Shown piece by piece: positions 1 to 64,000 of a DNA stretch of 64,000 nt. This DNA comes from Plasmodiophora brassicae. Lineage: Eukaryota. Where the stretch lies: positions 124,001 through 188,000 of the forward strand of contig CP145415.1 of assembly GCA_036867785.1 (NCBI GenBank). The letters run 5' to 3'. Every line of letters starts with the position of its first letter. The stretch's first letter is position 1. Below the pieces are notes generated by a model that saw only the letters and a program-made list of their open reading frames with translations, was not told the DNA's origin and did not search any database. The translations under genes were made by a program, and so were the position numbers.

Positions 1-1271
1 GGCGACGACGCAGCGGGCGCAGCGCCCGCGCCAGGCGCTCGGCGTCGTCCCACGACGCGTACCCGACGCCGAACGAGACGGCGATGGCCCGGTTCAGGAC
101 GACGTCGGTGGCGAACGGCGAGCTCAGACGGCCGGCCACGTGCAGGCGCAGGAGGGCGGCCGCGCCGTCGTCGCGCGGCACCACACGCACCGTCGCGTAC
201 TTGTCGGCGCCGCTCGACGTGATCAGCGCGGTCAGCTTCGCGATGCGCTCCCGGTCGCTGAGCGACGTGTCGAGGAAGTGCCTGAGGAACGCACGCGCCG
301 GCTGGGTCGGCCGCCGCCTGTGGAACGCCTTGGCGCCCGACACGACTTGCTCGGCGACCGACAGCGTCGCCGAGCGGTGGTGCAGGCGCGCGTGCAACGC
401 GCCCAGGTCGGGCGACGCCGCCGTCGACACGACGTCGTTGCCGCACAGGTTCGCCACGACGGGCCTGCGGCGGGCGGTCAACGTCAGGGAACGACAGGAG
501 CAACGCGACCGACGTACAGGAACGAGACGGGCACGCCGAGGACACTGGCGGTGCGGGCGGCGTGGTACACCTTGCCGGACATGGTGCCGTCGTCGTCGAG
601 CGCCAGCGACGCGAACGGGACGTAGCCGGCGGTCATGGCGAAGATGAGGTATTCGGTGTCCTGGGCGAGGACGCCGACGGCGCCGGTGGCGTCCGCAAGG
701 CGCGCGCACTCGTCGTCGGCCTCAAACAGGGCGACCGACACGGTGACCGTCGGGTGCCGCGTGGCGATCGCCTGCCGCAGGCACAGCTTGCAGAGGTCCG
801 GGACGCGCGTCCGCTCCACGTCGACCTGGGCCAGCGACCCGCGCGACGACCGCAGGCGCTTGTCGATGCCGGCGCACACGTCCGCACACGTTCGACCTGC
901 ACGGGCGCGTGCTCAGACGATCGGCGACGATGACAGGCGGGCGGCGCACACTGACGCCGGCCGATGCGGGTGTCGCGTTTGGCGCCGGGAAGGGCGCCGT
1001 CGAACACGACGTGAAGGGGGACGCCGACGCGCGTGAACCGGTGCAGGAAGTCGTCGACGAGGTCGGTGAACTGGCGGAAGCAGCCGCCGGTGACGGCGTG
1101 CAGGGCGGCGGACAGGCCGAGCCGGCCGTGCAGGTAGTACAGCAGGCTATCGCCGTCGATGATGAACCCGCGTCGCCCGTTGTCGTCCGGCGCCGCCCGC
1201 GTCAGGTCCACCGCCCGCGCCAGCAGGTGGTCCACCGGGCGCAGCGCCTGCGGCAGCCCGCGCACGCCCAT
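1..1271 (-). CDS. Asteroid/FAM120-like XPG-N/PIN-fold nuclease-domain protein (spliced; 3' end runs off the window)
   Basis: Starts MGVRGL and carries IIDGDSLLY, VVFDG, EADDECARLA and VLAQDTEYLIF, the acidic motifs of FEN1/XPG/Asteroid PIN domains. GT-AG intron at about 897-955. Confidence 0.75.
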
Positions 1272-1524
1272 CGCCAGCGCAAGCTGCAAACACGCGCCAC
1301 GGACTGCGCGAGCCCGCTGCGTCGACCGACTGTGGGGGGTACAGCGCAGCCGACGAGCTGCAGTGCCGCGGCCTGTCGCCACGGACTACGTCGACGCCTC
1401 GTCAACCACCTGATGACGTCAACGCCAGGAGGAGGCGGTGGCCGGGGGACCACCGGCCCTCCCCATCGGACCTGGACTATATTACGATACAGTATGTACA
1501 GCCGGGGATGGGGGGTTCAGCCCG

Positions 1525-4500
1525 TTACCGCGCGGCGAGGACGCAGCAGGGCCCCGTACAGCCCGGGTCGTACAGGAACGACGCGGCGTGGGCGTGCATG
1601 TCGGCGCAGCAGCAGCAGGTCCTCAGGTTCGGGGCGTGCCGGCGCACGGCGGGCGCCACGTCGACGAGGCACTGGCTGCAGACCGGGTCGTTGCACGACG
1701 AGCAGATGCGCTTGCGCCGGTTCTGCAGCCTGGAGAACGGGCGCAGGCAGAGCTTGCAGTGGTCGCGCGTCGCCGGGCTCATGGCGATCCCGATCGGCGT
1801 CGCTTCGTCCTCGTCGGCGCTCTGGAACGCCAGGCGCTTGCCGATGAACGCCGACGTGGAGCACAGCAGGCGCAGGGCCTGCGCGTCGACGGCGCCCTGC
1901 GTCTTCATCGACTCCACCGTCCGGCGCACGAGCGTGCAACGGGCGCGGCGCGCCCCGTCGATCGCCTCGTTGATCTCCAGCATCCACTCGCGCTTCTCGG
2001 AGCTGGAGCTGGCGAACAGCGTCAGGCGCTTCTGCGGGTTGGCCACGACGAACCCGTGCGCCCGGTCGTCGGCGTCGCCGCCGCCGTCGGGCAGGTCGAC
2101 GACGTGGCAGAAGGCGACCTGGACGGCGCGGTGGATGGCGACGCAGGTGCCCCCGCCCGATCCCGCGTACGACACGCCGTACAGCAGCACGTCGTTGAAC
2201 AGGAACACGTCGTAGACGCGCAGCTCGTTCTGCCTGCCGCACTGCTTCCGCAGGACGCCATGCGCCAGGAACCGCCGGGACGGGTCGGCGATGACCGCCG
2301 CCGTGTCGCCCTGGATCGACAGGTGCAGGTCGGCCAGCTTGCGGGCGTTGCACTCCAGGGCCGTGCGGCGGATGAAACGATCCAGCATGGCGCGCAAGGC
2401 GCCCACGGGTTCGCCCGAATGCGTCACGGCCCACGCTTTCTGCCCACACACAGACACGCCCCGTTCAGATGGGCGACGAACAACGACGGCAATATGCCGA
2501 CCACACGCTGACCTCTAGCCACAGGTTCTTCAGTTGGAACGCCTTGCCCAGGGATGCGCCCTCGCCCTCGTCGGGGACGACAGAGTCGACCAGCTGGTCG
2601 GCTACGGCAGACATCGTCAGTACAACGCAGGGACGCGACGACGACGACGTCACTACCGATATCGTTGCAGACGTCCTCGTCGCCGAGAACGGCCGCGCAG
2701 CAGAACAGGTACTTCAGGGCGCTCATGCCCATCGCGATCAGTCTGACACGCGGACGTCAGCGGGACGTTGCCGGGCAGGCGCGCCACCCACCTCATGTCG
2801 TCGTTCCTCATCAGCAGGCGTACCGCATCGCCAACGCGAGCAGACGCGTGACGCAGGCAGGCGCGGAACGCATCCGGATGCGCATCACATGGTCGGCCGG
2901 CATCCACCACCGCGCTTGCGAACTCTAACGAGGCATCAGAACGGGGCTTTAGGGTTTGCGAACGGCGTGCACCGACCGGACGTGAGCGTCAGGCGGGCCT
3001 GCGTGCATTGCCAGATGCGCACGAGCTGCGAGGCGTCCGACGCACGCGGCGCGAACGGCTCGTGGACCAGGCGGTCGTACATGGCCTCGAATTCGGCAGT
3101 GGAATAGTTGCAGCCAATGGTCGCACAGGTCGACAGGAACGACGATTTCGTCATGCGGTCCGTCCTGTGCATTGGCGCGGTCAGATCGCGGACGACGACG
3201 ATGCGCGCCCGCCCGGTTGCGCCTACTGTTTGACGTTCGGGTTCTGCAGGCCCGTGTTGACCAGCAGCAGGAGGAACGTGAGGACCATGGCGGAATCCGC
3301 CGTGGGGAACCTCGACGGGTTCCTCTCGAACAGGACGACGGTCGCGAACGTGTTCAGGATCCGTTCGATCTTCTGCGTCTCGACGGGCAGCGAGAAGCCG
3401 GTGTCGCCGAGCAGGACCCGCATCGACCCGATGACGTCATCCGCTGGGTAGGCGAACCCGCGCAGGTATGCTCGCCTCAGCGTCTCCTCGTTGGGGCGAT
3501 CGGCAGCAGGCCGGGTCCCGCCCAGGTATTCGCCCAGCGACGCGGCGCTGACCCGATGGCACTGCGACAGTAGAAGCAGGGCGATCGCGGTCGGGTCGCC
3601 CTCAAGGCTGGACAGGGCATCGTTGCGAATGCATTCGTCGGCGTGTGCGCGCCACGTCGATCGGCCATGCTGCGGTCCCCCCGCGCCATGGCAGGAACCG
3701 TCCATGGCCGACGCCGCGTCAAACATCGCCCGGCATACGGTCTGGACAATGTTCAGCACGTGCCGCTGCATGACCAGGTTGCCGCGTTCAGCGACATCCG
3801 ACGAGAACGGGACCAGGCAGTCGAGGATCGCCGCGACGACCTCGCCGCCTTCGTCCCGCAGGGCAACGTCGAACCGGGACAGCGCCCGCGTGAACGACGC
3901 CGGCGCGTCGATCGTGCCGACCAACGTGTCCAGCAGCAGGAGGCGGCGATCCAGGGGGGAGACCGTCGACGACGCGATCGTCCGAGAGACGCAGCACGAG
4001 AACAGCGACGAGAGCTCGTGCGGAAACACGTCCAGGAAGGACCTGACATCACGCCGCGTGTTAGCCCGACGTTGCATGTTCGATCTCGCAGAGCCATACC
4101 CGGCCAGGTGCTGAACAGTCGACACGACCAGGCGCAGCTCGCGCTCGTCAGCGCCGAACATGCGCTTCAGAAGCGCGCTGAACAGGAAGCACTTCACGAC
4201 CCGGGACACGGGCGCGGCCGGGACCACCTGCCGCACGCCCGGGCACTCGAGGTGGCGCTTCAGGACGACGAGCGCATCGCTCCTCCAACCCGCCATCTGG
4301 CTGGCGACCGCCTGGCGATCGTGCCCGTCGAACCCGTCGTCCGGCACGGCCACGCAGGCCACCTTGCAGAGCGCGACGACGACCGTCGCCCAGATCCGAC
4401 GCGGGTCGTCACGCTCGAACAGCGCATCGAACAGGCCTGCACACACATGTCACGCGGCGAAGGCGGTCGTCACACCCGTTTGCACAACGGTCGTACCGTT

Positions 4501-5556
4501 GAGCGCCCCGGGGAACGCTTCATGGCCAACAGGGAACGCCATGGCGTTGGCGAACAGGGACGGCAGCGAGGGGCTATCGTCAGCACGGCCATCTGGTTCC
4601 CGGTGCAACAACGCCCGCTGGAGCGCATCGGCAAGCAGGCCGCCGAGGAACTCGCGACGTTGCTGCCGACGCTGGGTCTGGAACGACGCCGCCACAGCAA
4701 ACAGCAACGAATCGGGGCGCGGCACGGTCAGCGACACCGCCCGGCGAACGACGCCCGTCAGCGTCGCAATGAACTCGTCGTAGAACGGGACCGACGGCGC
4801 CGCCATGGCCTCCGACGACACGACGCCGACGAGCTGGTCGACGACGTCGCGCAGGGCGTCGTCGGCGGCGCCCGACCCGACGACGTCCTTGATCGACGAC
4901 AGCGCGATCATGATCGACGAGGGCGTTCGGCTGCGTAACCCCATCAGCAACGGGCGCAGGTACGCCACGACCGGCAGCGACGACTGCAGCAGGAGCGGGC
5001 GTTCGTCCTTCTCCACGTACAGGAACGCGTCGGCGGACGACGACGACGAGAACGAGGCCGACCGCGCCCAGGGCGTGACGGATATCGCGCGGGCCGCCGG
5101 CGACGCGTTCATGGCGAGGTTCGTGACCACGCCAACGCCAACCCGGGAGTAGCAGAGCCACAGCGGCGGCGGGCGGGACGACCCCGGACGGACGCTGCGC
5201 ATCGGAACAGGATGGTAGCCGAAGGGCGGGCATTCGTTGTTCGCCGGCGAATAGACCTGCACGTCGGTGACGGGCGGGCGCCGTTCATCGCGCAGGATCG
5301 CCAACCGCAACGCCTGCTTGCCGACGCGGAAGACGGCGTCGTCGACAGCGACCCAGGGCGCCGGCGGGTCGGTCTGCGTCAGCGCGACGTCGACGACGGG
5401 CGGCGAGGAGACGGGCGCAGCGACGATCTCGTACGCCGGGTCGGCGAGGACGGCCGTGCACAGCGCGCTGTACGTGCCGTGGTCGCGCATCAGCCGGTAG
5501 ACGGCGCCGATGACGCCCTTGAGCCGGGCGTCGGCGTCCCCGTCGCCATCGACCAT
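1525..5556 (-). CDS. Sec7-domain ARF-GEF with N-terminal MABP-like domain and C-terminal PH + FYVE-type zinc finger (multi-exon)
   Basis: Sec7 motifs LGEYLG, FSLPVETQKIERIL (Glu finger), LLVNTGLQNPNVK and MTKSSFL. PH motifs VFLFNDVLLY and EKREWMLEINEAI. Cys-rich FYVE-like finger (CKLC..CSSC..VCSQC..TCCCC). Exons join in frame through short GT-AG introns near 4447, 3170-3225, 2925-2982, 2742-2790, 2600-2657 and 2450-2510. Confidence 0.75.
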
Positions 5557-5794
5557 CGACGGTTACAAGGCCAACCGCCGCGGACAGACGGATCGTGTGC
5601 AGCTCACACAGTGGCGGTGTGTGTGTGTGTGGCGACGTCGTCCGGTGGCGCCGCTGTCGTTCCCGAAATAGGAGCGCCCACGGGCATGCCGCGCCGTCGT
5701 CGCGACGCGTTTGCGCGCGGTCCGCGCAGTTGTCAGTGCCGCCTCGACCGATTGCTGCACTCGGCCGGCCGACGAACCGGCGCCCACGTCCGTG

Positions 5795-7191
5795 ATGACC
5801 GCGACGGGCGGCGTCACGTGCGTCGCGAGTCTCGACGGTGCGTCCCGCGCGTCTGCGTGGTTCGCGCCGTCGCTGCCGCTGACTCTCACGCGACCCAGGG
5901 CACAAGGACGTGGTATGGTCGGTGGCGTGGTCGCCGCCGGGCGACCTGCTGGCGTCGTGCTCGTCGGATCGCACGATTCGGATCTGGGCGCACGAACGGG
6001 ATGGACGCTGGCTCTGCGTCGCTGTCCTGGACTCGGTGCGTTTGCGCCCCCCCGATAGGCAGCCGCGCTGGGCGTCGCTCACGTCGCCGCTAGGCACATC
6101 GTCGTACCGTGCGAAGTGTGGCGTGGTCGCCCGATGCCACGATGCTGGCATCGGGCGGGTTCGACGGCCTGGTCTGCATCTGGCAACGCGACACCGATGA
6201 AGACGCGACCGAGTACCGATGCGTGGCCACCCTCGAAGGCCACGACAACGAGGTCAAGTCGGTCGCGTGGTGCGCGACGTCAGACAGCCCGCTGCTGGCG
6301 ACCTGTAGCCGCGACAAGAGCGTCTGGATCTGGGAGCGTACGTGACGTCCGGCACATTCGTTTCCTCCCCCCAGTGCTCCTGATCGTGGGGCTGTCGCAG
6401 TCGTCGACGATGGCGATTTCGAATGCGTGTCCGTCCTGCAAGGGCACACGCAGGACGTGAAACTTGTGAAATGGGCCCCGGCGCAAACCATGCTTGTATC
6501 GGCCTCGTAGGCGGGCGCGCTCGTCTGGCACTGTGATAACCATGCTAACCCCCTGGTCGTTGGGAAGGTACGACGACACGCTGCGCGTCTGGGCCGAAGA
6601 CGAGGACGACTGGTTCTGCGTGTCGGTCCTTAAGGGCCACACGTCCACCGTCTGGTCGTGCGATTTCATCGACCGCCGCGGCGAACGAATGGGTACGGTC
6701 GCGTGTGGAATTCGTCAACGGATGCGAACCTGACGTCCGGGTTGCCGAACGACAGCGTCGTGCAGCGACGACCGCACCGTCATCATCTGGCACAATCCCG
6801 CGTACGCCGACCTGCCTTCGGAAGGTTCGACGCGCCGCCATTCGCCCGTGTCCCGCCCCTGTCTCATGCCGGGTTCCCAGCGCAATGGACACAGGTGCAG
6901 GTGATTGCCGGGTGCCATGACCGCCCAATCATGTCGCTGTCGTGGCGTCCCGGTTCGTCGGCGTTCGCGACCTCGGGAGCCGACGACAAGATCTGCTTCT
7001 ACGCAGGCGGCGATGCTGGTGATGATGATGATAAGGATGATGCTGGTCGGTATCGTGTACGCGGTTGCATTGAGCACGCGCATGAAGGCGAGATCAATGT
7101 CGTGTGTTGGTCCCCCGCCGGAGACATGCTCGCGTCCGCCGGGGACGACCACACCGTGCGACTGTGGGCCGCTAGTCCCATCGATACATGA
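5795..7191 (+). CDS. CIA1: Cytosolic iron-sulfur assembly WD40 protein CIA1/CIAO1 (multi-exon)
   Basis: WD40 repeats with CIA1-typical segments: [91 protein letters not shown]. Confidence 0.9.
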
Positions 7192-7631
7192 TCGAGTGTT
7201 TGACGCCTCCACGACCGGTTTCTGGTGCGTCTGGGTAGGCAACAACAGCAAATAGAGTACGAGCAGCGACGACAACCGACAGAACGTGGCCGGTTCTGCT
7301 CGACTCGGTTCAATTGCCGATCAGCAGTCTCATGCGTTCAACTTTGATGACGTCGTCGCAGGCATTTCATACACACGGTGGTCGCAAACGAGTGCCTCCT
7401 ACCTCCATAGCCTTGGCACAAACCGTCAATCGTGGACGAGTGACGACAGTCGGCGGAATACGCGTTCCAGTCTCTGAGACATCGTCCACTAATGCATAGA
7501 TGAGGGCGGGCTCGAGCCGCGTCCGTTAGCGTCGCTCCTGAGGACCAGTCGTCGTAGGTACACGACTCGATCTCGATCCCTGGGCGTGTGACATAATCTA
7601 ACGTTTGGACGGTCGGCGTGCCCAGGGGTCG

Positions 7632-10428
7632 ATGTTGGTCGGCGCCGATGGCGTCGCCGCGGCCGACGACCTGATCCAGCACCTGCATTCCCCAACGTTA
7701 CGCTGTGACGCGTTGAACCGCCTGCGACAGCTGCCGTCGAGCGCGCTGACCAACGTATCGGGGATCGCGCCGGCCCTAGCGCCGTGCCTGACGGACCCGA
7801 ACGCGACCGTCATCCTGCACGCGCTCCAGCTGATCGCCAACCTCGCACCGGTCCTGGCACCGCTGTCGCTGCCGAAGCTCGCCCCGCACCTGATCGATGC
7901 GCTGGCGCACCCGAAGTCGGTCGTGTCGGACCGGACGTTGAGGACGCTGTCGGTCCTGGCGGAAACCAGCCCCGACATTGTCGTCGATGCGCTCGACGTA
8001 TGCGGGTTCCGCAACTGTGACGCCAACGTGCGCTGCGAGGCGCTCTCGGCGTTCGCCTTCCTGTTCACCCGCAACGTCCTGAAGTCGACGGCGCTCTTCC
8101 CCGAGATCCGACGCCTTGCTGACAACGACACCGACGCCCACGTTCGACAGGTACGCGGCTGCGTTGCAGGCCGACGCTGACCGCTCCTCGTTCTGATCGT
8201 GTCGCGTTTGTCGTAGACGGCGCTGGCGTCGCTGAACACGGTCCACAACCATGTCGCAGGTCCGCTAACAAGCAATGCTCAGCACCGGGACGGCAACGTA
8301 CCCGAAAGCCTTCCGGGCGCCGCAACGCGTGCGCCAGGGCTTGCGACAGCGACCCGCCGGTCGTCCCAGACGGCGCGCCCCATTCATTCCGCCCTGCCCA
8401 AGGCGAACATGACGTCGCCAACGGCAGACGAGAGGAACCCGAATGATGCAGCGGTATCGTTGCCAGACCGCGATGACGTCAAGGAGGAACCGACATCCGC
8501 CTCGACGCTGTTGCAGCCGAACGACCCGATGCACATCGCCTCCAAATTGCGGGCGCTGAAGGCCAAAGGGCGTCGAGCGTTCTCGGCCCAGGTGCAACGG
8601 TCGCCGTCGCAGGAAGCGTTCTCGGTGGACGTGGGCATCACGACGAATCCGCTACCGGCGTCGGCGGGGCCGATCCTGGGCAACGCAGTGCATACCCTGA
8701 TGCAGACCACGCCGGCGGGCGAGTGCTGGAAGGCGCCGTCGCGACGTCAGCCACGCCGAAGCACGGGCATGGGGCGACGCATGGAAGGCGTGCTGTGCCG
8801 CGACAGGTACACGGAGACGAGCGAGGTCATGGCCATGGTGTCGCACGACATCGACGCCGAGTGCGCCCGGGTCGTCGCCGACCTGCAGTCGACCGCCTGG
8901 GAGACGAAGTTCACGGCGCTCGGCACGCTGCGCCGCCTCGCCGTCCACCACCACGATCAGCTGCACCCGTACATCACGTCGACGATGACGGGCGCGATCC
9001 TGTCGTCGATTGCGTCGCTGCGGTCGTCGCTGGCCCGGAACGCGCTGCTGGCCATGACCGACCTCGTGTCCTGCTGCGGGTCGTCATTCGACCGGCCCGC
9101 GCTGCTGTCGATCATACCTGAACTTCTACGACGGGCCACCGACTCGAACGAGTTCCTCGCCGTCGAAGCGCAGAAGGCACTGGACGCCATCGCGAGCCTG
9201 AAGCATTCCACGCAGGCGCTGCTGGACGTTCGCGGGCGGACCCAGGGCGAGAAAGCGCACATCGCCGCCTGCCTCCTGCGATGCGTCAACCGGCGCGGGT
9301 GCCCGTCCGGATCCACGCCGCGCCTCCTGAAGCTCGCGTGCGCGTTCCTCGAGGAGGGCGCCAGCGACGTCCGCCAGGTCGCCAAATCGCTCGTCTGCGC
9401 GATCGCGTCGCGACTGACGCCCGCCGCCCTCTGCGACACCGCCGCCGTCGTCCTCACGGCGCGCCAGGCCGACCTCGTCCGCAACGTCCTCGCCAAGGCG
9501 TCCCCGTCGGCGACCCACTCAAAACCGCAATGGGACCTGACACCGCAGGTACGCTGTGCACCGCTTCCGTTCGTTCTATGTTACGCCCCACACACTGTTC
9601 CTCGGGCACTGCCACGCAAACTGTTCCTTTTTCCCGCCACTGCGGTGCTATTTTTGCCACGTTTCCCGCGTCTATTTATGTCGAGCGGGCCACTGACGTG
9701 TCGCCTAGCGCGTGGGTACGTGGACGTCGTACGGGGAGGAGCAGGGCGGTGAGCAGCCGGTGGCGATCGTGCTGGGCCCGACGGTGGACGCGAACCTGGC
9801 GTCCAGCGAATGGCGTCGCCGGCTGCAGGGGCTGGACGGGGTCCTGCTGGCGATTCGCAGCGTGTCGCTGCTGACGAGCGGCGACGTCCTGCTGCTGACG
9901 GATCGGATCGGGCCGCGCCTGAGCGATGCGAACAGCAAGGTGACGATGTGCGCCCTGGACGCGTTCAACTGCATGGTCGAGGGCCTACCCGGGCCCATGT
10001 CCGCGGCGGCGTTAACCGAGACGCTGCCGTCGCTGTGCGCTTGCATGGCATCGTCGCATGCGAACGTGCGGAACCTGGCGAGCTCCGTCGTCGACACGCT
10101 GATGCACCGGTCGCACGGGCCTGAACTGCTGGCGCAGCTCGCGCGCCTGGCGTCGTTCGGGAACATTCGTGTGAAAGCCGCCGCTGTCGCCAAGCTCGCC
10201 GTCCTCGTCGACCTTGTCGTCAACAAGGCCGCGGTACGAAAGCACGCGCTACCGCTGGCGATTGCGCTGCTCGACGAGCGGAAGGGCGACGTGTACCGCG
10301 CGAATCGTCAACTGCTCCACGCGCTTGAGGCCTGCCTCGACAAGCAGGTCTGGGCTGACGAGATCTTGGCCCTGTCCGCCGACAAGGCCAAGAAGCTCCA
10401 CGAAATGTTTGTCAGCAGCGTTCCGTAA
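7632..10428 (+). CDS. TOG/HEAT-repeat microtubule-binding protein (CLASP-N / TOGARAM-Crescerin-like; multi-exon)
   Basis: Three HEAT-repeat blocks. WETKFTALGTLRRLA..SLRSSLARNALLAMTDL and EWRRRLQGL..RLSDANSKV are typical TOG/CLASP_N signatures. Confidence 0.7.
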
Positions 10429-10601
10429 CGCCAGCCCCGCGTAGACAACTTATTATTATCCTACCTGATATTCCTAAATACACGCAACTGCGCGCGCCAC
10501 TGTAGCAGTCGTCGTGACCGGCGTCAGTCCCTGTCGCAAGTCGAAGCTGCCCGTCAGTGCCCGGCGCTGGTTCGTCATCGGGCGGTCATGCGACGACGTT
10601 G

Positions 10602-13600
10602 ATGAGCCGCCTACCGGAGCCGGGATGGAGTTCGGGTCGGCCGCGCCGATCCGGTCCCCGTGGTCGACGCCTGCTCGACGTGCGCATGCAGCACCTCGAA
10701 CTGAACGTCCCGAAACCTGCGCCGCCGGCGTCGAGGAAGGCGTCTGCGAAAGCGGTCCGGGCGCGTGCGTCCACCCCAAAGTCGACTGAAGGTTCGCCGC
10801 CGGTGACGGCGTCGCCCAAGAGAACCGGGTCGGCTCTGCACCGGTTCTTGGCCGCGCAGGGCGCCGAGCAGATCCGCTCCTCTCTGGACGGCCTCCACCG
10901 TCGCATGAAGGAGCAGGAGTCCAAGGTCCAGGCCGTCATTGCGCAGCGCGTCGACAGCGACAGCAACCCGGGAACTGATTCCCCAGGGACCCACCGATCC
11001 GTTTCCGAACGAACGACCAGTGCGCTCGTTGAGGGTTCGCCATCACCACCTCCATTGCCATCGCCTGTCGCCGAGTCTCCAGGGAGCCCCAGAAAGCAAC
11101 TAGATCGTGCCATGGCGGAAGGCATCACTGCACCGACTTTACCGGAAACAACCATGGACGGCCTGGATGACGCCCGTCTGGCGCCATCGCCTCCAGTGCC
11201 CATTCTCCAGGGTGATAATTTTCTCAACGATTTGTCTCCTCCTCGTTCCATTGAAGATGATGACAAGGGCGCGTCGCACTCGACCTCGACAGTGTTAGCG
11301 CAATCCCCACACGAGTCGCCGGAACGTGAGGCGACGTCTCGTTCGCCTTCACCGCCTGCCTCCAATTCGTGTTCCTCTCCGTCTGCTCATCTGCATGATG
11401 ACGGAGACGATGGGTCTGCTTCAGAGTCCTGCTTCCTTGCGGCTGTTATCGAGAAGGTTGCTGGAGCGTTGCCCGATCCGGAAGTGCTGGCCGTCCCGTG
11501 TTCAGACACGAACGTGAGCCAGCCCACTGATTGTGATTCGCTCTCCGATCCTGAACATCCCGTCGGTACTTCTTTGTCGCATGATCTCGACGACGTCGTG
11601 GTCGCGTCGGCCCCCATCCAGGTCGAGCCGGCCACCGGGGCCATGGAAGGCGACACTTCTCCCGCAATGTTGCCGCCTGATCCCAGCCCCTTACCGGTGG
11701 ACGTGAACGACATGGAAGACGGGACAGCTCCGGGTGACGTCGAAAATTACACTGCTGGGGAGGGCGGCGCGTTTGATACGAACGACGGCATTCTGAATCG
11801 GATTCGTGCCGAGATTGGCGACGCCGTCGACCGGCAGGACGACGCCACCCCCGCTGATCTATCTACAACTCACCACTCCCTGTCAGCACGTATCCAAGCC
11901 GACCCTGGAGGACATCACCTTTCGACATCATCACCTGCTGGCCACGACGACGAACGTGTGGAACCCGCAGCTACGACTCTGCTAGAGGCTGTCCAGGGTG
12001 AGGCGCAGCGTCCTGCATCACCGTCGGCGATCTTCAGCTCTGTCCTGAAACGGTTCGAGGAGTTCGTTGAGCGTCGCGCCAGCCCTACCGATATTGTCAC
12101 GAATGTCGAACGGGGCCCGACCGCTTGGTCGACACTATCGCGTCCGCCGTCTGCCGCCATTTCCGAACATTCATTGACGGACGATGACACTTTTATGACT
12201 GCCGAACAGGGACCGCTTGAGGATCAATGTGACGTTGAGGGAGCATCCAACCACAGCGACGACGACCCTTGTCTGAGCAGTCCGGGTGAGTTCGCGCAAG
12301 ATGACACTTCATCATCCGCATCGGACACCTGGAATGCACCACATGGTGAACCTGAGTTTGGACAATCCCTGAGCGACGGCGAAGATGAAGACGGCGTAAC
12401 GTCGGCGGCGATTTCAGTGGCTGACGAACGCGACGCCATGCCCGGGTTGAACCAAGACCGGCCCGCCGAGCAGGCGACCTTTGCGAGCGACCCGCCTGAC
12501 GACAGCGCCGATGAGGACGTGGAAGGCGACGTCGCGCCTGCTGACAAACGCGGCAGTGCCGGAGGATGCAGTCCCGCAGTTTCGCACAGCACCATCGAGC
12601 GCAGGTCGCGTTCACCGCCTAACGACTCGGCTCCTTCGTCGCCGCACACTCCGCATTGCAGTCCTGCAGCCTGGCCTGACCTGCCAGAGCCGACACCTGA
12701 CGTCTGCGTTCTACCGGACAGCGACCCTGGGTTCGAACGCAGCAGTGACGCCGATGTTGTTCCCACGGTGGTCGAAACCCCATCCGCAGCGCCTTGTGCC
12801 CCGCCGCCTCATTGCGAACCGTCGTCACCTGGGTGCGCATCCAACACGGGCGCAGTTTCCCACGAGCGGCTGCCTGACCTCCCAGAGCCGACACCTGGCG
12901 TCTGCGTTCTACCGGACAGCGGCACTGGGTTCGAACACAGCAGTAACGCCGTCGTTGTTCCCGCGGCTGTCGAGACCCCATCCGCAGCGCCTTGTACCCC
13001 GCCGCTCCATTGCGAACCGTCGCCACCTGGGTGCGCATCCAACACGGGCGCAGTTTCCGACGATCGATGCAGCCCCGGCGTTCCGCCAGTCGCAGTCTCC
13101 TCGACGGGCGCCAGCAGCGCCGTGTCGGTCATCGGTGCGGAATTTCCCGAAACGCTCGATCCGCCAACCGGCCGCGGTGATGGTGCACCTCGTCCAGACG
13201 CTGCATGCAGCCCAGAGAATATTCGTCGCGGAGACGAAGCGTTCGGCCCGGCGGATAGTGGGGCTGGGAACAGCCACCGGGCGTCCGCCATCGCCGCCGA
13301 CTTCACCATGGACGGCGGCGGCAGACTTGGTGATCGTCCGGCGCTCGTGGACGCTTCGATCGACCGTGCCCAGAGCGTTGACCGCCTCGACGAGGAACCT
13401 CCACTAGATGGCCCATGCGACGCCGTCGAGCTGGGTATGTCTCCTTCATCAACTCAGGTTGCGCCGTCGCGCTCCGGTACGTGGAACGACCCGTCGGTCA
13501 GTCCGACCCGAATCGCGGCACTGGAACAGTATCGAGTCGATCGACGACGACGCTTGCGCCTGGAACCTGCGTCGGGGGCGCTGTCGGATGATTCCCTGAC

Positions 13601-15877
13601 GGATCCATCCCCGTCGGTCGCCCCGTCCCCGTCGGCACCCGCTACATCGATCGGTCCCGAGCGGCCTCTCCCTGCGACGACGCCGCACCGGGCGCCACGA
13701 CGACGCGTTGTCCTCATTCGGAAACGGGCACCTGCACCAGCGTGCAGGGAAACGCAGGGCCCGAGTGACCGGGATCAGCTCGGGACGGGACCGGCACCTT
13801 CCCGTCTCGATCGCGGTGAACCTCGTGACGAACGACGCCAGAGTGACGTCGAAGGCGAGCCAGTGGAACCAGATGGGCGTGAACACCCCGTTGTGGACAA
13901 GAGGGATGCGGAGACCGATGCGGCGCCGATCACGTGCTGTTACGCGGCACGATGCCCCGCCTGCCCAGCGCCGATCGTCACCGAGAATTCCTCGGTGCAG
14001 GCCGTCCCGACTGTCAGCGACGCGTCCGCGGATCCTGTTCCAGGCCCGGCAGCGTACTCCATCGAGCTCCAGACCGACCCGCCTCCCGTCCGGATCGATT
14101 CCAACACGCAGGTGGAGGCACGCGTCACCGCCCACAAGTCGGTTCAGACCGATTCATCTGGTACGTGGGCATTGTGTTGACGCCAGCTGTGGTCAATGCG
14201 ACGTTCATGAATGGGCCTAGGCGGCGAGCTGACGAAGCCGGCTGTGGTTACGACCAGAATCAAGCCGTGTTCGACGACGACATCGACGTCAATGGTAACC
14301 GTTGCGAGCGTATGACGGTTGCGCGTCTAACCGGACCCCGGCAGGACTTTGCAGACCTGGACCTGACCGTGGACACCTTCATGCAATCCCTGTCGAGAAC
14401 GCGGAACCGCCCTGCCCCATCCGTCATCGTCGTACGTAACTCGCATGGTCCAATACGGATGCGCACTCGCGCTGAGTCGAATCGGTTCAGAACGATGACG
14501 CGTTGCGCGACGACGTTTCCCGATCTGTGTTCGCGCTTGACGGCAGCGGCGTTCCCAACCAGCGCATGGGTACGTCTGTGCCTGATATCAGTGCTCACCG
14601 CCTCGGGTAACGCCCGCGTCTAGGGCCGCGTTCCTTGATTCCGTTAAACATCGGTGGGCAACGATTCGAGGTGCTTCGCTCCACGTTGATGCGGTATCCG
14701 GATTCGCTTCTCGCCAAGATCGGCAGGTCGGCGTCCCCGTTGTACATCGACCGGTCGCCGACGTACTTCCCGTTGATCGTCGACCTGTTCCGCACCGGGA
14801 AGCCGATCGGCCTGCCCGCCAGCGCTGCCGTCGACCTCGAAGCGTTACGCCAGGAGGCCCGATTCTACAACGTCGAACAGCAGATGTTCCCGAATGGGAT
14901 CCCATCCGTGAAACCAGCCGCTAACGAGAAGACGCACACCGACAGTACGCCGGCCCTTCGTGTGAAGGAGAACGACCAAAGCAGACTGATGGAAGCTGTT
15001 CTGACAGATGCACCGGATCCGGCAGCAGGTTCGCCGGCCCAGTTCGAGCTCCATGAGCGGTGTCTGCTGACGCCAGGCATGTCGGTGACGTTCTCGACCC
15101 GGTCGAATGAGGTGTTGGTCCTGGATACTATCGCCGGGAAGGGTACGTGTCAACCGTTTTGCCTGCGTACTTGGAATGCTGAATGGCGTGTCGCGTTAGG
15201 GAGGTTGCTGTTTGATTCGGAGATGTCGGCGCGGCCGGAGTCCAACGTGACGGGTGCGGTTGTGTTTGATAGCGACGCGCACATCTCGACAGGGCCAGGG
15301 GACACAATCCCAATTGGGAACGTGTACCCGGCATCCGGAAAGTACACGTTCCACATGTCGCAGCCAAGGTCGGAACATACAGTATTCCTTTATGTGTGTC
15401 CTGCTGAGTTCAAATTGTCATGCCAGGCAGCTGGAAGGATGTCCCGGTGACATGGATGTCGTATGCGTGTTCTGTGGCCATAGTCAGCGCCGCCAGCAGG
15501 ACCCGGGGCGATTGTCGCTGTGTGCGACGTGCCATGCACGCTTGCCTGACCCGCAGCAACCTCTGGCTCAGCCGCAACACGGTGGACAGTCGGAGCAGCT
15601 GACGGTCTGCATCCGCATCATTTGCACGTTCGATGCAAGCAGCCGATGTCAAGCGACCATGGTCTCCATGCAGCGCACTAAACCAACGGTCAAGGTGCAA
15701 CAACCACAACCAGTCGCGCCATCGCGATCGCCGAACCGGGCACCCATCGTACCGACTAGAAGAAAAGCAATTCCAGTGCCGGGGCCACCACAGGCGGCCT
15801 CGAAACGTCCTCATGCACACGGATCGTCGGTGAGGCCAAGTCCACTGCCTATTATCAGGCAACCACCGATCTCGTAA
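10602..15877 (+). CDS. Large low-complexity (Ser/Pro/Asp-rich) protein with a C-terminal KCTD-type BTB/POZ domain (multi-exon; possibly two genes)
   Basis: A 3.6-kb open exon (10602-14160) is followed by short exons. The BTB reads IPLNIGGQRFEVLRSTLMRYPDSLLA..YIDRSPTYFPLIVDLFRTG..LRQEARFY from about 14640. Linkage of the two parts through introns is inferred. Confidence 0.55.
12674..13058 (+). repeat. Tandem coding duplication, period 198 bp (66 aa)
   Basis: cctgacct(g/c)ccagagccgacacctg...gcgcagtttcc occurs at 12675 and 12873. The protein repeat is PDLPEPTP(D/G)VCVLPDS...PGCASNTGAVS. Confidence 0.9.
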
Positions 15878-15932
15878 AACGGAATTGTGTACCTATCAAC
15901 TACCACGTCTTCGACTGAAGACAAAAAAGAAA

Positions 15933-16017
15933 TGCCTGCAGCAAGGCTCGAACTTGCGACCTCAGGATAACTCATTGGATATGAGACCTACGCTACTACC
16001 AACTGAGCCATGCAGGC
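15933..16017 (-). tRNA. trnM: tRNA-Met(CAT), elongator type, with an 11-nt intron (15969-15979)
   Basis: Reverse complement is GCCTGCA-TGGCTCAGTTGGTAGTAGC-..-CTCATA[TCCAATGAGTT]ATCCTGA-GGTC-GCAAGTTCGAGCCTTGC-TGCAGGC-A. It has A/B boxes, an acceptor stem, an intron at the canonical 37/38 position and a T-run terminator downstream. Confidence 0.93.
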
Positions 16018-16174
16018 ATGGATCTGCTCTCTGACACGGCACCGTTGTCCTCTATAGAATACGATAAGCTTCCAGTAGAATATCATCGTTCCAGACCACG
16101 GCCTACGCATTCCAAGGTTGGCGGGGGCACCGCCCTGCGACGAGTCACCAGCTGACCGTAGAAAAAAAGGTTAA

Positions 16175-16247
16175 AGGCCACGCAGGGAGTCGAACCCTGG
16201 TCTACAGATTCAGAGTCTGTCGTGATAGCCACCTACACTACACGGCC
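16175..16247 (-). tRNA. trnQ: tRNA-Gln(CTG)
   Basis: Reverse complement is GGCCGTGTAGTGTAGGTGGCTATCACG-ACAGA-CTCTGAA-TCTGT-AGAC-CAGGGTTCGACTCCCTG-CGTGGCC-T. It folds as a cloverleaf and has a T7 Pol III terminator just downstream. Confidence 0.93.
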
Positions 16248-16765
16248 GGGACTTGCGGAACCTGCAGGGGTAATGCAATCAGCAGCAACACATCCTGAAA
16301 ACGTTGTTCCGCCAAGCGTGGCCGTATGTGCTGTCACGTTATGCCCTTGCCGAAATCGACAAATCCAATGCGAAAGACATCGGTAATGACCGCTCCTCGC
16401 TACACTGGGTACTGTGTCGGATGCGGACGGAGGCGACGAAGGATGAAGGTGGAGGCGATGATTGAGATGTAGTCGACCCATCGTCAGCTCCTTCGATTAT
16501 GCACGCGACGTCGCATCACAGCTGCTGCCAAGGTGGTGCTTGCCGACGTAAGCTGGTACTGAATTCCAGGGCCTCATCAGGTTCGTGTTCACCAACACCA
16601 CCTGGATGGTTCATCTAGGTCCGGTTTCATCGCGCTTAATCTGAAGTTGTTTTCTGCTCAGTTTACCTGTACTATCCTGATCATCCAGTAGCTGTTCCTG
16701 CATCATCATATCTAACCATGAATCGGGAGGCACGTGCGATAATATCTTCGGCCATATCTGCCACG

Positions 16766-18884
16766 ATGGCGGCTAGGGTCGGCATCCTGGTGATTGGTCT
16801 GCTAATCATCCCGGCAGTCCGGACATCCGATTTATGTTCGCTCCTCCTGTCTGGCTGTAACGAACCATCGTACGTGACTCCTGGTCCGCGCTGGACCCGC
16901 GATCTTCCAAATGGAACATCAACCGATACTTTATGTGTAGAACAACGGTAGCAATTACACCGTCGAAGATCAAGTTGGGATCATCTATCCCCAGCACCTC
17001 CATCGACAGCTCATGGTTCTCGTCACAGCTAAGCTTTTGGAAATCCGTCCTAGGACTGTACGATGGGCGGCACTATCGCATATCATTGGTGAATCAGGTC
17101 CTTACGCATCCTTGGTAGGACAATATCGGGCTTTCCAATCACAGGGATCATGGATGGAGCGTTTGCAGGGCTCACTAGCTTGCGCTATTTGTATGCAATT
17201 TGTGCATCGGCGTTCCATCGCTAGACTCATTTCATGCGCATATGCAGAGATCTGAGCAGCAACGCGTTGTCAAACGTCTCAGCTGCCAACGCGAATTTCA
17301 ACGTCAAGTTGACAGCATTATTCTTGCAGAACAATAGCATGACGTCTGTCGACGCGACAACCTTCGCCTCACTGTCTGAACTGCAGACCTTGTAGGTTCG
17401 CGTTAGGATTGTTTTCTCGAGATGTCTGACATTTGGTCTCCTATGTAGGAACGTCGCCTCGAACCATATCACTGCATTTTCTACGGATTCGTTCGCTCAG
17501 GCTTCTACACTGCTGTCGCTGTATGTATTGTGGCCAATCATACCTCCTTGACGTCCTTTGATCATGTCGCCTGTGTTAGGAATATCTCGAACAATGAAAT
17601 GGCAACATTGCCGCGACAGTTATTCCACCCTTTGGCGTCTTACACTGGTATCCTGTATACCGATCATACGTTTGCACCCGTGGAATAACAGGATCGGCTA
17701 ACATGATTATCCATTCCTGTAGGAACCTGGTAGATGGCATGGAAGCCCTAACGTGCGTCCCATTGGCACCGCCTCAAATCACAAGAACGAATTACGTGAT
17801 TGGGAACAAACCCACATGTGGCACGACGACAACGATCTTCATTCGACCACTGGCTCCAACACCCATACGGTTTAAATCACTGGCTATTGCACCAACTCCT
17901 AAACCTACTCCCGCACCCACGCCCGCACCAACTCCAGCACCGACCCCTGCAACGAATCGGGCACCAACTCCTGCACCAACTTCCGCTCCAGGTAGTGTCG
18001 CCAACCGAACCCCTACCCCTGCCCCAGTTCACAGGTTCACGACTAACGCCCCAACACCGACACAATCGTTATCATCTGCCACATCGACGTCTGTACCTGC
18101 GCCGTCACCTATTGCGACGTCTCACGCCATCGTCACCCCGCCGACCATCCATTCGGATCCTTTAACAACCCCTGCACCAACGCCCCTGCCTAGAGGTTTC
18201 ATGAGTAGCCGCGCGACGTTCTCAGCTCAAAGTCAAAACTCTCGGCCCCTCCTCAATGCAACCAGTTCATCGACGAGTACCAGCCGGCTTCCAGCAACCA
18301 CGCGTCGAGTGTCGACCAAACATATTGTCAGCAAGCCCCCATCAAATGCCTCCATAGCGGCGACGATCAACGCGCTGCTCAACACAGACAACGCTCTGGT
18401 GATGGTGTTCCTGGCGGGAACGATTATTGTGATTGTCTCCACCCTCATCATCCTATGTCTGTTGAAGCGGTCGCGCCGTTCAGCAGCACGTCGTAACATG
18501 ACAACGAGGATGACGCCAGCGCCCGTCCGGGCACCGTACAACGTCGTGCAAGGTCCGGCCAGAGTCGATGCGGCTCCAGCAGGGCTTCGTGATTTCAAGC
18601 TCGATACGCGCACAGGCAACACGCTGTATGACGGGGCTTCGACAGTGGATACGATGGCTGAAACCTCTCCGAACACGGCAGCGACCATGGGCGAAAGGAC
18701 GCTCAACAACACGCTCGACACGGTGCCGATGCCGACGATGAACGACGACGCCGAGGCGACATTGCGACAAACCACCTCGTCCAACAGGCAGATTGACCCG
18801 CGCCTTCTGGCCCCCGTTGGCAACCGTCAGCCGAAGCGTCAGGGCCAGCCAATAGGCAGTATCGACTACGGCAACCTTCCTTGA
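16766..18884 (+). CDS. LRR / Pro-Thr mucin-stalk single-pass surface receptor, paralog A
   Basis: Signal peptide MAARVGILVIGLLIIPAVRTS then DLC..C. LRR exons at 17119-17190, 17248-17391, 17449-17520 and 17580-17654. Cap [20 protein letters not shown] stalk, TM ALVMVFLAGTIIVIVSTLIILCLL, tail ending GSIDYGNLP. Confidence 0.85.
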
Positions 18885-19018
18885 CCTTGAATGGCGCACT
18901 ACGCGAACCGTTGTGCATAACGGTCTTGACGTAAAGTACCCTTACGAGTTTTCCGTTGCAAATCCCAATGAACATGCGAACAATAATATCTGTCGACCGT
19001 AATATCTGGCACTGGTCG

Positions 19019-21279
19019 ATGGCGCTTATGACACTCGCTGTGGCAGCATTGGCGAGTACCGCATTCTGGGATACCGCATGCAGTTTCGATTTATGCTCAG
19101 CGGTTAGCTGTTCAGGGGTTAAAATGTAACTCTCGTACATGGGCGCCCCCAGAATTAAACGTTCAAACGCTCAATGCGCCTTGTTCAGCGTAGCGACACC
19201 ATCGACCATATCGCGTACATCAACACTGCCGAACAGCATTGACGACTCGTGGTTTGCATATTCGCCGCAACCAATCATAAGCTGGCTGGAGCAGCTAAAT
19301 TTTCAATGGAGCTCCGTAACCTCCCTGTACGACCGCTATGCATTATGTCGTGTCGCCGTTGCTTTCAAATGACAAGTACTGATGGCTAGGACGATATCGG
19401 GGTTCCGTATTATTGCGATCCAAGATAACGCGTTTAGCAGTCTGACCAGCTTGACCTACCTGTAAGACGTACTACGTATACGCCAAGTCAAAACCATTGC
19501 ATAACGTGAATATTCAGAGACCTGAGCAACAACGCGATAACGGGCATATGTTCCGGAAACATGTCCATCAATGGGATGTTGACCAACCTATATATTCAGC
19601 ACAATTACCTGACGTACGTAGATGGAGCCACGTTCCAGACACTGCAGGCACTGCAAACATTGTACGCCCTGGCATATCCTGCGTTTGCATGACCGGCTGT
19701 GTGGTTTGACTCGTTAATTGCAGGAACATTTCGTCGAACATGATCCATTCGTTTTCGGCAGACGCGTTCACCCGAACTACTATGCTTAAGGCGCTGTATG
19801 TACTGGCTCTACGACAGCACTCGTGTGCTAAGGCAACCTAATAATTGCTCTTGCGTGCCAGAGACATGACATTTAATCCGGTGCCTTCTCTCCCGCGCAG
19901 ACTGTTTTCCCCGTTAACGTCCTACACTGGTGTACTGTACGGCACGTTCGCTTGCAATGCTTGAGAGGATACGCTGGTTGATCATTGCGCACCCCGATAG
20001 GGACCTTGCCCATGGGTTGACAACGCTGAACTGTGTCCCGTTGCCGCCCCCGAAGATCCTTGCCGGCGATTACAAAACTGATCTGCAGCCTGTATGTGGC
20101 ACAACTACAGCGGCGCCAGCGGCGACGTCGCCGGTTCCTACTCCTAAACCAACTCCAGCGCCTATCGCCGCACCACCACCACCACCAAAGCAAACTACGG
20201 ATCATGTTCTGACTCCTGTACTGGGATCATATATGCCAACACCCGTGCCCCGTTTCGCGTCAGCGCCAGCACCAACACCTCTACTCATTCCCGCACCGAC
20301 ACCGTCGCCCACTCCTGGTCGGTCAATGCCGACACCCACTTCTCCATCAGGCCCGCCAGTACAATATTCCCCTGCATCAAGCCCATCACCCACTCCACCA
20401 GCAACTCCCGCACCTACTCCAGCACCAGCGGCTGTGCAAATCCACGCGCCAACTCCGACACCGACGTCTCCTATACGAACAGGCGCGACCAGTCGTGCTG
20501 CCGCCTTTGCAGCAAGTCTGACACCTGCACCGATCCTAGGGGGTCCTCCACCCGCCCTTCCGATACGCTCTTCAGCTGGCGCGTTACGATCTCGACGTCC
20601 GACCGCGCTCCCGTCGCCTTCGACAAGCTCCATGATACGGGCAGAACGAGTATCAGTAACGCCTAGGCGCACGACAGCACAGCTCAGGTATCTCGCCTGT
20701 CGCTCTGGTATCCGGAAACCGACGTCATTAACCGTTTCTCACGATAGCCCGGCTCGGCCGGTAGTCGGCCAGCCAGTGTTGCAGCATTCCGGGCCGAGTT
20801 CGTCCTCGGTTCAAACCTTGGACGACGGTGATCTGAGTAGTGCCTTGCTGGGCCTATTCGGCGCTGCTTGCTTTGCAGTTGTTTCGATGACAATACTCGT
20901 CTGGTGGAGAATTCGGGTGGCCGCGATGCGATCGGCGCGTAACAGGCTGATACTGGGGAACGCTTTCCTCGGCGAGGTTGAGGCTGAGGTCCACCAGGGA
21001 TTCAACCGAGTGTTCAACGAAACGATGGATCCAAGAGCTGTCGATGATACGCAAGGAACAACGTCGACTCTGCCGACAATTCCTACGTCGGAAACCTTGG
21101 GCCCCAGAACCATGGCGACAGTACCATTAGACGGTCGTACGATGGCGACGGTAGACAACGGCACGACATTAGACCATCGCGCTCCTGAGGGAAACGGTCT
21201 CCATCCCGCGAATGCCCGTCCACATCCTCCTGCTCGAGGTCCCCATATGATAACGGTCCATGGGGCGCGACAGTATTGA
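19019..21279 (+). CDS. LRR / Pro-Thr mucin-stalk single-pass surface receptor, paralog B
   Basis: Signal peptide MALMTLAVAALASTAFWDTACS then FDLC. LRR exons at 19390-19461, 19518-19661, 19724-19795 and 19862-19936. Cap LNCVPLPPP..PVCGTTT, stalk, TM ALLGLFGAACFAVVSMTILVWW. Confidence 0.85.
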
Positions 21280-21548
21280 CCATTTATATACACATTCGGG
21301 AGATATCGTATGGACCATAAGGCCCGGTTCCTTTGTCCCTGGCCGCAGCGATATCCAAGCAACCTCCTGCGTTAGCGATAATCTGACCTGGGTTGCGAGC
21401 CCTGACGACTGCGAATGGTTCAGTTGCTTTGCACCCGCCGTTATTACAGACGTACGATTTCGCGGCGGGAATTTCCCGGTCGATGAAGATACCGATTATT
21501 CGCAGGTACAGTGAGATCTGCCGGCAGGCATATCTGCACATGTGTGCT

Positions 21549-23832
21549 ATGGCGCTGAGGACAGCTACAGTGACCGCCTTGGTGATGTTGGCGTTCGGGG
21601 GAGGCAAGGCACCGGCATCGGCCAGTTTCGATTTGTGCGTCGAGCTCGGGGCAAAGAACGGCTGCTCCTCGACGATCGTGTAAAATGCGGGCTCGCGAAA
21701 CCCAAGCATGGATCAAGGCTGACCAATGAATGCGAACAGAGCAGCGACGCCGCCCGATCTGTCCAATCAGCCGACTGGCACCATTGACGCGTCGTGGTTC
21801 TCGTACAATCAGCCACCGCACAAGTTCCAATGGGACGCGGTCACTTCGCTGTATGGTGGTCAATGCTGGTGCCATTTCGTGCCAAATAATGCAATGCACA
21901 GGACAATTTCCGGGTTCACCCAGATTACTCAGATCGCGGACGGGGCGTTTTCCGCCCTCACAAGCTTGGCGTCCTTGTAAGTAGACGTTGCTGTGCCCAG
22001 GGAGCCCCGCTTGCTCATTATCGGACTAGGGATTTGAGCAAGAATGGGATTACAAGCATTTCGGCGACCAGTGCAGGCCTCAGTCCAACATTGACGACAT
22101 TGAATTTGGGTTCGAATGCTCTATCTTCGGTTGACGCCACAACATTCCTGTCCCTGACGCAACTACAAACCCTGTAAGTACAATCAGCTCCTGTATAGAT
22201 TCAATGTTGTAAAGGGCTACATCTGTTGCAGAACTGTCTCATCGAATTCTATTGTATCATTTTCGGCCGATGCCTTCGCTGGAACAACGCGCTTATCAAC
22301 CCTGTACCAGCCGTTGCCGACGGCGGCTCCAGCGATTGATATCTGACCGTTTGTTGCATCAGAGATATAACGTATAATCAGATGAGATCGCTCCCGAGAA
22401 GGTTATTCCTCCCGTTGACGTCCTACACTGATGTCCTGTAAGCCGATCTGCTCGCCCCGGTCAACAGAACAGGCACCGATGGGTTTGACGACACTGTTTG
22501 TTGTCTTAGGGACGTCATTAGTGGAAATATCCATCTGACGTGCGTCCCGTTGGCACCTCCAGGCATCACGACACCCGCCAACTACAGGACGGGAGGGTTG
22601 CCCATTTGCGGAACGACAACAAGCGGCCCCGCACCAACCCCGGTTCCAACCTCTCGACCTACTCCTGCACCAACTCCTGCACCAACTCCTGCACCAACTC
22701 CTGCACCAACTCCTGCACCGACTCCTGCACCGACTCCCGCGCCAACTCCCTCGTCAACTCCGGCACCAACACCGGTTCCGACCTTCTGGCCTACCCCTGG
22801 GCCAACGTCAGCACCAACTCCTGCACCGACTCCCGCGCCAACGCCCAGATCCGCTCCGGCACCAACACCGGTTCCGACCTCCTGGCCTACCCCTGGGCCA
22901 ACGTCAGCACCAACTCCTGCACTAGTGCCCGGACCGACTCCCGCGCCAGTCCCCGCACCAACCGTCTCTCCAACCAAGGCACCGACCCCGCGAACGCGCC
23001 AGGGATCAGCAATGTCCTCCTCTATTCCTGCAATCAGTACGTCGCCAAACGTCGCGCCGAGTCTCAGTCCAACACCGGCGCCTATCATGGCGCCATCATC
23101 AGCCAAGAAGCACCCCCAAACAATGAGGGGAACGTCCGCCAAACCTTATCCGGTCATGTTCTCCTCGTTGTCGGCAAACCTGCGAACGGCACGAGCATCT
23201 GTAATCCCACGTCGATCCACTACTGGAGCACGGTATGATCTCGCGCGCCGCCCATCGCTGATAGAGGTTCCATATTGACTTTGGATGACAGGGTGGCCGG
23301 CCGAGTTGGGCAGCCGACGTCGCAGCAATCGCAACCGGGTTCGTCCATGTTTGCAGTGTTCGGTGGAAGCCTTGATGCTGCATTCCTGGGTGTCATCGGT
23401 GCCATCAGCTTTGCCTTTATCGCGTTCACCGTATGCGCCTGGTGGCGGATCCGGTCAGCGGCGACACGGTCGTCTCGGAACCGACGCATTCTTGGCAACG
23501 AGTTCCTCGGCGACGATCGCGCAGAGACCCACCCCGACTTCAACCGACGATTCGACGGAACCGTTGATCCACGAGCCGTCGACAACACCATGCAGGGGGC
23601 AACGACGTTGCCCACAATGCCAACGGATACGCTGGGCGACAGGACCATGGCGACAATGCCGCTGGATGATCGCACACTGGCGACGATGGACAACGACGCC
23701 ACACTCGACCACCACGGTGAAGAGGAGAGCCCGTACCAGCCAGCGATCGCGCTTGCACGACGACCTATCGGAGCGCGTAATCCCAAGCAGTACCATGTTG
23801 GCCCATCGGGCAGCATTGAATATGGGCAATAA
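21549..23832 (+). CDS. LRR / Pro-Thr mucin-stalk single-pass surface receptor, paralog C
   Basis: Signal peptide [27 protein letters not shown] exons at 21902-21976, 22030-22173, 22232-22303 and 22363-22437. Cap [20 protein letters not shown] stalk, intron 23233-23291, [25 protein letters not shown], tail ending GSIEYGQ. Confidence 0.85.
22661..22922 (+). repeat. Coding minisatellite (12-bp ACTCCTGCACCR, about 7 copies = TPAP) plus a 96-bp-period higher-order duplication
   Basis: Seven 12-bp units at 22661-22744. The block ctccggcaccaacaccggttccgacct(t/c)ctggcctacccctgggccaacgtcagcaccaactcctgcac occurs at 22758 and 22854. Confidence 0.9.
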
Positions 23833-23967
23833 AGCACAGAGGCCACCGGGGCAGAACGAAGCGTACAGGCCGTCTCCCCTGAAACGCGGGTACGTACTGG
23901 TAATCAACGTTAAGCATTGGCGATCGGGCTGTGCGTACCGCCATACCGATTAACCGACAGGCCTACC

Positions 23968-25863
23968 ATGGTGAAGGGCCTAATCGTCCTGTTCCTGGTG
24001 GCTGGAGTCGCAGCCGGCGTCGCCAGTGCGTTCGACCTATGTTCGGCGGTTATGTGCTCTGGGACTGTAGTGTAGGACGCGTGGTTCAGGCGACATGTCC
24101 GACAACGGTTTTAATGGCAACCGCTTCCCTGCAGGTCAGCGACGTCCTCGGACGGCAGCAGATTCCCCAGCGTCGTCGACGGCTCATGGTTCACGTATTC
24201 GCGAGGCGTATTCGGGTTCCTGTTCCCATTTCAATGGGGCTCCGTCACGAAATTGTACGGACGACGATACGACACGCCCACTCACATTTCGAATCCCACT
24301 GATGCCATCGCTTGCGTAGGACGATCTCGGGGGTGGGCATTACCGAAATTGCCGACTCCGCGTTCAACGCCCTCACAAGCTTGACATTCTTGTACGAGGT
24401 GTTGCGCGCTTAGGCAACGTCGACATCCTGACCTCGCCGCACAGGGACTTGAGCGACAACCTGATTGCACGCATGGGTGCCGCAAGCGCGGGCCTCAGTT
24501 CTACGTTAACGACCCTGAACTTGGGTGTCAACGTCCTGCAGACAATCGATTCGACCACATGCAGTAACCTGGGCCATTTGCAGTACCTGTTGGTTTCATA
24601 TGGTGCATCCCAATTTCCCCGATATCCCTCTCATTCATGTTGCAGGAATGTTTCGAGGAACAATATCGTGACGTTCTCCGCTAACGCGTTCTTTCCGACG
24701 CCGAAGTTAACAGCAATGTACGTTCGACAGGACTGGCCGCCTAACGTATAATATCGAACACCGGTGTCAGAGACATGACGTATAACAGTATGGAGACGCT
24801 CCCTCGACGCCTGTTTTCGTCGCTGACATCCTACACGGGTGAACTGTATGTCAGCCGCGTTGCAGCGGTTCGACCAATGCCCGTTTGGGACGATGACATG
24901 TGTGGGTGCTGGACAGTGATCTGGTGGACGGGTTAGGAACGCTCACCTGCGTCCCGTTGCCGCCTCCCAGGATCGCGACCGGCAATTACCAATCCGGCGG
25001 CCTGCCCATATGCGGGACAACAACAACGGCTCCAGCAATACCACCTTTGACACCACATCCGACATTGAATCAATCTCCACAACCGCACACAGTTTCACGA
25101 AGCCCTACCGTCATAGCTCCAAGTGTCGCCCGGTCTTCCTTCCCGTCGCCATCACGTCGCCATAAGTCGTCTGGTGCGTCACACCTACCACCTCGTCGTC
25201 CCCGGTCGACCTACTCTTTAACAACAATGTCGCCTGCCACTCCGGATCAGACAGATGCCCCGATGACCTTGACTTCGAGAACAAGCCTACGCTCGTTACC
25301 CATAGTTGCAAGTCCACGACGAGCGGCGACATCCACAGCAGGGTATCCTGGATGTGTCGTGCTTGGAAATTCAGTGACCTGGTTGTGATAGGCTCAGAGA
25401 AATCGACCCACCACCATCCAGCCGGCACACGGCGTCGAGCTCGTCTGCATTTGAACTGTTGAGCGCTGCGCTTCACCCGCTATTCCTTGCTGTGGTCGGG
25501 ACTTTTAGCGCTGCTGTTGTTCTGCTGACGGCTTGCGTCTGGTGGCGAAAGACATCCGCCGCCGTACTGCATGCGCCGCGCAATGTGCTGATTCGGAGGG
25601 ATGCTCCGAATGGAGACGTTGTGACATTGATCACCAACAGGGCGATGAGCAGGACATTCTACCCAGGAGGCGTCGTTGGTGGTGCGCATGGTGCCACGAC
25701 AACCCCGACAATGCCAACGGGTACACTAGCTCCCAGAACGATGGCTACTGCTCCGTTAGGCGGCCGCACTCTTGCAACCATTGACGTCGGCGGTACACTC
25801 GCTCATCATGGGCGAGCAAGCAAGCCCGACCTGTACGTTAAAACAACCGACGGGTACGTGTAA
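23968..25863 (+). CDS. LRR / Pro-Thr mucin-stalk single-pass surface receptor, paralog D
   Basis: Signal peptide MVKGLIVLFLVAGVAAGVASA then FDLC. LRR exons at 24320-24391, 24445-24588, 24646-24717 and 24771-24845. Cap LTCVPLPPP..PICGTTT, shorter stalk, intron about 25343-25391, TM LFLAVVGTFSAAVVLLTACVWW. Confidence 0.85.
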
Positions 25864-25974
25864 TGGCAAGTACCGGAATATGGCGGGTGTCCCGCAACAC
25901 GATTGGACGGGCGGGCACCGTTCAGCACGTTTGCGCAAGGAACCACTACACGAACTGTAATGGACTTGACGTTT

Positions 25975-26698
25975 TTAATGGACCCACCTCGATGCGTTAA
26001 ACAGCCGCTCGACGCGTTTATAGCCGAGCAGCCTGGCTGTCGTCCGAGGCGACGGGAACGACGGGCACAGGGACGGCATATCAAACAGGACGGGGAGCGT
26101 GTCAGAGAACAGGCGAAAGAGCGGCAAGCGGAACTCCTCCGACGAGCTGACCCCTTGGTTTCTGTGTCAAAACAGCACGCTGGAGTCAGGATTCAGTTCC
26201 AGAAGCCGGAAGCGTCATACGGCCAGATGGCGAAGTGCAGTACATGTCGCCCGAGGAAATCGGTGGCGGTCGCCAGGAGCGGCTCGGCACGAAGAAGGAT
26301 CTCGGCGACGCCCGCCTGGTGATAGAACGCCGCGTAATGCAGCGGTGTCAGATCGACGTTCCGCTGGCGGACGTGCACGCTGGCACCCCGGGCGATCAGG
26401 TTCTGGACAAGGTCCTCGCGCGTCGCCTCATCCGGGCATAACCTACCATCTCTCTCGTCAGGTTGACACAGGCGGCAGGTGACAACGTCCAGGCAACCGG
26501 ATACCCGCTTTCAATGATGAAGAAGAGGGCTGTCCGGCCGAAATGTAGGTCGCGGTTGACCAACGATGCGTCATGGTCGAGGATGGCCTCCACGAGACGC
26601 GTCTGACATCGTATTGCTGCCAGATGCAGGTGGTCAGCACTGCCCGCGACCTGACACGCCATCGTCGCCATCACGAGCGCCCTAGCTAACGTTGTCAT
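25975..26698 (-). CDS. Small ankyrin-repeat protein with a predicted signal peptide (2 introns)
   Basis: Starts MTTLARALVMATMACQVAGS. Ankyrin-like units LHLAA..LVEAILD, GRTALF..LVQNLIARGASV, LTPLHYAA..VAEILL and DFLGRHVLHFAI. Exons join in frame. Confidence 0.75.
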
Positions 26699-27073
26699 CT
26701 TCGCCAAGCAATTGCCTCTGGGACGCGGGGTCAACCCCCATCATGATTCACGTTCGAGTGCCTTTCCGCGCCCCACAACCTGCCCGAAAGCAGTACGCGC
26801 GGGTGCTTCCCCCTGGAGAGAGAACGCAACCTCATGGCAGGGGCGGACCGGGCGCTGCTGTTGACGGTTACGACTGTGCGGGTATGGCCAAGGTGCAACC
26901 TCGTCCCCAACCCACAGATGTCTGATTCAGCCACCTTCGTCAGGGGCACTTAACCAACACCCGGATTGATCCGCGGGATTGGTCCCACGCCCAACATCAC
27001 CCCTGCTTCCGCAGCCGATTTCCACACGCGTGGGCATTAGTTGAGAGGCCAGCATAGCGATAACGATAGGAGG

Positions 27074-28992
27074 ATGACTGCACCGAAGCGCCCAGAGCGG
27101 CACCGGTCGTCGATCGACACGACGTCGAAGCTGGCGGCCGGGTTCGTCATGATCGGCATCCGCAGGCACCGCGCGCTCCTGCTGGTCTCGTCGGCCCTGA
27201 TCCTGCTGAGCGCCGCGCTGCTGTCCGCCCTCGCCTTCATCGTCGTCGGCGTGTTCGACCGGCACTTTGCGTTCGTGCCGACGCCGTTCTCGGGCAACAA
27301 CCACGCGTTTGTCCAGGTCGCCATGGGCCTGCACCTGGGCGTGTTCGCCGCCACGTTGCTCTGCACGATCGCCCTGCAGGTGTCGTCGCTGTCCACGCGT
27401 TTCATGCAGCATCGGCACGCGCTGGCGATCCCCGACCTGGTCCCGTACGTGCTGATCGGGGCGCTGACCGTCCTGACCGTGATCCTCACCGTGCTGCGCG
27501 TCGTGTTCCCTCGCCTGTGGCACATGCCCGGCATCATGGCCGGGTACCTGACCGTCGTCTGGCTGTACGTCGCCCTGCGCGTCCTGGTCGCGTCCGCCCT
27601 GTCGGGCCAGTCCATCGCCTCCGTCTACGGCTGCGTCAAGCGCAAGTACTCGGCGGACGCCTTCGACGACTTTGAGGTCGTCGTCAAGATGATGATCGCC
27701 GACCTCGCCTCGTCCGTCCACAGCCATTCCGCGCTGGACGCGTTCGAGCTCGTCCAGGCCTGGCAGCAGTACCGCATCCGGTCGAAGCAGCCGGACCTGG
27801 AGGGCGGCATGACGCGGGACGCGGGCGTCGCCGACCTGGACCCGAAGACGCTGGCGTTGTACCGTCGCGCGCTGCGATACTCGACGGACGCGTACGGCCT
27901 GTTCGCGCTGCTGCTGGACAGGATGACGAAGCCGGACCTGACCGGGTGCGGGTCGATCTGCGCGCCCCGGGAGCACCGGCGCCGGACGCGGTTCCGCGTC
28001 CTGAGCCAGATCGACGACGACGACATCATCGACGGGAACTTCACGCCGACCGTCTGCCTGCCGGCGTTCATCTGCACCGTCGACCGGCGGCGCCGCGAGG
28101 TCTGGATCAGCATCAGCGGGTCGTGCACCGTCTCGGACGTCCTGACCGACATCCGCGCCGACGCCATCGCCATCGACGCGCCGCCCGGCTTCGAGGGCGG
28201 GTACGCCCACGCCGGCATCTGGACGTCGGCGGTGAACGTGCACGACCGCCTGCGGTCCAGCAGCGACCTGGCCGCGTTCCTCGGCGAACACCCCGACTAC
28301 CGCATCATGCTGACCGGGCACTCCCTGGGCGCCGGCACCGCCACCGCCCTGCACCTGATCCTGCAGAAGCACCCGCTGGACGGCGTCACCGCCCGCCCGG
28401 TCCGGTGCGTGGCGTTCGCCTGCCCGCCAATCCGTAAGCAGCCCCGCATGTGAAACACCGCCGCCGACGTGTCGGTCTGATGATCGCGTGCGCAGTGTCG
28501 GAGGAGCTGGCGGCGCGCCCGATCCCGGACCTGGACCAGGTCTACGTGGTCGACGACGTCGTCACGCAGATGACGCTGCACGGGTTCAAACGGTTCGTCA
28601 GCGAGATGGCGGTGCTGTCGGCGGCGCTGCACGACTCGGCGGCCCGCGCCCGCATGCCGCGCCGATGGGCCTGCGCCTACGAATCGAAGCTGAGCGCCGC
28701 GCTCGCCGAGTTCCTGGACGGCCTCGACGTGGCCGCGGTCGAGCGGCAGATCGAGGAGCGCGTCGCGCGGATGGTCGACGATGAGCGGCACAGGCCGCTG
28801 TTCGCTCCCGGGCGGAAGGTGCCGCTGCGGCCCGCGAACGCCGAATGGGACCTGTCCTGGGACGACGACTACGACGGGATCCGCGCCACGCCCACCATGT
28901 TCGTCAGCCACCTGTTCGCATCGTACCACGACGCCATCGAACGCGCCACCGGCGACTGCGACCCGGGTGGGGCACCCGTGGAACGACTCTGA
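27074..28992 (+). CDS. Membrane-anchored class-3 lipase (diacylglycerol lipase-like)
   Basis: About four N-terminal TM helices, then ISISGSCTVSDVLTD, YAHAGI, lipase nucleophile motif TGHSLGAGTA and AFACPP. One intron near 28434-28495. Confidence 0.8.
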
Positions 28993-29211
28993 TCCCATGA
29001 CGGCGGTCCGCTCCTGCTATACCTATCTATCAGTACATAGTAAGACCTGCCATTGGCATCGTTCGGACCTGGCCCTCCGACGCGACGTTCGCCGACTGCC
29101 GTGGCCGGCTCAACAGGTGGGAGATGACGTGGCAGTTGGAATCGTCGGAATCAGGAGACCACGCCCATCACGATCCTCGTCGTGATGTCCCCTCGTCGAA
29201 GGGCGCACGCG

Positions 29212-31323
29212 TCACGCCCGATCGAGACGGTAGGGTGAGTCGGCGACCTTGACGGCGCGTTGGAATCGAGCGCAATCCTTGAGCCATTGCAGGGTGACGA
29301 CGGGGATGCCCTGCTTACGGGCGGTCTTGATGCGCTCCTTGGCCTTGGCGCTGGCCTCGTCGTCTTCGTTGAGGATAATGACGTCAGCGAGCTTCTGCGA
29401 AACAGACGTCAGGCGCGCCCGCGACACCAATCCGCGCATGTACTCGCCTGCTGCCGGGCGATCCGGGCACCTCCCGCGAGTATGACGCCGAGAAAGTCCT
29501 GCTTCTGCATGGGAGCGCGTCAATGCGAAGTCCATTGGCGGACGAATGTTCGGCGAACGTACATTGGGTCCAAAGTAGGCGATTCGCAGGTTGGACAGAA
29601 CGCGTTCGATCCGGATTCGAGGCGGGACGTGAGTCTGGCTGAGGCCCGGGACGCTGTTGATATCCGACGACGAGAACGGGGCCAACGGGAGGATGCGCCG
29701 CTCCTGTCGACAGGCGCTGACCCAGGTGGCGTTCACCGGCGGAACGCCTCGCAGGAGCGTGTAGACGACTTTGGCGGTCCACGTGGGGCCAGGAACGCCG
29801 TTCGTCAGCACGATACGTATGTGCTGGTCCCGATCGTCGCCGTCGTTGACGAACTCATGAATGCTGTCGTTACGGCCGACAACGCCACCCAGCGCAGCGA
29901 TTGCGTCCAGCAACGCTTGGCGTTGTTCCTGGTGGCACGTGCGGGAGAACCCGGTCGTCAGGAACGTGAAGCCGTACAGGAGCCCGGACAGGTCATCCTT
30001 CACGTTGCCGGTGCGTTGATCGTCGTCGTCGTCGTCGTCGTCATCGGGGTCATTGCTGGCGTGCGTGACGACAGGTGCGAACTTGACGCGTTTACGATTG
30101 GAGACGCGCGCGTCTTCCGCATCCTTGGACGCCACGCTGGACGATCGACGGCTCCTGGGCATCGACCGTTTCCTTCTCGTTCGCTGCCTCTCTTGCGGTT
30201 TCAGCATAGACGCCTGAATGATCTGCGTCGGCGGCGTAGCCAGGACAACGAGGTCGTCGTTGACGTCTCTCGGCACCTCGAATACAGGGTTCGTTTGGTC
30301 GACGTCGTGTGGCTGAGGTGTGCCCATGACAACAATGTGATCTGCCCATGAAGGCGCCAAACCTTGGCCGTCTTGGCTGGACACCTGCGCTTCACACGAC
30401 GACGAGGCCAACGAGCGACGCGAGCATTGCAGCAGGTCGACATCGTCTGTGTCGACCCGAACGCTGGAAGCGATTGGACCGGGCGATGATGCGGCGCACA
30501 GCGCTTGGTCGGGCCGACCGAGCAAACCGGACGACGGCGGACGGTCGTCATCATTGACAGGCACTGGTTGCGGCACATCCGCGACGACGTTGTCCCGTCC
30601 CGGCGAGGTCTCCATGCGAACCGGCTGTTCCTGCGGGACGCGTGGAGAATCCTGCAGGTTACTGGCGGGCACTGGGTGCGAACCAACGGAAGGTTTGCCC
30701 GCAGGAGGAGCCGTCACTGGTACTGCATCGTAGTGTGGCCAATGCTGTTCGCGGCGGTCGATTGATGCATGATCGGTCGACTCGGGTGATGCACTGCAAT
30801 GGTCTTCGCGTTGGCGCAACGCAGGCACAGCAGACTGCAACGCATGGAAAGGAAGCGGCTGCGATACGGCGGGAGACTGGTCGGCTCGCGCCGGCGACGT
30901 TGAGTGCGGTTGCTGCTTCTGCCGAGGATATGGCCGGATAGGAGCTGGTCCGCATGCAGCCGGAGCCCGCATCGGAGGGGAGTCGCTGAACGTGGCCGGC
31001 GGATCGTCGTCGACGGGCGACGGCAACGAGAGGTCCTCATGCAGGCACAGGTCCAGTTCGAAAAACGATCCGGAATCGTCATCGTTAACGTCATCGTCAT
31101 CATACGCGTTGTCGATTTCGTCGAGCGCCTGCGTCGCCTCAATACTGCCGACGTTCGCCGCCGCCCGCGGCGACGCGGCCGGCCCACCCGGGTGCAGGTC
31201 GGTCAGCGTGCTCAGCGACGAGCTGCACAGCGACGAGCGCGACCGGCGCAGGCCGCCCGGCGCCTCGATCCCGGGCGGGTCGACGCCCGGGCGCAGGTCC
31301 ACGCCACCGCGGGGACGCGCCAT
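29212..31323 (-). CDS. Tandem BRCT-domain protein with a long disordered N-terminus (DNA-damage checkpoint mediator-like)
   Basis: BRCT1 reads LLYGFTFLTTGF..IAALGG..TAKVVYTLLRGVPPVNATWVSAC. BRCT2 ends GIPVVTLQWLKDC. Start codon is inferred. Confidence 0.75.
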   Translation of the reverse strand: MARPRGGVDLRPGVDPPGIEAPGGLRRSRSSLCSSSLSTLTDLHPGGPAASPRAAANVGSIEATQALDEIDNAYDDDDVNDDDSGSFFELDLCLHEDLSLPSPVDDDPPATFSDSPPMRAPAACGPAPIRPYPRQKQQPHSTSPARADQSPAVSQPLPFHALQSAVPALRQREDHCSASPESTDHASIDRREQHWPHYDAVPVTAPPAGKPSVGSHPVPASNLQDSPRVPQEQPVRMETSPGRDNVVADVPQPVPVNDDDRPPSSGLLGRPDQALCAASSPGPIASSVRVDTDDVDLLQCSRRSLASSSCEAQVSSQDGQGLAPSWADHIVVMGTPQPHDVDQTNPVFEVPRDVNDDLVVLATPPTQIIQASMLKPQERQRTRRKRSMPRSRRSSSVASKDAEDARVSNRKRVKFAPVVTHASNDPDDDDDDDDDQRTGNVKDDLSGLLYGFTFLTTGFSRTCHQEQRQALLDAIAALGGVVGRNDSIHEFVNDGDDRDQHIRIVLTNGVPGPTWTAKVVYTLLRGVPPVNATWVSACRQERRILPLAPFSSSDINSVPGLSQTHVPPRIRIERVLSNLRIAYFGPNVRSPNIRPPMDFALTRSHAEAGLSRRHTRGRCPDRPAAGEYMRGLVSRARLTSVSQKLADVIILNEDDEASAKAKERIKTARKQGIPVVTLQWLKDCARFQRAVKVADSPYRLDRA

Positions 31324-31744
31324 GCGGACCTGGCGCAAGGCGCCGGACCGCCCCCGCCCATTGCGGCACGATGGGCGCCCGCCCACCCGCCACCCGCCCG
31401 CCCGTTTGCACAATGCCACACGCCATGCGCCACGTGTGCACAAGTAACATGTAACGTTCAGTAACGTGTCCGCTCCCACAACAACCTGCCGGCGCACCGG
31501 CCCGCTGCCGTGCGAGCTGCAGCATGGAGGCCGCCGCCGCCGCCGCGTCCGCGTCGCTACGCCCACCCAGGAGCTGCAAACCGCCATACCACGTCGCCAC
31601 GTCGCTGCAGGTTTCCAGCACAGCGCGTTTTATCCGACAGTGCCGGCGGGACGGTCGGGGGCGGCGGCGGCTGCAGTGCGAGCTGCACACCAGGGGGGCG
31701 GGTGGTAGCCGGCCGTTTTGGTCATTTGGGATTTTGGTCGCGCG

Positions 31745-33159
31745 ATGCCGACAGGTGCGGGTCGTGGTCGTCGTCGTCGTCGTCGTCCCGGTGGCGTTCG
31801 GCCCGTGTCGACGGTTCGTGGCGTGTGCGTCTGTCGCGCGCGACTGTGCCGATGACGTTTCGCGGGGGGTAGTACGGTGCCGGCGAGGACGATGATGAGG
31901 CGGATCCGTCGTTCTTCGAGCTGGGTGCGAAGCCGCCGCCGAAGACGACGTCCGGGGCAGAGCTGTGGCACGAGCTGCAGGCCATGCGCGATCGCGATCG
32001 TGTACGTGTCATGGAGGCCATCCAGGAACGGAACGGGGCGCATGCGCGCCCCGACTACGATCTCTGGTTCGATATGCTCAGGTACAATCGAAACCGGTTC
32101 GCGGTTCGCGCCCGCGTGACGTTCGCGTTTGCAGTACTGGGTTCAACGTTGGTGTCCATGGACTTGGGTCGAAGCGTCACGTGGTTGAAACGTTCGCCGA
32201 CGAGTTCCTCGGCGAATTGCCCTGCATCATTATATCAGGTTGATGCACCCCGTTATGGCCCCTGTGCTACGTCCTGCTAATCCCATTGGCGCATCAGGCT
32301 ATGCCGACGTGTTCTGCTTGTCGACATTGCTGTCCATCATCGCGGCACGGGTTGCAGACACGTCTGTGACGAGAAGGGATCCGTTCAAGTCGGCTCGCGC
32401 AATTGCCAGAGCGCTGGATGACAGCCAGACCGATATGTACCTCGTCGTGCATAACCTGGACGGACCGCGATTTCGGACGCCCAAGATTCAGACTACGCTG
32501 AGCATCCTGGCGTCGTCGCCGCGGATTCGTGTACTCGCTTCGATCGATCACTGTCGGGTGCCGCTGCGTATGGGACATTGCTACGAGATTGCTGGGAACC
32601 ATACTCTTATTTTCCTTGTGCAGTATGGGATTCTGCCACAGCGGGTGCATTCGGGTTTGTCTACGTGACTGTGGACACCCTCCTTCCTTACATTAGCGAG
32701 ACGGCGAATGCCGACGCTGTCCTGAGGCAAAGGCGGAAGAAGAAGGAGGGCAAATGTATTCCGCAACCGTCAGTATTCATCGTCGGATTGTAACTGTATC
32801 CTTCAGACGATGGGGCTCCGCTGGCCAGTGTCGGCCACATTATGGCTGTTCTGACAAATAGGCAAAATCGCGCTCTACGTGAACTGGCGGTCGAAGGCGG
32901 CGCACGCGGCCTGACGTTCGAAGATTGGCGGGAGTTTGCATTGGTCCACTCGGAGAGGGAGTTCAAGACGATCGTGTCCGACCTGCACTTCCACCACCTG
33001 TTACGGGAATCGAAAGACCCAGATACAGGTGCACTGCTCTACACGGTTGGTCGTGCTGCATGTCGTTCATGTGCGCTGTGGTGGTTGACTGGTCTCTATC
33101 AGTTGAATGTTGAGGATGCGGTCGTTCAGTCAGACATCGTCCCATGGGAAGAGCAATAG
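31745..33159 (+). CDS. ORC2: Origin recognition complex subunit 2 (multi-exon; start uncertain)
   Basis: W..ML/GFNVGVHGLGSKR, LVVHNLDGPRFR..QTTLSILA..IRVLASIDH..PL/WD, F.YVTVDTLLPY..ET and a C-terminal winged-helix-like segment match ORC2. Confidence 0.85.
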
Positions 33160-33279
33160 GGATGGTCGTTGCACTGATGGGTCGTGAAAATCGGTGTTCA
33201 ATGAATGCGTATCCACTTTGTATCCAAGTACGTTCATGAGCATAACGAAGCATGAGCGCAGACGACAACATCATCTTTA

Positions 33280-36200
33280 CTATGCACCGATATCGTCATC
33301 GACGTTGATCTCACCAGACTCCATGTCCGACTCGCCGTCATTGTTCGCGTCGCCATCGTCATCCGGGCCCGCTTCCATATCAGCACCGGCGTCCTCGCTT
33401 TCCTCCGTCAGGGCGGCCTGTTGCTCGTCCATCGCCAGCCCCAACTCTTCCTCAATGGCTTCCGCTACCGACGGATGCTCTTCAGGAGCAGGTGCTTCTT
33501 CGACTTCCTCCTCTATCCTCGGGCGAACGCGCCGGAGCCGACGACGCCGTCTCTCTTGACGCGGTTCGTCGGCAATTCCTCCCTCTTCTTCAACGACATG
33601 AGCAGGTTGGGATGATGCGTGCTGTTCTGGGACAACGTCCTCGACAACCATTGGCTCCTCGGTGCGGGGCTTCTTGGCATGGATCTCTTCGCCGCCAGGT
33701 TCAGCACGTCCAGGGGACGCTGACCGCTTGCGAGTGAGCGCCTCCTCGGGTTGAGGTGCCGCTTGCTCTTGTGGCGGTTCCTGCTGCTCTTGCTGAGGTG
33801 GGTGGTCTTTCTGTTGTGCAGCTGCCGCTGCAGCAGCGGTTGCCGTCAATGCGGAGATCTGCTCCAGCAATTCGGACTCGGAACGTTGGCGTTCCTGTGC
33901 AGGAACACGGCAATTAGTCTCACACTGAGTGCACCGAACCAGACGACGCACCTGCTGCATGTTATCGATGTCGCGTTTCAGATCAGCAATAGCACCGTCG
34001 GCAGTGGACAGCTTCTCTTCAAGTTCGCCAATCTAGATAGGAAGGTGACCCATTAAGTCTGGTACGGTAATATGAAAACGCAACGGCCAAACCTGCTGGT
34101 TGGCTGTGTCCAGGCGGGCTAGGGTATCGGCATTGATACGATCGTTTGCCGACCCGCGTGCCTCGAGAGCAGCCCGGAAACGGGAACACAGATCGCGCAG
34201 CGCCTTAATCGTTCGTGCCGACGCCTCATTCTTGCTAGCAACGGCCTCAGGATCCGGACGCATGGACAGCTCCTTTTTCAGCTGGTTCACGGTCTGCAGG
34301 TTGAACAGGGCAGATTTCTGACGAACACGGTTACGGGTGACGCAGCCTGGACAGCAAACATGACGTACGCGCAGGTTTTCGAGACCAGCTTGTCCCTGGC
34401 TTGCTTTCGCAAGTTGCGCCTCAAGGTCGGCGACTTTCGATTCATACTCGGCCACTTTGGACTCCAGCTCAGACTTCGCCGCCTGCAGCGATTCCAAAGT
34501 ACTGTTGGCCTCGTTGAGCTGGTTCTGAAGTTCGCGATGTACTTCGGGATCAACTTGGTCGTAACGCGAGAGAAGCGCAGCATTGCGATCCTTCCAGCGC
34601 TGGACGTCTGCCTGAATGGCCGCCTTTTCGGCTTCAAGTCGAACAATTGTCGATTGCATATCGGTAATGCGAGCCTCGTACGGCTCGGCAGCAACTTCAA
34701 GTTCCCGCACGCGATCCTCCAACTACAGCCAATTCGGTTACAAACTGACGCCGCACCGCTGGCCGCAAACGAACCTGCTGGCATCTCTGCATGAGCTCGA
34801 CCTTTTGCGACCGAAGCATCTGGTTGCTTTCGAGGAGCACAGCGTCAGGCGTCGACGGCACTGCTTGCTGCGGAATATCGCGTTGGCTGTGCTGCTCTTG
34901 AAGTTTGCCGAGAGCCTCGCGCGCTTCCTGAAGTGCCTGACGAAGCTGCTGTGCCTCGGTCTGCAGCCGCAACGTCTGGCGTTGCGCCGCTTCAGCCTCG
35001 CCACAGGCCATCTCTTTCTCGGAGCGCAAATGCGACACGATTTCGCGAAGGCGATCTGTGGCACCCCCGTATAAGCGGTCGGAGTCCCCAGCTGTTTACA
35101 AAGACCTTACCAGTCTCTCCAGTCGGCGATGAAGTGGCAGAGCCGTCGACACGACGTCCGCTTTCGATTTGAGCCAGCAGCAGGTCGTTCTGTCTGGTCA
35201 GAGAATCGACTGCTTGTCGAGCCTGCGCGCGTTTTGGGACATTACAAAGTATAGAAAAGCACACACCAATTTACCTCGGCAATCTGAGCATTGAGCTCAT
35301 TGATCCGCGTGGTGAACTGTTCCTGAATTGACGCGAGAGCGGCGGTCGCGTCCTGTTCATTCGAGCGGGCAACGGCCAATTCGGATTCCAAAAAGGCAAT
35401 TTGGGAGCGAAGCTGGTCGAGAGACGAAACGGCTTGCGCGTGAAGGGTCAGTTCTTCTTCATACCTGCAAGCAGGCTTAACGAACGATTTACGAACAGCA
35501 CAAGGGCGTGATAAACCTCTTCAGGTATCGCTGTGCCTCACGATCCTTTTCATCGGCGATTCTCTGTGCGGTTTCGAACTTTTGTTCTGCTTGCACCGCA
35601 CGTTGCTCCGCCGCTTCCACGCGAGACGACGATTCACGTGAGGCAGATTCGGACATGGATTCAGACTGATTGAAACGTCAGCCGCGCAGGCTACCGTGAC
35701 ACGAAGCAGTCCAGTACCTGAGTGACGCGATCCATAAGCCGTTCAATCTCACGGTCAGCCTCGGAGATCTGCTGCATCAAGGTCTCGTTCCTCGTTTCCA
35801 ACGCGCGAATAGTGTCAGACGACTTCTGCCTAAACGCTTGCATCGACGCATTCAATTCGTTCAAGGTGGCTTGTCGCTGGGACGCCAGTGCTTTCCATTC
35901 CGATGCTTCGGTGGTTTTTGCTTCCAGTGATTCGCGCAGGGAATCCGTTTCAGTCTGAGAACCGGATTACTGCAAGTCGCATATGGCGACAGTGCCGATT
36001 CAGACCTTCGCATGAGCAAGCTCAATCATGAGCTGTCGGGAAGCACGCTGAGACTGGTCATGACCATGACCAGCTGCAAGGACATCCCGTTCATTCGTAA
36101 CGGCCCGCAACTTCTCAACAAGGTCGGCGTGCGCCTGTTCAGCAACCGCTGCGGCGGAGGCCAAACGTGACAGCTCGCTCTGCGCCTCATCCCGTGCCCT

Positions 36201-39200
36201 TTCCGCATCCTCCAGCGCGCGTTTAAGCGATTCTCGCTCCTCTTCCCGGACCTACAATATCGTCAGAGGACGCAACTGAAGAATGAACAACCAACGTCAA
36301 ACCTTAATATCTTGCTCGTGGGTTCGACGTTCTAGCGCGACCTGTTTCTGAATATGGAGGAAGTCCTTGTAGATGCGCTCTTTCTCAGCCGTAAGTTCTG
36401 CCACTACGGAGGACGAGTCCTCGCTCAAACTGAACTGGAGTCTCAGACTCATGTCGAAACGCATGCGTCAGATAGAACGCCGAATACCGTTGCTGAACCG
36501 CTTGCAGGGTCTCAAGAAGCTGATCGTTCCGCGCTCGGATTATGGCCATGTCACCGCACTGTTGCGACAGTCGGACTTCGGCCTGCTGCGATAGCTCTAA
36601 CTGTGCTCGAACCTGGGTACACCAAGTCAATATATCGTTATCCTGATTGAATACAAGATCGAACCTGAGCTAACTGATTCTGTGCACGCGAGTAACGCTG
36701 CACCGATTCGGATAGTTCGGCATTCAATGAAGCAACCCTCTCTTGACAGGATGAAAGCAGTGCATCTTTTTGGGAGTCTGCGGCCCTAAGCATTCGCATG
36801 ATCAGTACTGGAATAAACCCTGAAAGGACAACTGGACCAACCGCAACCGACTAGCCTCGTCCGCGCTTCTCTCCGCCTGTCTCGTAGCCCAGTCGAGTTT
36901 CTGCTGCAGTATGTCAGCCTGACCCTTTGCGGCAGCCAGCTCGATGGCAATGGCACGTTGGGCATCTCGCGCAGCATCAACATCGGCTTGCAGCTGCCGC
37001 TCGCTGGCCCTCTTCTCGGACTGTAACATTTCGACCTGCTGCCGCAATGACGATACCGTAATCTCTAGCTCAGCAGACCTGGTTGCAGTAAGTTGGCACT
37101 CGTGAACAATACGTATCCGTCTCCACCATACTAACCCTTCAGCGACTGGAAATGACAGCGCGGGAGCAACATCAGATTCCACACGGCGGGCCTCTATCAC
37201 TTGAATATGCGTCTCGAGCTTGGCGAGTTGTAAATCTCTATCCTTAAGGTCTTTCTCAAGTTGCCGAACGATAGATTTCCATTGCATGACCTCCTCAATG
37301 CTACTTGTCGGGCCTACCATCTAAATCAGAATGCGACCTGACGGTGCGCTTCTCACACCGACCATTGCCATCAGCAATCTGAAGCGCAGTCTCAGGCGAG
37401 GCAATTCGATACGTGTCAGGAATCAATCCCTGAATCTTGAACTGCTCAACATCATATCAATAACATGGGCATAGAAATTATCGCTCGGACAAACCTGCTC
37501 AACGAAACGGTTCAAATCATCTTGTATAAGCTGCCGCCGCCTAAATTCTTCCTGGGTATTCCTGACGGCAGCGTGAAGCTTTCGCTCGAGCAAATCTCGC
37601 TGGTGGTTGCACTCTTGTACCCTGAGTGCAAGCGTGTGGTTCGTTTTTAGAAGACTTTCGTAGTCTGCGCGCTGTTCCTGCAGAATCGGCATCTGCTCGT
37701 TAATCTAAAGAAGCGGAAATCAGATGAACCACCAATGATAGACCTGACCGCCTATGCGAACCTCATCCTGAATCTGTTGCAGGTATAGCTCCAGCTTGCG
37801 GGATTTCGCACGTTCCGCCAGCAGAGCGTCACTGCACAGCATCAAGCGCGACATGACATCTTCGATGTTCAGACCGTTCGCTGCCTCGGCAACGATACGA
37901 GCGTCGGCTGCAAACAAGCACGTTATAGGTCAACCGTACACAAGAATATCAGAATCATACGCGCAGTAATCTGCAGGAAGGGAGCCGCATCCCGTTTAAG
38001 GTCTTCAAGCTCAAGTTTGACTGCTCCGAGCTCGGCAGAGGTTGCTTCAGCGTTCGCGATGGATTCGTCCAGTTGCTTGCGCAGCGATGTGGCAAGGTCC
38101 GACAAAGATGTGTTGTCGGCCTTGGCGGATCCCAGAGCAGCTTCCAGTTCCGAAACCTTTTGGAATCAGCCACTCGTTACCGGAAACGCTTTGTTTTCGC
38201 TCCAATGCGACGTACCTGCGCCTTCGCATCGTTCATGCTGCGCTTGTACATGGCAGACAGACGTTTTTCAGCATCAAGTTCGCCTGGTTTCGCAGATCAA
38301 CAGCCGATTTGGAAGCGCGTGACCAGGGAACATACCCTGGTATTCGCTCATGATCCTTGCGTTCGCTGATCTCTCCTCCTGCAGGGCGAGCTGCGCCTCC
38401 GTCAGACGCTGCTGAACATCGACAAGCTCCTTGGCGGTTGCCTCATATCTGATAAACTTGCTATAACGACAGGTGCACACACACGAATACCCAACGCTGA
38501 CGCACCTTGCCTCCCATTCAGCCCGTTGCGACTTCAGGGCTTCGATCTCCCCCGTCAGCGCCCCGATCTCGTTACCGTGATTGCGCTGTACAGACAGCAA
38601 TTGTTCCGCCCGGACTGTAACCTCGGCCATTAACGCCGCGTTCTGTTTCTCGAGCAGTTCTTTCGCTTGCTGCGCTTCAGCTGTTCCAGTGCATGTTAAA
38701 CAACCGCGGAGAACGGCAACGATCACAGCATACAGAGCTGAATCTGCAGCGGTTTGAGCTGCGCTTCCTTTGCAACCAGCGCCCGTTCCGTATCACTGAT
38801 CTGTACGCATGCGGACACAGCCCGGTCAGCACGAATTTGCAAACCACAACGTTAACAGACCTGTTTCGCCATCAGCACGACCCTGTTGGAATACCGTTCC
38901 AGTTCGCTGCGCGCGCGATCCATCTCCTGGTCCATAATGGCCTGGCTTTCGGCCAGGACGTTACGATTGCGCGCGTCCGCGTCCAGGCGCGCCTGCAATT
39001 CGTCGGCGGTGGCGCGCGCCGCACGTAGCTCTGCCGAGATCGTCTCGACGGCAGACTTTGACGCTGCCAGTTCGCCGGTCTGGCGGTCGAGCTGCGACCG
39101 AACGGTTGACAGTTCAGCAACGACCGAGGCATGCAGGTTCACGGCCGCCTCCTTCTCACGCTCGCACTGGTGCAGCAATTGCTCTGTGCCCATCGCGGTC

Positions 39201-39333
39201 AGTACCCGCGTCCCGCCCGACACCGGCGTCGCCCGCCCATACGGTAGTTGACGCGGTCGGACTCCATCTCGGCAACCAGCGCGTCATAGCGCTCCCGCGC
39301 GACGAACGCCTCGTCGTCGTCGTTCCCGGCCAT
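33280..39333 (-). CDS. TPR: Nuclear-basket coiled-coil nucleoporin TPR/Mlp1/NUA (many exons)
   Basis: Very long coiled coil with TPR/Mlp-type segments: LYLQQIQDE..PILQEQRADYE, SSIEEVMQWKSIVRQL, AQRY..YEEELTLHAQAV, ISHLRSEKEMA and RWKDRNAALLSRYDQVDPE. Acidic C-terminal tail. Confidence 0.8.
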
Positions 39334-39686
39334 GGGGCGGCGCGCGCGCAGTCCGACGTTGCCCAAACCCCGACGCAATGCCAAATGACGGCACGGCAGT
39401 CGGCGCAGGCCGCACTGGGTCAACCTCAGCGCGCCCGACCGCTGCAATTTTCGCGCCGAAACTGCAGACGCGTAACGCGACACGCGACACGATACGTTTG
39501 CGGCAGCAGCTTGCGAGTCGTGCTGTCGTTTGACGCCTCCAAAAACAGGCCCGGGCGATCGTCCGTAGCCCGTCGTTAATTCGACGGCGCGTTCCGGTCG
39601 GTTCAGACTCTGTGACACGCAGTTGGATAAACAGGGGTCCCGTCCCAAACGTCGCCAATCGTTTGAACTTGTCGTCGCGTGTGGCG

Positions 39687-40340
39687 ATGGAGCCGCTGCG
39701 TTCGGCCAGGGACGCGAGGGTCGGTAGCAACCTGAACCTGCTGAAGCAGAAGCTGAAGCAGAAAGAGGTGCCGCGGACGGCGCGTGGCGAACCGAAGCCG
39801 CTACCGCCGCGGCGTCCAGTGGCCGTCCCAACCGAGGAGCACCGCGACCTGGTCCTCGAGGAATGCGGCGTCTGTGGGCGGAAGTTCGCAACCGAGAATC
39901 TGCCGCGACACGTCTCGATTTGCAGGAAAGCGTCTAACAAGACCAGGAAGGTGTTCGACCCGACCGCCATGCGAACGCAGGGCACCGAATTCGCACAGTT
40001 CGTGAAAGCGGCGGCGAAGAAGAAACCGGGCGACACCAACAACAACAACAACATCCTGAAACCGAAGAAGTGGAAGATCCAGTCTGAGAACCTTCGTTCT
40101 GCCATGCAATCCGCTCGTGCCTCGCGACCCGGTTCGTCACTGGAGATTCAGCAGGCGCCCTCGCAGCCGACTGTTGACCCGTCGCTGATTGCCTGCCCGC
40201 ATTGCCAGCGCCGGTTCAATCAGGCGGCCGCTGATCGACATATTCCCAAGTGCAGCACGATCGTCAACAGACCAAAGACACTTCAGCGAGGCGCAGGACG
40301 CGGCGCACACCAGCGTGCCACTGCACCCGGCTCCAAATGA
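39687..40340 (+). CDS. ZC2HC1/FAM164-like protein with two C2HC zinc fingers
   Basis: Fingers CGVCGRKFATENLPRHVSIC and CPHCQRRFNQAAADRHIPKC, with linker motifs RKVFD..MRTQGTE and KWKIQSENLRSAM. Confidence 0.8.
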   Translation: MEPLRSARDARVGSNLNLLKQKLKQKEVPRTARGEPKPLPPRRPVAVPTEEHRDLVLEECGVCGRKFATENLPRHVSICRKASNKTRKVFDPTAMRTQGTEFAQFVKAAAKKKPGDTNNNNNILKPKKWKIQSENLRSAMQSARASRPGSSLEIQQAPSQPTVDPSLIACPHCQRRFNQAAADRHIPKCSTIVNRPKTLQRGAGRGAHQRATAPGSK

Positions 40341-40461
40341 CAGAGCCCTATAAACATTTGTCAACTTCAGCAGTGGAGGCTAGTCGAGTGCGGGAAGACC
40401 CATAGGACGTGGTGCCCGGCATGGTGCTATTTGTAGGGCTGGCGGTCGGCGGCGGACCTTC

Positions 40462-40683
40462 AAGATCATACTTGTACAGGATCACTTCTATAGTGAATTC
40501 CCCTGTCTTGTCATTCCCAAAAATGACAGATCAACCGACCTGGACGATGATACACAGGCGCGCTCGCTGAGCGTGAGGCAGGGACTCGGGTGCGCTCATT
40601 CGTATCGCACCCGGGCTCCCACGATGACCGTACTGCTTGCTCTCATTCCGGCTCGCAGTTGCGTGCGCGCCATTCTGACAGGC
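40462..40683 (+). ncRNA. U3: U3 snoRNA, copy 1
   Basis: 5' end AAGATCATACTTGTACAGGATCACTTCTATAG contains boxes A' and A. Box C' GACGATGA, box B GAGCGTGA, box C CGATGA and box D CTGA follow in order, with a terminal CCTG/CAGG stem. Length about 220 nt. Confidence 0.88.
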
Positions 40684-40787
40684 CTCCCTCATGGAAACAA
40701 AACGAAACGACTCAGGCAGCGGTGCAGGATCCAGCAACCCGCTAGCTCGAGCAACCGCTGACATAGCGTGTCCTAGCCTCATGGCAT

Positions 40788-40859
40788 GAGTAGAATTCGA
40801 AACGAAGTTCGTTCCGCGGCAGAGAGTAGAATTCGAAACGAAGCTCGTACCGCGGCAGA
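40788..40859 (+). repeat. 36-bp tandem duplication (2 copies, 2 mismatches)
   Basis: gagtagaattcgaaacgaag(t/c)tcgt(t/a)ccgcggcaga occurs twice back to back. Confidence 0.85.
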
Positions 40860-40953
40860 CGGGTCGCCGTTTCTTTGGACGAAAGGATTTACGTGCCGTT
40901 GCAGTGTTGTGACTGGTGACAATTATAGTGCACGCATGCGTCGGGGATACCTC

Positions 40954-43017
40954 ATGAAGACGACGTCGTCGTTGCTGGCCGTGTGCAGTCTCCTCGTCGC
41001 GGGGCCGGCAGCCAGCATGGTCGTCGACCCACAGACGCAATTTGCAGAGGCGCAAGCGCACGTCGTGAACGGCCGCTTCTCGGATGCGATCGCAATTCTG
41101 CGCCCGATGTACGAAATGTATCCTGTCGACCAAATCCTCGAGGTCTACAAGGGAGCACTGGTCAGGTCCGGCGCCACCGACGAAGCCGTCAATCTCCTGG
41201 AACTGGCGCTCAGCAAGCACCCTTCTCGTCAGGTTGCTCTGATGTGGTGCGAAGAGCAGGCGAACTCTCTTCTGCGACAATCGCGTCAGGTCAACACCAA
41301 GGGCGCGCGCGCCATTCACGATGCCGTCGCCACGTTTCTGTCGCCCCGTTTACGATCCAGACTGGGGGACATTTGCGACAAATCGTTGCACGAAGACCCG
41401 GACGACCTGCATGCCGTCTGGATCGTCGGATACCTGAAGATGATGCTGGGCGACCTGGACGAAGCCAGGAGGCTGCTGTCCCGCCTGCGCGATGAACAGC
41501 CACCCGACTGGGCGAACCACGAGAACGTCAACCAGGCCCTGTCACAAGTTCTCAAGGTGTTGTACTACGCGAGATTCTTCAAGGCGTCCACCTGTGATGA
41601 ATCGTACAACATTGCGAAGCAGCTGACCGGGATCGAACGGTCGGCGACTGCCATGAACCTGTACCATAACGCGTTATCATTCACGAAGCAGTTCCATCCA
41701 GAGACGACCGACACCTACCTGGAACAGCTCAGGCGAACATTCGCCGAGCACTCCGATAACGACCTGCCGGCGCTGGTCACCTGGGCGGAAGCGCTGGCGG
41801 TCGGTGAAATCTCCTCTGATCCCTTACCGAACCCGACAGCGGGCGATCTGTTTCGCGTTCCTGAAATGGTTGTTTACCCGGACAATGTCGGCCAACGGCC
41901 ATCGAATTCTCGCGCCGTTCAACTGGAATGGGGAGACTGGGTCCCATTCGTGTTTGAGGACAAACGACACACCCTAATCCGCCTCAAGGTTCCAGTTTAC
42001 GCGTGGGGCTTGCCAATCAGCCTGCAGTCGGAGCGGTTCGTCTACCTGTCCATGCCGTGGGGGTTCGCCGCCGGGAATTACCGTCCGATGCCCCGGACGG
42101 TCCCAGTGCGGACGATAACGCAGCCATGTCTTATAATCTCGCCGAATAGCAAGAACAACATCTACCATCAGCTGGTCGAATGCGTGGGCATCCTGGCTGT
42201 AGCCCTGCGCGACATCGTCCCCAGGCACCCGGACCTACATATCATGCTGCCTGACAGGCCATTCTTCAGGCAATTGCAGGAACTGGTCAACTTGCGCCCT
42301 CCTGTTGTCTGGGACGATGCCACCAACCATGGTCGAGTTCTTCTGGAGCGCGCCATGTACGTGGATTTCCAGCTCGTCGACGATCTGGCGCAGGATGAAG
42401 AGGACCAACATGGTCTGGACGCCATGTGGGCCAGACGAGACTATTTCAACAAGTACCGCCCTTCCTTAGCATCAATCCGGTGGGCAAGAGACCTGGTGAT
42501 GTCATCATCGCCCGAGGACGGTTCGTCGTGTACACCGCGTGTCGTGTATGTGTCCCGGGAGGGAACAGCACGGTCGTTGACAAACGTTCAAGAACGGAGC
42601 CTCATCCAGAGGGTAAAACAGCGTGTCGGCGGCGACTGCTTCGATGTCTTTCGGGTGAAGTCTGGCGATGCGTCGCCGACGTTGCTGGACCACATCAATA
42701 TGTTCCGGTCAGCTGATATCATTGTCGGAGCTCATGGTGCGGGCTTGGCGAACATGATGTGGGTCAGGCCTGGGGCGTCGTTGATCTACTGGCCGATCAA
42801 GCCCATGGTGGACGTGAATCATATCGCGCTTGCCGCCGCCCTTAACATATCCGTCCATGTGATCGAACCATTGCACGCCTACATCTGGGACACGTTCCAC
42901 CTTGACGCCAGCGAATTCGACCGGTGTGCCGGCCTCGTCGTTCAAGCCATCGATCGCATCCTGACTCGAATGCGAAAGCCACCGTGCACATGCTCCGTTG
43001 AACACGATGATTTATGA
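40954..43017 (+). CDS. Intronless secretory-pathway TPR + glycosyltransferase family 61 (DUF563) protein
   Basis: Signal peptide MKTTSSLLAVCSLLVAGPAAS and TPR-like helices. GT61 motifs NIYHQLVE, VVYVSRE..RSLTN and FRSADIIVGAHGAGLANMMW..GASLI. Confidence 0.8.
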   Translation: MKTTSSLLAVCSLLVAGPAASMVVDPQTQFAEAQAHVVNGRFSDAIAILRPMYEMYPVDQILEVYKGALVRSGATDEAVNLLELALSKHPSRQVALMWCEEQANSLLRQSRQVNTKGARAIHDAVATFLSPRLRSRLGDICDKSLHEDPDDLHAVWIVGYLKMMLGDLDEARRLLSRLRDEQPPDWANHENVNQALSQVLKVLYYARFFKASTCDESYNIAKQLTGIERSATAMNLYHNALSFTKQFHPETTDTYLEQLRRTFAEHSDNDLPALVTWAEALAVGEISSDPLPNPTAGDLFRVPEMVVYPDNVGQRPSNSRAVQLEWGDWVPFVFEDKRHTLIRLKVPVYAWGLPISLQSERFVYLSMPWGFAAGNYRPMPRTVPVRTITQPCLIISPNSKNNIYHQLVECVGILAVALRDIVPRHPDLHIMLPDRPFFRQLQELVNLRPPVVWDDATNHGRVLLERAMYVDFQLVDDLAQDEEDQHGLDAMWARRDYFNKYRPSLASIRWARDLVMSSSPEDGSSCTPRVVYVSREGTARSLTNVQERSLIQRVKQRVGGDCFDVFRVKSGDASPTLLDHINMFRSADIIVGAHGAGLANMMWVRPGASLIYWPIKPMVDVNHIALAAALNISVHVIEPLHAYIWDTFHLDASEFDRCAGLVVQAIDRILTRMRKPPCTCSVEHDDL

Positions 43018-43097
43018 AGTACAGTGGCCTATTAATATACCCACCCTATCGGATGACGGCCTACAATCGATCAGTGCATCTGACTTCGTATAGAGGA

Positions 43098-43133
43098 AAC
43101 ATCATGCATCGCTGATCAGCGATGCATGATGTT
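43098..43133. repeat. Perfect 36-bp palindrome
   Basis: AACATCATGCATCGCTGA|TCAGCGATGCATGATGTT, with no spacer. Confidence 0.9.
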
Positions 43134-43364
43134 GTCCTTTGCTCATTCCAAATTTGAAACAGCACCGTAGGCAACGTTCCTTAATTTGGTACCACTGTTG
43201 ACCGAATGACTCTTCTGGGGATCAAGTGGTTGCATCTTGTCAGGAACAGCAGCGGACGACAATTATTACCCGCCCAGGTCTAAATTCGGACCCTGGAAGG
43301 ACCCATTGGACGTGGTGCCCGGCATGGTGCTATTTGTAGGGCTGGCGGTCGGCGGCGGACCTTC

Positions 43365-43586
43365 AAGATCATACTTGTACAGGATCACTTCTATAGTGAA
43401 TTCCCCTGTCTTGTCATTCCCAAAAATGACAGATCAACCGACCTGGACGATGATACACAGGCGCGCTCGCTGAGCGTGAGGCAGGGACCCGGGTGCGCTC
43501 ATTCGTATCGCACCCGGGCTCCCACGATGACCGTACTGCTTGCTCTCATTCCGGCTCGCAGTTGCGTGCGCGCCATTCTGACAGGC
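43365..43586 (+). ncRNA. U3: U3 snoRNA, copy 2
   Basis: Same boxes as copy 1. The single internal difference (C vs T) changes a U.G wobble to a C-G pair in the hairpin after box B. Confidence 0.88.
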
Positions 43587-43648
43587 CCGTCTTTCCCTTT
43601 TCTCGAACAAACAAATCGAAAGCGCCGAGGTGATGTCTTCGTTGTATA

Positions 43649-43831
43649 TTACGCGATCCGATCGGAGGTCGTTGCCCCCGTCCCCATCTTGTTCAGTCGT
43701 CGCGCAGCTTCGTGCCGGACCCAGCGCCGATGGTTCCGCCTGCAATGCTGCGCCTGCCAGGCCAGCGTCGCCGCCAGCGCTACGAAGAAGAGGACGATGA
43801 ACACGTCGAGCAACGTGGACGCGTCCACCAT
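43649..43831 (-). CDS. Putative small single-TM protein (about 60 aa)
   Basis: MVDASTLLDVFIVLFFVALAATLAWQ followed by a basic tail, with GC3-rich codons. I recognise no homology. Confidence 0.35.
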   Translation of the reverse strand: MVDASTLLDVFIVLFFVALAATLAWQAQHCRRNHRRWVRHEAARRLNKMGTGATTSDRIA

Positions 43832-43948
43832 GACGAACGCGCGCCGGCCCCGTCCGTCGCAAATTGTTACTCCGCTTTTAGTTTGGCGCGAAGCAAACCT
43901 GGCCAAGCGCTTAATAACGCGGCGTTTTTAATTAAGGGTTGCCCATGG

Positions 43949-64000: not shown

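Follow-up and report, generated by a model that had tools for sequence, protein, structure and literature searches.

The locus examined here raises the question of what kind of protein is encoded by four similar, tandemly arranged genes of Plasmodiophora brassicae, and whether these genes form a diversifying set of recognition receptors. They are head-to-tail paralogues on the forward strand of the window (the whole stretch of 64,000 nucleotides that was analysed) and extend from the ATG of gene 1 (g1) at 16766 to the final base of the stop codon of gene 4 (g4) at 25863. Each model consists of a single open frame with a lone stop at its end (Table 1), and the intact frame of g4 aligns over its full length with g1-g3. 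A tblastn search of the 64 kb with the four ectodomains and the tails gave 49 and 11 matches, respectively, all inside 16700-25900, which sets the copy number in the window at exactly four. Automatic exon chaining of g1 yielded 1344 possible paths; the models were instead built from sequence coordinates. For g2, a second in-frame ATG is located upstream at 18968.

Table 1. Coordinates of the genes, repeat blocks, upstream motifs and antisense transcript in the window.
Feature	Position	Strand	Details
g1, 581 aa	16766..18884	+	7 exons: 16766-16869, 16941-17057, 17119-17190, 17248-17391, 17449-17520, 17580-17654, 17723-18884; stalk without intron
g2, 608 aa from ATG at 19019	19019..21279	+	8 exons: 19019-19125, 19189-19326, 19390-19461, 19518-19661, 19724-19795, 19862-19936, 20001-20687, 20748-21279
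g3, 626 aa	21540..23832	+	8 exons: 21540-21679, 21740-21850, 21902-21976, 22030-22173, 22232-22303, 22363-22437, 22510-23232, 23292-23832
g4, 494 aa	23968..25863	+	8 exons: 23968-24071, 24135-24254, 24320-24391, 24445-24588, 24646-24717, 24771-24845, 24917-25342, 25392-25863
LRR micro-exon block (exons 3-6), g1	17119..17654	+	exons 72/144/72/75 nt
LRR micro-exon block (exons 3-6), g2	19390..19936	+	exons 72/144/72/75 nt
LRR micro-exon block (exons 3-6), g3	21902..22437	+	exons 75/144/72/75 nt
LRR micro-exon block (exons 3-6), g4	24320..24845	+	exons 72/144/72/75 nt
g1 stalk, smaller 12-nt array	17888..17981	+	tandem repeat
g3 stalk, tandem repeats	22657..22962	+	12-nt units (PTPA-type) and 96-nt unit, 2.2 copies
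ATATCTG upstream of g1	16754..16760	+	5 nt upstream of ATG
ATATCTG upstream of g2	18986..18992, 19002..19008	+	
ATATCTG upstream of g3	21530..21536	+	
Spliced antisense transcript across g4	23897..25411	-	GT..AG introns 23897-23946, 24220-24285, 24536-24586, 25045-25108, 25234-25290, 25362-25411

All four products share a hydrophobic N-terminus, a cap with two Cys, five full LRRs, a sixth LRR merging into a two-Cys C-cap, a stalk, one TM helix and a tail. The initial annotation had proposed just such an architecture for four tandem genes of a protist, with a signal peptide (which remains a prediction), cap, LRR, cap, Pro/Thr stalk, TM and tail. The spliced models agree with it, the organism is indeed the protist P. 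brassicae, and the motifs quoted at that time, (F)DLC..C, (I/V)DxSWF..W..V..L, LxCVPLxPP..CGTTT and the strings of LRR3 and LRR5, are all present in the spliced proteins. It had further stated that the ORF track misses the LRR part. Among ORFs of at least 250 aa, the array is represented by 17598-18884, 19918-21279 and 22442-23278 alone, all of them last-exon ORFs, because the LRR part is spread over exons of 72-144 nt.

The introns provide the first evidence for these models. All 27 run from GT to AG, are in phase 2 and measure 49-72 nt (57-71 nt for the six of g1), and 26 of the donors begin with GTA, the exception being GTTGGT at intron 4 of g4. This pattern is beyond chance. If retained, 24 of the 27 would disrupt the reading frame. 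The intron positions are identical across the paralogues despite saturated synonymous sites, and within the LRR block each intron interrupts the codon for the second Leu in LxxLxLxxN.

Further evidence comes from contigs of the runs X5, X1 and X2, which are RNA-like (their RNA nature being a guess), and of X15, which is DNA-like. All seven g3 introns were found as GT..AG joints in RNA-like contigs, five of them in X5, X1 and X2 and two in X1 and X2 only, and intron 7 of g2 (20688-20747, 60 nt, in frame) as a GT..AG joint in X5; X15 contained none of these joints. Splicing of g3 and of g2 intron 7 in real mRNA is thereby confirmed. Sense joints for the introns of g1, introns 1-6 of g2 and the introns of g4 do not occur among the 15 joints listed, and cover of g1 and g2 is patchy; absent joints are no proof of silence, since three further joints fall outside that listing and contigs lose rare forms. 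These introns are predicted from conservation among the paralogues only. One more joint, from 20426 to 22801 (AG..GG, side 23, X5 only), was attributed to PT repeats of g2 cross-matching those of g3.

The LRR head is the most conserved module (49-59% identity, dN/dS 0.07-0.32). It contains six units per protein, in register and of 24-25 residues each, with a mean pairwise identity of 0.81 at framework positions. Pfam LRR_8 (PF13855) scored 27.7, 27.0, 32.2 and 23.3 bits on the exon-4 translations of g1 to g4, which places g1-g3 at or above the cut-off of 27 bits and g4 below it, and g3 was also matched by LRR_4 with 33.6 bits. None of the exon-4 translations was matched by LRR_5 (TpLRR) with an E of 1 or lower. 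A profile search returned 231 LRR matches, of which 120 were listed; most of those with a name are chaoptin, artichoke and Toll-type proteins, and P. brassicae is not represented in this list by a named entry. The 81 PDB matches of the exon-4 profile are headed by LRIG1, the Nogo receptor, LRRC32, decorin, LGR4 and VLRs. Judged by these profile matches, the repeats are ordinary animal-type 'typical' 24-residue LRRs. The caps differ from the common types. Canonical LRRNT and LRRCT caps have four Cys each, whereas the ectodomain of the array proteins has four conserved Cys in total, two per cap, and for each gene neither the exon-1 translation nor the 40 aa at the start of exon 7, eight cap translations in all, matched any Pfam family at E up to 10.

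Between head and membrane follows the stalk, the longest module with 136-233 aa, which is composed of 48-56% P+T+S and 11-15% Ala and is scarcely alignable between the paralogues. Its composition and the PTPA-type repeats fit a mucin-like stalk, and O-glycosylation is predicted. The X15 contigs break at the stalk repeats, and the X15 depth reaches its maximum of 5142 over 17768-18084, the bin with the g1 array, which indicates similar PT-coding repeats elsewhere in the genome. The putative signal peptide and the TM were assigned from hydropathy and the tail fold alone; the N-terminus is hydrophobic in the hydropathy analysis, that of g2 lying below the threshold of 1.6.

The cytoplasmic tail comprises 100-136 aa. 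A single Cys follows the C-cap. Conserved tail motifs are WWR(I/K)R beside the membrane, TLPTMPT, RTMATxPL and RT(L/M)AT(M/V/I)D; none of them matched a known signalling motif that could be tested. We take RTMATxP to resemble a 14-3-3 binding motif, a likeness that is not counted as evidence. Pfam found no significant family on the four tails and stalks, the sole tail match being LapA_dom on g2 (E = 0.24). In the predicted fold, built on four sequences only, just the helix 19-71 is confident (the TM, pLDDT 85-90 at residues 31-50), and 133 of 179 residues have a pLDDT below 50, which is weak evidence of disorder. A tail profile run against 1.84 billion representatives recovered its own cluster only and no relative, and the g3 tail found no homologue in a search that included longer proteins and no relative among metagenome contigs. 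Comparison of the tail with the protein atlas gave no match at 0.9 or above. A homologue search with the last exon of g1 found none; the 7999 candidates scored there were probably swamped by low-complexity words. By profile and fold prediction, the tail thus appears to carry no known domain and no catalytic domain, in line with the original view that an enzymatic domain is lacking.

The paralogues are old. For every pair of g1-g4, dS is at least 1.3 or incalculable, and this saturation indicates old duplications. Selection retains all four genes, as seen from the intact frames and 27 of 27 intact splice sites, the saturated dS and a dN/dS of 0.07-0.49, the latter computed on four old paralogues with no site model. 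Mean pairwise identity is 0.406 at the concave-face x positions vs 0.387 at convex/loop positions (permutation p = 0.62; the same four sequences, again with no site model), so that no particular binding face is indicated; the lack of excess variation on the concave face is one of the outcomes that the initial annotation had named as contradicting its proposal. Between isolates, the X5 contig over g2 differs from the window at 21 coding positions (12 nonsynonymous, 9 synonymous) and by a 6-nt in-frame deletion, and these polymorphisms fall in the stalk and tail, outside the LRRs. For g3, two nonsynonymous and two synonymous changes were observed.

We consider it fairly probable that the products of the array are type-I membrane glycoproteins on the surface of the parasite, acting as LRR receptor-like or adhesion proteins. 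The stalk would be heavily O-glycosylated and would keep the LRR head clear of the membrane, the head would bind a protein or glycan ligand, derived from the host or the parasite itself, and the tail could link ligand occupancy to cytosolic partners via linear motifs rather than by an enzyme. As each of these old paralogues has been maintained in its own right, they probably serve different ligands or stages and would not constitute a fast-diversifying repertoire.

Among the public gene models examined, the array genes appear either truncated or absent. The only one found for g3, XXQ34155.1 (PBTT_06327), has 228 aa and corresponds to residues 399-626, including the intron-7 junction. A neighbouring entry, PBTT_06328, is described in the supplement of PMC12503489 as a protein of 271 aa with a signal peptide, without TM and with PF13855 at residues 119-177, and the same supplement places it, PBTT_05744 and PBTT_06563 in one sequence cluster. 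LRR3 of g4 starts at residue 120, which fits the position of PF13855, and PBTT_06328 is probably a truncated model of g4, as suggested by adjacency and repeat register in a comparison with the catalogue description. The initial annotation knew of no description of the family, which is only partly true. As a class, LRR proteins are on record for this organism: the P. brassicae secretome is reported to be enriched in them (PMC4471660, PMC12503489), and the catalogue that includes PBTT_06328 gives 19 (PMC12503489). Our literature search found no paper joining Plasmodiophora, LRR and mucin.

These catalogues bear on a second reading, which we regard as unlikely, namely that the proteins are membrane-tethered or shed host-facing effectors, with heads that face the host cytoplasm and bind host proteins or that are cleaved off as 'secreted LRR effectors'. 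The reported LRR enrichment of the secretomes, the listing of PBTT_06328 as a TM-less protein with signal peptide whose repeat fits g4, and the occurrence of g3 mRNA in RNA-like runs under several organism labels all speak for it. The catalogued secreted candidates are from the same organism and Pfam family (PF13855), but they were chosen as TM-less and have 187-302 aa (PMC12503489), whereas the array models comprise 494-626 aa and include stalk, TM and tail. Purifying selection has preserved the TM helix and a conserved tail in each of the four full models, which argues that anchor and cytoplasmic side are needed. The simplest account of the TM-less entry is that its gene model is truncated, and neither a cleavage site nor a motif for host targeting was identified. 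As described in PMC12503489 and in a 2026 pangenome preprint (10.64898/2026.10.14.759018), effector pipelines drop proteins with TM helices.

Less likely still, the proteins might be structural glycoproteins of a coat or wall (LRX- or hydroxyproline-rich-glycoprotein-like), in which the stalk would be the functional part of a glycocalyx, spore or zoospore coat and the LRRs would serve for packing. The length and composition of the stalk, its evolution through tandem-repeat expansion and the genome-wide abundance of PT-coding repeats seen in X15 would suit such a role. However, the head and not the stalk is best conserved and the tail motifs are kept; a stalk that barely aligns resembles a spacer rather than a core, and a TM with a tail of this length is unexpected in a wall polymer.

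Gene 4 differs from the other genes in two respects. The ATATCTG motif, inferred to be a core promoter or 5'-UTR element, occurs seven times in the 64 kb vs 2.08 expected; four of these seven are found no more than 40 nt from the start of g1, g2 or g3, and g4 has none upstream. The longer form ATATCTGSMMC occurs twice vs 0.10 expected. In addition, g4 is unexpectedly covered by antisense RNA, and the contigs over it are spliced on the opposite strand. Six CT..AC antisense joints with canonical donors and acceptors were each found in X5, X1 and X2 and never in X15. The contigs extend past 26000, and the spliced RNA over g4 contains short interrupted frames only. An ankyrin gene on the minus strand has its stop at about 26196. 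In a literature search on antisense RNA and lncRNA, the lncRNA studies among the 12 papers listed deal with plants and none with P. brassicae. The absence of the motif from g4, its abundant six-intron antisense RNA and the expression of g3 in the same runs prompt a speculation that we hold to be improbable: the array could encode surface recognition proteins that vary with stage or clone and are switched by antisense transcription, with LRR heads extended on mucin stalks into the host cytoplasm during intracellular growth, and several 'secreted LRR effectors' could be truncated models of anchored proteins.

GPIb-alpha and the VLRs of lamprey and hagfish combine a small solenoid of 24-residue LRRs, Cys-containing caps, a Thr/Pro stalk and a membrane anchor. 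The initial annotation had pointed to this layout, and the array proteins would share the capped typical-LRR solenoid, the Thr/Pro-rich stalk and the anchor; VLR, Nogo-receptor and LRIG chains are indeed among the PDB matches of their repeats. However, the two-Cys caps match neither LRRNT nor LRRCT, and the anchor is a TM with an orphan tail, whereas VLRs use GPI and the GPIb-alpha tail binds filamin and 14-3-3. VLR genes are incomplete in the germline and are completed by somatic insertion of flanking LRR cassettes. The array genes are complete in the germline with ordinary spliceosomal introns and show no somatic assembly, and in the 64 kb tblastn detected no additional LRR cassettes belonging to the family. 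The likeness of these rhizarian proteins to VLRs and GPIb-alpha is best regarded as convergent or as due to the shared LRR superfamily only. The attribute 'diversifying', also part of the original proposal, was not upheld: a fast-diversifying VLR-like repertoire for immunity or self/non-self recognition, as the capped LRR on a Thr/Pro stalk, the tandem array, the changes between isolates and the much accessory variation reported for LRR effectors (10.64898/2026.10.14.759018) might suggest, is very improbable in view of only four copies in the window, old duplications with dN/dS below 0.5, concave positions no more variable than convex ones, g2 polymorphisms outside the LRRs, the non-matching caps and the lack of any visible cassette assembly.

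LRR receptor kinases and enzyme-linked receptors have a catalytic cytoplasmic domain, which Pfam, fold and profile search did not reveal in the array tails. Plant receptor-like proteins (RLPs) have an LRR ectodomain, a single TM and a short non-enzymatic tail, and are regarded as mediating contact with a host or ligand; their repeat, LxxLxLxxNxLsGxIP, is absent from the array proteins. The BspA-like proteins of Trichomonas and Entamoeba (PMC2843621) have the same layout and are credited with the same role. BspA repeats are of the 23-residue TpLRR type (Pfam LRR_5), unlike the array units, and BspA-like proteins and plant RLPs as a rule lack the long Pro/Thr mucin stalk found here. As described in PMC2584048, the Leishmania surface proteins PSA-2/GP46, likewise from a parasitic protist, consist of a signal peptide, LRRs, a Thr/Ser-rich region and a membrane anchor, and are encoded in same-orientation tandem arrays. 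The consensus given there, G(T/S)LPxxWxx(M/I)xxLxxLxLxxxx, has a near-invariant G(T/S)LP..W, a GxLP..W pattern that is missing from the array units, and the Cys-rich domain before the TM/GPI anchor contrasts with one Cys outside the ectodomain caps in the array. For PSA genes on chromosome 12, positive selection at exposed LRR sites was reported (PMC2584048); none was seen in the array. PSA genes also lack the one-exon-per-repeat structure that the array has.

The array is a lineage-specific variant of a known layout, and its biology is not categorically new, as LRR-on-stalk surface proteins are already known in animals and trypanosomatids. One repeat per exon with all introns in phase 2 makes this rhizarian array a clean case of LRR modularity by exon. 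The main value lies in annotation and effector catalogues. To our knowledge P. brassicae is neither culturable nor transformable, and knowledge of its surface therefore comes almost entirely from gene models. Since effector pipelines discard TM proteins, a family of this type is dropped, or wrongly kept when a truncated model loses the anchor. Gene predictors have difficulty with LRR micro-exons of 72 nt and with stalks rich in repeats, and the full-length models therefore point to a probable systematic error in annotation. These models also supply candidates for surface receptors or adhesins in a plant parasite that lives within host cells, and may serve as antigens for localisation work.

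All pieces described in the initial annotation were found on the plus strand when 16000-26500 was read together with its stop-to-stop frames, and models of the four head-to-tail paralogues (g1 to g4) were built from coordinates alone. The annotated interval, 16766-25863, runs from the ATG of g1 to the final base of the g4 stop codon, and the genes are separated by just 134, 260 and 135 nt. With tblastn, the four ectodomains gave 49 matches and the four tails 11, all within 16700-25900, so there are exactly four copies in the 64-kb window. The G+C content is 51-58% across the array (16001-26000), against 59-72% in the preceding 16 kb and 65-67% in the following 6 kb; array exons have 56.8% and introns 50.9%.

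Features of the array and its neighbourhood (window positions)
Feature	Position	Strand	Length	Basis or remark
g1	16766-18884	+	581 aa	coordinate-built model, one open frame, single terminal stop
g2	19019-21279	+	608 aa	as g1
g3	21540-23832	+	626 aa	as g1
g4	23968-25863	+	494 aa	as g1
ATATCTG	16754-16760			upstream of g1 start
ATATCTG	18986-18992, 19002-19008			upstream of g2 start
ATATCTG	21530-21536			upstream of g3 start
Antisense introns	23897-23946, 24220-24285, 24536-24586	-		CT..AC joints, canonical sites
Antisense introns	25045-25108, 25234-25290, 25362-25411	-		CT..AC joints, canonical sites
BTB_2 open frame	14611-15447	+		Pfam
Two tRNA genes	15932-16018 and 16175-16247	-		just upstream of g1; one tRNA-Gln(CTG), one 87-nt tRNA-like gene
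Ankyrin-repeat open frame	26196-26510	-		Pfam
Class-3 lipase open frame	27041-28450	+		Pfam
TPR and glycosyltransferase-61 protein	40777-43014	+		Pfam
GH3 C-terminal and Fn3-like protein	46876-48156	+		Pfam

The spliced proteins have the common architecture proposed for them. A hydrophobic N-terminus (weaker in g2, under the hydropathy threshold of 1.6 used) precedes an N-cap, (F)DLC-x4-9-C, and a short segment with (I/V)DxSWF and W..V..L. Five full leucine-rich repeats (LRRs) of 24-25 residues follow, and a sixth merges into LxCVPLxPP-x14-15-CGTTT; the conserved ectodomain cysteines are four, two in each cap. The stalk comprises 136-233 aa (P+T+S 48-56%, Ala 11-15%), in g1 and g3 partly of 12-nt tandem units and in g3 additionally of a 96-nt unit, and is followed by a single strongly hydrophobic helix and a tail of about 100-136 aa. 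Juxtamembrane WWR(I/K)R, TLPTMPT, RTMATxPL and RT(L/M)AT(M/V/I)D..TL.HH are common to the tails. Signal peptide and transmembrane (TM) helix were assigned from hydropathy and the tail fold. The latter, computed for g3 on a very shallow alignment of the four tails, has one helix predicted with confidence (pLDDT 85-90 at residues 31-50) and pLDDT <50 for 133 of 179 residues, which is compatible with a disordered tail.

Contigs of three runs flagged 'RNA?' (X5, X1 and X2, each from a different coded study) and of X15, a DNA-like run containing 99% of the words, were mapped onto 16500-26000. Contig depth, given as a single value for each contig, does not measure expression; summed for X15 it reached 5142 at 17768-18084 (PTPA-coding repeats) versus about 90 elsewhere, so the genome must contain many repeats like those of the Pro/Thr stalks. 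A stretch of 43 nt in the g1 tail (18669-18711) has unlike flanks in contigs of all four runs, X15 included, and hence recurs at another genomic locus.

All 27 predicted introns are GT..AG and in phase 2, with a length of 49-72 nt (mean 60); 26 start with GTA, the exception being g4 intron 4 (GTTGGT), and 24 would disrupt the reading frame if retained. These values agree with the accessible text of the P. brassicae genome paper (PMC4471660), which gives about four introns per gene, 60 bp long. Each LRR-region intron cuts the codon of the second Leu in LxxLxLxxN, which leaves exons 3-6 with 72, 144, 72 and 75 nt, one or two repeats apiece. As had been noted, the LRR part escapes an ORF scan because it sits on such micro-exons; the scan detects the last exons only. 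The exon structure was confirmed in part. For g3, all seven introns are present as GT..AG joints, five in X5, X1 and X2 and two in X1 and X2 only. A joint in X5 shows that g2 intron 7, in frame and otherwise ambiguous, is spliced. X15 has none of the 15 joints listed. No joint for the g1 introns, g2 introns 1-6 or the g4 sense introns is among these 15 of 18 joints; their prediction rests on identical positions in paralogues with saturated dS. One X1 contig (19037-19216) reads through g2 intron 1 unspliced, so that X1 contains some DNA or pre-mRNA.

In X5, X1 and X2, the contigs covering g4 have six CT..AC joints and are unspliced at the predicted g4 introns 1, 3, 5 and 6. Minus-strand joints and read-through together identify them as antisense RNAs, not g4 mRNA. 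The antisense RNA spans 23897-25411, with all of g4 covered, and extends past 26000, and the spliced sequence over g4 has short interrupted frames only and no convincing reading frame. The minus-strand ankyrin-repeat gene ends near 26196, in the direction of this extension. Two origins fit the unstranded contigs: the RNA may belong to that gene as a long 3′ extension rich in introns, or be a non-coding RNA of its own. The motif ATATCTG has seven matches in 64 kb versus 2.08 expected, four of them at most 40 nt upstream of the g1-g3 starts, and g4 is the sole paralogue without an upstream copy. Upstream of g1, the 87-nt tRNA-like gene received no ARAGORN assignment and may contain an intron.

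Judged by sequence, the repeats are ordinary LRRs of the typical class. Pfam LRR_8 scored 27.7, 27.0 and 32.2 bits on the exon-4 translations of g1, g2 and g3 (cut-off 27), and 23.3 bits, under the cut-off, on that of g4. Pfam scans gave no family for exon 2, stalks and tails, and none for exon 1 and the cap-bearing start of exon 7 (8 translations, E up to 10). An exon-4 profile had 231 matches at E ≤0.01 among 8000 candidates scored; of the 120 listed, those with a name are mostly of chaoptin, artichoke or Toll type, and none is named as P. brassicae. Its PDB matches, 81 sequences, are headed by LRIG1, Nogo receptor, LRRC32, decorin, LGR4 and VLRs. Outside the LRRs, stalk and tail queries of protein, metagenome-contig and protein-atlas collections detected no relative.

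A capped LRR on a Thr/Pro stalk is the layout of GPIb-alpha and VLRs, which the four proteins resemble. Leishmania PSA is a protist counterpart, according to the accessible text of PMC2584048. On the features tested (caps, repeat consensus, Cys-rich domain and somatic assembly), however, g1-g4 stand outside all of these.

The family was supposed to lack any description. Yet LRR proteins of P. brassicae are in print as secreted effector candidates, as the accessible parts of PMC4471660, PMC12503489 and a pangenome preprint state. The layout and the LRR class are known, and what appears new, as not found in the literature searched, is the anchored, stalked full-length form with an orphan tail; tables of the preprint may list the genes. 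A four-tail profile matched one of 1.84 billion representative proteins, an ORF-style copy of the g3 tail, whose 90% cluster also contains XXQ34155.1 ('Uncharacterized protein PBTT_06327 [Plasmodiophora brassicae]', 228 aa). This equals g3 residues 399-626, intron-7 junction included, so the public g3 model is a C-terminal fragment from an internal Met. The adjacent tag, PBTT_06328, denotes 271 aa with a signal peptide, no TM helix and PF13855 at residues 119-177; its sequence cluster, number 249, also contains PBTT_05744 (187 aa) and PBTT_06563 (241 aa) (PMC12503489 supplement). Since LRR3 of g4 begins at residue 120, adjacency and repeat position suggest that PBTT_06328 is probably a truncated g4 model. 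Tags 06323-06326, 06329 and 06330 are absent from the supplement files.

The array had been regarded as a diversifying repertoire, which the substitution pattern among the four paralogues does not support. With the five full repeats aligned in register, mean pairwise identity among the paralogues is 0.81 at framework positions (40 columns), 0.406 at concave-face x positions 2, 3, 5, 7, 8 and 10 (30 columns) and 0.387 at convex or loop x positions (50 columns), and the concave face is not less conserved (one-sided permutation test, p = 0.62). That framework residues are conserved while strand residues differ is correct for g1-g4, but is true of any LRR family. By the Nei-Gojobori method, each pair has a dS of 1.3-5.5 or one that could not be calculated, and on this saturated dS, dN/dS is 0.07-0.32 in the ectodomain and 0.28-0.49 in the tail. 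By these values, g1-g4 are paralogues of old origin on which purifying selection acts.

Over the stalk and tail of g2, one X5 contig (20349-21392) has 25 differences from the window and a 5+1-nt deletion (about 2.5%); contigs elsewhere on the array show far fewer. This contig may represent another allele or else a paralogue not seen here. Its 21 coding differences are 12 nonsynonymous and 9 synonymous, and the 6-nt deletion is in frame. In g3 the nonsynonymous and the synonymous changes number 2 each, in g1 1 each. Taken as variation between isolates, the changes in g2, g3 and g1 look relaxed, without a signature of positive selection.

Besides the diversifying repertoire, rival readings of the products are an effector that faces the host and is either tethered or shed, and a structural coat glycoprotein. 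The analysis establishes the architecture, the LRR identity, the splicing of g3 and purifying selection. The best-supported reading takes the products as glycoproteins of the parasite surface with a receptor-like or adhesive role. In this reading, the small head of LRRs would bind a ligand and be projected by a stalk that is probably O-glycosylated, the TM helix would serve as membrane anchor, and the non-enzymatic tail with its motifs may recruit cytosolic partners for signalling.
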